A stretch of 58,678 nt of DNA, taken from the NCBI GenBank assembly GCA_903847095.1, contig CAINCQ010000039.1, forward strand, positions 1-58,678, read 5' to 3'. The translations under genes were made by a program, and so were the position numbers. Source of the DNA: an uncultured bacterium (lineage in GTDB: Bacteria > Patescibacteriota > Minisyncoccia > Minisyncoccales > UBA5738). The notes under the pieces were generated by a model. The model saw only the letters and a program-made list of their open reading frames with translations. It had not been told where the DNA came from and did not search any database. Shown piece after piece: positions 1 through 58,678 of the stretch; positions within the stretch are counted from its first letter, which is position 1; the number at the start of each line of letters is the position of its first letter.

Positions 1-1809
1 CAGCATATATCATTCAATAAAGGTGGTGATTTACAAGCCTCTGGGTCTAATGAGGTGATGAGGATTGTGTTAGATAGCGGCAACGTCGGCATCGGGACGA
101 CGAGCCCCTCTTACAAATTGGATGTGAACGGCACATTGAACGCCAGTGCCACATCTACCTTTGCGGGAAGGGTGGGTATTGGGACAACCGCGCCGAACTA
201 TGCTCTTGAGGTAAATGGGGACGCATCTCTTTCAAGTGCAATATTCAGCGTATCAAATTCGCATACCGGAAGTAATGTATCTACGTTTCAAATGTTGGCT
301 CCCAATCTTGAGACAAACAAAAATACCTTTTTTACAATAGGTAAAGCAGCGAGTGTTAACAATTCATTCACACCATTTTTTCAGTATGTTGGGGACGGGA
401 GTGCAAGTAATTACTTTGGTTTTACCCCATACGGAAGTGGATCATTGGGACTGTTTGTACAAGCGAGCGGCAACGTCGGCATCGGGACGCCCAGTGCCGA
501 TGTTGCGAACCGGCCTTCTGGCTTAGTCCCGTTGGTACCCTCTGTTTCAACCGATGAGGGGTCGCGGGAACCAAAGGTACAAAAGGGACATGCCGCAATA
601 GCGGGCAACGTCGGCAGCGGGACGTGTCCCTACTGCCAATCCAAAGATTTTGTAAAGCGGGGGACGCGCCAAAAGGCGAAGGAACGGGTACAGTTGTATC
701 TTTGCCGAAATTGCCGCCGGACCTTCACGCCGTTCGCGATAAAGGGGAAAAGCTATTCTTTGCCGGTGATCATTGACGCGATCAGCTATTACAATATCGG
801 GTTTTCTTTTGAGCAAACAGCCAAGGTTTTAAAAGAAAAACAAGCGGTGGATATCCAGCCGACCACCGTTGCCAACTGGTATGAAGAATACAGGGGAATG
901 TGCGCGTACGCCCGCATGCGGCCGTTCGCGGTTAAGGAATATTCTCCTTATAACGTTGTGGAAACCGCGACTTTGGCGCACCGCCAGCTGTACCGTTTTC
1001 GCTTTCATAAAGCCAAAGCGAAGCTGATTATCAAAGAATCCTACCGGCACTATCATTTAAAACCGATGGCGGAATTTTTGGCCTTGGTTCCCAGCGAATG
1101 CCCGCACCAGTATTTTCAGGAGGGCTTGCGCGCGTCCGAAGCACCGCTGTTTTTTTCAAAAAAAGAAATGATCGTAAGAAGCAAGCAAAACTACGCCACC
1201 AAAATGGCGGGATTCGCGGTTCCGGCGGCCAGCGACAACAAGCAGCGCCACGAAACCTTGCAGAAATTCATGCTGTTCAACGATTCGGTCACGGTAGCCA
1301 CCGAAGTCCCGGTTTATTTGACACGCGAGGATTTGGCGCACATGCGGACGCAATTGGGATTCGAGGTATATCGTCCCGCTGCCGATATTGAAGCCGCCCT
1401 TCTGGGGCAGTCCCAAAGTGACGCGGGACCAAAGAGACATGCTCCTAAAAGCTATCAACTTCTGCAGCGGGACGACGAGTTGCCAAAACTCATCACCGGT
1501 CACGTTGACTTTATCCAAATCCGCAACGGCTCCATTCATATTTTGGACTACAAGCCCAACGCCGCGAAAGAAAAGCCTATTGAACAGCTTACTTTATACG
1601 CGCTGGCGTTATCGCGCCTCACCGGCTTGCGGCTGTTTGAATTCAAATGCGCGTGGTTCGACGAAAAAAACTATTTTGAGTTTTTCCCCTTGCACGTCGT
1701 GTATAAACGCAAAAAAGGCAACCGGAAGAAGATACGCACGAAAGAGGGAATATACAGCATAAACGAGAGAATGGATAAGGTGGAGAATATGTGTACGATT
1801 GAAGTCTAA
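1..1809 (+). CDS. C-terminal part of a GNVGIGT-repeat fibre/adhesin-like protein fused in frame to an IS1/InsA-like zinc ribbon and a PD-(D/E)XK nuclease (5'-partial)
   Basis: Frame is open from base 1. Three G(N/R)VGIGT repeats lie in 79-489, then CPYC-x-CRNC zinc ribbon from 625, and a GHVDFIQIRNGSIHILDYK...QLTLYALAL PD-(D/E)XK-type motif near the C-terminus. Confidence 0.75.
   Translation, partial: QHISFNKGGDLQASGSNEVMRIVLDSGNVGIGTTSPSYKLDVNGTLNASATSTFAGRVGIGTTAPNYALEVNGDASLSSAIFSVSNSHTGSNVSTFQMLAPNLETNKNTFFTIGKAASVNNSFTPFFQYVGDGSASNYFGFTPYGSGSLGLFVQASGNVGIGTPSADVANRPSGLVPLVPSVSTDEGSREPKVQKGHAAIAGNVGSGTCPYCQSKDFVKRGTRQKAKERVQLYLCRNCRRTFTPFAIKGKSYSLPVIIDAISYYNIGFSFEQTAKVLKEKQAVDIQPTTVANWYEEYRGMCAYARMRPFAVKEYSPYNVVETATLAHRQLYRFRFHKAKAKLIIKESYRHYHLKPMAEFLALVPSECPHQYFQEGLRASEAPLFFSKKEMIVRSKQNYATKMAGFAVPAASDNKQRHETLQKFMLFNDSVTVATEVPVYLTREDLAHMRTQLGFEVYRPAADIEAALLGQSQSDAGPKRHAPKSYQLLQRDDELPKLITGHVDFIQIRNGSIHILDYKPNAAKEKPIEQLTLYALALSRLTGLRLFEFKCAWFDEKNYFEFFPLHVVYKRKKGNRKKIRTKEGIYSINERMDKVENMCTIEV
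76..99 (+). repeat. 24-bp site AGCGGCAACGTCGGCATCGGGACG (encodes SGNVGIGT), copy 1
   Basis: Identical to 466-489. Confidence 0.9.
466..489 (+). repeat. 24-bp site AGCGGCAACGTCGGCATCGGGACG, copy 2
   Basis: Identical to 76-99, 390 bp downstream. Confidence 0.9.
488..624. repeat. In-frame palindromic unit A bounded by inverted copies of the GNVGIGT-coding site
   Basis: Left end cgcccagtgccgatgttgc is a degenerate inverted site; right end 604-624 matches the site at 20/21. Internal gtccc...gggac stem. 469-593 aligns ungapped to 2477-2601 at 99/125. Confidence 0.8.
1371..1475. repeat. In-frame palindromic unit C (105 bp) inside the nuclease domain
   Basis: Perfect 12-bp terminal IR tcgtcccgctgc/gcagcgggacga, with the same internal blocks (ccttctgg, agtcccaa, gacatgctcctaa) as units A and B. 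Confidence 0.8.
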
Positions 1810-1826
1810 TAAATCAGAATAATTTC

Positions 1827-2280
1827 TAATTTTCAATTTCTAATTTCTATTAAATTACCAATGAGTGAATTTTCAAACAAAAATCAAGCGTATAATTTGG
1901 AGGAACGGACTGCGAAATTCAGCGAGAATATGTTAGCGCTTGTCCGCACGATAAAAAAAGATGATATCAATCGGAACATTATTGTCCAGCTCGTGAGAGC
2001 GGCGACTTCAATTGGCGCTAATTATTGCGAGGCGAACGCATCAAGCTCAAAAAGAGATTTTAGGAACAAAATATATATTAGAAAAAAAGAAGCGAATGAA
2101 ACGAAATATTGGTTGCGGATTTTGCTGGCGTATCATCCCGAGTTAAAAGAAACAATTTTGATTCTTTGGAAGGAAGCGCATGAATTTTATCTTATTTTCC
2201 AAAAAATTACCACTACGATCGACAAGGGGTCTAAAAATTGAATAAATAGAAATTTAATAGAAATTAAAAATTGAAAATTA
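1827..2280. repeat. 30-bp inverted repeats (1827-1856 / 2251-2280) enclosing the four-helix-bundle gene
   Basis: taattttcaatttctaatttctattaaatt vs aatttaatagaaattaaaaattgaaaatta, 29/30 complementary. Left arm is built from AATTTCT-type heptamers (1821-1848). Confidence 0.9.
1861..2241 (+). CDS. Four helix bundle protein (23S rRNA IVP / TIGR02436-like family)
   Basis: NLEERT..F, QLVRAATSIGANYCEA, SKRDF, KEANETKYWL family motifs; 126 aa. Confidence 0.9.
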   Translation: MSEFSNKNQAYNLEERTAKFSENMLALVRTIKKDDINRNIIVQLVRAATSIGANYCEANASSSKRDFRNKIYIRKKEANETKYWLRILLAYHPELKETILILWKEAHEFYLIFQKITTTIDKGSKN

Positions 2281-2284
2281 TTTT

Positions 2285-2932
2285 ATGAGCACAGCTTTTG
2301 TTCCCAAAAAGCCGGTTAAGAGTTTTCTCGATTTGGAAGTGTACCAGAAGGCATTGGAATGCGCGGTTTTCGTGGCGAAGTATATTGCCGTCCCGCCGCC
2401 GGCGTTGTCCGCCGTCAGGAGCGAGTCCCAAGGGGACGCGGTACCGTCGGGATCAACGGGACATGCCGCAACATCGGGCAATTTCGGCAGCGGGACGTCC
2501 AGTGCCGACGTTGAAAGCCGGCCTTCTGGCCTGGTCCCGCGGCCGCCTTTTGTCTCGAAGGATGATGGTTCGCCGGAGCCAAAGGTACAAACGGGACATG
2601 CTCCTAACGGCGGGCAACGTTGGCAGGGTGACGCCGGGATGGCCAAGGAATTGATTTTCCACCAAATGCTTCCCTGCGCCCTTGGCCTCCCGCACCTTAT
2701 CGCCGCGGCGCATTCGGTGCGTTTTGGCAGCCAAAAAGATTGTTTGATTTTGCTGGAGCGGGCGATGTTGCATTGCAACAAGATGGTTGTTTATCTGGAA
2801 GAAACGCGCGATATCGCCGATACCGGCGTTCCTTTTGAAAAATTCAGCGAACTTACCAAAAAATATTTATATCTGCGCCAAAAAATGCTCAATCTCCAGC
2901 GCTCTTGGAAAAAATACATGAGCGAAAAGTAA
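2285..2932 (+). CDS. Four helix bundle protein with an ~85-aa repeat-derived insertion
   Basis: SFLDLEVYQKA N-terminal motif and helical C-terminal half; Pro/Gly/Ser-rich insert at about 2387-2640 corresponds to two palindromic units. Confidence 0.75.
   Translation: MSTAFVPKKPVKSFLDLEVYQKALECAVFVAKYIAVPPPALSAVRSESQGDAVPSGSTGHAATSGNFGSGTSSADVESRPSGLVPRPPFVSKDDGSPEPKVQTGHAPNGGQRWQGDAGMAKELIFHQMLPCALGLPHLIAAAHSVRFGSQKDCLILLERAMLHCNKMVVYLEETRDIADTGVPFEKFSELTKKYLYLRQKMLNLQRSWKKYMSEK
2389..2633. repeat. Two tandem in-frame palindromic units B1 (2389-2497) and B2 (2496-2633)
   Basis: 2389-2412 is an inverted site (21/24 to gcgggcaacgtcggcagcgggacg); direct sites end at 2497 and 2633; B2 is homologous to unit A. 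Confidence 0.8.
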
Positions 2933-2933
2933 T

Positions 2934-4613
2934 ATGCCGTATATTACCGCTTCACGGCTTTATGATTTTCTCCAATGCCCTCATCGGGTTTGGAGGGACA
3001 TTTACGGGCCGCTTGAGGAGAAATCCGAAGAAACCAATCCATTCGTCCGGCTTTTGTGGGATCGGGGCGTAAACCACGAAGACGCTATTCTGGCGAAACT
3101 GGGAGATTTCTTGAATTTGGAAGAAGGGTCGATCGACGAACGGTTCGGAGAAACAATGGAAGCGATGAAAAGCAAAGAACCTTTGATTTATCAAGGGGTT
3201 TTGAAATACGATAATTTGCTGGGAATACCCGATATTCTAAAAAGATCGCCCGATGGCGTTTATATACCCATTGATATCAAATCCGGCGCCGGGTTTGACG
3301 GTATCGACGAAAAGGAAGGCGGCGCGGGGAAACCGAAAAAACATTACGCGGTTCAGCTTTGTTTGTATGGCGATATTTTGAAAAAGCTTGGTTTTGCCGA
3401 TTCCATTCGCGGGGGAATAATAGATATTCGCGGCAGTGAAATCGAGTACGACCTATTGTCGCCGATGGGCGGACGAACTACGGAAACCTGGCTTGATTAT
3501 TATGAAAAGACAAAAGAACAAGTTGAATCTTTGGTAAACGATCGCGAAAAAACGTTGCCCGCCGTTTGCGGCGTTTGCAAATTATGTCCCTGGCACGATT
3601 CTTGCGAAAAGTGGTGTAAAGAATCAAAAGACCTAACCACTGTTTTTTGTCTTGGGAGAAGCTTTCGCGATAAAATAAATCAGGATTTGCTTATTGGCGG
3701 CATCGATGATTTTTTGAACATTGATGTTGGCGAAACAATGAAGCTAAAGGAAGCAACGAAATTATCAGGCGACCCTTTTTTTCTTCGCGGAATCGGCGAA
3801 AGCAGTCTTCAAAAATCGATCAATCGGGCGAAAATATTATATCAAACGAAAAAACCGGTAATTTACCGGCCAATTTATTTTCCGAAAACCCGATACGAAC
3901 TGTTTTTTGACATCGAAGATGACCCGACGCGGGAATTCGTTTATTTGCACGGGGTTTACGAAAGAAACGGCGCCAAAGAAAGATTCCGGGATTTTTGCGC
4001 GAAAGAATTTTCCGCAGCGGCGGAAAAAAACGCGTGGCGCGATTTTTGGGAATATGTTAAATCGTTGCCCCAAAATGATTTTTCGGTTTACTATTATTCC
4101 GCCCACGAAGAAACAACTTACAAAAGATTGCAAAAGCGCTATTCCGACGTAATCACAGCCGAGGAACTGGAAAATTTTTTTAACAATCCAAACGTAATCG
4201 ATCTTTACGGAATTATCCAAAAACAGACCGATTGGCCGTCCGGAAGTTATTCTTTGAAGGCATTGGCGTCATATTCGGGTTTTCATTGGAGAGACGAAAC
4301 GCCGTCGGGATCTTTGTCGATCCAATGGTTCAATGATTATTTGGAAACAAAGAATGAATCAACATTAAAGAGGATTTTGGAATACAACGAAGATGATTGC
4401 AAGGCGACAATGGCGCTAAAGGACAAGCTAGAAAAAATGAGTGGTAAGATGTTCCCAAAGTCATCCCTTTGGCGAGGATGTTATCCGGCGACTCGCAGTG
4501 ACCGCGGGAAACCAAGCTCCGCAGTGGCAAGACCACTGCTAAGCCAGCAGTGGTCTTGCCACTGCTGGCTTTTTTTGGTTCTTATGCTATTATTTTTTCA
4601 AAATTATAATTAG
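2934..4613 (+). CDS. TM0106-family RecB-like nuclease (PD-(D/E)XK plus RNase H-like 3'-5' exonuclease domain)
   Basis: ITASRLYDFLQCPH, GIPDIL, PIDIKS, QLCLY, CxxCPW, FFDIE, SYSLK and YNEDDC motifs; last ~50 codons run across the REP cluster. Confidence 0.85.
   Translation: MPYITASRLYDFLQCPHRVWRDIYGPLEEKSEETNPFVRLLWDRGVNHEDAILAKLGDFLNLEEGSIDERFGETMEAMKSKEPLIYQGVLKYDNLLGIPDILKRSPDGVYIPIDIKSGAGFDGIDEKEGGAGKPKKHYAVQLCLYGDILKKLGFADSIRGGIIDIRGSEIEYDLLSPMGGRTTETWLDYYEKTKEQVESLVNDREKTLPAVCGVCKLCPWHDSCEKWCKESKDLTTVFCLGRSFRDKINQDLLIGGIDDFLNIDVGETMKLKEATKLSGDPFFLRGIGESSLQKSINRAKILYQTKKPVIYRPIYFPKTRYELFFDIEDDPTREFVYLHGVYERNGAKERFRDFCAKEFSAAAEKNAWRDFWEYVKSLPQNDFSVYYYSAHEETTYKRLQKRYSDVITAEELENFFNNPNVIDLYGIIQKQTDWPSGSYSLKALASYSGFHWRDETPSGSLSIQWFNDYLETKNESTLKRILEYNEDDCKATMALKDKLEKMSGKMFPKSSLWRGCYPATRSDRGKPSSAVARPLLSQQWSCHCWLFLVLMLLFFQNYN
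4521..4568. repeat. REP doublet upstream of RAYT; second REP plus T-tract forms an intrinsic terminator
   Basis: gcagtggcaagaccactgc followed by inverted gcagtggtcttgccactgc; 47/48 identical to 5394-5441; followed by ttttttt. Confidence 0.9.
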
Positions 4614-4631
4614 CAGTGGCCTTGCCACTGT
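4613..4631. repeat. Single REP between a TATAAT (4605-4610) and the RAYT start codon
   Basis: gcagtggccttgccactgt, hairpin cagtggc-ctt-gccactg. Confidence 0.85.
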
Positions 4632-4643
4632 TTGACTATTCTT

Positions 4644-5381
4644 ATGTCTCAAAGAAAAGAAGAATTTATAATTGGGGAAATCTATCATATAACCGTTCGC
4701 GGGGTCGATGGGCGGCCGATTTTCATGGACGGAGAGGATGATTGGCGAATGGTTTTTTCGCTCTATGAATTTAACACAACGGAATTGGTAATAATTCGCA
4801 AACAAAGAGAAAAGAGGTTGAAATACAAAGAAATGATCCGCAGTGGTCTTGCCACTGCGGAGCTTGAAAGGCGGATGAAGGAAGACAATAGGGATAAGCT
4901 GGTGGAAATTTTGGCGTTTGTTTTTATGCCCAATCATGTCCATCTGTTGTTGCGGCAAATAAAGCCAGGAGGAATCAGCCTTTTTATGCAAAAATTAGGC
5001 TCGGGTTATCCGCGGTATTTTAACAGCCGGTATGAGCGAAAAGGACATTTGTTCCAAGATAAATTCGCCTCCAGCCATATTTCCGGAAATGATTATTTAA
5101 AGACGGTATTTGTGTATATTCACACCAATCCCATCTCGCTTGTTGAACCGCGATGGAAAGAAAAAGGCGTAGAAAATCCGGAAAATGCCATCACGTTTCT
5201 TGAGGGATATCGGTGGTCTAGTTATCTTGATTATCTGGGAAAAAATAATTTTCCCGCGCTGACAGAACGAAGTTTTTTAAACGGAGTATTTAGAGATCAA
5301 AAAACAATAAAAGAATTCGTTGATTCATGGATCAGATGTAAGTCTATAACTTGCATAAATAACAGATTCAAACAGGGATAA
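4644..5381 (+). mobile_element. REP-associated tyrosine transposase (RAYT, Y1_Tnp / IS200-IS605 TnpA superfamily)
   Basis: YHITVRG, MPNHVHLL (HUH), HLFQDKF, YIHTNP and YRWSSY motifs; flanked by REP doublets. Confidence 0.9.
4840..4858. repeat. REP embedded in frame in the RAYT CDS
   Basis: gcagtggtcttgccactgc is identical to 4547-4565 and lies within the codons for RSGLATA. Confidence 0.9.
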
Positions 5382-5393
5382 GTTGTTAATCCA

Positions 5394-5441
5394 GCAGTGG
5401 CAAGACCACTGCTAAGCCAGCAGTAGTCTTGCCACTGCTGG
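5394..5441. repeat. REP doublet downstream of RAYT
   Basis: Direct repeat of 4521-4568 with 1 mismatch. Confidence 0.9.
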
Positions 5442-5551
5442 AGTGGGGCTAAGCGCGCGGTTTTGGCTATTGAAAAAGGGGCGGGGGGCAGCTATATTAT
5501 TCATATGGCGTGTTGTGTGTTTTATTCCGGCCTCTGTCCGGGTGGTTTGGT

Positions 5552-6658
5552 ATGAATTTTATTTTAAATCATTTTAAAAAACTGGATTGGGTTTTGATTT
5601 TTTCGGCTCTTGGTTTGGTTTTGATGGGATTTTTGTCGGTTTACAGCAGTTCCCTTCATTCCGGGAATTTCACCAATTTGGAAAAGAACATCGCCTTTTT
5701 CGCGGTTGGTTTTTTTCTGATGTTTCTTTTCAGCTTTTTCGACTGGCGGATATTCCGGGAGAATCCTTACTTGATTTTGATCCTCTATTTTTTTTCCATA
5801 GCGTTGTTGTTTGGCTTGTATTTTTTCGCGCCCGCGACCCGCGGCGTCAGGACCTGGTATAAACTTGGTCCGTTTTCCATCGATCCGATCGAAATAACGA
5901 AAATTTCACTCCTTATTCTGCTGGCAAAGTATTTTTCGTCCCGCCATGTCGAAATGTACCGGATCAAACATGTTTTTCTTTCAGGGGTATACGTTCTCAT
6001 TCCGGTTGCTTTGATCTTTTTCCAGCCCAATCTTGGTTCCTGTCTGGTGATCCTTTCTCTCTGGCTCGGGATATTGGTGATCTCGGGTATTAAATTGCGG
6101 CATTTTTTGTTTTTGATGCTGGCTTTTATGATGGTTTTCGCTTCCGGATGGATTTTCTTTTTGAAGGATTACCAGAAAGCCCGGATAATGAGCTTTTTTA
6201 TTCCCTATGACCCTTTGGGCATTTCCTGGAGCCAGAACCAGTCCAAGATCGCGGCTGGCATCGGCGGACTTTTCGGCAAGGGGATAGGCAACGGTTCCCA
6301 GACCCAGTACGGTTTTTTATCCGAACCTCAGACCGATTTTATTTTCGCGGCGGTCGCCGAGGAAATGGGGATCGCCGGCATAGCGGTATTGTTGATGCTT
6401 TTTTTGCTGGTAATTTGGAGGATAACCAAGATAGCCCAAGGCGCTCACGATAATTTTTCCAAACTATTCGTTCTTGGATTCGCTGTTTTGCTGGTTGCCC
6501 AGATAATAATCCATATCGGGATGAATATCGGGTTTTTACCGATCATCGGGCTGCCTCTGCCTTTCTTGAGCTATGGCGGATCGAACATGATAGCGACTTT
6601 CATGATCATCGGGATCCTGCAAAGCATCATGGTCAATCCCCATTCCGAATTGTTTTAA
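5552..6658 (+). CDS. rodA: Rod shape-determining protein RodA (SEDS family)
   Basis: Multi-TM protein with YQKARI, QSKIAAGIGGLFGKG, EPQTDFIF and LPFLSYGGS motifs; candidate promoter ttgaaa-17-tatatt at 5470-5498. Confidence 0.85.
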   Translation: MNFILNHFKKLDWVLIFSALGLVLMGFLSVYSSSLHSGNFTNLEKNIAFFAVGFFLMFLFSFFDWRIFRENPYLILILYFFSIALLFGLYFFAPATRGVRTWYKLGPFSIDPIEITKISLLILLAKYFSSRHVEMYRIKHVFLSGVYVLIPVALIFFQPNLGSCLVILSLWLGILVISGIKLRHFLFLMLAFMMVFASGWIFFLKDYQKARIMSFFIPYDPLGISWSQNQSKIAAGIGGLFGKGIGNGSQTQYGFLSEPQTDFIFAAVAEEMGIAGIAVLLMLFLLVIWRITKIAQGAHDNFSKLFVLGFAVLLVAQIIIHIGMNIGFLPIIGLPLPFLSYGGSNMIATFMIIGILQSIMVNPHSELF

Positions 6659-6699
6659 GAGGGGAGTAAAATCCCCTGGTTTTTCCACAGTTTTTAGGT

Positions 6700-6728
6700 T
6701 TGCATTCGAAATTTTTATTGTCTATAAT
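6700..6728 (+). promoter_or_regulatory. Sigma70-type promoter
   Basis: ttgcat-17 bp-tataat. Confidence 0.6.
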
Positions 6729-6731
6729 TAT

Positions 6732-6893
6732 TAGACCTACTGCTTAAATATTTCCTACTGCAATTTTCATATTCCGGCTACGCCAAATTCATCACTCGTC
6801 GACATACTTAGTTTAAGTATGTCTCCTCGTTCTTCATTCGGCTCGCTCGAAATATGAAACTTTCGCTACGGAAATATTTAAGCAGTAGGTCTA
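6732..6893. mobile_element. MITE / palindromic element copy 1 (162 bp)
   Basis: Perfect 24-bp terminal IR tagacctactgcttaaatatttcc; homologous to 34482-34670. Confidence 0.85.
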
Positions 6894-6917
6894 ATAATAA
6901 AAGTCAAAAAAAGAAAT

Positions 6918-9089
6918 ATGTCCATATTAAAAGCGATCTCCAGGGGAAGTATTTATTTGCTGGTTTTTTTAACTCCATTGTTTTTTTCCCCGCTTACCCA
7001 AAATGTCCTTGATTTTCAGAAGCAGACGTTGTTCTTGGTAATCGCTTTATTGGGCCTGATGGGTTGGGCAAGCGACGCGCTGATCTCCAAAAAACTGGTT
7101 TTTAATTTTAACCTTGCCAGCGTGGCAGTGGTGGCGGTAATGCTGGCTACGCTTATTTCCAGCCTTTTCTCGCTTTACAGCTATGGCAGTCTATGGGGTT
7201 TGCCGCTGGATATCTCATCCAGTTTTCTGACCGTAACGGGGTTTGTGCTGTTTTATTTTCTGGTCATAAATCTTTTTTCCAAAGATGAGCTTGGTAAGTT
7301 GCTATTTACGCTCGTCGCGTCGTCTTTTGTAGCCGCGCTTTACGGGATTTTACAACTTTGCGGCCTGTTTTTGATCCCCTTTGACTTTGCCAAAGTGAAT
7401 TCTTTCAATACGGTGGGGTCGGTCAACGGGTTGGGTCTGTTCCTGTCCGTTGTCTTGGTCGCGGTTTTTTCCCTGGTTTTTTCGGAAAAAGACAAGAAAA
7501 AAATGGGTCTTTTCGCCCTTTTTGGCGCCGTATTGTTCCTTTACCTGATCTTGATAAACTTTTTGGCGGCGTGGATCGTGTTGGTTATCGGATCGCTGGT
7601 CATTTTTATCCAAAGTTTTGTCGACCGGGATTCGTTTTTCCGCGGAAAGACTGTCGCGATCGCTTCGTTTTGCTTGCTGTTTTTGTCGCTGATCTTCGTC
7701 GCCGTTGACATTTTCGCGGGTGATTTCGTCGGCGATATCTATAAAAGTCTTCCCCAGACACCGGTGGAGATCTCGCTGACCAACAAGACTTCCTGGGACG
7801 TTACTGTCTCGACATTAAAATCTTCGGCAAAGAATTTGATCCTTGGCTCCGGTCCCGGAACCTTTGTTTACGACTATTCCAGATACAAGCCCGAGGTGAT
7901 CAACCAGACGAATTTCTGGAGCGTTAGGTTTGGAACAGCTTCGGACGAGATATTGGGAAGATTGGCTACGGTCGGGATTCTGGGTATCCTTTTTTTGGCC
8001 GCGCTCATCGGTTTTATAGCCGTTAAAGGCTTTAAAATGCTGAACGAGGATCGGGAGGACAAGGAATTGGTTATCACTTGCTATGCTTCATGGCTGGCCA
8101 TTGTGGCGGCATTGTTTTTCTATCCGTTCAATTTTGCCCTTACCTTCCTTTTCTGGCTGCTTTCCGCTTTAATCATCGGATTTGATGAAGAAAAAAAGAG
8201 GGTGATCGAATTTTCGCTTGGTTCCAAGGCCGCTTACGCCGCGCCGTTATTGCTGGTCGTTGTGCTGGCCTTACAACTTGGGATTATTGTCTGGGTGGGA
8301 AAACGTTATTTCGCCGAAGTAAAATATTTGCAGGCCATGCAAGCTTTGCGAAAGCCGGATTACCAAGGTGCCGTAAATGATCTTAGCCTGGCGATTAATA
8401 GCACGGGATCCGCTCAAGATAATTATTTGAGGGATCTTTCCCAGGTTTATCTTGCTTGGGTGAGCGATGAAATAGCTAAGAGCACCGATCAGAAGAAAAC
8501 ATTGGAAACGATTGCCCCGCTTATGGGCCAAGCGGTTGAAATAGCCAAGGTCAATACGGATTCGGTGAATGGGAATGACGCCAACAATTGGGCGGTAAGG
8601 GGTTATATTTACCGCGAGCTTATCGGAGCGGTGAAAGATGCCGATTCCTGGGCGGTAACGAGTTACAAGAGGGCTATCGATCTGGAGCCGGCCAGTTCGT
8701 ATTTTTACGTGGAACTGGCCCAGGTTTACATATTAAAAGAAGATTTAGGCGCGGCAACAGAGAGTCTTTTGAAAGCGATAGAGCTGAATCCTAATTATTC
8801 CAATGCCCGTTATTACCTTGGCTTGATATACGACAAACAAAACAAAAAAGACGAGGCGATCGCGCAATTCGAAACTTTGACCCGGCTCAATCCCGATAAC
8901 AAAGATATCGCAACCATTCTGGAAAATCTGAAAGCGGGAAAACCGGCATTCGGGGAACAGGCTCAAGCTCCGGCGCCGGATTTGAACGCTCCAACCGGTT
9001 CAAATGTCAGTACTTCTGTTCCCGCGGAGAACCCGGCTATATTGCTACCTAAAAATGGAGAGCCGGCGAACAATGTACCGGTCAAATAA
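6918..9089 (+). CDS. Polytopic membrane protein (O-antigen ligase-like) with C-terminal TPR repeats
   Basis: About 12 TM segments, ILGSGPGTF loop, TPR-like repeats (AIELNPNYSNARYYLG). Confidence 0.75.
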   Translation: MSILKAISRGSIYLLVFLTPLFFSPLTQNVLDFQKQTLFLVIALLGLMGWASDALISKKLVFNFNLASVAVVAVMLATLISSLFSLYSYGSLWGLPLDISSSFLTVTGFVLFYFLVINLFSKDELGKLLFTLVASSFVAALYGILQLCGLFLIPFDFAKVNSFNTVGSVNGLGLFLSVVLVAVFSLVFSEKDKKKMGLFALFGAVLFLYLILINFLAAWIVLVIGSLVIFIQSFVDRDSFFRGKTVAIASFCLLFLSLIFVAVDIFAGDFVGDIYKSLPQTPVEISLTNKTSWDVTVSTLKSSAKNLILGSGPGTFVYDYSRYKPEVINQTNFWSVRFGTASDEILGRLATVGILGILFLAALIGFIAVKGFKMLNEDREDKELVITCYASWLAIVAALFFYPFNFALTFLFWLLSALIIGFDEEKKRVIEFSLGSKAAYAAPLLLVVVLALQLGIIVWVGKRYFAEVKYLQAMQALRKPDYQGAVNDLSLAINSTGSAQDNYLRDLSQVYLAWVSDEIAKSTDQKKTLETIAPLMGQAVEIAKVNTDSVNGNDANNWAVRGYIYRELIGAVKDADSWAVTSYKRAIDLEPASSYFYVELAQVYILKEDLGAATESLLKAIELNPNYSNARYYLGLIYDKQNKKDEAIAQFETLTRLNPDNKDIATILENLKAGKPAFGEQAQAPAPDLNAPTGSNVSTSVPAENPAILLPKNGEPANNVPVK

Positions 9090-9225
9090 CCTAGCGTTAT
9101 CCTTGGCTGAAACCCTGCCCGAAAAGGCGGGGTTTCAGCTTTAGCGGGCGAAGGGCGCGCGCGGTTTAAGGAATAAGGCAAGGACGCCTTTTTTGGCCGG
9201 ATACGCGGCAAAAACAAATCCGATA

Positions 9226-9254
9226 TTGACAAATTATAAAAGTTTTGATAAAAT
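9226..9254 (+). promoter_or_regulatory. Sigma70 promoter of the rpoB operon
   Basis: ttgaca-17 bp-taaaat with extended -10 TG. Confidence 0.7.
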
Positions 9255-9601
9255 TAATATTTGTTAAGGTAATAACCATTAATCCTTGATTTCCTTCCTG
9301 TTTTCATAACAAAATACCAATAAAAAAACCCAAATATAAAAAAGGGTTTTTTTGGGTTTTATTCCGGATTTTGGTTATCGAGAGGCGGTATTCGCCAAAA
9401 GAAACAAACTTTTTTTAAAACTTCCTTCGCCGAAGGAAGCCAAGGGCTTGCTCCTAATGCTATCCATCGGCCGATGGACGGCGGGCCTTCAAGGCCGGGA
9501 ATTTTCAATTATATTATCAAGAGGCAGTCTTAAAATACGGGTTTTCCGGCAAGGTTGGACTATTGCCAGAAAATGCGTTTTTGGAAGGCCTTTATAAATC
9601 C

Positions 9602-12600
9602 ATGGCGCTTAAAATAAAGAATTTTACGAAAGCCAAAGTCTCCCTTTCCCTGCCTTATTTGCTGGTTTTGCAGAAGGAAAGCTGGGATGTTTTCTGGAAA
9701 AACGATCTAAAGGAGCTTTTTACGGAGATCTCTCCGATCCGCGACTATACGAGCAAGGAGTTGGAGCTTTGGATTTTAGATTATAAAGTTGATAAGCCCA
9801 AATACAAAAACGATCTTGAGGCGAGGATCAATAACGATTCTTACGAAGTGCCGATCAGGATCAAAACCAAACTAGTTAATCTGAAAACCAAAGACGCCAA
9901 AATCCAAGAGATCTTTTTGTGCGATTTTCCCTTAATGACCGAACGGGGAACTTTTATCGTTAACGGTGTTGAAAGGGTTTGTATTTCGCAGCTCATCCGC
10001 TCCGCCGGCGTGTTCTTCTCATCCGACGTTATCGGCGGCAAGAACCACTTCGGGACCAAGATCATCCCGAACCGGGGATCCTGGCTGGAATTCGAAACCA
10101 CCCATACCGGTTTTATCGGCGTAAAAATCGACCGCAAGCGGCGCGTGCCTGCCACGACTTTGTTGCGGGCTTTTGGCATAGATAACGACCAGGCGATCAA
10201 AGAAATTTTTCAGGATGTGAATAACGGACCCGTTGATTTTATCGAAGAAACCTTGAAAAAGGATCCGACGCATAACCAGGCGGAGGCGCTGGTCGAAATT
10301 TACCAAAGACTCAGACCCGGCGATCTGGCTTCCGCCGATACGGCCAAGGAACTGATCGAGAATATGTTTTTTAACTTCGAACGCTACGATCTGTCCAAGG
10401 TGGGAAGATGGAAGATGTGGAAGAGGCTGCCGGATCTGAAGACAAAGAAAAAAGGAAAAGAGGAGGGTGATATCGTGGGGTTGCCCGATCGCGTTTTGAG
10501 CATCGATGATATTGTTTCGGTGATCAGGGAGATCATCCGGCTGAACAATGATCCGAATGGCCGGCCCGACGAGATCGATCATCTTGGCAACCGCCGCGTG
10601 AGGACTTTAAACGAGTTGCTCGTAAACCGCCTGAGAATAGGTTTTATGCGCATGGAAAGGATCGTTAAAGACCGGATGTCGACACTGGATGTTTTCAATC
10701 TGTCTCCGATGCAATTGGTCAATCCAAGGCCGGTGATGGCGGTAGTAAAAGAGTTCTTCTCTTCTTCCCAGCTTTCGCAATTCATGGACAACGAGAATCC
10801 GCTCTCGGAGCTCGAACATAAAAGAAGGCTGGCGGCTACCGGTCCGGGAGGTTTGACCCGCGAGAGGGCTGGCTTTGAAGTCCGCGACGTACAGCCTTCC
10901 CATTATGGCCGCATTTGCCCGATCCAAACACCTGAAGGTCCCAACGTCGGCTTGGTCGGATATCTGGCGTCTTTTACCAAGATCAATTCCTTTGGTTTCC
11001 TAGAAACCCCATATTTCAAAGTGGATAAAGGGGGACATGTTTCCGACGATCTGCAATATTTGACCGCCGACGAAGAAGAAAAACACAATATCGCGACCGC
11101 GGTCGTTCCTATCGACGAAAATAACAACATCATACCCAAAAAATTGGAAGCCAGGATTAAAGGAGAGCCTGGTATTTGTCCCAAAGAAGATATTGATTAT
11201 ATCGATGTTTCCCCCCAGCAAATTCTTTCGGTCGGTACTTCATTAATACCGTTTTTGCAGAATGATGACGCTAATCGCGCTCTGATGGGTTCCAATATGC
11301 AACGTCAGTCGACGCCGGTCATCAAACCCCAGGTTCCGCTGGTCATGACCGGTTCCGAAGAAAAAATAGCCCATGATTCCGGCCATATTCTTTTGGCCGA
11401 GGAAAATGGCGTTATTTCGTCCGTTGACGGTACCCGGATAGGATTGAAGTACGATGGCGAAAAAGAGGAAAAAAGTTACGACCTAAGAACCTTTATCCGG
11501 ACCAACCAATATACTTGTTTCCACCAATGCCCGATCGTAAAACTGGGCCAGAAGGTGAAGAAAGGCCAGGCGCTGTGTGATGGCGGATCGATCGTTGACG
11601 GTCATTTGGCCCTGGGACAAAACATTCTTTGCGCTTTTGTTTCCTGGCGGGGCGGTAATTTTGAGGACGCGATCCTGATCTCGGAACGCTTGGTCGGGGA
11701 TGACCGGTTTTCCTCGATCCATATGGAGAATTTCGTCTGCGACGTCCGGGAAACCAAACTCGGACCCGAAGTCACTACTTTCGATATTCCGAATGTTTCC
11801 GAAGAAAAACTTAAGGACCTTGATGAGGAAGGCGTGATCCGGATCGGTGCCGAAGTTAAACCTAACGATATCCTGGTGGGAAAGATCTCACCCAAGGGCG
11901 AGCAGGAACTTACGGCCGAAGAGCGTCTTTTACGCTCGATTTTCGGAGAGAAGGCCAAGGATGTCAAAGATACTTCGCTTTTGATGGAACATGGCAAACG
12001 CGGACGCGTGGTCGGCGTTAAGGTATTTTCGCGCGAACAGGGCCATAAGCTTGATCCGGGCGTGATCAAACGCATCGAGATCGAGATCGCGGAACTGCGG
12101 AAAGTCCAGGCTGGGGATAAGCTGGCCGGGCGCCACGGAAACAAAGGCGTGATCTCCAAAGTTCTGGCCGTTGAAGAAATGCCGTTTTTGGCCGATGGAA
12201 CGCCGGTTGATATCGTTTTGAACCCGATGAGCGTGGCTTCCCGTATGAACCTGGGACAGATCCTGGAAACCCATCTTGGCTATGCGGCCCATGAACTTGG
12301 TTATCACGCTCAAACGCCTTCTCTTTCGGGCGCAACCGAAAAAGACATCAAGGAAGAGCTGAAAAAAGCTGGCCTTCCCGAAGATGGAAAAGTGGTGCTT
12401 TATGACGGAAGGACGGGTCTTGCTTTTCCCGATAAGATCACGGTGGGCTATATTTATATGATGAAGCTGATCCATATGGTGGAAGACAAGATTCATACCC
12501 GGAGCATCGGGCCCTATTCTTTGATCACCCAGCAGCCGTTGGGAGGAAAAGCCCAATTTGGCGGCCAGCGGTTTGGAGAAATGGAAGTTTGGGCTTTGGA

Positions 12601-12802
12601 AGGATATGGAGCGGCTTATACTTTGCAGGAAATGCTTACGATCAAATCGGATGACATCGTCGGAAGAGCTACCACTTATGAAACGATCCTCCGGGGAGAA
12701 CAGATTAAAAACCCGAACATTCCCGCATCATTCAATCTCTTGGTGAGCGAGTTAAAGTCGTTGGGATTGAACGTCGAGGTAAGAGAAAAACCGGCCGAAT
12801 AA
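9602..12802 (+). CDS. rpoB: DNA-directed RNA polymerase subunit beta
   Basis: DIDHLGNRR-like DEIDHLGNRR, GRICPIQTPEG, GDKLAGRHGNKG, GGQRFGEMEVWALE; ATG at 9602 preferred. Confidence 0.98.
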   Translation: MALKIKNFTKAKVSLSLPYLLVLQKESWDVFWKNDLKELFTEISPIRDYTSKELELWILDYKVDKPKYKNDLEARINNDSYEVPIRIKTKLVNLKTKDAKIQEIFLCDFPLMTERGTFIVNGVERVCISQLIRSAGVFFSSDVIGGKNHFGTKIIPNRGSWLEFETTHTGFIGVKIDRKRRVPATTLLRAFGIDNDQAIKEIFQDVNNGPVDFIEETLKKDPTHNQAEALVEIYQRLRPGDLASADTAKELIENMFFNFERYDLSKVGRWKMWKRLPDLKTKKKGKEEGDIVGLPDRVLSIDDIVSVIREIIRLNNDPNGRPDEIDHLGNRRVRTLNELLVNRLRIGFMRMERIVKDRMSTLDVFNLSPMQLVNPRPVMAVVKEFFSSSQLSQFMDNENPLSELEHKRRLAATGPGGLTRERAGFEVRDVQPSHYGRICPIQTPEGPNVGLVGYLASFTKINSFGFLETPYFKVDKGGHVSDDLQYLTADEEEKHNIATAVVPIDENNNIIPKKLEARIKGEPGICPKEDIDYIDVSPQQILSVGTSLIPFLQNDDANRALMGSNMQRQSTPVIKPQVPLVMTGSEEKIAHDSGHILLAEENGVISSVDGTRIGLKYDGEKEEKSYDLRTFIRTNQYTCFHQCPIVKLGQKVKKGQALCDGGSIVDGHLALGQNILCAFVSWRGGNFEDAILISERLVGDDRFSSIHMENFVCDVRETKLGPEVTTFDIPNVSEEKLKDLDEEGVIRIGAEVKPNDILVGKISPKGEQELTAEERLLRSIFGEKAKDVKDTSLLMEHGKRGRVVGVKVFSREQGHKLDPGVIKRIEIEIAELRKVQAGDKLAGRHGNKGVISKVLAVEEMPFLADGTPVDIVLNPMSVASRMNLGQILETHLGYAAHELGYHAQTPSLSGATEKDIKEELKKAGLPEDGKVVLYDGRTGLAFPDKITVGYIYMMKLIHMVEDKIHTRSIGPYSLITQQPLGGKAQFGGQRFGEMEVWALEGYGAAYTLQEMLTIKSDDIVGRATTYETILRGEQIKNPNIPASFNLLVSELKSLGLNVEVREKPAE

Positions 12803-12813
12803 ATTAAACAAAC

Positions 12814-12897
12814 TTAGTCCACTAAGTGAATCAAGTTTACTAAGTTAAAAAGCATTTTTGCTTGATTAACTTAATTAGCTTACTAGCTTGATTAACT
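12814..12897 (+). repeat. AT-rich intercistronic repeat, copy 1 (rpoB-rpoC)
   Basis: Aligns to the reverse complement of 24519-24609; contains gcttgattaact twice. Confidence 0.85.
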
Positions 12898-12909
12898 TTT
12901 TAAAAAACT

Positions 12910-15900
12910 ATGCGAGTAGAAGATTTACAATCAATAAGGATCAAACTGGCGTCGCCCGACGACGTTTTGGCTTGGTCCCACGGCGAAGTAACCAAGCCCG
13001 AAACCATCAATTACCGCACGCAAAGGGCGGAAAAGGACGGTCTTTTCTGCGAGCGTATTTTCGGACCGGAGAAGGATTATGAGTGCTACTGCGGAAAATA
13101 CAAACGGGTTCGCTATAAGGGGATTATTTGCGACCGTTGCGGGGTTGAGGTCACGAAGAGTTCGGTCCGTCGCGATCGGATGGGTCATATCAAGCTTGCT
13201 TGTCCGGTTTCGCATATCTGGTTTTTAAGGGGCGTCCCATCCCGCATGGGACAGGTAGTGGACCTTCCGATGCAGCAACTCGAAAAAGTCATTTATTTCG
13301 CGTCATACGTCATAACGACCGTTGACGATGAGGAAAAAAAGAGGATAGCCGAAGAGATCGAGGCGGAATTCCAGGAAAAGACCAGAACCCAGAAAAAATT
13401 CTTCGATAAAGACGATAAGGCCGGCCAAAAGGAACTGGGCAAAGATTTGGAAGAGTTGAAAGGCGCCCGCGACCGGGCCAAGCAGGAGCTTAACAGTATC
13501 CAGTTATTAAAGATAATTTCGGAAGCCGAATATCGGAATTTAGCCCTGAAATACGGCCAATGTTTTTCGGCCGGCACCGGAGCGGAGACGGTTCGCAAGA
13601 TCTTTGAAAAGATCGACATTAAAACTCAAATCGAAACCTTGAACGGTAAACTCCAGGATGCTACTCCCGAAGAGAAGAGAAAGATTTTCATCCGTTTGAA
13701 ACTTTACCAGGGGATGCAACAAGCCGGGATCAGGCCCGAATGGATGTTATTGACGGCGTTGCCGGTTTTGCCGTCCGATTTGCGGCCTATCGTCCAACTG
13801 GACGGAGGACGTTACGCGTCGAGCGATTTGAACGATCTTTACCGCCGGGTGATCAACCGGAACAACCGTTTGAAGTATTTGATCGAGATCGGCGCTCCCG
13901 AAGTGATCGTTCGCAACGAGAAAAGGATGTTGCAGGAAGCAGTCGATTCTCTTATTGACAATGGCATGAGAAAGGGCACGACCACCCAGGCGACCACCGG
14001 GGGCCGCCGCCTGCTTAAATCCCTGGCTGATATGCTGAAGGGAAAACAAGGGCGTTTCAGGCAGAATTTACTGGGCAAGCGTGTTGATTATTCGGGACGT
14101 TCCGTGATTGTGGTCGGGCCGGAGCTTAAACTTGACGAGGTTGGCATTCCCAAGAAAATGGCGCTTGAGCTTTTTAAACCTTTTGTGATCAGGCGGATTC
14201 TTGAAAAAGAAATGGCTTTCAATGTGAGGGGCGCTTCGCGCTTGATCGAGACCGAGACCGATGAGATTTGGGCGATTCTCGAAGAAGTGGTGAAGAACAA
14301 ACTGGTTCTGATCAATCGCGCCCCGACGCTTCATCGCTTGAGCATCCAGGCTTTCCACCCGATCTTGATCGAAGGCGAGGCCATCCAAGTCCACCCCATG
14401 GTTTGTAAGGCCTTTAACGCCGATTTTGACGGCGACCAGATGGCAGTGCATTTGCCTTTGTCGGATCTTGCCCAGAAAGAGGCTAGGGAGCGCATGCTTT
14501 CCACTTTAAATCTTTTGAAACCGGCCAAGGGAACCCCGGTAGTCACCGTTTACCAAGATATGGTGCTTGGCTGTTATTGGATGACCAAAATGATGGAAGG
14601 AACCAAGGGAGAGGGAAGTATCTTTGCCAATGCTAATGAAGCGATTTTGGTTCACGGCTTTGGGGAAGTTGACTTGCGCGCGAAAATAAAAGTCATGAAT
14701 CCCAAGCCTTCAACCCAGGGTATGATCGAAACGACCGTTGGCCGGATTATATTCAACCAGGTTTTACCCGATGATTTTGCGTTCCAGAACCAATTGATCA
14801 AGGTACGCGACCTTGAACGTATCGCCGAAGACATCATCAGAAACTACGACGTCAAAACAACGCAAGAAACGCTCGACCGCATTAAAGAACTTGGTTTTGA
14901 GTATTCAACGCTTTCGGGCATTTCCTGGGGAATGGACGATTTACATGTCCCGGTCGAGAAGCCTGGCATCATCAAAGAAGCCGAAAAGGAAGTCGAAAAA
15001 ACAGAAGACTATTTCCGTAAAGGGCTTTTGTCGAAAGAAGAGAAGAAGAACAAGATTATCGAGATCTGGTCGCGAGCCAAAACGACCATCGAAAATCTTG
15101 TGCCCAAGACCTTATCGGCCGACGGTTCGGTTTTTCAAATGATCGATGCGGGCGCGCGCGGTTCCTGGTCCCAGCCGGTCCAGATGGCGGGTATGAAAGG
15201 CTTGGTGGTGGATCCGTCCGGAGATATTATCGAATTACCCGTAAAAAATTCTTATAAAGAAGGCTTGGACGTTTTGGAATACTTTAATTCGACTCATGGC
15301 GCGCGAAAAGGCACGGTGGATACGGCTTTAAGGACTTCGACCGCCGGTTATTTGACGCGGAGACTTGTTGATGTCGCCCATGAAGTGATTGTTTCGGAAG
15401 TCGATTGCGGGGATGACGAAGGGATCGAAGCTTTTTTCAGAGAGAGCGAAGAGATCGGTCAGAATTTCCTGTATAAGATCGCGGGACGCGTTTCGCTTGA
15501 TACCATAAAAAGCGAGAAGACCAAAGAAACCATTATTAAAAAAGGTGAATTGATCGACTGGGTCATCGGAAGAAGACTGATTGAGGAAGGTGTTGTGAGC
15601 GTAAAGATCAGGTCGCCCTTAAACTGCCGATGTATAAAAGGGGTTTGCCAGAAATGTTATGGTTGGGACCTTGGTAACAACAAACTGGTTCGCATGGGAG
15701 AAGCAGTGGGTATTATTGCCGCCCAGTCCATCGGGGAGCCGGGAACCCAGCTTACGATGAGAACTTTCCATACGGGCGGCGTAGCGGGTGGCGGCGATAT
15801 CACTTCGGGTTTGCCGCGGGTGGAAGAGATTTTCGAGGCGAGAATGCCGGCGGGCAGGGCCGAGATGGCTCCAGCCGATGGTACGATCGAAGAGATCACG

Positions 15901-16599
15901 CCTGAACGCGTGATCAAGGTCAAGATAAAAACCAAGGACGCGGATAAGAACAAAACGGCTCAGATCGTCGAATTCGAGGTCCCATTGAACTCCGCGATCT
16001 TGGTGAAGAAGAATGATCAGGTAAAGAAAGGCCAATCGTTATGGGAAGGCAGTTTGGAATTGAAGGAATTATACAAATTGGCTGGAAAGGATGCGGCACA
16101 GTGTTATATACTAAAGGAGGTGCAGAGAATCTATAATTCCCAAGGTGCTACGATTCATGATAAGCACGTGGAAGTGATCATCCGCCAGATGTTTTCGCGC
16201 GTCAAAGTCAATGATCCGGGAGACAGCCTTTTTATACCCAAGGAAGTGGTGGAGAAAAAGAAAGCCATGATCGAAAACGAGAAATTGGCGAAAGAAAAGA
16301 AAAAATTAGTTGATTTTTCGCCCGTTTTGCTCGGCGTTTCGAAAGTTGCGCTTACCACGAGCTCTTGGTTGTCGTCGGCTTCTTTCCAGGAAACATCGAG
16401 GGTTTTGATCAAAGCCAGCTTGGAGCGGCAGGAGGACACGCTTGAAGGATTGAAGGAAAATGTGATCATCGGTAAATTGGTGCCGGCGGGAACCGGGTTC
16501 AAAATCGATTCCAAGGAAACTTTCGCGGAAGATTCCAAAAAAGGGTCAACACCCAAAGATCTAAAGGCATCCGATGAAAAAGAACAAAAAGAACAATAA
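12910..16599 (+). CDS. rpoC: DNA-directed RNA polymerase subunit beta'
   Basis: KPETINYRT, zinc finger, NADFDGD catalytic motif, [13 protein letters not shown]. Confidence 0.98.
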
Positions 16600-18772
16600 A
16601 AATCAATCGTCAAAAAAATCAGATCCTAATTTCTCAAGCCTTGAGGAAAACGTTAAAAAATGGGGCGCGGGCATTATCATGCTGGTTTTGGCCTTTGTAC
16701 TGACTCTCGGATTTTTTGACATGGCGGGCGTTGCGGGGAGGGCGCTTGTCGCTTTGATCGCCTATTTAGCAGGCAGCGCGGCTTTCGCGTTGCCTGTTAT
16801 TTTATTGCTTGGGGGGGTCATCTTTTTTACCGCTCACCAAGAGAGAATCTCCGGTCAGCTTACGCTAGCCATGTTCATTTTGGTGCTCGGGATCTGCGGC
16901 ATCCTCGCTGCTCTGAATCTTGAGAGTCTTGGCGGGGGGAAGCTTGGATATTTTATGGCCTTACCGCTTTTCAAGCTGTTCGGCTTTTGGGTGACGTTCA
17001 TTATCTTTTCCGGTTTTATCGCGCTTTCATCTTTGATGTTTTGGTGGCTTCTTGGCAAGCCGATGCCGGATTTCAAGGCTTTAGACCTTGGGAAAGAAAA
17101 GGCATCGGCGTTGGTTCAAAAGAAGCCTTCGCTGATCAGAACCTTGATCACTGCTCCGGAAATGAAGATGAAGAGTATTTCCATTCAAAACGGACAGGGA
17201 AGCAAGGATGTCAAAAAATCTCAAAAAGAGATCTTGGGAGCGAAAAAAACAAGTCCCGGTCTTCGGCAGGAAATAAAATACGTGGCTCCGTCCATCGATC
17301 TTTTGGATACGATAAAGGGCGTGCCTTTGGCTGGTGATTTACGGCAGAATGCCCAAATCATTAAAAAAATGCTTGGTGATTTTGGTATTCCGGTGAATAT
17401 GTACGATGCTAATGTCGGTCCGGCGGTCACTCAATACACTTTAAAGCCCGACGACGGGATCAAGCTGTCGAAAATCACCGCCCTTTCCAATGACCTGGCT
17501 CTGGCTCTGGCCAGCCAATCGATCAGGATCGAAGCTCCTATTCCCGGGAAGGCCTTGGTTGGCGTGGAAGTCCCGAATAAGGAACGGGCAGGAATCGGTC
17601 TGCGGGAGCTGTTATCTTCGCAAGAGTTTATCCAGTCGCAAGCTAATTTGCCAGTTTGCCTGGGCAAGGATGTTATCGGCAATCCGATCCTGGCGGATCT
17701 GGCCAGGATGCCTCATTTGATGGTTGCGGGCGCCACGGGTACCGGCAAAACGATTTTTCTTAACAGCTTGCTTACAACTTTACTTTTTAAGAATCCTCCG
17801 GAGCTTTTGAGGCTTATTCTTGTCGATCCAAAAAGGGTTGAAATGAGGGATTACAATGATTTGCCCCATTTGCTTTGTCCGGTTATCTTTGACGTTCATA
17901 AAACAGTCGCCGCGCTCAAATGGGCTATCTCGGAAATGGAGCGGCGCTTCGATCTCATCGGTTCCAAGGGGTCGCGGAACATCGGGAGTTATAACGAAAA
18001 GGCCTTAAAGGATGGTTTCGAGCCAATGCCTTTCATCGTGTTTGTTATCGATGAGCTGGCTGATCTGATGGCTTCGAAAGGTAAAGAGGTGGAAGCCGGT
18101 ATCATCAGGCTGGCCCAGATGGCCAGGGCAGTGGGAATTCATTTGGTGGTGGCGACCCAGCGTCCTTCAGTGGAAGTTATCACCGGCCTGATCAAAGCCA
18201 ATATAACTTGCCGCGTAGCTTTCCAGGTTGCTTCACAAATCGATTCCAGGACCATCCTTGACGTGTCCGGCGCGGAAAAACTGCTGGGTGCCGGCGATAT
18301 GTTGTTTACTTCCTCGGAATATCCCAGGCCGAAACGCGTCCAGGGTCCTTATATCTCCGAAAAAGAAATGAAACGTGTGTTGGAATGGATCAAGGAAAAG
18401 AACGTAATGCCGGAATTCAGGATCGAAGAAGGCGTATTGGAAAGCATGGCGATCGGTAATGGTAATGGAAACAGCGATTATGTCGGTACTCCGGGGATGT
18501 TTGGCGCCAATGACGGATCCGAAGATATGGGCGACGACCCGCTTTATGAACAGGCAAAAAAAATAGTATTGGAATCCCGCCAGGCATCGGCTTCTTTTTT
18601 GCAGAGGCGTTTGCGGATTGGCTATGCCCGCGCCGCGCGGATCATTGACATTATGGAAGACAAGGGCATGGTTGGGCCAAAAGATGGCGCTCGGCCCCGG
18701 GAGATTCTTATTTCCGCGATCGGTGAAGGGAATAGCGATAGCGGAACCGATGACGGCTGGCAGAAAGTTTAA
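16574..18772 (+). CDS. ftsK: DNA translocase FtsK/SpoIIIE
   Basis: N-terminal TM region, Walker [24 protein letters not shown], gamma domain [17 protein letters not shown]. Confidence 0.95.
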
Positions 18773-18888
18773 ATATTTTTTGCTTGTATTCTGGCGGGGA
18801 ATAAAATATATTGCATTTACACAAGGCGGTCTTTTTTGCTACATTTAATCTGCGGGGCACCATAGGTGCTGGCACGCCTACAAAAAAT

Positions 18889-19923
18889 ATGGCTAAAAAA
18901 ACAAAAAACGCCCCAGAAGTCAAAGAAAAAAAGAATCTTCTGGCGGCTATTGAAGAGATCAAGCAAAAATTCGGAGAAGGGGCGATCATGAGGCTTAACG
19001 AAGTGAAGGCTGTTGACGTGGATGTGATACCGACGGGGTGTATTTCCCTCGACATAGCTTTGGGTGTGGGCGGGGTTCCGCGGGGCCGCGTTATTGAGAT
19101 CTATGGGGGCGAATCGACCGGGAAGACCACTTTATCCCTTCATATCCTGGCGGAAGCCCAGCGGAAAGGAGGGGTAGGCGCGTTTGTCGACGCCGAGCAT
19201 GCCTTGGATCCCGAATACGCGAAAAGGATCGGGGTCAATGTCGACGAGCTTTTGATATCCCAGCCGGATTCCGGGGAACAGGCTTTGCAGATCGTCGAAA
19301 CCTTGATGAAATCGGAGCAGGTTGATGTGATTGTTGTCGATTCGGTGGCGGCTTTGACTCCCCAGGCCGAGATCAACGGCGAAGTGGGGGATCCGCATAT
19401 CGCTCTTCAAGCCCGCCTGATGTCTTCGGCCTTAAGAAAATTTTCGGCTATCGCTGCCAAGACCAATACGATCATTATTTTTTTGAATCAGACAAGAATG
19501 AAGATTGGCGTGATGTGGGGAAATCCGGAAACCACGCCCGGGGGCATGGCGCTGAAGTTCTATTCTTCGGTGAGGATCGAGTTGAGAAGAGTGGGGCAGC
19601 TAAAACATGGCGAAGAGATCATCGGCAACCGGGTTAAAGCCAAGATCGTAAAGAACAAGGTTGCTGCGCCTTTCAAGGTTGTGGAGTACGATATTTATTA
19701 CAATGAAGGAATTTCAAGGTTTTCCGATATTATCAATACGGGCATCAGTTTGGAAGTGATCAAAAAATCCGGAAGCTGGCTGGAATTCAACGGTGAAAAA
19801 CTTGGCCAAGGCATGGAAGCCAGCAAAAAACTTTTGAAAGAGAATTCGGAACTTTTGGAAAGGATCAAGGTTGCTTTGAAGGAAAAGATGGATTCGACGT
19901 TTGTCGACGTCAACGCAGCTTAA
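18889..19923 (+). CDS. recA: Recombinase RecA
   Basis: [44 protein letters not shown]; ATG at 18889 preferred. Confidence 0.98.
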
Positions 19924-19938
19924 GAAATCATTTTTCTT

Positions 19939-19974
19939 AAAAAAACGACCCCGCATTCAGCGGGGTGTTTTTTT
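19939..19974. terminator. Bidirectional intrinsic terminator between recA and rpsR
   Basis: A-tract, accccgc-attca-gcggggt stem, T-tract. Confidence 0.75.
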
Positions 19975-19988
19975 CGAGAAAATATTTC

Positions 19989-20174
19989 TTAAGGAAGCAA
20001 GGAAAGCTGGCGGGCGCGCTTTATCGCTTCAGACAACCTTCGTTGATGGCTGGAGCAGACACCGGTCTTTTTTTTGGGCTTGATCTTTCCCATGCCCGAC
20101 ATGAACCGGTGCAAAAGGTCGGTTTCTTTGAAATTGATCTCTTTTAAGTTTCTTTGACAAAAATAACAAGCCAT
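19989..20174 (-). CDS. rpsR: 30S ribosomal protein S18
   Basis: CYFC, GKIKPKKKTG, HQRRLSEAIKRARQLSLLP. Confidence 0.95.
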   Translation of the reverse strand: MACYFCQRNLKEINFKETDLLHRFMSGMGKIKPKKKTGVCSSHQRRLSEAIKRARQLSLLP

Positions 20175-20227
20175 AATGATTAGTAGGTTAGTAAATGAGT
20201 TGATAGGTCGATGGAAATTCGGTGTTT

Positions 20228-20683
20228 CTAGAACGGTATATTTTTTATGTCGATCTCGTCGTTTTCTTCAATAATCGGGATTTCCGGTTCCGCTTGGTTT
20301 TGTCCGGCCGGGAGTTGTTCTTTGCGGCTGGGTTCCCCCATCTGCGTCGTGGCGGATTTGGGGCCGAGCTGAAGCATTTCGGCAATGATCTCGGTGCGAT
20401 AGCGCTTGGTTTGCGTCGTAGCGTCCTGCCAGTTCCTGGTTTGAAGCCTCCCTTCAATCATGGCCAGAGATCCGGTCTTTAGGTACTGCGAAGCGATTTC
20501 CGCTATTTTTGCGAACGCCACGATGTTGTGGAATTCTGTTTTTTGTTGTTTTTGTCCGGACTTATCCGTATAAAAACGGTCGGTTGCCAGTCCAAACGAC
20601 GCCACTTGTTGCCCGGACGGGAGTACTTTTACTTCCGGGTTCCGGGTTAGTCTTCCGACTAAAATTACTTTATTGAAATTCAT
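20228..20683 (-). CDS. ssb: Single-stranded DNA-binding protein
   Basis: NKVILVGRLTRNPE, IEGRLQTRNW, acidic IPF C-terminus. Confidence 0.97.
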   Translation of the reverse strand: MNFNKVILVGRLTRNPEVKVLPSGQQVASFGLATDRFYTDKSGQKQQKTEFHNIVAFAKIAEIASQYLKTGSLAMIEGRLQTRNWQDATTQTKRYRTEIIAEMLQLGPKSATTQMGEPSRKEQLPAGQNQAEPEIPIIEENDEIDIKNIPF

Positions 20684-20728
20684 TTTAGTTAGGAATTAAT
20701 ATTTACGATTAAGGGATGCTTCCGTTGG

Positions 20729-21175
20729 CTACTGAAGGATCTCATCAAGCTTTTCCGCGATTTCGTTCAGTTCGGCCTTCGGCCTTTCTTTCTTAACGGT
20801 TGTTTTTTTTGTCTCTTCCGCGATTTCTGAAGCGGGCGCGGGAGCCGTTTCGACGACGCGTTTTCGGCGCAAAGGCGTTCTGGGAGTGAAAGGAGCGTAA
20901 ACAATCGTAAGGGAGCGCAATATGCGAGCCTCTTCTTTAAGCCCATTCGTGAAGTTTTCCAGGTCCTTTGGTTCCAAGCCGAAAATTACCGTATTAACGT
21001 AAGCTATCTCCCTTTTTTTAATGGGATAAGCCAACCTTTTTTTATAAGGTTTTTGAAATTCGGTCACTGTTCCGTTCGTGGCTTTGATCGCGGCTGCGAG
21101 CTTGTCTTGCAGGCTTTTGACCTCTTCTTCGGCCAAGTCCTGCGCGGTCAAATAGGTTAGTTCGTATTGTTTCAT
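20729..21175 (-). CDS. rpsF: 30S ribosomal protein S6
   Basis: MKQYEL, KRLAYPIKK, ILRSL; rpsF-ssb-rpsR order. Confidence 0.92.
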   Translation of the reverse strand: MKQYELTYLTAQDLAEEEVKSLQDKLAAAIKATNGTVTEFQKPYKKRLAYPIKKREIAYVNTVIFGLEPKDLENFTNGLKEEARILRSLTIVYAPFTPRTPLRRKRVVETAPAPASEIAEETKKTTVKKERPKAELNEIAEKLDEILQ

Positions 21176-21297
21176 ATTTTTTTCTTCGACATCTTTTTAC
21201 GGGCCCCGTTTACGAGGGATGACAAAGTAGCATTATTGTATCAAAAATTGATTAAAAGTCAATCGAAAGCCCAAAAAGAAAACCTCTGGTTAAGAGG

Positions 21298-21483
21298 CTA
21301 TTTGTGCTTTCGGGAATGCTTTTCCATCCGGCAGCACAGACAAAACATGTCATAATGTCCGCCGCGGCGGTGATAGATGATGATGCGTTCGTCGGCCGCA
21401 TCCTTTTTAGGGACATACTGTTGGCTGTCCGGGCTTGTAGATAACGACTTGGCCGAGGCAAATATTGAATACCGGTTTTCCAT
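21298..21483 (-). CDS. Small hypothetical protein (61 aa, Cys/His-rich C-terminus)
   Basis: ATG-started ORF followed by a hairpin and T-tract on the minus strand (about 21270-21298); no recognisable family. Confidence 0.35.
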   Translation of the reverse strand: MENRYSIFASAKSLSTSPDSQQYVPKKDAADERIIIYHRRGGHYDMFCLCCRMEKHSRKHK

Positions 21484-21530
21484 GCTCTTAATAATAAAAG
21501 CATGAAGGGTTGTTCAGGGATATCATTTCC

Positions 21531-21923
21531 TTAATGAATTATCCTGAACATGTTTTCCCCCAGTAATCCAACTTTATCGAATTTGACTCGATCGCCTACA
21601 CTTAAGGCCATGTTTTCAGGTATAGAGATCTTGCAGTTGCCCATACCTTGTTTGCTATCGGGAACAATCCATGCATAGCTTTTGTCTTTACATATCGCCT
21701 CAACAACGCCTGATCGCCTGATCGGCAGTTGTAGTTTCCAGTAAATGACTACTGGGACCAATATGACGACCATAGCTAATATAACTATGCAAATCGATCT
21801 AACAAGGATTATCCCTACGATAACGGCAAGAAACGGCCCGCCTATAATGAACGCAAATGCGGAAGATATAAGCAGGCACGCTAACAACGCAATCAACGGG
21901 GATATTACAATTTCAATCTTTAT
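21531..21923 (-). CDS. Hypothetical membrane protein with short C-terminal beta-rich domain; possible ATA start
   Basis: Hydrophobic N-terminal half; GGAGG lies 7 nt before an in-frame ATA at 21923; promoter ttgaca-17-cacaat at 22001-21973. Confidence 0.55.
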   Translation of the reverse strand: MKIEIVISPLIALLACLLISSAFAFIIGGPFLAVIVGIILVRSICIVILAMVVILVPVVIYWKLQLPIRRSGVVEAICKDKSYAWIVPDSKQGMGNCKISIPENMALSVGDRVKFDKVGLLGENMFRIIH

Positions 21924-22063
21924 CTAAACTCCTCCAAGTTGTCGATCTTGGGTTGCTACTGTAGCCGACTATATTGTGGAACATAAATGAGTAAATGTCA
22001 ATAAATTGTTCAATAATGTTGTTCGTTGTGATATAATTTACCTAAATTTAAAAATAAAAGAGT

Positions 22064-23473
22064 ATGATCAAAGATAATATCTACCGCGCTTACGACATAA
22101 GGGGTATTTATCCCGTCGATCTCAATGAAATTGCCGTTTATTACACAACAAAGGCTTTCTGCGAGTTGCATCCCCATATGAACAAAGTGGTGCTGGCACG
22201 CGATCCAAGGCCGAGTTCGCCCGCCCTGGCCGAGGCGGCCACCAAGGCTTTTTTGGAGGCCGGCAAGGAGGTGATTGACCTTGGTATCGCACCCGACCCT
22301 TTATGGTATTTTTCCATATTCCATTATAACTACGACGGGGGATTGATGATCTCGGGGTCCCATAATCCCTCCCACCATAACGGACTCACTTACCACGCGC
22401 GAAAGGCCGCGGGCGTTCCCAGTGAAGAATTAATGGGCGAAGCTTTGCAGGATTTAAGAAAGCTTGCGCAGAAACTCGACGCCGAAAAAGCGACAGGGAC
22501 TCCTTCGGGAAAGGTAATAGAAAACGACCCGTCGGAGGAGTATATCGATTATATAGTGTCGCGCGTAAAAATCTCCCGACCGTTAAAGATCGTTTTGGAT
22601 ACCGGGAACGGCGCTTGCGGTTATTTGCCGGAGCGTTTGTTCAAAAGGCTGGGCTGTGAAGTTTTGACCTTATACGGGGAGTTTGACGGCACCTTCCCAA
22701 ACCATTTGCCCGATCCTTATAACGAAGCTAATCGCGTGGATCTCGAAAAGAAAGTTCTGGAAATAGGAGCCGATATGGGTTTTATTTACGATACCGATGG
22801 AGACCGGGTGGCGATCATCGATAACCGCGGAAGGTCGGTAAACGGCGACGATTCCTTGCTTATTTTGGCCCGCCAGGCGGTGGCGAAAAAGGTGGGAAGC
22901 GTTGTCCATTGTATGCGTACTTCCAAGGCTTTCATCGATGATATGGCCAAACGGGGGGCGACGACGCATTTTTCCGTTTCCCACCATAACGCGGTGAGAG
23001 ATAAGGTAAAAAAGCTGGGAGCCGTTTTCGGCGGAGAGATCACTTTCCATTACGCTTTTCCGCTTGATTACTATTTGGTCGACGACGCGGTGTTCGCGTC
23101 GGTGGAATTGGCGATCGTGGCGGCGGAACAGCCGGATTTTGCCGCGTATGTCGATACTTTGCCTCATTATTTTGCCAGCCCGGAATTGTTCATAAATGCC
23201 GGAGATGACGTTAAATTCGGCATAATCGAGAAGCTGCAAAAGTATTTGCGGGAAAATAATTACAATTTCATCGATGTTGACGGTGCCAGGATCAATTTTG
23301 AGAATGGCTGGGCTTTGGCGCGCGTTTCCAATACCACGCCGATCATCAAGTGCCGTTTTGAAGGCAATACACCCGAGGCTTTGCGCGAGATAGAATTGAA
23401 AGCATTGGATATTTTTAAAAACGCAGGGATACCGATTACGGACAATGACTTGGAAAAGCTGGGATTAAAATAG
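22064..23473 (+). CDS. Phosphomannomutase/phosphoglucomutase
   Basis: YRAYDIRG, SGSHNP phosphoserine loop, DTDGDR metal loop, GGE. Confidence 0.93.
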   Translation: MIKDNIYRAYDIRGIYPVDLNEIAVYYTTKAFCELHPHMNKVVLARDPRPSSPALAEAATKAFLEAGKEVIDLGIAPDPLWYFSIFHYNYDGGLMISGSHNPSHHNGLTYHARKAAGVPSEELMGEALQDLRKLAQKLDAEKATGTPSGKVIENDPSEEYIDYIVSRVKISRPLKIVLDTGNGACGYLPERLFKRLGCEVLTLYGEFDGTFPNHLPDPYNEANRVDLEKKVLEIGADMGFIYDTDGDRVAIIDNRGRSVNGDDSLLILARQAVAKKVGSVVHCMRTSKAFIDDMAKRGATTHFSVSHHNAVRDKVKKLGAVFGGEITFHYAFPLDYYLVDDAVFASVELAIVAAEQPDFAAYVDTLPHYFASPELFINAGDDVKFGIIEKLQKYLRENNYNFIDVDGARINFENGWALARVSNTTPIIKCRFEGNTPEALREIELKALDIFKNAGIPITDNDLEKLGLK

Positions 23474-23483
23474 GGGTTAAAAC

Positions 23484-23513
23484 AAAAAAAGCGCTTAAAA
23501 AGGCGCTTTTTTT
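23484..23513. terminator. Bidirectional terminator between PMM and trpS
   Basis: aaaaaaagcgct-taaaaa-ggcgcttttttt. Confidence 0.75.
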
Positions 23514-23528
23514 GCGGAATCGTTGTTT

Positions 23529-24509
23529 TTAAATTTCCAATCCCATAGCCGTTTTAACTTCCTGCATCGTTGATTGGGCGACCGTCAAAGCTTTTTGGGA
23601 GCCGCGTTTCAATATGTCGTTGACGTATACTTCGCGGGTCAAAAGTTCCGTTCTTTTTCTTCTGAAGGGTTCCAGGTATCCGGCAAGATATTCGGCCAGC
23701 GATTTTTTAAAATCGGAATATCGTTTTTTATCGAATTCTTTTTCAAGCTGGTCGATCGGTTTGCCCGAAGCAAGCGAGTAGATCGTCAGCAGATTGGAGA
23801 TCCCCGGTTTTTTTGAAGGATTGTATCTGATCTCTTTGCCGGTGTCGGTAACGGCCGCCATGATTTTTAATTTTATGGATTCCGGTTCTTCGAATAATCC
23901 GATGCAACCTTTTTGATTGCCGGTTTTCGACATTTTCTTTTCCGGCTCGGCCAGGGACATGATCTTGTCTCCGATCTGGGGAAGAAGGGCGCGCGGTTCC
24001 TTAAAAACCTGTCCGAAACGGTTGTTGAAATCGCGGACGATCTCGCGCGTAAGCTCGACATGCTGTTGTTGGTCTTTGCCTATCGGCACGAGGTCGGTCT
24101 GATATAACAGAATATCGGCAGCCATCAATATCGGATAATTAAGCAGGCCGGCGTTTACGTATTCCGGATGTTGCTTTGATTTGTCTTTGAACTGCGTCAT
24201 CCTTTTCAGTTCACCCAAAGGCGTCACGGTTCCCAAAAGCCAGGCCAGCTCCGTGTGTTCTTTTACGGTAGATTGGATGAATAAGATGCATTTTTCGGGA
24301 TTAAGGCCGGCAGCCAGATAATCCACGGCCAACTCGAAGATGTTAGCCTTGAGCTGTTTTTGGTCATAGGGCGTGGTAATGGCGTGCAGGTCGACCACGC
24401 AAAAAACACAATCTTCTTTCTCTTGGATGGCGATCCATTGGCGCATCGCTCCAAGATAATTACCAAGATGCAGGCTGCCTGTCGGTCTAATACCGGAAAA
24501 TACGCGCAT
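23529..24509 (-). CDS. trpS: Tryptophan--tRNA ligase
   Basis: SGIRPTGSLHLGNY, YPILMAADILLY, GKDQQQH, KMSKT. Confidence 0.97.
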   Translation of the reverse strand: MRVFSGIRPTGSLHLGNYLGAMRQWIAIQEKEDCVFCVVDLHAITTPYDQKQLKANIFELAVDYLAAGLNPEKCILFIQSTVKEHTELAWLLGTVTPLGELKRMTQFKDKSKQHPEYVNAGLLNYPILMAADILLYQTDLVPIGKDQQQHVELTREIVRDFNNRFGQVFKEPRALLPQIGDKIMSLAEPEKKMSKTGNQKGCIGLFEEPESIKLKIMAAVTDTGKEIRYNPSKKPGISNLLTIYSLASGKPIDQLEKEFDKKRYSDFKKSLAEYLAGYLEPFRRKRTELLTREVYVNDILKRGSQKALTVAQSTMQEVKTAMGLEI

Positions 24510-24518
24510 AAGAATTTT

Positions 24519-24609
24519 AGTTAATCAAGCGAGTAAGCAAGTAAGTTAATCAAGCAAAATGCATTTTAACCCAGTAAGCTTAGTTAGCTTAATTCACTTG
24601 GTGAACTTA
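24519..24609 (-). repeat. AT-rich intercistronic repeat, copy 2 (rnj-trpS)
   Basis: Reverse complement aligns with 12814-12897, with one ~9-nt indel. Confidence 0.85.
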
Positions 24610-24615
24610 TTAAAT

Positions 24616-26598
24616 TTAAACTTCTATAACTACCGGCAAAACCATGGGTCGGCGTTCCGTTTTGGTAAATAAGAAATCGCCGATCTTGTTCCGGATATCA
24701 TCTTTAACGTAGCTCCAGTTAACGGCGCCGCCCGAACTGGTGGCATGGTTGATTATATCGATCGTTTTTTTGCGGGTGTCTTGCAACAGTTCCTTGGATT
24801 CCCTCAAATAAACGAAGCCGCGGGAAATGATATCGGGAGATCCTTTTACTTTTCCCGTGGCCCGGTCAACCACCGTGACTATCACGAACATTCCGTCTTC
24901 GGCCAATACTTGGCGGTCCCGCAACACTACTTCCCCGATGTCTCCGACGCCAAGCCCGTCAACCATCACGTAAAATGCCGGGACCTTGTCTTTTTCGACG
25001 GTCATCGATTTTTGGTTGAGTGTTACGATTTGGCCGTTTTCCACGACAGCGATGTTTTCCTTTTTGATCCCGACCAATTCGGCCAATTCGGCGTTGGCGG
25101 CTTGCATCGAATACTGGCCGTGGATCGGCATGAAGAATTTGGGGTGCATCAGGCGCATCATTTCCATCAGTTCTTCCTGCTTGGCGTGCCCTCCGGCATG
25201 GATATCCATCATTTTATAATGGAAAACTTTCACGCCTTGCCGCAGGATATCGTCTTTCAAAAACTGGACCGTCCGTTCGTTTCCCGGGATTACCGAGGAC
25301 GAAAAGATCACGGAATCACCCCTTTTAAAGCGGAGGAATTTATGAGTGCGGCTGGCGATTTTCATCAAGGCCGCATCGGATTCTCCCTGGGCGCCGGTAC
25401 AGATCACCGTAACTTGGTTATCCGGATAGTTGTCCACCTCCTTTATCTGGATGAAGGTATTTTTTTCCGATTGAATGTATTTGAGCTGCCGGCAAACCTC
25501 GATGTTTATCTTCATGCTGTATCCCTCGACGGCGACCTTGCGGCCGTATTTTTCCGCCAGCATTATCAGCTGTTGGATACGGTTCAAAAGCGATCCGAAA
25601 GTAGCGGCAATGATCCGGCCCTTCGATTGCACGAATATTTTTTCCAGGTTCTCAAAGATCTCTTTTTCCGACAAGGAATGCCCGGGTTCTTCGGCGCCGG
25701 TGGAATCCGACATCAAAAGAAGAATGTTTCTGTTTCCGATTTCTTTCAGGCGCGCGAAATCGGCGGGCGGTTCGTTTACGGGGTTGTTATCGAATTTGAA
25801 ATCGGAAGTATCGATAAGGTTGCCGACCGGCGTTTCGACAAATAGGCCGAAGTTGTCGGGAATATTGTGGTTAAGCCGGAAGAATTCGACGGTGAAAGGC
25901 CCGAGTTTAAAGCGAGATCCATCGTGGGCGTCTTCAATGTCGAGTTTTGGGAGGTTGGGAAAATCGTCCTGCCGGCGCAAAATTATTGCTTTGGTGAGAT
26001 TGGCCGCAATCATTCTTAATCCGGGATGCCAGATCTTTTCGATGAGGTAAGGGACGGCTCCGATATGATCGTAGTGTCCATGAGTGAACACGACTCCCAG
26101 AATGTTCTTTTTTTTGTTTTTAAGATAATCGATATTGGGAATGATATAGTCGATTCCGGGCATGCTCTCTTCGGGCATGCGGAAACCCATATCCAATATC
26201 AGGATCGAATCCTGATATTCCACCAGGGTCATATTCCTTCCGACCTCTCCTAAGCCGCCAAGGGGGATAATGCGCAAATTTTTTCCCTGTCCGTGGTGTG
26301 GCTGGTCCCCGGATCTATTTGTCTCGATTTGAGGATTATTGCCCGGGCGCGGATTTGGCGCGCCGGGGGTATGGCCGCCGGGGGTATGGCTGCCGGGTGC
26401 GTTGACATTCGCGCGGTTAGGCGCGCCGGCATTTGAGCGGCGGGGCGGGTTTGCGCGAAAAGCCCTCGGATCGCGCGCCGGTTGCCGGAATTTTTTCACG
26501 TCTCGGAATTTCGGTTTTTCGGGTCCGAAAATATCCTTGATCACGTCATCGATCCTGTCTGATTTTCCTTTAGGATCAAAAGGATTCGTATTTTCCAT
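24616..26598 (-). CDS. rnj: Ribonuclease J with disordered N-terminal extension
   Basis: PLGGLGEVGRN, THGHYDHIG, HAGGHA, PIHG, RRPMVLPV; ATG at 26598 preferred. Confidence 0.95.
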   Translation of the reverse strand: MENTNPFDPKGKSDRIDDVIKDIFGPEKPKFRDVKKFRQPARDPRAFRANPPRRSNAGAPNRANVNAPGSHTPGGHTPGAPNPRPGNNPQIETNRSGDQPHHGQGKNLRIIPLGGLGEVGRNMTLVEYQDSILILDMGFRMPEESMPGIDYIIPNIDYLKNKKKNILGVVFTHGHYDHIGAVPYLIEKIWHPGLRMIAANLTKAIILRRQDDFPNLPKLDIEDAHDGSRFKLGPFTVEFFRLNHNIPDNFGLFVETPVGNLIDTSDFKFDNNPVNEPPADFARLKEIGNRNILLLMSDSTGAEEPGHSLSEKEIFENLEKIFVQSKGRIIAATFGSLLNRIQQLIMLAEKYGRKVAVEGYSMKINIEVCRQLKYIQSEKNTFIQIKEVDNYPDNQVTVICTGAQGESDAALMKIASRTHKFLRFKRGDSVIFSSSVIPGNERTVQFLKDDILRQGVKVFHYKMMDIHAGGHAKQEELMEMMRLMHPKFFMPIHGQYSMQAANAELAELVGIKKENIAVVENGQIVTLNQKSMTVEKDKVPAFYVMVDGLGVGDIGEVVLRDRQVLAEDGMFVIVTVVDRATGKVKGSPDIISRGFVYLRESKELLQDTRKKTIDIINHATSSGGAVNWSYVKDDIRNKIGDFLFTKTERRPMVLPVVIEV

Positions 26599-26719
26599 AA
26601 TCTTTCCAAGTAGTTTAAAATAAACAGAGTTCAAATAAACCAAAAAGTCGAAACCCGTCGGTTATTCGTACCTCTCTTTTTTTTCTACGTTTTTTAATAA
26701 TCTCAAATGAGAATTTTAC

Positions 26720-26804
26720 TGGTGCGGGCAAGAGGGGTTGAACCTCTATGGATCTCTCCACACGGCCCTGAACCGTGCGCGTCTGCCAATTCCGCCATGC
26801 CCGC
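26720..26804 (-). tRNA. tRNA-Leu(CAG)
   Basis: gcgggca...tgcccgc-a-cca acceptor stem, anticodon arm cacgg-ttCAGgg-ccgtg, variable arm, GTTCAA T-loop. Confidence 0.95.
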
Positions 26805-26957
26805 AAAAATTTTGGCCCAAAATTTTTCCCTGACTACCGATTACTCTCCCAAACTACAATGGTTTTTTGTATTACCGATTTCCAAACGGTTTTGCCCTTG
26901 ACAACGAATGTGTTTGCTGTTAAATTTTCGGCAGTTCCTTTTTAAGAGGTGAATCGA

Positions 26958-27371
26958 ATGGATGTGCTGGATGAAATAATCAGTGAGATGGCCAAGAAAT
27001 TTGACTGGGAATACCAAACTCGGAAATTAGCGCAAGTTTCGGCTAGGACTTTGGAAGGGAAGGCATTGCTGGAATTTTTGAATAAGTTCCACGAAGTCGC
27101 GTTCAACGTTTCCAAAAAGCTTGCTTTGACCCGGCGTTTTTCCTGCAAATCACGGCCCGTTTGGGAAAGATGCAATCGCATAACCACCGCTATCCTTCGC
27201 AATCTGCTGGTCAATCCGATGGTGATGGAATTGCTCGACCTTTACGCGGTTGAAACCGAGTTGCGTTGCAGTAATAACATACCTGAATCCGATAAAATTC
27301 CCTGGTTTTTATTTAACGGCCGGCAGTTCGAGCGCTGCTTAGACTACAAATTAGAATTTTTAGACGACTAG
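26958..27371 (+). CDS. Hypothetical protein (ORFan-like)
   Basis: Promoter ttgaca-17-taaatt (26898-26926) and GAGGTG before the ATG. Confidence 0.6.
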   Translation: MDVLDEIISEMAKKFDWEYQTRKLAQVSARTLEGKALLEFLNKFHEVAFNVSKKLALTRRFSCKSRPVWERCNRITTAILRNLLVNPMVMELLDLYAVETELRCSNNIPESDKIPWFLFNGRQFERCLDYKLEFLDD

Positions 27372-27397
27372 CTTCCAAGTACAACTTGGAATTTTTT

Positions 27398-28273
27398 TTA
27401 ATCCAGTTTCAAATTTTTCAAGTAATCCTTGATCTCTTTGGAGAAATCAGGATGATTGAGGGCGAACTCGATCACGGTTTTTAAATATTCGGTTTTATTG
27501 CCCGTATCGTAATATTTTCCGTTCTGGATCTCGCAGCCGTAGACCGGATAGCCGGTTTTGATTAATTCGTTGATCGCGTCAACCAGCCAGACCTCGCCGT
27601 TGCGCGGTTTCAGATTCTCGATTATGCCGAAAATATCGGGCGGTAAAATGTAGGCGCCGTGCGTGGCCAGATTTGAAGGTGCTTCTTCGGGAAGCGGTTT
27701 TTCCACGATTTTTTTGATCCGGAAAATTCCTTTTTCGACTTGTTCCATGTCGGCGATGCCGTAGCGCGACACGTCATCCTTGGATTCGATCCTGACCGCC
27801 GAAATCACCGCGCCGCGATATTTTTTATAAACCTCCATGATCTGCGCCAACCGCGGCGGTTTGGCCATAATGAACTCATCTCCCCACATTACCGCGAAAT
27901 CTTCATTTCCGATCGCCGGTTTGGCGGCTAAGACGGGCATGGCATTACCGTAGTGTTCGCTTTTTTGCCTGATGTAAATGAAATTGGCCAACTGGGCTAT
28001 TTTTTTGATCAGCAGGAGCTCTTTTTCTTTTCCTTGGCTTTCAAGGTGTTTTTCCAGCTCGAACTGACGGTCGAAATGGTCTTCAATGGCGCGTTTCTGC
28101 CATCCGGTGATCATGACGACGTCCTGGATTCCCGAGGCCACCGCTTCTTCCACGACGTATTGGATTATCGGCTTATCGATGATCGGAAGCATTTCCTTGG
28201 GCATCGCTTTGGTCGCCGGAAGGAATCTGGTTCCCCAGCCAGCTGCCGGGATCACTACTTTTCGTATATCCAT
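27398..28273 (-). CDS. galU: UTP--glucose-1-phosphate uridylyltransferase
   Basis: KVVIPAAGWGTRFLPATKAMPKEMLPIIDKP, VEKP, YDTG. Confidence 0.93.
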   Translation of the reverse strand: MDIRKVVIPAAGWGTRFLPATKAMPKEMLPIIDKPIIQYVVEEAVASGIQDVVMITGWQKRAIEDHFDRQFELEKHLESQGKEKELLLIKKIAQLANFIYIRQKSEHYGNAMPVLAAKPAIGNEDFAVMWGDEFIMAKPPRLAQIMEVYKKYRGAVISAVRIESKDDVSRYGIADMEQVEKGIFRIKKIVEKPLPEEAPSNLATHGAYILPPDIFGIIENLKPRNGEVWLVDAINELIKTGYPVYGCEIQNGKYYDTGNKTEYLKTVIEFALNHPDFSKEIKDYLKNLKLD

Positions 28274-28286
28274 AATTTGTATTTAA

Positions 28287-28408
28287 TAGACCTGCCGTTT
28301 AAATATCTTCTACCGCAACTTTCATAACTTACGCGGCAACGTTGCTAGAAAAAAAGCTACGTTAGTCGCGGGGAATCCCGCTACGCAAATATTTAAGTGG
28401 CATGTCCA
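28287..28408. mobile_element. MITE / palindromic element copy 3 (short, divergent, 122 bp)
   Basis: Termini tagacctgccgtttaaatat / atatttaagtggcatgtcca (16/20 IR); ctaccgcaa and gctacg blocks shared with copies 1 and 2. Confidence 0.7.
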
Positions 28409-28669
28409 ATGTTTGTTTAAAACAGAAACGACAATTTCCGTTTTAAGGACGATTTTAATTAAATCGTCTGACGCAATTTGAGGAATTGTAGCGGGCGGTC
28501 GAACCTCGCCGATGTCGTTAAGCTTTGGCGATCAGGTTCTTGGCTGCAAAAGATTGCCTTGATACTAACATAATACTTGATTTTTGCAAGCGGCGTGATA
28601 ATCGTTTTTACAATCGTATTCCAGGCTGGCACGTTTTTTGGGTCCGGTGCAAGGCTTGGCCGCGGAACA

Positions 28670-29533
28670 TTACCAGACTTTGTTGAATTCCCAGCCCTGT
28701 TTTTTGGCATTTTCGAAATAATTTTGCAATATATTTTCCGAATCGCGGTCGGTTTGGTTTTTGCCGATGATATAGTGAAGGCAAAGCAATAATCCCAAAT
28801 AAGAATCAATGTTCAGTTCGTAAGAATCACCCGGTCCGTCATATTTGCAATTCAGGCAGAATATTAAGCGGTCAGGGTTAGGCTGGATCAGCATGCCGTG
28901 CACCGCGTTGGAATAGCCGCAACCGTTGGCGCCTATACCAGCCAGTGTTTCGGCGACTTTTCTGGTTGCCATGCGGCCGAGGGGTTCGTATTTATCCTGG
29001 ACCATGAAGAAAATAAACTTATATTTTCTTAGGTCGGGTATCTCTAAATTCTTGATTTTCTCTTGTATCTGACCCAGATCTTCCCTTAAGAGCCAATAGA
29101 TCATCGCCGCGTAAGTACTGATGTTGTAGGTTGGCGGTTCGAGGTTGGCGCCAAAGACAAAAATGTCCGACGCCTTTAGAAATTTTCCCGCCGGCGGTTC
29201 CGGATTATTCGTCAACAGCTTAGGCTGCCAATTTTTTTTGGTTAACCATTCGGCCATTTTAAGCCCGTCTTTTCCGCCGGAAGCGTTTACGATATAAATA
29301 TCGGAATCGCGCGCCGGCTCGTTTTCGAAAAAAATTTGATAATTGGAAACATTCAAGGCGCATCCGGAAAGATATTGCGCGAAAATCTTGCCGGTATTGG
29401 CGGCGTCGCCGCTTCCCAAAAAGATATTGCGGCCGCTTTTCGGGATTATTAGATCCGGAAATTTCCAGCCGGGTAAATTTTCCAGCGTCTTGAGCGCGTA
29501 ATAATCCAATTTTTCGATTTTATCCGTTGCCAT
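28670..29533 (-). CDS. Putative SIS (sugar isomerase) domain protein
   Basis: IFLGSGDA and IVNASGG loops in an alpha/beta pattern; lies upstream of galU. Confidence 0.55.
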   Translation of the reverse strand: MATDKIEKLDYYALKTLENLPGWKFPDLIIPKSGRNIFLGSGDAANTGKIFAQYLSGCALNVSNYQIFFENEPARDSDIYIVNASGGKDGLKMAEWLTKKNWQPKLLTNNPEPPAGKFLKASDIFVFGANLEPPTYNISTYAAMIYWLLREDLGQIQEKIKNLEIPDLRKYKFIFFMVQDKYEPLGRMATRKVAETLAGIGANGCGYSNAVHGMLIQPNPDRLIFCLNCKYDGPGDSYELNIDSYLGLLLCLHYIIGKNQTDRDSENILQNYFENAKKQGWEFNKVW

Positions 29534-29589
29534 GAAAATCAAAAGTAATTTTTTATTGTTCTACGGGTAAGCCCCGGGAGCATAAAATG

Positions 29590-29680
29590 TAGCCAGAGGC
29601 TACCTTCCCGCATCCTGCGGGAAGAAATGAGGAGGACTTCCGCCCCGCAGGATGCGGGGGAGGATACTTCCTCTGGCCGA
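29590..29680. repeat. Nested palindrome cluster with two CCCGCA-(GGA/TCC)-TGCGGG hairpins inside a gccagagg...cctctggc stem
   Basis: 29604-29624 cttcccgcatcctgcgggaag; 29643-29659 ccccgcaggatgcgggg. Confidence 0.8.
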
Positions 29681-29732
29681 CAGGCGTGGTTTAAGGCTAC
29701 GTCGTTCGAAAAGCTTTTGGAAAATCAATATT

Positions 29733-31700
29733 TTATTTCCAGACCCGTTTTTCTTTTAAATACCAATTTTGGATGCTGGTAAAACGCTTCGAGGGATCAA
29801 CGAGGATCCCGGTGCCGATTCCTTTTACTCCCGATGTCATATAGTTGTAATTTTGGTTATACAAGAATACCGCGGGAGAATCTTTGATGAGCAGGTCCTG
29901 GAAAGCTTCGAGCTTTTTGGCCCGTTCCGTTCCGTCGGTCGTTTCGCGAATCTCTTTTAAAAGTTTATCACAATCGCTGTTTTCGTACAAAGACAGGTTC
30001 AATCCCGGATCGACGACTTGGGTCGAATGCCAGAAGGGGTAGGGATCGGGGATCGAACCCAAAACTTCCCCGAACAAAAGGATCTGGTAGTTCCGGGGCT
30101 TGATTACATCCCGCTCCAAAGTGGAAATGTCATAACTTTGGACCTCGATTTTGACGCCAATCTTTTCCCATTGCGCTTTCAGGGAATTCGCGACACTCAT
30201 CAGAACAGGTTGATTTACCGTGGCGATCGTGAATTGGAGCGGGGTATTTTCTTCGCCGGAGGGGAAACAGACGGCGTTAAGTTTGATCCGCGTCGTTTTG
30301 AGCGCTTCCCCGGTCGGTAGGGTCAGGTTGGCCGGGTCCAGGATCTCGGATCGGTATTTTTCTTGGAATTTGGAAACGGCTTCTTTGGTCTGCGGTCCGT
30401 AGGTTCCGCTTGCTTCAAGGTCGGGTGCCACTTCTTTCTGTAGGCATTTTTGCAACTCCTTGATATCGGCAGTGGCCGTACTTCCCGCTTTCAGGTCCTT
30501 ATTGAATTGGAATGCCGGTTGTTTTTCCACGACTTTGACCCGCATACCGTCGTTTCCGGTTTTGTAGCCGGCATTGTCGAGTAATTCTTGGGCCTTGGCC
30601 GGGTCATAATTATAAACCGATTGAGGGTTTTGGTAATTAAACAGGAAGGGCAGGATTGGCGAATCCACGATCGTTCCCTTGCCATTCAAGTTTTTTTGCA
30701 GGATCTCGTTCTTGTCGGTGGCGTAATTCAGGGCCTGCCTGACAGCCGCTTCGCCCAAAGTTTTGGCGGTTTGGCTGTTGAGGAAAGCGGCGAAATAGCG
30801 CGGAAACAAGAAAACATTGGCCACGGATCCCTTGTAGCGGACGTCAGCGGTTGTTTCGTCCGCTAAATTCGGGGAGAATCCCTGGATAACGCCTCTCTTG
30901 AACGCGGCGACCAAGCTGTCGTAATCGTTAAAAAACATGAACGTGAATTGTTGCAAGTAAGGCTTTTTCGAATAATATCCGGGGTTCTTTACCAAGTCTA
31001 TGGAGGTTATTTCTCCGTCCTTGGTTTTGTTAACGCTTTTCATCATGAACGGACCCGATCCCACCGGGTCGAGATTGAAAGGCGAGAGCGCGAAATTGTC
31101 GGCCGAAACATTCTCCCAGAGATGCCGGGGAATGATTTTTAAAGTGCAGTTTTCCAGAAAAGAAGAGTAAGGATTTTTCAATGTCAGGCGCAAGCTCGTA
31201 TCGGATATTTTTTCCGCCGATACGCCCAGCCATCTTGCGCGCAGCGGGCTTTTGTAAGCCGGATCGGAAATCGTCTTGATGGTATAGATCACGTCGTCGG
31301 CCGTGATTTTTTGGCCATCGGACCAATAAATATTGTCTTTTAAAATAAATTCGTAGTTTTTTCCGTCATCGGTGATCTTATAATCCGAAGCGAGGTCGGA
31401 CACTATCCGTCCTTTTTCGTCGTATTTCATGAGGCCGGAATATAAAAGTTCAACAATATCGCGGTCGATATCGTATGATTCGGAAAATACCGGATTCAAA
31501 AACCGCGGAGAGCCGATCTCCCCTTCGGTAAAAATGCCTTTTTCGTCCGGCATGGCAACAGTATTGTTAAGGTATAAATGGGTCGTAAGAACCGAAAAAG
31601 AGCCGATGGCGCCGATAGCGAGAGCAAGCAGGACCGCTTTTTCCTTTCGGGTGAGAATTTTAAAAAGTTGCTTCCACTGCGGGAAAGTTGGAAATGTCAT
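29733..31700 (-). CDS. Family-5 (OppA/DppA-like) ABC solute-binding protein with inserted peptidoglycan-binding domain
   Basis: WSDGQKITADDVIYT, PVGSGPF, VRQALNYATDK; insert DIKELQKCL...GTYGPQTKEAVSKFQEKY. Confidence 0.85.
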   Translation of the reverse strand: MTFPTFPQWKQLFKILTRKEKAVLLALAIGAIGSFSVLTTHLYLNNTVAMPDEKGIFTEGEIGSPRFLNPVFSESYDIDRDIVELLYSGLMKYDEKGRIVSDLASDYKITDDGKNYEFILKDNIYWSDGQKITADDVIYTIKTISDPAYKSPLRARWLGVSAEKISDTSLRLTLKNPYSSFLENCTLKIIPRHLWENVSADNFALSPFNLDPVGSGPFMMKSVNKTKDGEITSIDLVKNPGYYSKKPYLQQFTFMFFNDYDSLVAAFKRGVIQGFSPNLADETTADVRYKGSVANVFLFPRYFAAFLNSQTAKTLGEAAVRQALNYATDKNEILQKNLNGKGTIVDSPILPFLFNYQNPQSVYNYDPAKAQELLDNAGYKTGNDGMRVKVVEKQPAFQFNKDLKAGSTATADIKELQKCLQKEVAPDLEASGTYGPQTKEAVSKFQEKYRSEILDPANLTLPTGEALKTTRIKLNAVCFPSGEENTPLQFTIATVNQPVLMSVANSLKAQWEKIGVKIEVQSYDISTLERDVIKPRNYQILLFGEVLGSIPDPYPFWHSTQVVDPGLNLSLYENSDCDKLLKEIRETTDGTERAKKLEAFQDLLIKDSPAVFLYNQNYNYMTSGVKGIGTGILVDPSKRFTSIQNWYLKEKRVWK

Positions 31701-31768
31701 TAGTTGGTTGGCGATATACCCCGTACGCCGTGCGTCGGGGTTTTAAGTCAAGAGGATACTTTCTTTGG

Positions 31769-31785
31769 CCCCGCAGGATGCGGGG
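31769..31785. repeat. 17-bp palindrome ccccgcaggatgcgggg
   Basis: Identical to 29643-29659 and to the reverse complement of 44689-44705. Confidence 0.85.
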
Positions 31786-31812
31786 AACAACATTCGGAAA
31801 ATATATAATTGA

Positions 31813-32034
31813 TTACTGCCAAACCAGATTCATCACGGCCAAGGCCAAGAATAATCCGGCTACCGCGATCGTTGCCCAAAATATTTTCTTTTGGATACCG
31901 CGCTGGGAGGTATAAGAACTGCTTTGGTCCTGTCCGAAGGCCGAGCCTAAAGCGGTGCCTCTTTGTTGGAGGAGAATGAGGATCATTAGAATCACAGAGA
32001 CTACGATTTGAGCAATGGCGATATTATTATCCAT
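31813..32034 (-). CDS. secG: Preprotein translocase subunit SecG
   Basis: Two TM helices around ILLQQRGTALGSAFG; RGIQK. Confidence 0.88.
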   Translation of the reverse strand: MDNNIAIAQIVVSVILMILILLQQRGTALGSAFGQDQSSSYTSQRGIQKKIFWATIAVAGLFLALAVMNLVWQ

Positions 32035-32360
32035 AAAATTGCGTTTGTGATGTAAACAATGATCGTTGCCAGGAATAAGGCCATCAGGCCTTGAATATGG
32101 AATCCGGGCGTGGCCGCTTGGGTGATCCACACCATGGCCATATCTATTACTAGACCAAACAAATTTAAAGTCAAGAGACGGAGGGGGAAGGTGATGATTT
32201 TCAATAACGGGTCCAGAAAAGAGATGAGGGCTGCCAAGAATAAGCCAGCGAGAAAAAGGGAGTTTACGCTGCCTTCGATCTGGACGTCATTGATGTACCG
32301 CGCCGCCAAAGCGATACCCAGCGCGCAGCCTAGGATCCTGACTATGAATCTTTTTAACAT
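32001..32360 (-). CDS. Phage-holin-family (YvlD-like) four-TM membrane protein
   Basis: PLLKIITFPLRLLTLNLFGLVID motif. Confidence 0.8.
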   Translation of the reverse strand: MLKRFIVRILGCALGIALAARYINDVQIEGSVNSLFLAGLFLAALISFLDPLLKIITFPLRLLTLNLFGLVIDMAMVWITQAATPGFHIQGLMALFLATIIVYITNAILWIIISPLLKS

Positions 32361-32567
32361 GGGTTTTTGGCCTGTTAAAAAACCGGATTAGATTTTTCCT
32401 TTTGACGAAACTAAAATCCATTTTACCAGAAAAGACGATTTTGGCAACTTTTGAACTCCGTCAAAAAAGCGCGATGACCATATAAGTTGCCGGAAAGCCG
32501 CTATTTACAAATCAAGGATTTTGGTTGAACATAGGTTATCTGCACTTTAACAAGCAGGAGGATGGCA

Positions 32568-33353
32568 ATGAAATTGAACATAAATCCGGTTAGAAAGCGG
32601 GGAATCCCGTTGACGAAAGCCGAATTCATAAGCGGGGATTTTCTGGTTTGCGGAAAAATACCCGAAAAAATCAAAGCCTTGATCATTGATGTCGACGGCA
32701 CCCTTTTTGAGCTGGATGCCCCGTTCTTTAAAGCCAGGCGGACCGCGCAATTACGCTGGTTGAGCCAAAGGCTGGATCTTTCTTTGCCTGACCTGGAAAG
32801 AGCGGTCACGGCGAAAAGATCTTCGATGTCGGTGAAAGGAAAGCGCGTCGGTTTCAGCGAGATCGTTTATAGCCTTGACCCGACCATTGAGTGCGCGGAA
32901 TGGCAAAAAGTAATGACGCAGTCGGCCTTGATTCACAATTTTAGCTGCCGGCTCCGGCAAAATCCGGATTTGGAAGACGCGATCTCCGACCTTACCGCTG
33001 ACCGTATCGAAGGCGCAAAGATTATCTTCGCCACCAATGCCTCGGCCGGGACCGCGGAGCTTGTCCTTAAAATGCTTTTTGGCGCCCGGCTTTTTAATCA
33101 CGGGATGTTCGGTGTAGTGGGACATGATAAAAAGATCTCCAAGCCCGATCCGGCGTTTTTTACCGAGTTGGTCGCTCCTTGCTTGCGCGCCAAGGGTGTC
33201 GCGTTGAAGCACGCGATTTCCATCGGCGACCGGCTGGGCGATGATTGTCTCGCCGCGGTTTCGGGCGGAGTAGGGGCGGCGATCAATGTGAGCGGGCCAA
33301 AAGAATTGGCCGTGGTTTTGCGCGCGGTGCGCGAATTGAGAAATGGAGCCTGA
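32568..33353 (+). CDS. HAD-superfamily hydrolase
   Basis: DVDGTL motif I, ATNA, KPDP, GDRLGDD; GGAGG before the ATG. Confidence 0.8.
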   Translation: MKLNINPVRKRGIPLTKAEFISGDFLVCGKIPEKIKALIIDVDGTLFELDAPFFKARRTAQLRWLSQRLDLSLPDLERAVTAKRSSMSVKGKRVGFSEIVYSLDPTIECAEWQKVMTQSALIHNFSCRLRQNPDLEDAISDLTADRIEGAKIIFATNASAGTAELVLKMLFGARLFNHGMFGVVGHDKKISKPDPAFFTELVAPCLRAKGVALKHAISIGDRLGDDCLAAVSGGVGAAINVSGPKELAVVLRAVRELRNGA

Positions 33354-33452
33354 CCCGGCTCCTTTTTGTTCGTCGTTTGCTTGACCGGATGGATAAAAAG
33401 ATGAATGATCATCACGGTAATCGATCTTTAATAATATAAGCCAAGGGAGGTA

Positions 33453-34352
33453 ATGGGAATGAGCTTCAGGCTGAAGATCGGAGACGAGATCCGCGAATAC
33501 GGGACGATGAAAGGAAGTAACGAAAGCGATGGAGAAGGAGGTTATAGAGGGCCGGTTCCTTTGTACTGGGAAACGCCTTGCGGTCATTGGGATTACGAAG
33601 ATGGCAATAAATACGAATACGGATGCGAACATCTCGAGTGCGCGCGCGAATGTTCGCGGTACGGTATTCAGCCCTACACTCGGGATCGGCTTTTGGTCTG
33701 GATCCCGGTAACTAAGCCGTTGGCGTTCATCATCCTTTTGTTCGTTCATCCGGCGTTGCCGTTCTTGTTGCTCATCAGCGACTTCATTGCTTGCTTTACG
33801 CTTGGATCTTTGGGAGAAAATCGGATCGAGAAGGAGCTGGACGAATTCAAGAAGAAACATACGGTAGGAGGGGTAAAAGCTGAACAGATAGTCCATCACA
33901 CGGGAAGTAAAAACGACCATTTTATTCCAAAATGCGCGCTCTGGGTTCGTTTGTTGCCCGAGATGATCCGGACGGCCGATATGTTGTTCGTTTTTTACTT
34001 GCTTTTGGCTGTTATTTGTCTCGCGGGCCAGCAATATCCTCAAAATATAAGTTGGGACAAGGTATTTACCAATCTTTTTTTCCCGATGGTTTTCTTTGGT
34101 GTTCTGGCCTTGGCGTTGCGCCGGAGCATCCCTTTTAAATGGTTTTTCGATCCTTATTTGGAAACGGTCGTCGAGCCGGAAAAAAGACCCGGAAAAAGAG
34201 TCGTTCCGGCCTGCGCGCCCGCCGGAAAAAAGTACGGAGAGGAATATTTTACCCTCCATTATCCGCCGCCCGCGGTAAAGAATGGCGGGCAAGGGAAAAC
34301 GAAAAGCGCGTCTAAAGTCGCGGAAACCCCCGATTCGCGGTTTATAAAGTAA
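33453..34352 (+). CDS. Hypothetical membrane protein with Cys-containing N-terminal region
   Basis: GGAGG SD, several hydrophobic segments; no recognised family. Confidence 0.6.
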   Translation: MGMSFRLKIGDEIREYGTMKGSNESDGEGGYRGPVPLYWETPCGHWDYEDGNKYEYGCEHLECARECSRYGIQPYTRDRLLVWIPVTKPLAFIILLFVHPALPFLLLISDFIACFTLGSLGENRIEKELDEFKKKHTVGGVKAEQIVHHTGSKNDHFIPKCALWVRLLPEMIRTADMLFVFYLLLAVICLAGQQYPQNISWDKVFTNLFFPMVFFGVLALALRRSIPFKWFFDPYLETVVEPEKRPGKRVVPACAPAGKKYGEEYFTLHYPPPAVKNGGQGKTKSASKVAETPDSRFIK

Positions 34353-34437
34353 TTATGAAGCCGGCTTAAGCTGGCTTTTTTTGCGGATCGGGTGGCGCTT
34401 GACAACGGGTTGGTAAAAAGATAAATAAATAGTGTGA

Positions 34438-34464
34438 TTAGCACTCAAGCGTCGAGATTGCTAA
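34438..34464 (+). promoter_or_regulatory. CIRCE operator (HrcA site) of groESL
   Basis: TTAGCACTC-N9-GATTGCTAA (1 mismatch to consensus), downstream of ttgaca at 34399-34404. Confidence 0.9.
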
Positions 34465-34481
34465 ACTGACAAATAACCCAA

Positions 34482-34670
34482 TAGACCTACTACTTAAATA
34501 TTTTCTACTGCAAGCTTCAGATTATCCCCGCATTAGCGGTGCCCATAAAAACGGCTGCGCCAAATTCATCACTCGTCGACATACTTAGCTTAAGTATGCC
34601 TCCTCGTTCTTCGTTCGGCTCGCTCAAAATCTGAAACTTTCGCTACGGAAATATTTAAGTAGTAGGTCTA
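34482..34670. mobile_element. MITE / palindromic element copy 2 (189 bp)
   Basis: 22-bp perfect terminal IR; homologous to 6732-6893 with a 27-bp insertion. Confidence 0.85.
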
Positions 34671-34752
34671 ATTTAACAAATCGCGCGGCGTTTTTGTTTT
34701 TGCGAATAAACCTGTTCCCGAAAGCAGGGCGGCACGCGGTATTTAAATAAGC

Positions 34753-35046
34753 ATGAAGATAAAACCATTGGCAGATTACGTGCTTATCGAGTCGATCAAG
34801 GGGGAGGAGAAGACCAAGTCGGGCATCCTTCTTCCCGATAGCGTCGAAAAGGAAAAACCCGAACAGGGAAAGATCGTCGCGGTAGGCCCGGGCCGGAAAA
34901 ACAAGAAAGGGGAACTGATACCCATATCGGTGGAGCCGGGCCAAAAGGTCCTGTTTTCCAAATACGGACCCAACGAGATCAAGATCGACGGTAAGGAGTA
35001 TCTTATCGCCAAGGAAGACGATTTGCTGGCAGTGATCGAAGACTAA
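34753..35046 (+). CDS. groES: Co-chaperonin GroES
   Basis: IKPLADYV, TKSGILLPDS, VAVGPG, KYGP, EDDLLAVI. Confidence 0.97.
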   Translation: MKIKPLADYVLIESIKGEEKTKSGILLPDSVEKEKPEQGKIVAVGPGRKNKKGELIPISVEPGQKVLFSKYGPNEIKIDGKEYLIAKEDDLLAVIED

Positions 35047-35177
35047 ATAAAAACGTAAAAATCAAAAGTCAAAATGACGGAGTAAGATGTGAAAATAACT
35101 GATTCGGTCGTTTTAAATTTTACATTATCATTATCGGTTCATCGGAACCGCCCGCCAAACTCATTTTGATCTTTTAA

Positions 35178-36845
<1,668 letters not shown>

Positions 36846-36863
36846 CCTTGGACAGAAGCGACG

Positions 36864-36895
36864 CAAAACCCCTTGAATCCAAGGGGTTTTGTTTT
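36864..36895 (+). terminator. groESL terminator
   Basis: caaaaccccttg-aatc-caaggggttttg followed by T-rich tail. Confidence 0.8.
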
Positions 36896-36905
36896 GTGTT
36901 GCTCC

Positions 36906-36934
36906 TTGACACAAAGAAAGTTATAAGGTATAAT
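36906..36934 (+). promoter_or_regulatory. Consensus sigma70 promoter
   Basis: ttgaca-17 bp-tataat. Confidence 0.8.
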
Positions 36935-36961
36935 AAGGAATTAACAAAAAAGAGGGAAAAA

Positions 36962-37057
36962 ATGCCAAAACAAGCAGTAAATGGCCCTGAGATGGGTTGC
37001 CCCGAGCCAGGAAGAAAGTGTGAAGGTTGTAAGTTTCCTTGTGAGGGGGATTCCTGA
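36962..37057 (+). CDS. 31-aa Cys-rich microprotein
   Basis: MPKQAVNGPEMGCPEPGRKCEGCKFPCEGDS; AGAGGG upstream; directly behind the consensus promoter. Confidence 0.55.
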   Translation: MPKQAVNGPEMGCPEPGRKCEGCKFPCEGDS

Positions 37058-37179
37058 TGTGCGGATGCGACGGTAAGAAAGAGAAATCATGTGAATGCGA
37101 AGCCGGAAACGGCGGATGCAAGGATGGGAACTGCCAAGGCAAAAAGGAGGATCAAAAAAGGGTTCTAGAAAAAGAATAG
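37057..37179 (+). CDS. 40-aa metallothionein-like Cys-rich microprotein
   Basis: MCGCDGKKEKSCECEAGNGGCKDGNCQGKKEDQKRVLEKE; TGATG overlap with the previous ORF and a GAGGGGG SD. Confidence 0.6.
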   Translation: MCGCDGKKEKSCECEAGNGGCKDGNCQGKKEDQKRVLEKE

Positions 37180-37494
37180 ATTATTTTTTATTATAGCGGG
37201 GACTTGATCCTCGTTTTGTTTTGTACTATCAAACGCCGACTTGGACGTTAAAACTTGGCGGAGCCGGCAGTTTAAAACCATCCTATTCTAATCATTCCTT
37301 TTTATTGCAACTTGCAGAGGTTAAACCTATGCAAGTCAGCTTCACGGTGAAACGGAGGCGCGGCGCTATATGTGAATGGCAGAACGAGGCGAATCCTTGA
37401 ATTTTTCCCTGTTTGTTATACAATAATACTGTAATAGAGGCATAAACTATAACGGCCAGCCGCGTAAGAAGCGGTTTTGCCAAAATATTATCAT

Positions 37495-38058
37495 ATGGAT
37501 TTTTTCTTAATTGTTATCATTGTGATTGTGGCGTTGGCCATTTGGGCGGTTCTTGATTATAACGGCTTCGTCGCTTTAAAAAACCGGGCCAAAGAAGCTT
37601 GGTCCGATATTGACGTTCAATTGAAACGCCGGTACGATTTGATTCCTAATTTGATCGAAACGGTTAAAGGCTACGCTTCCCACGAGAAAGAAGTTTTTGA
37701 GAAAGTGACGCTCGCCCGGACCGCGGCCATGGGAGCGCAAACGGCGACCGATCGCGCGCAGAAAGAAGACGCTTTGTCGGGTACGCTAAAAAGCCTTTTC
37801 GCGGTAGCCGAGAGTTACCCCGATTTGAAAGCATCGACGAACTTCTTGGAACTTCAACGCGACCTTACCGATACCGAAGACAAGATCCAGGCCGCTCGCC
37901 GGTTTTACAACACCAATGTCCGCGATTTAAACATCAAGATCGAAAGTTTTCCTTCCAGTATCATTGCCAATGCCTTCGGCTTTGCCAAGATGGATCTTTT
38001 TGAGATCGCGAACGCCGCCGAAAGGGAAGTGCCGAAAGTGAGTTTTGAGAAGAAGTAA
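37495..38058 (+). CDS. lemA: LemA family protein
   Basis: AWSDIDVQLKRRYDLIPNL, AESYPDLKAS, ARRFYN, FPSSIIA. Confidence 0.95.
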   Translation: MDFFLIVIIVIVALAIWAVLDYNGFVALKNRAKEAWSDIDVQLKRRYDLIPNLIETVKGYASHEKEVFEKVTLARTAAMGAQTATDRAQKEDALSGTLKSLFAVAESYPDLKASTNFLELQRDLTDTEDKIQAARRFYNTNVRDLNIKIESFPSSIIANAFGFAKMDLFEIANAAEREVPKVSFEKK

Positions 38059-38166
38059 ATAATTTTTCTCGGTTTTTTGAAACACTTGCACCGGATAAAT
38101 ACGGTGCAAGTTTTCTCAAAAAGCAGAAAAGTTTACAATCTCTGCTTAAAATCCTAAGCTGAATAT

Positions 38167-39066
38167 ATGGCTTCTTTATATACTCAAGCCGCCAGCAATA
38201 CTCAAAAAACCTGGATTTACCTTACCGGATTTTTTGGAGTGGTTATTTTTATCGGCTGGCTTGCTTCCTATCTATTGAACGACCCGGCGATAATATATTT
38301 CGCCGTGATCTTTGCCGTTGTCCAAAGTTTTGTCGCTTACTGGTTTTCCGACTCGATAGTGCTTTCGATGGCCAACGCGACGCCCATAGAGCAAAAAGAT
38401 AATCCCCAGCTTTACCGGCTGGTCGAGAATCTTTGCATTACCGCGGGGTTGCCCTTGCCCAAAATCTATATTATTAATGAGCGCCAGCCCAATGCTTTTG
38501 CCACCGGCCGCGATAAAAACCATGCCGTTATAGCGGTGACTACCGGTCTATTGGAGCGGTTGGAAAAAACGGAATTGGAGGGCGTGATCGCGCATGAGCT
38601 TTCCCATATCGGGAATCGGGATATGCTTTTAGGTACGGTTGTGGTCGTGTTGGTCGGCGTTATCGCCATTCTCTCGAATATGTTTTTAAGGGTAAGTTTT
38701 TTTGGCGGCGGAAAGCGCGATAACGACCGGGGAAATTCGGGACTTTTGTTTTTTCTCGGGTTGGTGGCTATGGTTTTAGCGCCGGTAATCGCCCAATTGA
38801 TCCAGCTGGCCATTTCGCGCAAACGCGAGTTTTTGGCTGATGCCGACGGGGCGCTTTTGACCAGATATCCCGAGGGTTTGGTCCGGGCCTTGGAAAAGAT
38901 TTCCAGCGATCCGAATCCCATGGATTCGGCTCACAATACGACTGCCCATCTATATATTGCCAATCCTTTGCGCGGCCAACAACTCAACAATTGGATGACC
39001 AAGCTGTTTTCAACACATCCCCCGATCGAAGAGCGCATAAAGGCTTTAATGGATCTATCGGTATAA
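38167..39066 (+). CDS. htpX: Zinc metalloprotease HtpX (M48)
   Basis: PNAFATG, HELSH, SRKREFLAD, STHPP. Confidence 0.93.
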   Translation: MASLYTQAASNTQKTWIYLTGFFGVVIFIGWLASYLLNDPAIIYFAVIFAVVQSFVAYWFSDSIVLSMANATPIEQKDNPQLYRLVENLCITAGLPLPKIYIINERQPNAFATGRDKNHAVIAVTTGLLERLEKTELEGVIAHELSHIGNRDMLLGTVVVVLVGVIAILSNMFLRVSFFGGGKRDNDRGNSGLLFFLGLVAMVLAPVIAQLIQLAISRKREFLADADGALLTRYPEGLVRALEKISSDPNPMDSAHNTTAHLYIANPLRGQQLNNWMTKLFSTHPPIEERIKALMDLSV

Positions 39067-39067
39067 T

Positions 39068-39859
39068 ATGAGCGATTTCGTTGCTATCGGAAAAAATTGC
39101 GTTGCGTCGGCCATGAAGGAGTTGCAAAAACTGGAAACAGTGAAGGCTTTGAACAACGAGCGCAACATTAAAACCAATGCCGATATGGCTTCCCACAATG
39201 CGGTTGTAAGAGAGCTGGAAAGATCCGGCTTATCCTGTGTTTTGTATTCCGAAGAGTCCAAAGACGCGATCAAGATCAACGGAGGAGATGAAAAGATCCA
39301 GATCCTGCTCGATCCCATCGACGGGACCGTTTTTTATCTGCGCGGTGAGATTTACTTTTGCGGGGTTGGTATGCTTTTCTTGGTTAGCGGAAATCCGAGT
39401 TATTCGTTTGTTGGTGATATCGCGAGCGGCGATCTTTATCATTGCGATGAATTTAAGTCTTATAAAAACGACAAACCGCTGAAAATGCTCCGGCACATCG
39501 AAGGCAAACCGATCATCGCCGGATGGGCGCCCTATAGGCTTCGCGCCCGGCGTTTATTCGAGGGATTGGCGGATCCGATCGAAAAGGATTATTTAATGTT
39601 CAATTTTGGTGGTTTGCTCCAAGCCGCCAAGATTGCCGACGGCCGGTACGATGCTTGGCTGGAGGTTAAATCAACTTCATTGTATGAAATGGCGGGAGCT
39701 CTTATCGCCGTGAGGGCGGGCGCTATTTGTTCCAATCTCCAGGGTCAGCCCTTGGAATGGGATCCGGGAAAAAAACAAACGGCGCTGGTTTCCCGGAACG
39801 AAAAAATCCACAACGATATTTTAACTGGTTTTAAGGGAAAGAACTACGAAACCGATTAG
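39068..39859 (+). CDS. Inositol monophosphatase / FIG superfamily protein
   Basis: KTNAD, YSEE, LLDPIDGT. Confidence 0.8.
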   Translation: MSDFVAIGKNCVASAMKELQKLETVKALNNERNIKTNADMASHNAVVRELERSGLSCVLYSEESKDAIKINGGDEKIQILLDPIDGTVFYLRGEIYFCGVGMLFLVSGNPSYSFVGDIASGDLYHCDEFKSYKNDKPLKMLRHIEGKPIIAGWAPYRLRARRLFEGLADPIEKDYLMFNFGGLLQAAKIADGRYDAWLEVKSTSLYEMAGALIAVRAGAICSNLQGQPLEWDPGKKQTALVSRNEKIHNDILTGFKGKNYETD

Positions 39860-39870
39860 CTTTATTCGAT

Positions 39871-39903
39871 AAAAAAATACCGGGGTTTCCCCCGGTATTT
39901 TTT
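39871..39903. terminator. Bidirectional terminator
   Basis: aaaaaaataccgggg-tttc-ccccggtatttttt. Confidence 0.85.
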
Positions 39904-39913
39904 GATTTACGGG

Positions 39914-40192
39914 TTATTCGGAAACTTCGGTTTCCGCCTGCATAAAAATATCGTTGATCGTAAGGGTTCCGTCGTTTCGCAGAACGATCGCTTCTTCCAA
40001 TTCGTCGCCGGGTTTCCAATTCTTGTTTAAGAGGGCATCCGGGCTTTTTACCGTTTCGTCCAGCGCCAGGTCGAACGTTCCGGCGCTGATCGTATTGTTT
40101 TGGGAGATTTCCCGGTCGGCAAAATAAGCATTCGTGGCCGTTATCATAGTGGCCAAGGCTAAAACAATAGTAAGGATAGATTTTTTGTTCAT
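39914..40192 (-). CDS. Short TasA/camelysin-like protein with SipW-type signal peptide
   Basis: Signal peptide followed by TNAYFAD...NNTISAGTFDL and NWKPGD. Confidence 0.7.
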   Translation of the reverse strand: MNKKSILTIVLALATMITATNAYFADREISQNNTISAGTFDLALDETVKSPDALLNKNWKPGDELEEAIVLRNDGTLTINDIFMQAETEVSE

Positions 40193-40341
40193 ATGTTTTA
40201 TGGGACATCATAATCATTTTTCTGAATTTATCAAGGGTTGATCCGGTTCCAACCAACAGTTGCTCCAAAATTTCCCTAAAACCTTGACTAAATATTATTA
40301 TCGGGTATTTTATGATCAGCTCGTTTAATGGGAGTGTGTAT

Positions 40342-40848
40342 ATGTCGCTAAATTATCAGATCGACTATATCGTGAGCTGGGACGAACAGATGAAGGAAGA
40401 TTTGGAAAAATTTTGCGCAAAGGTTCAGAAATTAGGTGATGCCAGGAAAGATCAGATTGAATTACCCCCGGCTATGAGTTGGTGGGAGATCAATGTTTCC
40501 TGGTTGCCCGGCGTAAGAAAAGACCGCGTCGAAAGATACCGCAAAGCGCTGGTTTTGGACGTCGAACTTCAAAAATCCATATTCGAACTTCGAATAAGAA
40601 TTACTGAAAAACTTGATTTATTCGAGCAGGAATTTCAGGCAGCGGTAAAAAGTGCCGGTTGGGAAAGCGAGCCCGTTGAAGAAAAAGCGGCTATTCAGTC
40701 CGTATGGGACGCTTTCCGGGAATTCACGGACAAATTTAAGGATTACAATTGGTTTTTAAGGCTGGGCAGCGATCGGAAAAAAAGATCATTCCGCGAGCGG
40801 TATCCGGACGCGCATTATATTTATATCAACGCTTTATCCAATAGTTGA
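40342..40848 (+). CDS. Hypothetical alpha-helical protein, paralog 1
   Basis: Shares MxWWE.N..W.P.VRKDR, YNWFLR and SF..RYPDA with 40960-41472; own promoter (40284-40311) and terminator (40859-40882). Confidence 0.8.
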   Translation: MSLNYQIDYIVSWDEQMKEDLEKFCAKVQKLGDARKDQIELPPAMSWWEINVSWLPGVRKDRVERYRKALVLDVELQKSIFELRIRITEKLDLFEQEFQAAVKSAGWESEPVEEKAAIQSVWDAFREFTDKFKDYNWFLRLGSDRKKRSFRERYPDAHYIYINALSNS

Positions 40849-40959
40849 CTTAGGAAGCAAGACGGAAAACCGTCTTTTTTTTGTTCCGGATTGCGTTAAA
40901 ACTTTGACAATTTTTGATTAATAGGTATTATAACGGCAGTACATTTTAACGGAGGATAG

Positions 40960-41472
40960 ATGTCTCAAGAGCATATTATTGACTTGGTTGCGAGCTATGA
41001 CGACGAACTAAAAGATAATCTCGTGGAATATTGCCGCCAGGTCATAAGATTTTGGCAGGTAAAAGACCGGGGATTCGATCTTTTTATCACTATGGGATGG
41101 TGGGAGAGAAATATTACCTGGGTTCCTTTTGTCCGGAAGGACCGCTCCGAAGAATTTCGGGAATGCCGGAAGGAAGAAGCGAAATTATGCGCATCCATAA
41201 CGATACTCGAGAATCGGATCAAGGGAAAACTGGACGATTTTAAAGGAATACTCCACAGCGCGCTTGAACGTCTGAACGTTCAACAAAAGGACGGAAAAGA
41301 ATTTCAGGCCGTTGGCGCCGTTTTACAGGCGTTCCAGGAATTTTCGAAAAAATTCTCGGGTTATAACTGGTTTTTGCGCTTTGAAAAAAATGAAACGAGC
41401 CTGTCTTTCAGCCAACGGTATCCGGATGCTCGGGCTATCTACCGGAGCGTCTTAGCCAAGCCGGACAGCTGA
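40960..41472 (+). CDS. Hypothetical alpha-helical protein, paralog 2
   Basis: Paralog of 40342-40848; promoter ttgaca-16-tattat (40904-40931), GGAGG, terminator 41491-41514. Confidence 0.8.
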   Translation: MSQEHIIDLVASYDDELKDNLVEYCRQVIRFWQVKDRGFDLFITMGWWERNITWVPFVRKDRSEEFRECRKEEAKLCASITILENRIKGKLDDFKGILHSALERLNVQQKDGKEFQAVGAVLQAFQEFSKKFSGYNWFLRFEKNETSLSFSQRYPDARAIYRSVLAKPDS

Positions 41473-41589
41473 AATTTTTATGTTAGATCGAGACGGTAAA
41501 AACCGTCTTTTTTTGTTGCGTAATTTAGCCTTGACATTTTATAAATTTATGCTAGAATAAGGATAGTATTTTGTCAGAATGGAGGATTA

Positions 41590-42099
41590 ATGCCAGACAC
41601 ATTGGAAGTGGTAACGCGAGTTAACGAGGACAACAAACGCATCGTAAAAAAGATAAGGCAATATTTTGTCGCGTTCTTTGACGCCCATAAGCTGCAAACA
41701 GAGATCCAGGCCATGGAGGATTCCATGAAAATACTGGAGCTGAAAGTCGGCGGTATTGAGTTTTTCGCCATGTATGTAGTTGGGAGAAACCAGCCGGGAT
41801 TTATCAACGATATGAAAGAGCAGTTAAGAGACAATCACGATTCTCTGGCCCATGAGCGCGACAGTATCGTGGCAGATCTTGACTTCAATATCCGGCAGCT
41901 CGATTTTGCGCGCACAGGGCTGGAGTCTGATACTCCGGAATTGATTGCACTGAATGTAGCGATCGAGAAGCTGGGCGCGTTTGCTTGGGCCTTCAAAGAT
42001 TCGCGGGCCGATATGATGGACCTTTTCGCGGTCCCCGACGTGCTAAAGATCTTTAACGAGAAAGCGGCAGAGGTTTCCACAAAAGGAGGAAAAGCTTAA
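41590..42099 (+). CDS. Hypothetical alpha-helical protein
   Basis: Promoter ttgaca-16-tagaat (41531-41558), GGAGG, terminator 42098-42123. Confidence 0.75.
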   Translation: MPDTLEVVTRVNEDNKRIVKKIRQYFVAFFDAHKLQTEIQAMEDSMKILELKVGGIEFFAMYVVGRNQPGFINDMKEQLRDNHDSLAHERDSIVADLDFNIRQLDFARTGLESDTPELIALNVAIEKLGAFAWAFKDSRADMMDLFAVPDVLKIFNEKAAEVSTKGGKA

Positions 42100-42174
42100 A
42101 GAGGCGATTCAAACGCCTCTTTTGTTTTTGGGCCGGGGGAATTGACAAAAAGGCCGGGTTGTATAATATGGAAA

Positions 42175-42405
42175 TAGCTCTTTGCCGCTCTTAGCCGGCG
42201 GAATGAAGCGCATAGTCCGATTATCCGATTCATTCCACCGGCCAGGAGTCAGGAACATTAGCGTCACTCAAACCAACTTCCCTCCAAGGAAAGGTTTCCA
42301 AGAATGTTCTTGGAGAAAGGCCGGGAGTCAATTCATGACGAGCCGCGTTTACGCGGCGGAAACCTTTCCCCACTATCCATAGGAGGAGCTTAACGCTCCT
42401 TTTTT
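42175..42405 (+). ncRNA. Candidate structured small RNA (~230 nt)
   Basis: Promoter 42142-42169, terminator 42384-42405; stems 42194-42207/42229-42242 (13/14) and 42288-42299/42358-42369 (12/12) with inner hairpins. Confidence 0.5.
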
Positions 42406-42475
42406 GCTTCTATTGACAGGTTTCAAGCAATATTTTATTATCCAGCCAGTATCTTTAAAAACAAAAGGTGTTAAA

Positions 42476-43231
42476 TTGACTGATGAAATCGAATGGGATG
42501 AGATTTTTGTGGAAGAAATCGTTTCCAAGATCGTGGAGCTGGATAAGGGCATTAAACAACAATTTACGGAAATAGGTACGGCAATGCGCCAGATCATGGT
42601 AAGCGACCGGCGAATGAACGATGCCTTGAGCCAATCTAACGTTCTGGAGCGTTTTATCTGGGATCTTAATCATGAACTTGCCGGTCTTGTAGGCAGGTCT
42701 ATTCCGGGGAATTTGGCCTTGCAACGGTCGTACGCTCTTTACCGGAAAAGGATTCAGGCGGAGAAGGATATCGAGAACGGTATCGACAGTATTGGTTCTT
42801 TTATCCGGCACCTGATCGAAGCGCTGAACGATACGGTTTTAAGAGAATATCTGCCCCCCGAATATCTTCACCACGTTGATTCGTTATCCGGGGATTTTGA
42901 TATTTTTCGGCTGCAGGTCGCGCAATTGGAACAGTATACTTCAAGGGGTTCAAAAATAGTGCCGAGCGAAGCGGATATGGCTGTGTTTATGAATCTAAGG
43001 AAAGAAAATCCTTCCAATAGCCCGGCTTTTCTCGATTTGGCCGCCTACCTTAAGATGGAAGGCCGGCACATCGATTCCAGTGTTAAAGAAAATGCGGAAC
43101 AAAAAAGGCGGCGTTTTAAAGAAGAGCAGAACTCCATCAGTCAGCGATTCGCGAAAGGAGTTAGCGATGCGGCTTTAAGCGCGGCGTTCAACAATGTCGG
43201 TATCGATCCGTTTAAAGCGATTGATTTCTAA
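42476..43231 (+). CDS. Hypothetical helical/coiled-coil protein
   Basis: Promoter ttgaca-17-tattat (42413-42441), AAGGTG then TTG start, terminator 43230-43256. Confidence 0.7.
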   Translation: MTDEIEWDEIFVEEIVSKIVELDKGIKQQFTEIGTAMRQIMVSDRRMNDALSQSNVLERFIWDLNHELAGLVGRSIPGNLALQRSYALYRKRIQAEKDIENGIDSIGSFIRHLIEALNDTVLREYLPPEYLHHVDSLSGDFDIFRLQVAQLEQYTSRGSKIVPSEADMAVFMNLRKENPSNSPAFLDLAAYLKMEGRHIDSSVKENAEQKRRRFKEEQNSISQRFAKGVSDAALSAAFNNVGIDPFKAIDF

Positions 43232-43329
43232 GGCGCATAAAACGCCTTTTTCTTTTACCGATTAGTTGACAAATTTACTAAATAGTGTATTGTATATGAC
43301 AGTTCTTAAAAGGCGAGGTTTGATATGAG

Positions 43330-43920
43330 ATGAGGCTGAAAAACGCAGATGATCCGGATTTCGATTCGGAACTGGAAAAGGCAAAGCTCGAAGCGGTAAA
43401 GATCGAGCACCTGGTTTACCGGCTGCTTCGTTCGATCAAGGACTTGAATACCGAGGCCCGCCATGCGTATCTGGTCTATCGCATTAGACATATCGAGCAT
43501 TTATTTTCGGATACGGAAGGTAAAAAGTGGGGGGAATTATCCGAAAAAGGAACGAGCGAGGCAGTGAAGGCATACAAATTAATGGCTGGCCTTATGCCGG
43601 AACTCGACGGGATTCTCAAGGTTTTCGGGGAAAGATTCGAATCTCAGGACCGCGATGATTATGCCAGCATGTCTCTGGTGGTTGCCGAGGTGATTAAGAA
43701 TTTCGGCCAATGGAAATGGTGGCGTATTTTTTCCAAAGTTCTCCGCGATGAAGAATTGGCCGAACTGGGGACCTACTTGCTCCTGAAAGCCGTTGAGAGC
43801 GGCTATGTCTACGGCGACAAGATTCCGATGGAAAAACGCCAAAATCATATCCGTTTATTTCTTGGATTGAAAACCGCCAACCTACCGGCTTCATGCCCCA
43901 TATCTTCGGCAGGAACCTGA
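43330..43920 (+). CDS. Hypothetical alpha-helical protein
   Basis: Promoter ttgaca-16-tattgt (43266-43293), terminator 43923-43955. Confidence 0.7.
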   Translation: MRLKNADDPDFDSELEKAKLEAVKIEHLVYRLLRSIKDLNTEARHAYLVYRIRHIEHLFSDTEGKKWGELSEKGTSEAVKAYKLMAGLMPELDGILKVFGERFESQDRDDYASMSLVVAEVIKNFGQWKWWRIFSKVLRDEELAELGTYLLLKAVESGYVYGDKIPMEKRQNHIRLFLGLKTANLPASCPISSAGT

Positions 43921-43980
43921 TCAAAAAAACAACACGCATAAATTGCGTGTTTTTTCTTTGGCGGAAATTACCAATAAAGT

Positions 43981-44610
43981 TCATTTGGACCTCAAATTCA
44001 TTTCTATGGCCTTCAACTGGTTTTCAAACCCATTATCCATGTTAAAAATTTCCAACCCGTATTTTTTTGCTTCCTTTTCGAAATAATGAGAATATTCGGC
44101 TATCATCGTTGCGATTAGTCCGAAAGTGGCCTCATTCTTTGTTTTCCGTATTATCCAATCAGCCGGTGTTGTTGATTTGTGAATGTCTCGGATAAACTTT
44201 TGTTCGTCAGATTTTATCAGGAAAACCGCTTTGACGTATTCCTTGCCTAATTTTTTTAAGATGCGATCCGCTATCTCAGGAGTGACCTGATACCCTTCGA
44301 CAATAAAATCATCTTTGTCGGCCAGGTACGTTTCGGCTATCATGCTAATGGCGTCATAAGAGGTTTTTCCCTGAGCGATATAATTTTTAATAATTTGTCG
44401 CGGAGAGTGTTTTGAATAAAATTCGTCATTGCTCTCTCCTCGCGAATAGCTATGGGGAAAAAGCGAAGCGTGGTCGTTCTTCGGCGAATATGCCCAGACT
44501 ATATTTTGAAGCGTATCAGCCGAAATCCAAGAGATCCGATACTCTTGGGCTAATTTTTTGGCTAGAGTTGTTTTGCCGCATTTGGGCGGGCCACCTATCA
44601 AATAGATCAA
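43981..44610 (-). CDS. P-loop kinase-like protein (2-phosphoglycerate kinase/AAA-like)
   Basis: YLIGGPPKCGKTT Walker A, ISADTL, IVEG. Confidence 0.75.
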   Translation of the reverse strand: MIYLIGGPPKCGKTTLAKKLAQEYRISWISADTLQNIVWAYSPKNDHASLFPHSYSRGESNDEFYSKHSPRQIIKNYIAQGKTSYDAISMIAETYLADKDDFIVEGYQVTPEIADRILKKLGKEYVKAVFLIKSDEQKFIRDIHKSTTPADWIIRKTKNEATFGLIATMIAEYSHYFEKEAKKYGLEIFNMDNGFENQLKAIEMNLRSK

Positions 44611-44644
44611 ATTATTTAAATGGATCTTTTATAGAAACTGTTCT

Positions 44645-44732
44645 TGGCGGAGGGGGCGAGATTTGAACTCGCGATACCTTTCGGCATACCCCGCATCCTG
44701 CGGGGCGCACTCGGCCGCTATGCGACCCCATT
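44645..44732 (-). pseudogene. tRNA-Ser duplicate with replaced anticodon arm and broken acceptor stem
   Basis: Matches 44759-44843 except that the 17-nt anticodon arm is replaced; 5' end is AATGGGG instead of GGAGGGG. Confidence 0.85.
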
Positions 44733-44758
44733 CAAGGGTATTGTATGGCAACTGTTCT

Positions 44759-44846
44759 TGGCGGAGGGGGCGAGATTTGAACTCGCGATACCTTTCGGCA
44801 TACACGCTTTCCAAGCGTGCGCACTCGGCCGCTATGCGACCCCTCC
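44759..44846 (-). tRNA. tRNA-Ser(GGA)
   Basis: ggagggg/cccctcc acceptor stem, G73-CCA, anticodon arm cacgc-ttGGAaa-gcgtg, long variable arm, GTTCAAATC. Confidence 0.95.
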
Positions 44847-44857
44847 GCAGAGAACAG

Positions 44858-45103
44858 TTAGCGTTTTGAAATTAGATTTTTAAAAGCGATGCCGCCCTTA
44901 TACGATTTAATTTCTTTTTCTCTCTTCATTGACGCCTTTTTATTATTGAATTCTTCGCTGTAAATCAATTTCCAGGGTCTTCCTAATTTCGTTGAGCGAC
45001 TGGAACCGCGACTATGAGCTTCCAGCCTGTTGGCGATGTTGGATGTGTAGCCGATATAGTATCTATTGCTTTTTTGGCTTTGTAAAATGTATATATAATA
45101 CAT
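44858..45103 (-). CDS. GIY-YIG nuclease family protein (stand-alone, 81 aa)
   Basis: MYYIYILQS...YYIGYT...RLEAH...PWKLIYSE...REKEIK. Confidence 0.9.
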   Translation of the reverse strand: MYYIYILQSQKSNRYYIGYTSNIANRLEAHSRGSSRSTKLGRPWKLIYSEEFNNKKASMKREKEIKSYKGGIAFKNLISKR

Positions 45104-45237
45104 TATCGCGATTCTCTCCAATAATGTACGTATCATAGTAAAATATGGGTAATTTTTCAAGGTTTTTGAGGAATTTAGCGGATTTTGTTTTTGTTTGAAA
45201 TCTTGTCATCCGGCTCAATTTGATTTAAAACTAAGGA

Positions 45238-46149
45238 ATGATGGCAATAATATCCGAGGCGTTCAACGATACGGCGAAAATTGTGCCGCTTCTTTTGGCG
45301 ATATACGTCGGTATCGAGCTTTTCGAATATAAGTTCGGGAGCGCTATTATTGGCAAGGTAAAGAAAGCGGGAGCGTATGGTCCGTTGATCGGAGCGTTGG
45401 CGGGTATTTTTCCCCAGTGCGGGTTTTCGGTGATCGCTACCGCCCTTTATACCCAAAGGCTGGCCACGATCGGGACTTTGCTGGCGATATATTTGTCCAC
45501 TTCCGATGAAGCGTTGCCGATACTTCTTTCGCGCCCGGATAAGGTTGCTATCGTTTTGCCGCTGATCGCGACCAAATTGCTTATCGCTTTGATCGCCGGA
45601 TACGCGATCGATCTTGCTTTTCGGAAATACAATAAAAAAACCCTGGCGCATATCTATGATTACGCTCAAGGCGCCGATGATTTGACCCACCACCACGAAG
45701 CGGCGCTTGAAACCCAGGCTTGTTGCGGCCATAGCGCCAATGCCGCGTCAAAAAAATTCAACACGACCGAAATCCTGCTTCATCCGGTATTGCATACCCT
45801 AAAAATCTTTGTTTTCATCTTCGCGATAACTTTGGCCATAAATTTTTCCGTCCAGCGGATCGGAGAAGACACGATAGGCGGATTTTTATCCGCGAACGCG
45901 TTTTTGGGACCGTTTTTGGCCGCGTTGATCGGCCTGATACCGAATTGCGCGGCATCGGTTGCCATAACCGAGTTTTATCTCAAGGGATTGATTACTTATG
46001 GTACGGCAGTAGCCGGATTGAGTGCCAGCGCCGGCTTGGGGATTTTGGTACTGATCAAGGAAGAAAAAGACAAGAGAAATGTTATGGTGGTTATAGGATT
46101 GCTTTTTGGCGTCAGCGTGATCGCGGGACTATTGATCCAATATTTGTAG
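45238..46149 (+). CDS. Putative heavy-metal/manganese transporter (DUF2899-like)
   Basis: PQCGFS, LSTSDEA, PNCAASV, His/Cys-rich central loop, multiple TM segments. Confidence 0.75.
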   Translation: MMAIISEAFNDTAKIVPLLLAIYVGIELFEYKFGSAIIGKVKKAGAYGPLIGALAGIFPQCGFSVIATALYTQRLATIGTLLAIYLSTSDEALPILLSRPDKVAIVLPLIATKLLIALIAGYAIDLAFRKYNKKTLAHIYDYAQGADDLTHHHEAALETQACCGHSANAASKKFNTTEILLHPVLHTLKIFVFIFAITLAINFSVQRIGEDTIGGFLSANAFLGPFLAALIGLIPNCAASVAITEFYLKGLITYGTAVAGLSASAGLGILVLIKEEKDKRNVMVVIGLLFGVSVIAGLLIQYL

Positions 46150-46390
46150 GGTAAGCAGAGGGGGAAATTCTTATGCCGCGAGGGTTTTTGTTCCAAAAAG
46201 GCTTTCTGGGAACATCAGCGACCAAAGGATTTCTGACCTGGTGGCGCTTTTTGTTTGGGCTTCGTCTATGTTTGGCAAACCAAATTTCAGCAACTGTCGC
46301 GGCCAACGATCGAAGCTTTGCTTCGGTCTTTTTTTGACATTTTATCTATTAGGATTAAGATACAAATGCGGTTTTCCGCGAGGGATAGTC

Positions 46391-46720
46391 GTGAAAATAA
46401 GATTACTGGTGTGTTTGGTTCTGATCGTTTTGATGATCGGGTCCGGGGCGGCTTTGGAATTGGAATATAAACAAGCGCCGGTCCGCTCGGAAAAGATTCA
46501 GATTTGGGATGAAGGAAACGGCTATTATCTGTTCGATTTGGGCGGTGTTCAATACTTAAGGATGACAGGCTTTGACGCCAGCTCGATTTTTCTACAGGCG
46601 TTGGTGAAGTTTGAAAATGACCACCCCGAATGGGACGTTGTTTCGAGCGAGCCGTTTATTTACGATGGCGAAGGGGGTTGTTATTACTACTACATAAAAT
46701 GCGTGCCTAAAGCCGTTTAA
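46391..46720 (+). CDS. Hypothetical secreted protein
   Basis: GTG start gives a signal peptide MKIRLLVCLVLIVLMIGSGAA; terminator-like hairpin at 46719-46748. Confidence 0.6.
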   Translation: MKIRLLVCLVLIVLMIGSGAALELEYKQAPVRSEKIQIWDEGNGYYLFDLGGVQYLRMTGFDASSIFLQALVKFENDHPEWDVVSSEPFIYDGEGGCYYYYIKCVPKAV

Positions 46721-46825
46721 AACCGATCGAAAAGCGTTCGGTTTTTTTGTAAAAAGCCCAGTTTTTGCTATCGTGAAAAGTGAGATTAAAAAATGATCTT
46801 ATACAGGTCAAATTTATATATAAAA

Positions 46826-47464
46826 ATGAATGCAATCGAACAAATAAAGAAAAAAGCGGAAGGATATTTCGATAAAGCCAAAGGAAGTCATGGCTGGGAC
46901 CATACTTTAAGGGTTTATAAGCTTTGTCTTCATATCGGAAAGAAGGAAAAGGCGGATTTGGAAATTTTAGAAATTGCCTCTTTGCTGCACGATATCGGAC
47001 GGCCTTTGGAGGACGAAGGCAAGGGGCAGGTTTGCCACGCCAAAATAGGCGCGCTAATGGCGCGTGAATTGCTTGATTCGTTGGGTATCGAAAAAGAAAA
47101 GATAAGCAGGGTCGTTCATTGTATCGAGACTCACCGTTTTCGCGACCAGAAAATCCCGGAAACTCTGGAGGCCAGGATCCTTTTTGATGCCGATAAACTT
47201 GATTCGATCGGAGCCGTCGGGATCGGCCGCGCCTTTTTATTCGCCGGAGAGATTGGTGCCAAATTATATAACAAGGGAGTGGATATCGAAAAAACAAAAC
47301 CTTACACCGAAGAGGACACGGCTTACCGCGAATATATGGTCAAGCTGCAAAAGATCAAAGACCGGATGTTGACGTCGGAAGGCCAAAGGATTGCCGTCGG
47401 CCGCCACGAGTATATGGCCGGATTTTTTGATAGAATAGATAAAGAAGCGGACGGTATTTTATAA
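46826..47464 (+). CDS. HD-domain phosphohydrolase
   Basis: HGWDHTLRV, LLHDIG, HRF, DADKLD. Confidence 0.9.
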   Translation: MNAIEQIKKKAEGYFDKAKGSHGWDHTLRVYKLCLHIGKKEKADLEILEIASLLHDIGRPLEDEGKGQVCHAKIGALMARELLDSLGIEKEKISRVVHCIETHRFRDQKIPETLEARILFDADKLDSIGAVGIGRAFLFAGEIGAKLYNKGVDIEKTKPYTEEDTAYREYMVKLQKIKDRMLTSEGQRIAVGRHEYMAGFFDRIDKEADGIL

Positions 47465-47480
47465 AAAAAAGATCGCTAAG

Positions 47481-48074
47481 ATGGAAGATGTTTACGATAA
47501 AATTTGGGAAAAAGCTTTTTCGTATCAGGACAAGCGGGGTGACCGCGGCCACGCCCGGGTTACTTTGGAATACGCAAAAACTCTTTTGGCGTCGGAAAAA
47601 GGAGATGAAAAAATAATTATTCCCTCGATCATTCTTCACGATATCGGTTGGAGCCGGGTGGCGTCGGATAAAGCGATGATCATCTTTGACCAAAAAGCTT
47701 CTCCGGAAGAAAAAAGGGCGGCGCGATTGGAACATCAAAATAAAGGCGTGGAATTGGCAACGAGAATTCTTGATGAGTTAGGTTATCCCGAAGATTTGTC
47801 TAAAGAAATTTTGGACATTATCTTCCAACATGATACCCGCCAGGGTTTTATTTCCAAGAATGAAGGATTGACGCGCGACGCGGATAAACTTTGGCGATTC
47901 TCGGCTATTGGTTTTGACTTGGATATTGAGCGCTTCAAAATTACGCCTCAACAAAATTACGTGCGGATGGATAAAAGAATCGCGGAACCCGGTTTTTTCT
48001 TTTCCGCATCGGCGAAACAGATCGCAAGAACCGAACTGGAAAAAAGAAAACAGGAATATAGCTTAAATAATTAA
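47481..48074 (+). CDS. HD-domain protein
   Basis: H...ILHDIGW, HD, DADKLW. Confidence 0.85.
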   Translation: MEDVYDKIWEKAFSYQDKRGDRGHARVTLEYAKTLLASEKGDEKIIIPSIILHDIGWSRVASDKAMIIFDQKASPEEKRAARLEHQNKGVELATRILDELGYPEDLSKEILDIIFQHDTRQGFISKNEGLTRDADKLWRFSAIGFDLDIERFKITPQQNYVRMDKRIAEPGFFFSASAKQIARTELEKRKQEYSLNN

Positions 48075-48084
48075 CTTGTTATTT

Positions 48085-48681
48085 ATGGCCAAGAAAAAAT
48101 ACTACGCTTATAGTTTCGGTAAAGAGCAGGGTGTGACCGATAACTGGCCCGAGTGCCAGGATATAGTGAGTCGCGCGCCCAATGCCAAATATAAGGGTTT
48201 TGAGACCCGGGACGCGGCCGAGCGCTGGCTGGCCGCGGGAGCTGACTACAAGATCAAACACATCGCAGGCGAGGCCGGCGTATATTTCGATGCCGGAACC
48301 GGCGCGGGTAATGGCGTTGAGATCAATGTATCCGACGCGCGCGGGAGCGGTTTGCTTTGGAAGGTTTTACCCGAAAAGGAGTTGAATGAATCAGGCCATT
48401 ATCCGATTCCCGGAACGACCAATAATTTCGGTGAGCTTTCGGCCTGCAAATACGCTTTGATGATCGCCATGCGCGCGGGTATCCAAAAAGTTTTCGGCGA
48501 CAGCTCCTTGATCCTTGATTATTGGTCCAAAGGGTTTATTAAGAAAGAGATGAACGAGGAAACGCAGGAGCTGGCCCGGGAAGTAAAAAAACTGCGTTTT
48601 CTCTTCGAGCAAAACGGAGGCCAGTTGGTAAAAATCTCGGGTGGTTCCAATCCCGCGGATTTGGGGTTCCATAAAGGCTGA
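48085..48681 (+). CDS. rnhA: Ribonuclease HI with N-terminal viroplasmin/hybrid-binding domain
   Basis: KYYA..W.EC...AKYKGF N-domain; YFDAGTG, TNNFGEL, FGDS and AD catalytic pattern. Confidence 0.8.
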   Translation: MAKKKYYAYSFGKEQGVTDNWPECQDIVSRAPNAKYKGFETRDAAERWLAAGADYKIKHIAGEAGVYFDAGTGAGNGVEINVSDARGSGLLWKVLPEKELNESGHYPIPGTTNNFGELSACKYALMIAMRAGIQKVFGDSSLILDYWSKGFIKKEMNEETQELAREVKKLRFLFEQNGGQLVKISGGSNPADLGFHKG

Positions 48682-48689
48682 TTAAAAAA

Positions 48690-49814
48690 ATGATCTTTCC
48701 CGATTATAAAAACAGCATCGTTAATGTCTCAAGCTCGATCATCGCGGCTTTGGGCGGCCGCGCCCAGTATCCACCGCTTAAGAAGCTGGCTTTTTTGAAG
48801 CAAAATAAAAAGATCGTGCTTCTGGTGGTGGATGGTTTGGGTTACGAATTTCTGAAAAAATACGGGCAAGATTCTTTTTTGGAAAAAAATTGCGTCGATA
48901 AAATCACTTCCGTTTTTCCGACGACCACGGCGAGCGCGGAGACATCATTGGAAACCGGCGTGGCGCCAAAGCAGCATGCCATAACGGGATTTACGATGTG
49001 GCTGAAAGAGCTTGGCGTAGTTTCCAAAATTCTGTTGTTTAACGTGAGGGGAGGCGGATCATTAATGGAAATGGGCGTCAGCCGGGACGATATTTATACC
49101 GAAAAGGTGATCATGGAAAAAGTTTCTGTCCCTTCGGTAATGGTGATGCCGCGAATCACGGCCGCCCGGTTTGGCTCGAGCCGCTGGGCCGCGGCTTTTG
49201 ACGATCTGCCCGGGATGATCGACCAGATTAAAAAAGCGGTTTCCCGGTCCGATAACCGGTTTGTTTATTCTTATTGGATAGACTTGGATAAGACTTGCCA
49301 TAAATACGGATGCGCGAGCAATCAGGCCAAAAATCATCTTATCGAGATCGACCGGGCTATTGAAGATTTGGCCGGATTTTTAAAAAAAAGAGAAGCGATT
49401 TTGGTGGTTACCGCCGATCATGGTTTATGCGATGTGCTTGATAAAAACCGGATTATTCTTCAGGATTATCCCGATATCTACGATTGCCTGGCTTTGCCGC
49501 TTTGCGGCGATAGCCGCGCTTCGTTCTGTTATGTCAGGCCGGAGCGCGATCGGGAATTCAGGCGATTGGTCAAAAAAAAGCTCGATTTCTGTTGTACCTT
49601 GCATAAGGGATCCGATTTTATCAAAAAGGGGGTGTTTGGTTTGGGAGTCGCCAATCCCAGACTTTATGAGCGGGTCGGCGATTATATCCTGGTGGCCAAA
49701 GATGGTTATACGATCCGCGATTTTCTTTTTCGCGAAGCAAAACCGGAAAGGAAAGGTCATCATGGGGGTTTAAGCGAAGAAGAGATATATGTTCCTTTGA
49801 TAGTTTCACGCTAA
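48690..49814 (+). CDS. Alkaline phosphatase / nucleotide pyrophosphatase family protein
   Basis: VVDGLG, FPTTT, DKTCH, TADHG, GHHGG. Confidence 0.88.
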   Translation: MIFPDYKNSIVNVSSSIIAALGGRAQYPPLKKLAFLKQNKKIVLLVVDGLGYEFLKKYGQDSFLEKNCVDKITSVFPTTTASAETSLETGVAPKQHAITGFTMWLKELGVVSKILLFNVRGGGSLMEMGVSRDDIYTEKVIMEKVSVPSVMVMPRITAARFGSSRWAAAFDDLPGMIDQIKKAVSRSDNRFVYSYWIDLDKTCHKYGCASNQAKNHLIEIDRAIEDLAGFLKKREAILVVTADHGLCDVLDKNRIILQDYPDIYDCLALPLCGDSRASFCYVRPERDREFRRLVKKKLDFCCTLHKGSDFIKKGVFGLGVANPRLYERVGDYILVAKDGYTIRDFLFREAKPERKGHHGGLSEEEIYVPLIVSR

Positions 49815-49846
49815 ACGCAAAACGTCCCGGTTTCCGGGATAAAAAA

Positions 49847-50335
49847 ATGGAAAACCAAAAAAAGATTCTTGTAGTTTATTATTCCAAAACCGGCAACACC
49901 GAACGCGCAGCCAAAGATATCGCGTCCGGACTTGGGGCCGATTTGGAAAAGATCATTGACCAAAAAGACCGTTCGGGTATTTTTGGTTTTATTTTGGGCG
50001 GACGGGACGCGATGAAAAAAAGAGGCACAAAGATCGGCATCTTGAATTACGATCCGGCCGGCTATGACCTGATTGTCGTGGGTACTCCCGTCTGGGGCTC
50101 AAATATAGCTCCGGCAGTGAGGACCTATCTTGACGCGAACAGAGGCAAAATCAAAAGTCTTGCTTGCTTTGAAACCTCGGGCGGAACGCCCATAGAAAAG
50201 ATCGGAGCGTTTGTCGAAGAGGCGGCGGGAAAGAAAATCGTTGCCAAGGCCGGATTTGAGCAAAAGGATTTGCGTGAAGAGAAAACATACAAAGAGAAAG
50301 TGTCTTTTTTCGTTGAAGCGATAAAAAAATTATAA
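49847..50335 (+). CDS. Flavodoxin-like protein
   Basis: YYSKTGNT, GTPVWG, TSGG. Confidence 0.88.
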   Translation: MENQKKILVVYYSKTGNTERAAKDIASGLGADLEKIIDQKDRSGIFGFILGGRDAMKKRGTKIGILNYDPAGYDLIVVGTPVWGSNIAPAVRTYLDANRGKIKSLACFETSGGTPIEKIGAFVEEAAGKKIVAKAGFEQKDLREEKTYKEKVSFFVEAIKKL

Positions 50336-50339
50336 GATT

Positions 50340-51122
50340 ATGAAAAAGATTTTAATCGTTATTGCCGTTTTGATTGTTTTGGTTCTGGGCCTGCTGGCGT
50401 ATTTAGGCTATGTTCCGGGACTGTCGTCTGTTTTCGGAGCGGATAAGCCTCGGGATCTTGGCATAAAATATACCCAAGCCGATTTTGATTCGGCGTTTGC
50501 CAAAAGCCAGGTTGTTTACGAGGCTTTGCCGGCCGGAACACCCGACGAGTTAAGCCTTCAACGGCGCGGATCGCGGCCGGTTAATATTTCTTTTACTGCC
50601 GCCGAGGCTACTTCGTTAATGAATGACCGGCCTTTTAAATATTGGCCATATAAGCAAGTCCAGTTGAAATTCAACGCCGACGGTTCGGCGGAGATTTCGG
50701 GCGTCCTGGTCAAAGAGCGGGTGTCCGGGTATTGCGCGGCTATCGGAATTCCGAAAGCGGTAGCGGAAGCGGTCGTAAAGTTTTTGCCCAATAACCCGGT
50801 TTTTTACGTAAAGGGAAAGGGGGAGTTGGTTGACAATATGGTTACTGGTTTTGAGCCTCAGGCGCTGGAAGTGGGAAGAATGCCGTTGCCGCTGGGGATG
50901 ATTTTAGCCTTTAACGGTTTTGATAATCAGGCGGTTTACGCGGCTGACGCGAATATTACGGAATTGCTTTCAAAGGCGACTAACAAACGCCAGATCATTA
51001 TCGATTACATCAACCGACGGCTCGCGTCGATTACCGGTTTCTACGCGAAAAACGCGAAATTCGAAGAAAACAAACTGATCTTTGAAGGAAGTTTGCCGGA
51101 AGTGGAAGCGACGGCAAGATAA
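50340..51122 (+). CDS. Hypothetical membrane-anchored protein
   Basis: N-terminal hydrophobic anchor, PRDLGIKYT; 260-aa ORF in operon context. Confidence 0.7.
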   Translation: MKKILIVIAVLIVLVLGLLAYLGYVPGLSSVFGADKPRDLGIKYTQADFDSAFAKSQVVYEALPAGTPDELSLQRRGSRPVNISFTAAEATSLMNDRPFKYWPYKQVQLKFNADGSAEISGVLVKERVSGYCAAIGIPKAVAEAVVKFLPNNPVFYVKGKGELVDNMVTGFEPQALEVGRMPLPLGMILAFNGFDNQAVYAADANITELLSKATNKRQIIIDYINRRLASITGFYAKNAKFEENKLIFEGSLPEVEATAR

Positions 51123-51220
51123 TACGAAACATTGGAAACGAAAAAGAAGTTTTGTTTTTTGACCGGAAATCGTTATTTGTGATAAAATACGGAACAGATT
51201 AAAAAGCTTTTTTTTGAGCT

Positions 51221-51511
51221 ATGATTTCAAGCGGGGATACTCCGGACACCGGATATTACTCAAACAAGAAGAAGCAAAAATACCTTGATCTTTCCATCGG
51301 TTTTTTCGGCACCGCTTTTATTTGGTATTGTACGTTCCAGCCTTTTTGGTATTTTGCTCCGCTCGTCATTTGCTCATTGTCGGGAATGGCGTTGAAACGA
51401 AAAACCAAAAGGAAGTATATTCCAATCGGCGCCTTGAGCCTTTTTGCCTTGCCGTTCATCGTGTGGTGGTCAAGTATTTTGTTTTCCATGGGTATCACTG
51501 CCGAAGATTGA
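51221..51511 (+). CDS. Small hypothetical membrane protein
   Basis: Three hydrophobic segments. Confidence 0.55.
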   Translation: MISSGDTPDTGYYSNKKKQKYLDLSIGFFGTAFIWYCTFQPFWYFAPLVICSLSGMALKRKTKRKYIPIGALSLFALPFIVWWSSILFSMGITAED

Positions 51512-51652
51512 TTCGTTTAACGATTATAGTTAAATGACCGGTATGCTTATGCATCGGGGTATTTATCCGGTATGCAGGTTAATAATTAATTGTCTAGCGG
51601 CGCTCCTTTTAGCCTCAGGATCGGGGTTTAATACCCCGATCGCGGACTCAAC

Positions 51653-52222
51653 ATGAAAAGGACAATCGTTCTAATTTTTGTTCTGTTGGCGATCGGACTT
51701 TTTTTGATTTTAGCCCGAACAATAAACGATAATATCGACAAAGGTTTAATGATGTCAAATGGCAATAACAAAGGACCATCGATTATGAAAATATCAAGTG
51801 ATGCTTTTTCGACTGGCAGCTATATACCCTCAAAATTCACGGCCGATGGCGAAAAGATCAACCCAAAGCTGGTGATCGAAGGCATACCTCAAAACGCCAA
51901 GACCTTGGCGTTGATTGTTGACGATCCGGACGCGCCTTCAGGTACGTTCATTCATTGGACGGTTTGGAACATCGATCCGGCGATTTCCGTGATTGGCGAA
52001 AATTCCGTTCCGAATGGCGCGGTCCAAGGGATTACAAGTGCGGGGGTTTCCGGTTATGTACCGCCCGCGCCGCCGAGCGGGGTCCATCGTTATTATTTCA
52101 AGGTTTACGCCTTGGACGCAAAACTTAATTTGACGAGCAGCGCGAAAATATCCGATTTGGTTTTGGCCATGGAGGGACATATTCTTGATAAGGCCGAGTT
52201 GATGGGCTTATACACGAGGTAG
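51653..52222 (+). CDS. YbhB/YbcL (PEBP / Raf kinase inhibitor-like) protein
   Basis: DDPDAP, HW, PAPP, HRYYFKVYALD. Confidence 0.92.
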   Translation: MKRTIVLIFVLLAIGLFLILARTINDNIDKGLMMSNGNNKGPSIMKISSDAFSTGSYIPSKFTADGEKINPKLVIEGIPQNAKTLALIVDDPDAPSGTFIHWTVWNIDPAISVIGENSVPNGAVQGITSAGVSGYVPPAPPSGVHRYYFKVYALDAKLNLTSSAKISDLVLAMEGHILDKAELMGLYTR

Positions 52223-52281
52223 GTATTCGATGTATAGAACGTTCTATGGTAATTCGAACGGCAAGATCGGCGATTAAAACC

Positions 52282-52899
52282 ATGCTAAAAAAAGTAAAAC
52301 AATCGTTGGCCGTGGAAAAAGTTTTTTTCCGGGAATCATTGTCCCGGATTTTTTCCATTTTGGCGTTTCTTTTTTTTCTGTTTGCTGTGGCCGGATTTGT
52401 CGTTTCGATCCAGAATCCGGAACTGGCAGGACGGGCTTTTGACAGCCTTAGGCAAAGTTATGAGAGCAAGGGATTTTTTAACACCACTTCGAATTTTGAT
52501 CTTTTTATCCTCATTTTGCTCAACAATATTGTGGCCGCTTTTTTCAGCTTGGCCGCGGGCGTCATTCCTTTCTTTTTTCTTTCCGCCCTGGCGGTCATTG
52601 CCAACGGTTTTTTTCTTGGGGTGATCGGGGCAGTGGTTCTTGCCCAGGGGAAAGGAGTATCGACGGTCATTTTGTCGCTTCTGCCACACGGTATCGTAGA
52701 GTTGCCGGCTTTTTTCTATGCCTCGTCGCTGGGCATTTATTTAATGCAAAATATCTCAAGGAAAATAATGGGCCGGCCGGTTAAGCTCTGGACCGTTTTT
52801 AAAAATTCGCTTCGGTCATTTATCGTCATAGTGCTTCCGTTATTGTTTCTGGCCGCCTTTTTGGAGGTCTATGTTACGTATGCTATCGTAAAAAATTAA
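52282..52899 (+). CDS. Stage II sporulation protein M (SpoIIM) family membrane protein
   Basis: LLNN, NG..LG, PHGIVELPA, AAFLEVYVT. Confidence 0.85.
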   Translation: MLKKVKQSLAVEKVFFRESLSRIFSILAFLFFLFAVAGFVVSIQNPELAGRAFDSLRQSYESKGFFNTTSNFDLFILILLNNIVAAFFSLAAGVIPFFFLSALAVIANGFFLGVIGAVVLAQGKGVSTVILSLLPHGIVELPAFFYASSLGIYLMQNISRKIMGRPVKLWTVFKNSLRSFIVIVLPLLFLAAFLEVYVTYAIVKN

Positions 52900-52910
52900 A
52901 TACCAATTCC

Positions 52911-53240
52911 ATGGAATTCAACAATTATCAAAAAGAAGCGAGAAAAACCGCGATGTATCCGGACCTGGGGAACAATTTCGTTTATCCAACACTTGGCCTG
53001 GCCGGGGAGGCTGGCGAGGTTGCTGAAAAGATAAAAAAAGTAATCCGCGACGGCAATGGCATAGTGACCGATGAAAAAAAAGAAGAGCTTTCCAAGGAAC
53101 TCGGCGATGTTTTATGGTATGTAGCCAATTTGGCGGAGGAATTGGGTTTAGGGCTTGATCTTATCGCCCAAAAAAATCTCGAGAAATTGCGGTCGCGCCA
53201 AGACCGGGGAAAGTTGAAAGGCGACGGCGATAACCGCTGA
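52911..53240 (+). CDS. MazG-like nucleoside triphosphate pyrophosphohydrolase
   Basis: LGLAGEAGEVAEKIKK, ELGDVLWY, NLEKL. Confidence 0.9.
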   Translation: MEFNNYQKEARKTAMYPDLGNNFVYPTLGLAGEAGEVAEKIKKVIRDGNGIVTDEKKEELSKELGDVLWYVANLAEELGLGLDLIAQKNLEKLRSRQDRGKLKGDGDNR

Positions 53241-53243
53241 AAA

Positions 53244-54314
53244 ATGGTTTCAATACCGAAAAATCTGCTTGTTTACGGGGGGGCGCACGCGGTGGTTGAT
53301 TTGGCTTCGGCCATAACCATGTACAGTATTTTCAGGACGGGTGTCGTATCGGCCGAGACATTTTTTTTCTTTCTTCTGGCTTATGATTTCCTTGCTTTTG
53401 CGGGGCAAGCGGTTTTGGGTTGGTTTGTCGACAAAGTGCGCGCGCCGCGCGCGGCAGCGATGGTTGGATGCTTGCTGGTTGCCATCAGCTTGTTTACTTG
53501 GCAAATTTTTCCCATGCTTTCCGTAATTCTGGCTGGGCTGGGCAACGCGCTGTTTCACTTGGGAGGTGGGGCGATCAGCTTGAATTTGATGCCAGGCCGC
53601 GCCGCCGCTCCTGGCCTTTTTGTGGCTCCCGGCGCGGTTGGTTTGGCCACAGGCATTTTGGCCGGGCAGAAAGGCGACTGGAGTCTTTTTTGGGTAGCCG
53701 CCTTACTGGTTTTAAGCACCGGGTTAATTTTTTTAACCAAGTCTCCGACTATCGATTACGAGAAAAAACCGGCGGTTGCCAGCCGAAAAATGTTTACGGT
53801 AATTTTTATCCTTCTTTTTTCTTCGATCATCATAAGGTCTTTTGTCGGTTCAATTGTCGCTTATCCTTGGAAAAAGGATGCCGCGTTGTTCTGGACGCTG
53901 ATCTTGGCTGTTTTTTTGGGGAAAGCTTTGGGGGGCGTTCTGGCCGACAAGTTTGGTTGGATCAGGGTATCGGTCGGCGCTTTGATGATTTCGGCCGTTC
54001 TGATTCCTTTCGGTTTTAAGATTCCGATCCTGGGAATAGCCGGAATGTTTTTTTTCCAGTTCGTAATGGCGGTTATTTTGGCAGCACTGGCCTTTTTGAT
54101 CCCGGGCCGTTCGGCGCTGATATTCGGCCTGAATTGTTTGGCTCTTTTCTTCGGTCTTTTTCCGTTTTTCTTTCCGGAGTCCTCGGTAATTTTTCTGCCT
54201 CATTGGCAAGGGCTGGCTTTCGGGGCGACGCTATGTTCTTCGGTTGCAATCTATTTCAGCCTTGTTTATTTAGAGGCAAGGCGGCCTCGTGATATAATTA
54301 AAAATACTTTTTGA
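53244..54314 (+). CDS. MFS-like membrane protein
   Basis: About 12 TM segments, HAVVD, GWFVDK and GVLADKFG loops. Confidence 0.7.
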   Translation: MVSIPKNLLVYGGAHAVVDLASAITMYSIFRTGVVSAETFFFFLLAYDFLAFAGQAVLGWFVDKVRAPRAAAMVGCLLVAISLFTWQIFPMLSVILAGLGNALFHLGGGAISLNLMPGRAAAPGLFVAPGAVGLATGILAGQKGDWSLFWVAALLVLSTGLIFLTKSPTIDYEKKPAVASRKMFTVIFILLFSSIIIRSFVGSIVAYPWKKDAALFWTLILAVFLGKALGGVLADKFGWIRVSVGALMISAVLIPFGFKIPILGIAGMFFFQFVMAVILAALAFLIPGRSALIFGLNCLALFFGLFPFFFPESSVIFLPHWQGLAFGATLCSSVAIYFSLVYLEARRPRDIIKNTF

Positions 54315-54328
54315 TAAATAATAAAAAA

Positions 54329-55165
54329 ATGAAGAAAACCATTTTTATGTTTGTCGGTTTGTTTCTTTTTAGCGCCGGATCTGTTTTTGCCGATGTCTTG
54401 CCTCCCAACGGCCATGGTATCACCGTTTGCGACAAAATAGTGAACACCGGTGCTTTTCCGGACACCGTATTTATAGGCTCTTTATATGATTATAGGGGAG
54501 AGGGGGCGGTTGGAGAGGAAAATTACGTTATTTCAACGGATGAATGCCTGAAGACCGGTGGAAAACAAGGAAGATTTTATTTGAATTTCGTGGTGTTCGC
54601 GATCGAAAAAAACTATTATAACAGCCTTGTCCGGAACGGAACGCTCGATCAGGAGATAGTCTTGATGAACCGGAGCGACGGCGGGAAGAACTATGTCGCG
54701 CGTTTTACCTGGTTATGGGATACCGACAATATCAGCTATACTTCCAACGAAAAAAGTAAAACCAGGGAGATCATGGTTGCCGGTTTCAACGGCCAGCGGC
54801 TGGAGCTTTTCGAGTCGGCCGAAATTCATGAGTATGTCGACGGAAGCAAGCAAACCAGCGAATTCCAAAAACCGGATTACAAAAATCTGAAATCGTCCTG
54901 GATTATCGATCCTGCCCAGCCGAAAATCGACGGCGGTTGGTCCGAATGGTCTGTTTGTTCAAAATCCTGCGGTGGCGGTAGCCAGACAAGGACGTGTTCC
55001 AATCCCGCTTCGGCCAATGGCGGCGCGGTTTGTATAGGCGATTCTACTCAGGCTTGCAATGTACAGGTTTGCGATGTTGGGTTAGGTGGGTTGACCAGAC
55101 CTGTTGGTTTTTGGGATAAGGTTAAATGTTTTTTTGCCAAACTATTCGGGATGGCATGCCTCTAA
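54329..55165 (+). CDS. Secreted protein with thrombospondin type-1 repeat and CFFAKLFGxAC C-terminus
   Basis: Signal peptide then DVLPP; DGGWSEWSVCSKSCGGGSQTRTCSNP..GG..C.G...C; paralog of 55740-56459. Confidence 0.8.
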   Translation: MKKTIFMFVGLFLFSAGSVFADVLPPNGHGITVCDKIVNTGAFPDTVFIGSLYDYRGEGAVGEENYVISTDECLKTGGKQGRFYLNFVVFAIEKNYYNSLVRNGTLDQEIVLMNRSDGGKNYVARFTWLWDTDNISYTSNEKSKTREIMVAGFNGQRLELFESAEIHEYVDGSKQTSEFQKPDYKNLKSSWIIDPAQPKIDGGWSEWSVCSKSCGGGSQTRTCSNPASANGGAVCIGDSTQACNVQVCDVGLGGLTRPVGFWDKVKCFFAKLFGMACL

Positions 55166-55167
55166 CC

Positions 55168-55539
55168 ATGATTTCTTACGGAGTTTTATTCATTGAGGCT
55201 CTGGTTTTTACGATATTGCTCGAAATGGCCGCGTTCTTTATTTTTAAGGAGTTATTGTTGGGGCGGAGCAGTGACATTCCGGTAAAAGATATCGTTTTTT
55301 CGGTTATTTTTTGTTCGTTTACAACCTTGCCTTATGTCTGGTTTTTGTTTCCCGAAATATTAGGCGCTACCGTTGTTTGCCCGGTTGTAAGCGAATTTTT
55401 TGCCGTGACCGTCGAAGCGTTCATTTATTTTTTCGTTTTAAAGATAGGCTTAGGAAGATCATTGGCGGTTTCATTGATTTGTAATGCCTTTTCGCTACTG
55501 GCCGGCTTATTGGCAGCCCGTTATATCTGGAGTGGATAA
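55168..55539 (+). CDS. Four-TM hypothetical membrane protein
   Basis: TILLE, TLPYVW, SEFFAVTVEA, N..S polar residues within hydrophobic helices. Confidence 0.7.
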   Translation: MISYGVLFIEALVFTILLEMAAFFIFKELLLGRSSDIPVKDIVFSVIFCSFTTLPYVWFLFPEILGATVVCPVVSEFFAVTVEAFIYFFVLKIGLGRSLAVSLICNAFSLLAGLLAARYIWSG

Positions 55540-55542
55540 ATC

Positions 55543-55612
55543 ATAAAGAAGAAAGAAAACAGAACAATCGATTTGAAGGGGTGGGAAATCGCTTACTTAC
55601 CGATAACCAGTC
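55543..55612 (+). pseudogene. Degenerate copy of the 5' end of the YgjP-like gene
   Basis: IKKKENRTIDLKGWEIAYLPITS vs MRKKEKRTINFQGREVAYLLITS (56532-56601). Confidence 0.75.
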
Positions 55613-55739
55613 AAGATCCTTGCCGGTATCGGGAACGCCTTGGCGGAGCCATACTCTCTTCTAAAATACCGCTTTAAAACAGGCCTGATTGTCCCGGATT
55701 CTTGTGCTATAATTATCCTACTATAGCGATCAACAAGTT

Positions 55740-56459
55740 ATGAAAAAAAACTTATTTCTTAGCGGGTGCTTGCTGGTCCTTTTATCCGGTCCGGCAGTGA
55801 ATGCCGATATTTTACCGCCGGATTCCCATGGCATCACGAGCTGCAGCAAGATTGTTAATGTTGGCGGATTCCCCGATACGGTGTTTGTCGGAGCAGTTTA
55901 TGGTCCGAGCGGACAGGACGAAGGAGCTTTGGGAAAAAATTACGTAATTTCTTCCAATGAATGTTTGAACACGGGAGGAAAATCCGGAAGTTTTTTTTAC
56001 GGTTTCGCGGTTTTCGGCATCGAGAAAAACTATTACGACGATTTGATCAAAAATGGAACGCTCGATTCGGAAATCGACAAAATGGTCCATAACAACGGAA
56101 CCAACAGCCACATTGCGCGGGCTGATTGGGAAAACGGCTGGATCGCTTCGGATACCGGCTTTGACCAGGGACAGACCGGCCGTACCGTGGAAACATCGAT
56201 AATCGGATTTTTGGGCCCAAAATTGCTCATTTACGAGTCAAAGACGATCGATGAATTTACCGACGCGGCTCCACGGGTGAAAACGTTTCCTAAACCCGGA
56301 TCCGATAACGTGAAACTGTCGTGGAATGAAGGGATTTCAAATAACAGCTTGGATAAAAAAACAGTGGATGACCAAGTTGTTCCCGATATGAGTCCGAGGA
56401 CGATTTTAACTTCTATCGTTTGCTTCTTCGCTAAAATATTCGGGAAGGCTTGCCGATAA
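55740..56459 (+). CDS. Secreted protein, paralog of 54329-55165 without the TSP1 repeat
   Basis: DILPP..HGIT.C.KIVN.G.FPDTVF.G, NYVIS..ECL.TGGK.G, IEKNYY, NGTLD.EI, C-terminal CFFAKIFGKAC. Confidence 0.8.
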   Translation: MKKNLFLSGCLLVLLSGPAVNADILPPDSHGITSCSKIVNVGGFPDTVFVGAVYGPSGQDEGALGKNYVISSNECLNTGGKSGSFFYGFAVFGIEKNYYDDLIKNGTLDSEIDKMVHNNGTNSHIARADWENGWIASDTGFDQGQTGRTVETSIIGFLGPKLLIYESKTIDEFTDAAPRVKTFPKPGSDNVKLSWNEGISNNSLDKKTVDDQVVPDMSPRTILTSIVCFFAKIFGKACR

Positions 56460-56525
56460 TTTCATTCACTGATAATGCCGCTTCTGTTCCGGCTGGACCA
56501 TTGCTTACCCGCTTCATAGCGGTTC

Positions 56526-57101
56526 ATGAAAATGAGAAAAAAAGAAAAAAGAACGATCAATTTCCAGGGACGGGAAGTCGCTTATTTATTGATAACCAGT
56601 CCGGTTGCCAATAAGGTGAGGATAGCGATCAGGCGCGGGGGAGCAATGACGGTCACAAAACCCGGGCGCGTGGCCGAATCGGTTGTGAACGGATTTTTAC
56701 AGGATAAATCGGAATGGATTATAAAAAAAATCGCTTATTTAAAAACCATCGAAGAAACCCCGGCTTTAAAATCGGGAAGGAAAGAATATTTGAAATATAA
56801 AACGGCCGCGAAGGGTTTGGTTTGCGAGAAAGTGAAACATTTCAACGTTTTTTATCAATACGGCGTGAAAAAGATCACGGTGAGGAACCAGAAAAGCCGG
56901 TGGGGAAGCTGCTCCCGAAGCGGGAACCTGAATTTTAATTTCCGGATTGTTTATCTGCCCGATTACCTGGTCGATTACATTGTGGTCCATGAGTTGTGCC
57001 ATTTGGGCGAGTTGAATCATTCCAAAAAATTCTGGGATCTGGTCGCGCTGGTTGTTCCCAAACACCGTGAGTTAAGAAAAGAATTAAGGAAATATTTTTA
57101 A
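56526..57101 (+). CDS. YgjP/DUF45-family metal-dependent hydrolase
   Basis: KSRWGSCS, YIVVHELCHL, NHSKKFW. Confidence 0.9.
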   Translation: MKMRKKEKRTINFQGREVAYLLITSPVANKVRIAIRRGGAMTVTKPGRVAESVVNGFLQDKSEWIIKKIAYLKTIEETPALKSGRKEYLKYKTAAKGLVCEKVKHFNVFYQYGVKKITVRNQKSRWGSCSRSGNLNFNFRIVYLPDYLVDYIVVHELCHLGELNHSKKFWDLVALVVPKHRELRKELRKYF

Positions 57102-57107
57102 TAAAAA

Positions 57108-57311
57108 ATGGAAAAAGAAATTATTTCAAAAGAGATATTCGACCAGGAAACCAAGATTTGTCGGGAAATGTTTAAAGAAAAAAGCGGTTGCGCCTGGGGG
57201 AAATGCGATTCTTGCGGCGTTATTCCGATGTTGCATAAATTGCATAAAGGCGAGTTGCTGGAGCGCAAGGCCGAGATCGAAGCAGTTAAGAGCCGCGTTT
57301 TTGGCCAGTAA
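57108..57311 (+). CDS. Small Cys-containing hypothetical protein
   Basis: C-x8-CAWGKCDSC pattern; 6 nt after the previous stop. Confidence 0.65.
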   Translation: MEKEIISKEIFDQETKICREMFKEKSGCAWGKCDSCGVIPMLHKLHKGELLERKAEIEAVKSRVFGQ

Positions 57312-57401
57312 TTTTTTGTCTGGTTTCTTGACAAAAGATCCGGTTTCGGTTAAAAAAAGTTAGGCTTGAAAACGAGCTAGTTATTACACAAGGAGGCAGG
57401 A

Positions 57402-57764
57402 ATGGCCGATAAATTGGAATACCCTTTGATCATTGAGGCGTATGGACCCGAAAGTCTAAAAGAAAATGTCGAAGCTGGACCTAAAAGATTGGGCTGGCCG
57501 CGTAACTTGTTTGGTATCGAATTGCATTGTATTGGCGAAGCCGATTGCAAATTGGAAATTATCATTACGGATCAAACCAATGATGAAAACAGTATGCGGT
57601 TCTACGCCGATTTCGAATCGTTTGGCCGCGGCGAGTTTATTCGACAGGCGCGCAAATGGCAAGCCAAGGACGCGCGGCTATCGATCAGGATCCATAATGC
57701 GTTCTTTTTCACCGGGCCCAAGGAAGGGTATTCGAAAAAATACAAATTTCTGATAAAGCATTGA
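57402..57764 (+). CDS. Hypothetical protein (ORFan-like)
   Basis: AAGGAGG SD; terminator aagcgga-aaga-tccgctttttt right after the stop. Confidence 0.65.
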   Translation: MADKLEYPLIIEAYGPESLKENVEAGPKRLGWPRNLFGIELHCIGEADCKLEIIITDQTNDENSMRFYADFESFGRGEFIRQARKWQAKDARLSIRIHNAFFFTGPKEGYSKKYKFLIKH

Positions 57765-57945
57765 TAAGCGGAAAGATCCGCTTTTTTTGTTGCCTGATCT
57801 TTGATCAGACCATGGAGAAGGATAAACCGGATGTGCTTTGTCGGAATCAATTTTACGTTTTCCAAAAGTACTTTGGTTCGGTATAAAAGGTATTTCGCCA
57901 AAGAAAAACCCTGAAATAGTTCAGGGTAATGATCTGCGGATTAAT

Positions 57946-58677
57946 TTATTCGGGGATATTGAAGGGGCTGATTGGAGGATTGCCGACCGGTACTCTTTTT
58001 TTGGCGAGCCATCCTTGGTCGGATCCTTGGATCCTGGTTGGCCAGATCGCTTCGAATTCCGATCGGGAAACCCAGTAGGCGTAAAGAATGCCCCGGGGTT
58101 TCTTTTCCCAGTAGGTAATGGGATTGTTATCCCGTTCGACCCTTTGGGCGATTTTGGCTCCGGCGGCGATTTCAAAGCTCGGTTCTTCGTCTCGGCCCAG
58201 CAATATTCCTTTTTCTCCTCCTCCGCGCATTACGGGTTCTAGCGAGCGTCCATAGCTTTTAGCTCTGCTGAATCCAAGGACATCGTCACCGCCGGACCAG
58301 GAAGACTCAGGGACAAATTCACGTCTGACCGGTTCCGGTCTGGGTCTCGGCTGGCTGGAGATATAAAAGGCCATCCCTGCGGCAAAGACTCTTTTTTGGC
58401 CGATGATGTTGGCGGCGACACCTCGCGCGGTGTCTTGGGTGAATACCCATTGCCGGACATCTTTTCCATCCCTGAATCCATCGATCCAGAAACGTCCACC
58501 TTGGACGCTTCCGGCCAAATAGTTTTGGGGCGGCCATTCGTAGCCACAGACCTTGCAGAAGCCGCTCGAGGTGAGCGGAGTGCTGTCGAGGGGGCATTTT
58601 TGGCGGTATTGTTCCAGATGGAAATGGCTGGTTGGCTGTCCGGTGAGGGGATTAATGCCCTGGACCGACATAACCAC
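57946..58677 (-). CDS. Hypothetical protein with Cys-cluster region, 5'-partial at the window edge
   Basis: CP...FCKVCG, PQNYL, WIDGF..VRQWV, IAAGAKIAQ; frame open to the window end. Confidence 0.65.
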   Translation of the reverse strand: MVMSVQGINPLTGQPTSHFHLEQYRQKCPLDSTPLTSSGFCKVCGYEWPPQNYLAGSVQGGRFWIDGFRDGKDVRQWVFTQDTARGVAANIIGQKRVFAAGMAFYISSQPRPRPEPVRREFVPESSWSGGDDVLGFSRAKSYGRSLEPVMRGGGEKGILLGRDEEPSFEIAAGAKIAQRVERDNNPITYWEKKPRGILYAYWVSRSEFEAIWPTRIQGSDQGWLAKKRVPVGNPPISPFNIPE

Positions 58678-58678
58678 G

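Follow-up and report, generated by a model that had tools for sequence, protein, structure and literature searches.

A 21-nucleotide coding word of CPR fibre genes, its linkage to a nuclease and four-helix-bundle gene pair, and palindromic elements with word-like ends

CPR bacteria attach to host cells and likely make contact through their giant fibre proteins. Surface or adhesin segments are exchanged at short in-gene sites in shufflons and in invertible tail-fibre segments (sfx/Rci, gix/Gin), T-even tail fibres exchange modules through motifs, and the vlsE cassettes, with short flanking repeats, serve antigenic variation. The loci described here resemble these systems in that segments of surface genes are exchanged at short sites within the reading frame; their sites, however, are direct rather than inverted and identical across the phylum, and the neighbouring enzyme is a nuclease. 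The loci examined showed no tyrosine or serine recombinase of the kind that shufflon-type inversion would call for.

Rickettsia palindromic elements (RPE) are said to have been described by Ogata et al. in 2000 and 2002 as units of ~100-150 nt inserted in frame in coding genes. Both RPE and the elements here are in-frame palindromes translated as extra loops; RPE are dispersed, whereas the elements here cluster in one nuclease cassette, in another lineage and with another sequence, and, unlike RPE, have ends that duplicate a coding word belonging to a different gene family. REP units are short palindromes that exist as tens to hundreds of copies, most of them outside genes, with a cognate RAYT gene flanked by the same REP. 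Like REPINs, the elements here form inverted doublets with long hairpins, and their ends begin CGTC, as in the CGTC/GTAG-tagged REPs of Di Nocera et al. 2013 (PMC3733652); they differ from REPINs in having ~5 copies, mostly intragenic.

Two further systems join a nuclease to a special sequence context. In the Ssn site-specific nucleases (Chenal et al. 2025, PMC11893778), genetic linkage likewise ties the nuclease gene to a specific short repeat, NTS, which influences recombination and transformation. Ssn belongs to the GIY-YIG type, cleaves single-stranded DNA and has its repeats around genes, whereas the enzyme here is predicted to be of PD-(D/E)XK type and the word lies within genes, as part of their coding sequence. 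A fractured gene, in which a split intein is combined with a free-standing endonuclease, was reported in 2009 (PMC2677866), and loci related to ours similarly have a nuclease pair between intein N- and C-halves. According to the abstract of that report, the hosts are DNA-metabolism enzymes and the endonuclease is Vsr-like, whereas here the host is a repeat-built surface fibre and a Zn-ribbon/HTH plus RecB-type nuclease is accompanied by a four-helix-bundle partner; the abstract holds no counterpart of the 21-nt word or the word-ended palindromes. No published description of the word was found in the literature.

A coding word conserved as DNA

The window (the whole 58,678-nt stretch analysed) begins within a fibre gene, whose ORF is open from base 1 in the ORF list, and continues into a nuclease cassette (Table 1). 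The 21-mer GGCAACGTCGGCATCGGGACG (the word; 24 nt if the next ACG codon is counted) encodes GNVGIGT. A search of the window allowing ≤3 mismatches returned six matches, every one inside 76-2633 (exact at 79 and 469 on the forward strand; one mismatch at 604, two at 2477 and three at 2613; three at 2389 on the reverse strand), with none expected from 100 shuffles of the window. The ends of unit C, ~5 mismatches from the word, were recovered as a 21-nt inverted pair that is 86% complementary. Word-like ends are read in varied frames, as GNVGSGT (604-624), QLLQRDD (1456-1476) and GQRWQGDA (2612-2635). The positions, in-frame placement and differing reading frames that the initial annotation had given for the word and four palindromic units were all confirmed.

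Table 1. Features of the window (positions in nt; residue numbers as given)
Feature	Position	Strand	Description
Fibre/adhesin gene, 3' fragment	1..489	+	GNVGIGT repeats; start cut by contig edge; ends in word
Exact word 1	79..99	+	21 nt, in-frame GNVGIGT; same 21-mer widespread in related loci
Exact word 2	469..489	+	21 nt, in frame; terminal CG common to left end of element A
Element A, long form	488..624	+	Fuses fibre fragment in frame to Zn ribbon; directly before Zn ribbon
Nuclease	625..1809	+	Zn ribbon, IS1/IS6-like HTH region, RecB/Cas4-type PD-(D/E)XK core
Zn ribbon of nuclease	625-714	+	C209/C212/C235/C238
Element C, short form	1371..1475	+	In frame, in nuclease variable loop between LGFEVY and ELPKLITGH
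PD-(D/E)XK core residues	1507-1509; 1546-1554; 1585-1599	+	D503; D516-Y-K518; Q529xxxY533
Extra four-helix-bundle gene unit	1827..2280	+	Gene 1861-2241; 52-nt AT-rich inverted repeat on both sides
Partner of nuclease	2285..2932	+	Divergent Avd-like four-helix-bundle protein; carries B1+B2
Element B1, short form	2389..2497	+	Loop of partner protein
Element B2, long form	2496..2633	+	In tandem with B1
Y1_Tnp/RAYT-like gene	4632-5381		Bounded by GCAGTGGCAAGACCACTGC hairpins instead of the word

Retrieval with nuclease peptides alone yielded 80 related loci from many CPR lineages. Related loci carry ORFs of >1000 aa with 7-12 GNVGIGT sites upstream of the nuclease, in the position equivalent to the fibre fragment of the window. 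The exact 21-mer occupies 172 of the 222 GNVGIGT sites in the 80 loci and is the majority form in 49/55 loci, against an ORF background with GC3 of 0.26-0.71 (mostly 0.3-0.5). Third-position information amounts to 1.2-1.6 bits within the word and 0.67 at the Thr that follows, and to only 0.04-0.2 bits at P+9, L+13, V+15 and G+17, residues that are equally conserved. All seven third positions of the word are G or C, and its codons are specific to the letter (GGC at the first and fourth, GGG at the sixth, ACG not ACC). The word is therefore kept as DNA and not as peptide alone, as had been proposed, since silent sites of equally conserved neighbours are free; seven consecutive codons held exact across genomes of very different base composition are rare in protein-coding DNA. 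An unbiased viral sample, used as control, had the exact word at 0/185 GNVGIGT sites, and 401 genomes of the phylum had it at 62/556.

The word was identified as a recombination breakpoint because near-identical modules shared between genomes begin and end inside words. A 306-nt module common to genomes G006 and G005 is 100% identical in register, starting in one word and ending in the next, with flanks only 22-39% identical, and loci L205 and L219 share a module in the same word-bounded pattern. Among cross-source matches, 33/65 internal ends fall within 12 nt of a word (null, 0.107) and eight modules have words at both ends, which bears out the proposed recombination site as a breakpoint of fibre modules. 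Word-bounded exchange was also seen in genomes where the nuclease was not found; because nuclease-less G005 and G006 share the cleanest such module, the nuclease is not needed in cis, at least today.

Of 21 sequencing runs, none was of RNA, and contigs were examined for 4. Excision or inversion at the word did not appear in the Logan contigs of the four runs, contigs being blind to rare variants, nor did any joint that skips one of the four elements. The contigs do contain joints linking one word to the other (101/102 to 465/466); their sides measure 20-26 nt, and other word-bearing genes are the probable source. An assembly chimera at 469-507 was ruled out by an independent sample's contig that bridges the region; a contig of run X5 spans 94-799 without differences from the window. 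No contig end of the window's own genome (G000) overlaps the start of the window's contig.

The nuclease pair and its linkage to the word

The nuclease has the D...(D/E)xK and QxxxY motifs of RecB/Cas4-type PD-(D/E)XK enzymes together with a family profile match (Pfam PF12705: E 6.9e-5, 23.3 bits, cut-off 22); PF03811 was also matched. D503, K518, Q529 and Y533 are invariant and D516 nearly so in 17 aligned sequences. The N-terminus matches NCBIfam NF050000, the IS1/IS1595 Zn domain, at 2.1e-8, and Zn domains of IS1 type bind the inverted ends of IS1. Weak fold matches were to AddA/RecB/Cas4 (best E 2.3e-3), Foldseek against the PDB gave no match at E ≤ 0.001, and a sequence search of solved structures returned nothing below E 0.18. 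In all, 2816 relatives of the nuclease were found.

A relative of the four-helix-bundle partner is present in 75 of the 80 nuclease loci; in 70 related loci its homologue is the ORF that directly follows the nuclease, and most first ORFs in this position are 40-57% identical to the window's partner. PF05635 was matched by 23 of 72 aligned proteins, and the missing match of the window's partner is probably due to its B1+B2 insert. In the window, the nuclease and its usual partner are separated by the extra four-helix-bundle gene (PF05635 at 1.7e-14 in Pfam; TIGR02436 at 5e-18). No recombinase family was found among 72 proteins downstream of the nuclease, and a complex prediction for the nuclease and four-helix-bundle protein (score 0.00) gave no verdict.

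Word arrays lie directly upstream of this pair and in the same direction. Word-like sites are present in 59 of the 80 nuclease loci, 227 on the nuclease strand versus 5 on the opposite one; for exact words the counts are 175 and 0. Exactness by kilobase going upstream from the nuclease runs 8/8, 45/48, 66/79, 35/45 and 6/13, and downstream it is 12/29. Of the 401 genomes, 23 carry the word, 14 the nuclease and 9 both, where 0.8 would be expected (Fisher p 2e-9, which is nominal, as are all p-values here, because related genomes and multiple sites of a single gene do not give independent counts). In 7 of the 8 other genomes carrying both, words lie on the contig and strand of the nuclease, 1-9 kb upstream. 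The suggested linkage of the word to the Zn-ribbon PD-(D/E)XK nuclease and its four-helix-bundle partner is upheld, and extends across the phylum. Free synonymous variation and lack of nuclease linkage had been set beforehand as the outcomes that speak against the initial annotation, and both computational counts came out the other way.

Of the 23 word-bearing genomes, 14 gave no nuclease match, including G098, which has words on an 819-kb contig; neither nuclease nor partner was found in the stored flanks of 120 viral contigs carrying the exact word. Selfish homing is a serious rival because in related loci the gene pair sits between split intein halves, the N-half ending the upstream fibre ORF and the C-half starting the downstream ORF. 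The intein starts 12 codons (36 nt) after the word; PF14890 was matched by the N-part in L031 and L034 and by the C-part in L034 and L095, and an N-block motif occurs at 16 places in 15 related loci. The window is without an intein: ORF 1-1809 matches only PDDEXK_1 and Zn-ribbon families, and no fibre C-half follows.

A selfish cassette of this kind would use the invariant word as an anchor. The word itself would owe its upkeep to something other than the nuclease, as a minimal identity patch for ordinary RecA-type recombination between modules that is renewed by repeated exchange, and the palindromes would be independent selfish satellites. It would fit a nuclease that is patchy (14/401 genomes) yet 50-88% identical across lineages and that was not found in five close relatives of the same family (G001, G002, the single-contig G005, G006 and G013); G001 has no counterpart of window 1-5500 upstream of ftsW, and the RecB-like gene at 2934-4520 was not found in G001 or G005. 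Words and module exchange where the nuclease was not found point the same way. The explanation is nonetheless on the doubtful side, since exactness peaks beside the nuclease and drops with distance, the exact word is roughly fourfold commoner in genomes with the nuclease (31/108 sites versus 31/448 in the rest of the 401), and the concentration of word-ended elements in nuclease loci is unexpected of independent satellites.

Palindromic elements of the cassette

The four units of the window (105-138 nt; 95-140 nt in the family) align as one family, with a long form (A and B2, 78% alike) and a short form (C and B1); the internal block gtccc...gacatgc occurs in A, C, B1 and B2, and ccttctgg in A, C and B2. 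Their GC is 0.57-0.70 versus 0.45-0.50 in the flanks, and fold z-scores were -3.0 for A, -5.5 for C, -3.4 for B1, -5.0 for B1+B2 and -0.5 for B2 alone, with almost no compensatory change in the end stems. ORFs 1..1809 and 2285..2932 are unbroken despite the elements inside them; open frames alone are weak evidence because 3 or 4 of the 6 frames of each element contain no stop.

The right end of A (604-624) is the word with one change, T14G, and the right end of the family consensus agrees with the word at 18/21 letters. Word 469-489 and the left end of A create a head-to-head palindrome (470-507), and the B1/B2 junction, GGGA-CG-TCCAG, has the same form, so that the shared-CG junction is found in DNA both beside the fibre word (A) and beside the right end of B1 (B2). 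An 88%-identical nuclease homologue, P0001, has element A at the same place and, as read from the protein only, an extra insert in tandem beside C. The variable loop after LGFE[VI]Y holds an insert in some nuclease homologues and lacks one in others, and a 132-aa homologue of the partner lacks ~88 residues where B1+B2 stand. An 'RDM' ahead of the Zn ribbon in homologues was considered as the GGGACATGC box of the element and proved to be mostly a conserved protein leader, ITDS..EISETRD.

Nuclease loci (541 kb) gave 86 element matches, spread over 44/80 loci; word-bearing viral loci (994 kb) gave 7, all partial, and control loci (1048 kb) none. The window's genome has 4 full and 1 partial element in 1.35 Mb (nhmmer, E < 1e-3); all 4 full ones are intragenic, 4 of the 5 matches lie inside the nuclease cassette, and the copies are old. 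The suggestion that the elements are REPIN-like was not borne out, given ~5 copies per 1.35 Mb that are at most 79% alike and a RAYT gene with a different hairpin. An Rfam scan of window 1-6000 (E ≤ 1) gave nothing on the elements, and chance-level miRNA-type matches on the RAYT hairpins. As in MITEs, there are terminal inverted repeats (14 conserved end pairs in 15 copies from several lineages); target-site duplication, another MITE feature considered, flanks none of the 15 copies. A search for a parent element found no gene between a clean end pair; the nearby nuclease has an IS1-type head and is without a DDE domain.

The lack of target-site duplication, the head-to-head junctions that are perfect palindromes centred on a shared CG, and the low copy number confined to the nuclease vicinity would each suit repair scars, that is, immobile foldback or inverted duplications that arose where words were broken and diverged afterwards. 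We consider this improbable, since the interior blocks GTCCCAAGGGGAC and GGGACATGC and the architecture are common to copies from distant lineages and different sites, so that descent from a common element fits better than independent scars, and since a full intergenic copy is present in G001, where the nuclease was not found.

A proposed recombination site and its candidate enzyme

The explanation we favour, which we hold with even confidence, is that the word is a recombination site, that the nuclease pair breaks it in the course of homing and module exchange, and that the elements are satellites of the cassette. The word would be a DNA-level recombination site at every module boundary of CPR fibre genes, and modules would be exchanged as cassettes, within and between genomes, via crossovers inside it. 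The most likely role of the nuclease pair is to recognise the word, or ends resembling it, and to break the DNA at these points. Homing of the pair itself would follow from such breaks, with module exchange as either a by-product or a function since domesticated. The palindromic elements would be non-autonomous satellites whose inverted ends mimic the word; insertion may take place right beside word-like sequences, and copies would survive in frame where loops of the cassette's two genes tolerate them. The data show how the word is conserved and linked to the pair, where the breakpoints fall, and how the elements are built and enriched; we infer that the nuclease recognises and cuts the word, that the elements are mobilised and that the host may benefit. 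Several findings count against this explanation: the word-bearing genomes and viral contigs that gave no nuclease match, the nuclease-less close relatives that share a word-bounded module, and the age of the element copies, which show no target-site duplication and almost no compensatory change in their stems. Nor does homing by a selfish endonuclease account for a host keeping the target, and co-conversion fails here as well, the sequence of 36 nt that separates word and intein site being free to vary.

A role of the word in RNA or translation (a programmed pause or mRNA binding site), with breakpoints gathering at the sole identical stretch, is very improbable: seven G/C third positions in genes mostly of GC3 0.3-0.5 do make for rare codons at a domain boundary, but codon choice is letter-specific beyond mere G/C ending, viral GNVGIGT fibres are without it, and both the linkage and gradient relative to the nuclease and the word-like inverted ends read in other frames would be left unexplained.

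A further step, tentative and short of probable, is that a universal 21-nt connector at fibre-module boundaries exists in CPR bacteria and their mobile DNA, that this dedicated pair reads and cuts it, and that fibre modules are shuffled on purpose, both inside one genome and from one genome to another. Such shuffling, if true, would be a cassette-exchange counterpart of diversity-generating retroelements, with the palindromes as the system's small mobile substrates. The findings join three things, the in-frame palindromes of CPR genes, the nuclease/four-helix-bundle pair and the split inteins of fibre proteins. With its predicted target of 21-24 nt, the neighbouring nuclease is a candidate for a sequence-specific enzyme, and a phylum-wide connector at module boundaries, with visible cassette exchange, would offer a concrete and testable mechanism for fibre variation.

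The word, the palindromic units and the genes that carry them

The initial annotation had described copies of a 21-nt word, which codes for GNVGIGT in fibre genes, together with inverted-ended units inside unbroken ORFs. Both were confirmed in the window at the positions tabulated below, where no word-like copies are expected by chance. Units A, C, B1 and B2 have inverted ends and interior blocks in common and form one alignable family with long and short forms; their GC content is 0.57-0.70 (flanks, 0.45-0.50), and all except B2 on its own show long-hairpin folding (z -3.0 to -5.5). Both host ORFs stay open across the units, whose word-like ends fall in three different reading frames.

Features of the cassette and its 3' flank in the window
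Feature	Position	Remarks
Exact word GGCAACGTCGGCATCGGGACG	79-99 and 469-489	In frame as GNVGIGT; ORF open from base 1
Word-like copies, 1-3 changes	604, 2477, 2613	+ strand
Word-like copy, 1-3 changes	2389	- strand
Palindromic unit A	488-624	
Palindromic unit C	1371-1475	
Palindromic unit B1	2389-2497	
Palindromic unit B2	2496-2633	
Fusion ORF	1-1809	Fibre-gene fragment ending in the word, then element A, then nuclease
Four-helix-bundle gene (PF05635)	1861-2241	Bracketed by 52-nt AT-rich inverted repeat (within 1827-2280; arms 83% complementary)
Divergent four-helix-bundle protein (nuclease partner)	2285-2932	B1+B2 form an insert of ~88 residues
TM0106-family RecB-like nuclease with RNase H-like domain	2934-4613	3' of cassette; TIGR03491, 1.2e-66
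RAYT-like Y1 transposase gene	4632-5381	PF01797, NF047646; within 4513-5445
Hairpin repeats GCAGTGGCAAGACCACTGC	4521-4571, 4610-4630, 5388-5442	Flanking the RAYT-like gene
Hairpin copy GCAGTGGCAAGACCACTGC	4840-4858	In frame within the RAYT-like gene

At its head the nuclease carries a Zn ribbon and HTH region of IS1/IS1595 type, followed by a RecB/Cas4-type PD-(D/E)XK core (D503, D516-x-K518, QxxxY), with weak fold matches to AddA/RecB/Cas4. Its relatives number 2816 (50-88% identity among the best 120 of these), with source names of Patescibacteria or candidate phyla such as Ca. Nealsonbacteria. We retrieved 80 related loci from genome contigs by nuclease peptide patterns only. The first ORF 3' of the nuclease was obtainable in 70 loci, most being 40-57% identical to the window's partner gene, and PF05635 was matched by 23 of 72 aligned downstream proteins. 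A partner relative was found in 75 of the 80 loci, so the nuclease and its four-helix-bundle partner form a conserved pair. The window's PF05635 gene is a later insertion between the two and looks like a one-gene cassette dropped there; one arm similar to those of its 52-nt repeat lies on contig C38.

The cassette looks acquired: nothing corresponding to window positions 1-5500 precedes ftsW in G001, a genome of the same genus. The RecB-like gene had no match in G001 or in G005. Six of the eight genome copies of the RAYT-like gene's hairpin lie in 4513-5445, and one of the copies is translated as the tail of the RecB-like gene upstream. In three loci from other lineages (L034, L038 and L049), the nuclease loop that holds C in the window (between LGF and LPKLITGH) is occupied by other, unrelated low-complexity inserts (for example IENSSIDNSLKIENCELKIN). 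The inserts resemble translated AT-rich palindromic repeats, so this loop appears to receive several repeat families as a general landing site.

The word is conserved as DNA and linked to the nuclease pair

As the initial annotation had proposed, the word is kept as DNA and not just as peptide. Across the 80 loci the identical 21-mer encodes 172 of 222 exact GNVGIGT peptides, in ORFs whose remaining parts range in GC3 from 0.26 to 0.71, and it accounts for most sites in 49 of 55 loci. Third-codon-position information is 1.2-1.6 bits within the word, 0.67 at the next Thr and 0.04-0.2 at the equally conserved Pro+9, Leu+13, Val+15 and Gly+17, leaving neighbouring silent sites nearly free. A degenerate-pattern scan of control viral contigs found the exact word at 0 of 185 in-frame GNVGIGT sites (103 loci), where codons vary freely. 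In an evenly drawn phylum sample of 401 genomes, GNVGIGT-coding sites occurred in 130 (556 sites, 62 exact). One 7022-nt contig filed as viral (L139; GC3 background 0.37) has 19 GNVGIGT sites, 16 of them exact, and several duplicated modules bounded by words.

The link of the nuclease and four-helix-bundle protein to GNVGIGT genes, likewise predicted, held. Word-like sites were present in 59 of the 80 nuclease loci, with 227 on the same strand as the nuclease and 5 on the opposite one (exact words, 175 vs 0). Among the 401 genomes the word was found in 23, the nuclease in 14 and both in 9, against 0.8 expected; the exact share of GNVGIGT sites was 31/108 in nuclease-bearing genomes vs 31/448 in others, and within loci 160/193 upstream of the nuclease and 12/29 downstream, all linkage tests being nominal, given the non-independence of kin and of sites in the same gene. 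In seven of the eight other genomes bearing both, the words lie on the nuclease's contig and strand, 1-9 kb upstream, and the exact share per kb falls going upstream from the nuclease (8/8, 45/48, 66/79, 35/45 and 6/13). Several contigs start exactly at a word, which suggests that the word breaks assemblies.

The word also occurs apart from the nuclease: a nuclease match was absent in 14 of the 23 word-bearing genomes, and 120 exact-word viral contigs had neither nuclease nor partner in their stored flanks. The nuclease was not found in five same-family genomes (single-contig G005 among them). Two word-bearing loci from genomes with no nuclease match (L338, G098:C1, 4038-12402; L339, G043:C1, 1757-9776) have a ~2500-aa fibre gene followed directly by a ~200-aa protein ending in GGFTERLY, a mark of four-helix-bundle proteins; on this arrangement, word-bearing fibre genes that lack the nuclease may still have a four-helix-bundle neighbour.

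The element family of the cassette

The palindromic elements are tied to the nuclease. With a search model partly built from copies in the same nuclease loci, we found 86 matches in 541 kb of those loci; 44 of the 80 loci had a match, and 29 matches were near full length. Word-bearing viral loci (994 kb) gave 7 partial matches, and control viral loci (1048 kb) gave none. The window's own genome has four full copies, all in the cassette, and one partial. A motif-based placement, which left 23 of the 86 matches unplaced, puts recurrent copies inside and near the nuclease gene and ≤900 nt downstream of it, in the partner-gene region. Copies from distant lineages have a common plan, CGTCCCnGTGCCGATnTTG ... 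GTCCCAAGGGGAC ... GGGCAATTTCGGCAGCGGGACG, and at the right end 18 of 21 letters agree with the word. The end stems keep their sequence and show hardly any compensatory change, which fits a site read by a protein better than it fits selection for structure alone.

New copies adjoin word-like sequences at shared-CG junctions, A beside a fibre word and B2 beside the right end of B1. An 88%-identical nuclease homologue known as protein only (P0001) has an extra tandem insert beside C and, ahead of A, its own leader and a peptide reading as an element end, where the window has the fibre fragment; this difference suggests past recombination between a fibre word and an element end.

The REPIN-like behaviour that had been proposed for the elements was not borne out by the features tested, and classical MITEs were likewise rejected. 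Copies in the window's genome are at most 79% alike, and no target-site duplication was seen at element copies. Contigs of four runs contained the fibre-A-nuclease junction in an independent sample and showed no excision of elements. Partial copies consisting of the right half only (C24:196196-196326 and C22:13535-13635 in the window's genome; C28:17024-17067 in G001) stop right at promoter-like TTGACA/TATAAT boxes that precede genes; the C24 copy is kept at the orthologous place in the same-genus genome.

Fibre modules and the proposed role of the nuclease

The word marks breakpoints of fibre modules, in agreement with its proposed role as a recombination site. Two species of one genus (G006 and G005) have in common a 306-nt module, 100% identical in register, in which identity starts inside one word and stops just after the next, flanking identity being 22-39%. 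The word-to-word pattern is repeated in a comparison of viral contigs L205 and L219. Among cross-source matches in word arrays, 33 of 65 internal ends lie ≤12 nt from a word against a null of 0.107, some of these ends (starting at a word and fading 70-90 nt later) reflecting the conserved motif region only; eight modules are word-bounded at both ends. The near-identical modules are the clean breakpoint evidence.

The best-supported inference, to which we give about an even chance, is that the nuclease recognises or cleaves the word and mobilises the word-ended palindromes. The initial annotation had cast the nuclease and four-helix-bundle protein as the module-shuffling machinery; linkage and the breakpoint role speak for this. 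Against a simple version of it stand the word and module exchange where the nuclease was not found (the cleanest exchange being that between G005 and G006), the acquired look of the cassette, the divergence of the element copies in the window's genome and the lack of excision in contigs of four runs. The main rival, which we regard as possible yet distinctly less probable, is a purely selfish homing cassette exploiting an independently maintained recombination patch. In several loci one very large GNVGIGT-repeat ORF precedes the nuclease and another follows it. In some loci the two ORFs together make up a single gene interrupted by a split intein: the N-part forms the end of the upstream ORF and the C-part the beginning of the downstream one, with the nuclease pair in the endonuclease slot between them. 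At the extein/intein junction, 8 of 15 loci read GNVGIGT-TSPLAKLHVEGS|C, which places the intein 36 nt after the word. These 36 nt are not frozen and the word alone is, a pattern that neither homing nor co-conversion explains. A family-profile search of the window found no intein half.

No paper on the word or the arrangement was found in the literature, supplementary files aside. The elements themselves work most like RPE-type in-frame palindromes; unlike these, they would be satellites of one nuclease cassette.

Follow-up and report, generated by a model that had tools for sequence, protein, structure and literature searches.

A small GIY-YIG nuclease cassette with a hairpin-bearing pseudo-tRNA lodged at a tRNA-Ser(GGA) gene of an uncultured Minisyncoccales bacterium

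Partial duplicates of the 3' part of a tRNA gene are the classic mark of integrases. In E. coli, head-to-tail tandem repeats, each of which carries part of the tRNA (its 3' end), lie downstream of tyrT, and we know of neither a nuclease gene nor a hairpin substitution in these repeats. The Ssn enzymes are single-domain GIY-YIG nucleases of about 94 amino acids that act on single-stranded DNA (PMC11893778, Chenal et al. 2025). There they are described as binding the single-stranded DNA of a hairpin repeat (NTS/SRM) and as cutting a few nucleotides upstream of it, their genes are flanked by hairpin repeats, and the enzymes are reported to be inactive on RNA (PMC11893778). SegB is a free-standing GIY-YIG homing endonuclease encoded in the tRNA gene cluster of phages T4 and T6, which cuts double-stranded DNA at a 27-bp site containing the T-psi-C motif (PMC2330249, PMC13096335). 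According to the second of these reports, the nuclease activity of SegB brings about, through recombination, the tandem amplification of a segment that contains tRNA genes, and in phage T6 the amplified tRNA genes next to the GIY-YIG nuclease defeat a tRNA-cleaving defence (PMC13096335). Among open-access papers and bioRxiv preprints, no description was found of small GIY-YIG cassettes with hairpin-substituted pseudo-tRNAs. Here, we analysed a 58,678-nt stretch of DNA, hereafter the window, from an uncultured bacterium of the order Minisyncoccales (genome G000). Lodged at the tRNA-Ser(GGA) gene of this window, we find a small cassette, whose downstream end is formed by a 211-bp tRNA feature.

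On the minus strand, the cassette has the order tRNA promoter, 16-nt tRNA stub, GIY-YIG gene, intact tRNA-Ser(GGA) and hairpin-bearing pseudo-tRNA, the last of which will be referred to as copy A (Table 1). The promoter-like element is probably the promoter of the tRNA, which would now drive the nuclease gene too. In the nuclease, residues Y5, Y16, R26, H30 and E62 are invariant in an alignment of 14 homologues. Its Pfam matches, to PF01541 and to the overlapping T5orf172 model, are confined to residues 1-67, and no separate DNA-binding domain was matched in Pfam. NCBIfam has no family for this protein, nor for the NTS-linked proteins. The hairpin of copy A sits 156 nt on the 3' side of the nuclease stop codon. 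There are three GIY-YIG genes in G000, namely the cassette nuclease, a UPF0213-like gene on contig C41, and uvrC.

Table 1 Features of the cassette and of the dispersed repeat, in window coordinates.
Feature	Position	Strand	Evidence or remark
Promoter-like TTGAAA-17-TATGAT (10 of 12)	45132..45160	-	Conserved with G001
Stub GGAGAGAATCGCGATA, tRNA-Ser 5'-end remnant	45104..45119	-	16 nt similar to tRNA nt 1-15; in G001, a longer 5' fragment with the hairpin takes this place
81-aa single-domain GIY-YIG nuclease gene (stop included), immediately 5' of the intact tRNA	44858..45103	-	Pfam PF01541, E=1.1e-16
Leader of the intact tRNA, complementary to the trailer 44750-44758	44847..44859	-	Inverted-repeat search, fold
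Intact tRNA-Ser(GGA)	44759..44846	-	ARAGORN; Rfam tRNA 53.5 bits; cloverleaf fold; CCA encoded, 7-bp acceptor stem
Direct repeat, upstream unit: intact tRNA nt 4-76 + CCA + 9-nt trailer	44750..44843	.	Repeat search
20-nt spacer separating the two repeat units	44730..44749	-	
Pseudo-tRNA (copy A): tRNA-Ser nt 4-76 + CCA	44645..44733	-	ARAGORN, repeat alignment
Direct repeat, downstream unit	44636..44729	.	84/94 identical; missing in the strain of run X6
17-nt hairpin CCCCGCAGGATGCGGGG occupying the anticodon-arm slot of copy A	44689..44705	-	Alignment, motif search
Dispersed modular repeat, copy	29563..29725	+	Exact 17-mer at 29643-29659; variant TCCCGCAGGATGCGGGA at 29606-29622, minus strand
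Dispersed modular repeat, partial copy	31700..31813	+	Exact 17-mer at 31769-31785

ARAGORN reports both the intact gene and copy A as tRNA-Ser(GGA). The two repeat units, of 94 nt each, follow one another with a period of 114 nt and differ at 10 positions. All 10 mismatches lie within the 17-nt anticodon arm, which is CACGCTTGGAAAGCGTG in the intact gene and CCCCGCAGGATGCGGGG in copy A, so that 10 of 17 positions of the arm are changed while 77 of 77 positions outside the arm are unchanged. The original prediction, made from the letters of the window, had described this 94-bp direct repeat with a 114-bp period, the confinement of the differences to the anticodon arm, and the replacement of the arm by a hairpin of a palindrome family, and in these respects it was accurate. 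The arm of copy A has been exchanged as a block, and the replacement is a hairpin from a dispersed family. Copy A retains the CCA and the 9-nt trailer. Acceptor nucleotides 1-3 are gone, with mismatches at these three positions, and the loop reads CAGGATG, hence position 33 is A and position 37 is T; the predicted retention of CCA and the predicted loss of three acceptor pairs and of U33 are thus found in the alignment.

Of the two tRNA-Ser copies, the intact gene is the sole one to pass the Rfam tRNA model (cut-off 29 bits). Copy A has no hit to that model; its best match is to tRNA-Sec, with 20.7 bits, under the cut-off of 47 bits. Three features of functional tRNAs, a 7-bp acceptor stem, U33 and a purine at position 37, are missing from it. 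In the centroid fold of copy A, the D, hairpin, variable and T arms are kept and the acceptor helix is absent. Folding of the whole 225 nt gave nothing beyond what the duplication implies. Copy A does not work as a tRNA, and any action of it would be at the level of DNA. Copies of this kind deserve a pseudo-tRNA flag in annotation, where ARAGORN gives copy A the label tRNA-Ser. The leader and the trailer of the intact gene (44847-44859 and 44750-44758) form 9 + 2 pairs, which lengthen the acceptor helix.

The window stretch is present in public sequencing runs from several studies. In run X4, a 144-nt contig covers 44636-44779 with 0 differences, and in run X1 a 93-nt contig covers 44687-44779, also with 0 differences; both span the hairpin copy and the intact gene, and they come from two studies. 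Such exact bridging contigs mean that the duplication is not an assembly chimera, the check that had been proposed with the original prediction. In run X6, which belongs to a third study, a 2276-nt contig from a strain about 97% identical to the window (13 differences in 436 nt) joins 44635 to 44750. In the strain of X6, the intact tRNA is thus present with the same flank downstream, and copy A is missing. Since the 114-bp unit is found in the X1 and X4 contigs and is missing in the X6 contig, it is polymorphic in nature; these comparisons use Logan contigs, not reads, and rarer variants may exist. A second joint in X6, 44860 to 45114, would delete the nuclease ORF, and with one side of only 30 nt it is a weak hint. 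The metatranscriptome run X17 gave no contig across the two tRNA copies, which carries no weight for or against their expression, and a single contig on the nuclease ORF (44920-45117), which may be DNA carry-over. At position 45103, the strain of X6 and X17 has T>C, which changes the ATG of the nuclease to GTG.

A DNA search of 60 relatives gave matches in 37 of 61 genomes (that of the window included), mostly to the tRNA alone. Matches of the tandem type were found in G001, which is of the same genus, and in G013, which is of a different genus. G001 has a 71% identical ortholog of the nuclease in the same place and with the same promoter. On the 5' side of this ortholog there is a tRNA-Ser 5' fragment of about 85 nt, which is broken in the variable arm and whose anticodon arm consists of the same hairpin with a 29-nt insert. 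On the 3' side, the intact tRNA precedes an array of tandem units (tRNA nt 7-76), which continues into the contig end. Five further units are found at a second contig end, where a plain 17-mer arm alternates with a longer arm, and the longer-arm units have an extra 17-mer and another hairpin inserted in the T loop. The G001 units are further degraded, with a D-stem deletion and T-loop insertions. Because array sequence stands at two contig ends, it was probably the array that interrupted the assembly; it has at least five units. The two pseudo-tRNA-Ser arrays, which both reach contig ends, are located at L021:2200-2784 and L022:3620-3780, and the two alternating unit types give a higher-order period of 242 nt.

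In G013, a diverged pseudo-copy lies on the 3' side of the tRNA, and no GIY-YIG gene was found within 1.5 kb of it. Its hairpin has the opposite orientation, with the loop CATCCTG. The original prediction had stressed that the exchanged arm keeps GGA in register. This view did not survive the comparison: the same hairpin is inverted in G013, which makes the retained GGA of copy A a coincidence, and the pseudo-tRNAs of other genomes have other hairpins, of 16-30 nt. Of 19 tRNA-Ser(GGA) loci from other genomes, a hairpin pseudo-copy is present in two (G001 and G013), a hairpin-free 3' duplicate in one (G057) and a nuclease gene in one (G001). In G000, G001, G013 and G065, the pseudo-units start at tRNA nt 4-9, 20-24 nt ahead of the hairpin.

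Of the 151 genomes of the order, 80 have homologues of the nuclease. Twenty-nine non-self GIY-YIG loci were fetched. A tRNA is located within 250 nt at 17 of them, where about 1 of 29 would be expected by our own estimate from tRNA density, and the other 12 lack one; the related genomes are kin, and counts across loci are therefore not independent. Partial copies of the neighbouring tRNA (E<=1e-4) are held by six of the 17 tRNA-adjacent loci (L024, L025, L030, L033, L039 and L043), and in four of these six a GC hairpin that is not of tRNA origin abuts the partial copy. G065, G138 and G134 belong to three other families, and in all three the nuclease gene is at tRNA-Ser(GGA). In both G065 and G138, the locus comprises a 5' fragment with a hairpin, the GIY-YIG gene, the intact tRNA-Ser(GGA), and 3' units with a hairpin, while G134 has the 5' fragment only. 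The hairpins are of the type CCCCGCC-N2-3-GGCGGGG in G065, where this type occurs three times, two of them in the cassette, and TCCCGCG-type double hairpins in G138. At locus L043, the order is intact tRNA-Gly, nuclease gene, hairpin, and tRNA-Gly nt 43-73. The cassette layout thus recurs in other families, with other hairpins and other tRNAs. Comparable CPR cases beside GIY-YIG genes, for which a search had been suggested, exist at G001, G065, G138 and G102-type loci.

G001 has further paralogues of the nuclease, and all five that were examined follow a tRNA gene (tRNA-Glu, Lys, Leu, Phe or Gln) at a distance of 127-308 nt. A different hairpin, joined to the cognate tRNA at its 3' end, is common to three of them, which are 49-72% identical to one another. 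At L183, L184 and L185, this second hairpin (ATGGTGA..ACCAT) is joined to the T-loop/acceptor 3' part of tRNA-Lys, tRNA-Leu and tRNA-Phe, and a search of G000 did not find it, with 1 weak hit. The pairing of nuclease and hairpin is not exclusive, as the paralogue behind tRNA-Lys has a hairpin of the CCCGC type on its upstream side and a different one on its downstream side. Between tRNA-Glu(CTC) and a GIY-YIG paralogue of G001 (L182:742-1025), there are three tandem repeats of about 100 nt, each with a CCCGCTTTGCGGG hairpin.

The 17-mer hairpin of copy A is found exactly at three places in the window, 29643 (+), 31769 (+) and 44689 (-). When up to two mismatches are allowed, the window has five sites, compared with 0.06 expected, and 0 of 100 shuffles reached five. 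The 1.35-Mb genome has 4 exact sites and 18 sites at up to two mismatches, and the 17-mer can be regarded as a repeat family, as the original prediction had assumed. Its identity at 29643 and 31769 was also correctly predicted. The palindromes there had been called free, which they are not; they are modules of a dispersed repeat of 100-200 nt that has many copies on further contigs. In the dispersed repeats, no named Rfam family was found at gathering thresholds. The core CCCGC-N3-7-GCGGG gives 102 strand-hits in the genome against 27.8 +/- 9.3, which corresponds to 51 sites against about 14 expected, and some of these sites are terminators. The two copies of the dispersed repeat in the window bracket a gene for a family-5 solute-binding protein (29733-31700, minus strand), and both run antisense to their flanking genes. 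At 19949-19965, a 2-mismatch relative, CCCCGCTGAATGCGGGG, is located between an A run and a T run, and it looks like a bidirectional intrinsic terminator, not a family member.

At up to one mismatch, the 17-mer occurs 10 times in G001, with 5 occurrences in the array, and once in G013, in the pseudo-tRNA only. It is absent at this threshold from G005, G006 and G009, none of which has a GIY-YIG gene within 1.5 kb of tRNA-Ser(GGA). In this comparison, the hairpin goes along with the nuclease. In G001, the 260 nt that lead up to the ATG of the tRNA-Lys-linked GIY-YIG paralogue match the dispersed repeat of G000 at 23 places, which include 29563-29725 and 31786-31813. This match, which abuts the start codon, ties the dispersed repeat family physically to GIY-YIG genes. 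A link between palindromes and tRNA anticodon arms had been foreseen, and it exists, but it runs via the GIY-YIG nuclease cassette next door, which the original prediction had named only as a help for searching.

G000 has two further tRNA genes that sit between parts of themselves. At C14:8699-8915, an intact tRNA-Ile(UAU) (8760-8835) lies between halves that are 100% identical to it, a 5' half of nt 1-38 (8699-8736) and a 3' half of nt 36-75 (8876-8915), with the break at the anticodon/position 37. The flanks of the inner gene form a 14-nt inverted repeat, a leader/trailer arrangement comparable to that of the tRNA-Ser. This locus may be the gene-less relic of a cassette. At C2:3945-4216, an intact tRNA-Ile(GAU) (4008-4082) has a 5' fragment of itself (nt 5-35) on one side and a 3' part on the other, and an insert of 45 nt divides the T loop of the 3' part. 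Neither of these two loci has a hairpin or a GIY-YIG gene. A 90-nt tRNA-Asp reported by ARAGORN at C16:39496 was rejected as a false call.

The best explanation of these observations, to which we assign a probability of roughly 0.65, is that a cassette is lodged at tRNA-Ser, that the hairpin of copy A would be the single-stranded-DNA site of the nuclease, and that nicks would drive recombination among the tRNA-derived repeats. The intact tRNA-Ser(GGA) within the cassette would keep the host supplied. The hairpin is the putative binding site of the neighbouring nuclease by analogy with Ssn and NTS/SRM, and nicks beside it would promote recombination among the repeats, with the tRNA sequence serving as homology arms for the spread of the cassette. 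Binding of the hairpin as single-stranded DNA would in this way lead, through nicks, to duplication, conversion and spread, and copy A would have no function as RNA. Nick-promoted recombination would account for the variable number of units (0, 1, at least 5), and for copies that stay identical to the resident tRNA outside the arm; together with the tRNA homology arms, it would account for the patchy spread of cassettes among tRNA genes.

A further-reaching version, which we regard as doubtful, describes a minimal element that homes to tRNA genes. The nuclease of about 80 amino acids would recognise its own hairpin in the anticodon-arm slot of a cloverleaf formed by single-stranded DNA, and it would nick about 20 nt upstream, where the pseudo-units begin (tRNA nt 4-9). 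With the tRNA sequence as homology arms, the cassette would place copies of itself in empty tRNA genes and multiply its flanking sequences. Hairpin modules without a gene, released from such cassettes, could then seed the REP-like intergenic repeats of CPR genomes.

Alternatively, an ordinary tandem duplication of the tRNA may have been followed by the unrelated insertion of a REP-like palindrome in the dispensable copy, with the GIY-YIG gene as a bystander. The membership of the copy A hairpin in a dispersed intergenic family would fit such a course of events, as would the G013 pseudo-copy, which has no adjacent GIY-YIG gene. The genome also has four RAYT-like Y1-transposase genes (PF01797). 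However, the hairpin of copy A flanks 0 of these 4 genes, and two of the four are flanked by other palindromes. The same account is also opposed by the three-part layout, which recurs beside GIY-YIG genes with different hairpins and at different tRNAs, by the two nested tRNA-Ile duplicates of G000, which are free of hairpins, and by the dispersed repeat that abuts a GIY-YIG start codon in G001. We consider this course of events unlikely. One of the Y1-transposase ORFs is in the window (4517-5443; open frame 4614-5381, PF01797 E=3.8e-13), where it is bracketed on both sides by its own AGCAGTGGCAAGACCACTGCT-type palindromes as a REPtron-like unit, distinct from the copy A hairpin; the other three are on contigs C22, C34 and C12.

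It is very unlikely that copy A gives a functional tRNA-like RNA that would be transcribed together with the tRNA and would serve as a decoy for tRNA-targeting enzymes or as a scaffold that presents the hairpin as RNA. Its D, variable and T arms are intact and the same as those of the parent, CCA is present, and no terminator-like site was found between the intact tRNA and copy A. The defence-defeating tRNA amplification beside a GIY-YIG nuclease in T6 offers a precedent (PMC13096335). Nevertheless, copy A has lost the acceptor stem and fails the tRNA model, in the units of G001 the D stem is damaged and the T loops are interrupted, the hairpin is reversed in G013, and the unit is missing in the strain of X6. 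Moreover, Ssn enzymes are reported to be inactive on RNA (PMC11893778). The suggestion of a tRNA-like decoy, which was part of the original prediction, is left unsupported by the absent acceptor stem, the absence from the approximately 97% identical strain, and the further degradation in G001. That copy A is an attL/attR-type scar left by site-specific integration of an integrase-borne element is hardly credible: partial 3' tRNA duplicates are a hallmark of integrases and G057 has a hairpin-free one at tRNA-Ser(GGA), but the repeats here are separated by just 20 nt, a scan of 6 neighbouring ORFs (41.6-48.1 kb) gave no recombinase domain, the duplicate covers nt 4-76, and the nuclease gene of G001 has tRNA fragments on either side.

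If the reading of a tRNA-Ser-lodged cassette whose nuclease acts on the hairpin is true, hairpin-specific GIY-YIG nucleases for single-stranded DNA would gain a genomic home and life style as tRNA-gene cassettes. The reading would also account for pseudo-tRNAs of a recurrent kind, which tRNA finders report as genes, and it would offer a source of the REP-like hairpin families in CPR genomes. In addition, the cassettes would provide natural nuclease/hairpin pairs for the single-stranded-DNA tools that are sought in the work on Ssn.

The locus can be compared with four known systems. Like REP/BIME elements with their RAYT (Y1/HUH) genes, it has short GC-rich palindromes in modular intergenic clusters and a nuclease-type gene flanked by its own palindromes; unlike in those elements, the copy A hairpin adjoins a GIY-YIG gene and not a Y1-transposase gene. 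The pseudo-tRNA arrays resemble the repeats of E. coli tyrT in that head-to-tail units stand behind a tRNA gene. With SegB, the locus shares a GIY-YIG gene that adjoins tRNA genes and a patchy presence among related genomes. SegB is, however, a multi-domain phage protein, whereas the nuclease described here has 81 amino acids, matches Pfam through its catalytic domain only and is cellular (CPR), and hairpin-substituted pseudo-tRNAs are not described for SegB in these reports (PMC2330249, PMC13096335). The tandem amplification driven by SegB can nevertheless be taken as a working model for the variable pseudo-tRNA arrays.

In sequence, the nuclease is 27-33% identical to two NTS-flanked GIY-YIG proteins, with 33% over 67 amino acids for one of them; in the alignment, its identity is 27% to both NTS-linked proteins and 28% to a UPF0213-like paralogue. 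It is no closer to the NTS-linked proteins than to the UPF0213-like paralogue or to PDB 1zg2 (33.5 bits). In the genomes of N. lactamica and N. mucosa, the small GIY-YIG genes are UPF0213-like only, without dRS3/NTS flanks. At least 120 records contain the exact 28-nt Neisseria NTS motif; they span very diverse phyla, with Dehalococcoidia, Planctomycetes, Nitrospirae and a Peribacteria MAG among them, and only 2 of 120 fetched stretches with this motif have a small GIY-YIG gene.

The differences from Ssn concern mainly the setting of the hairpins. Here they are inside pseudo-tRNA scaffolds, while tRNA is not mentioned in the main text of PMC11893778. The conserved GTC motif upstream of the Ssn palindrome is absent here, and the published SRM pattern is not enriched in the genome (3 against 3.6 +/- 1.8 in 20 first-order shuffles). 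The similarities are in the architecture. Both systems have a small single-domain GIY-YIG protein of about 80-95 amino acids, and the catalytic Tyr/Tyr/Arg/His/Glu are conserved here. GC-rich hairpins flank the gene, on the downstream side in G000 and on both sides in G001, G065 and G138. The hairpin of the cassette is also dispersed in the genome, on a modest scale of few copies compared with the hundreds in Ssn systems. The CCCGC/GCGGG stem is common to the copy A hairpin and NTS, and the NTS-flanked GIY-YIG genes that were fetched have hairpins with the same CCCCGC/GCGGGG stem. By analogy, the nuclease of the tRNA-Ser cassette and its hairpin probably work like an Ssn enzyme and its hairpin repeat.
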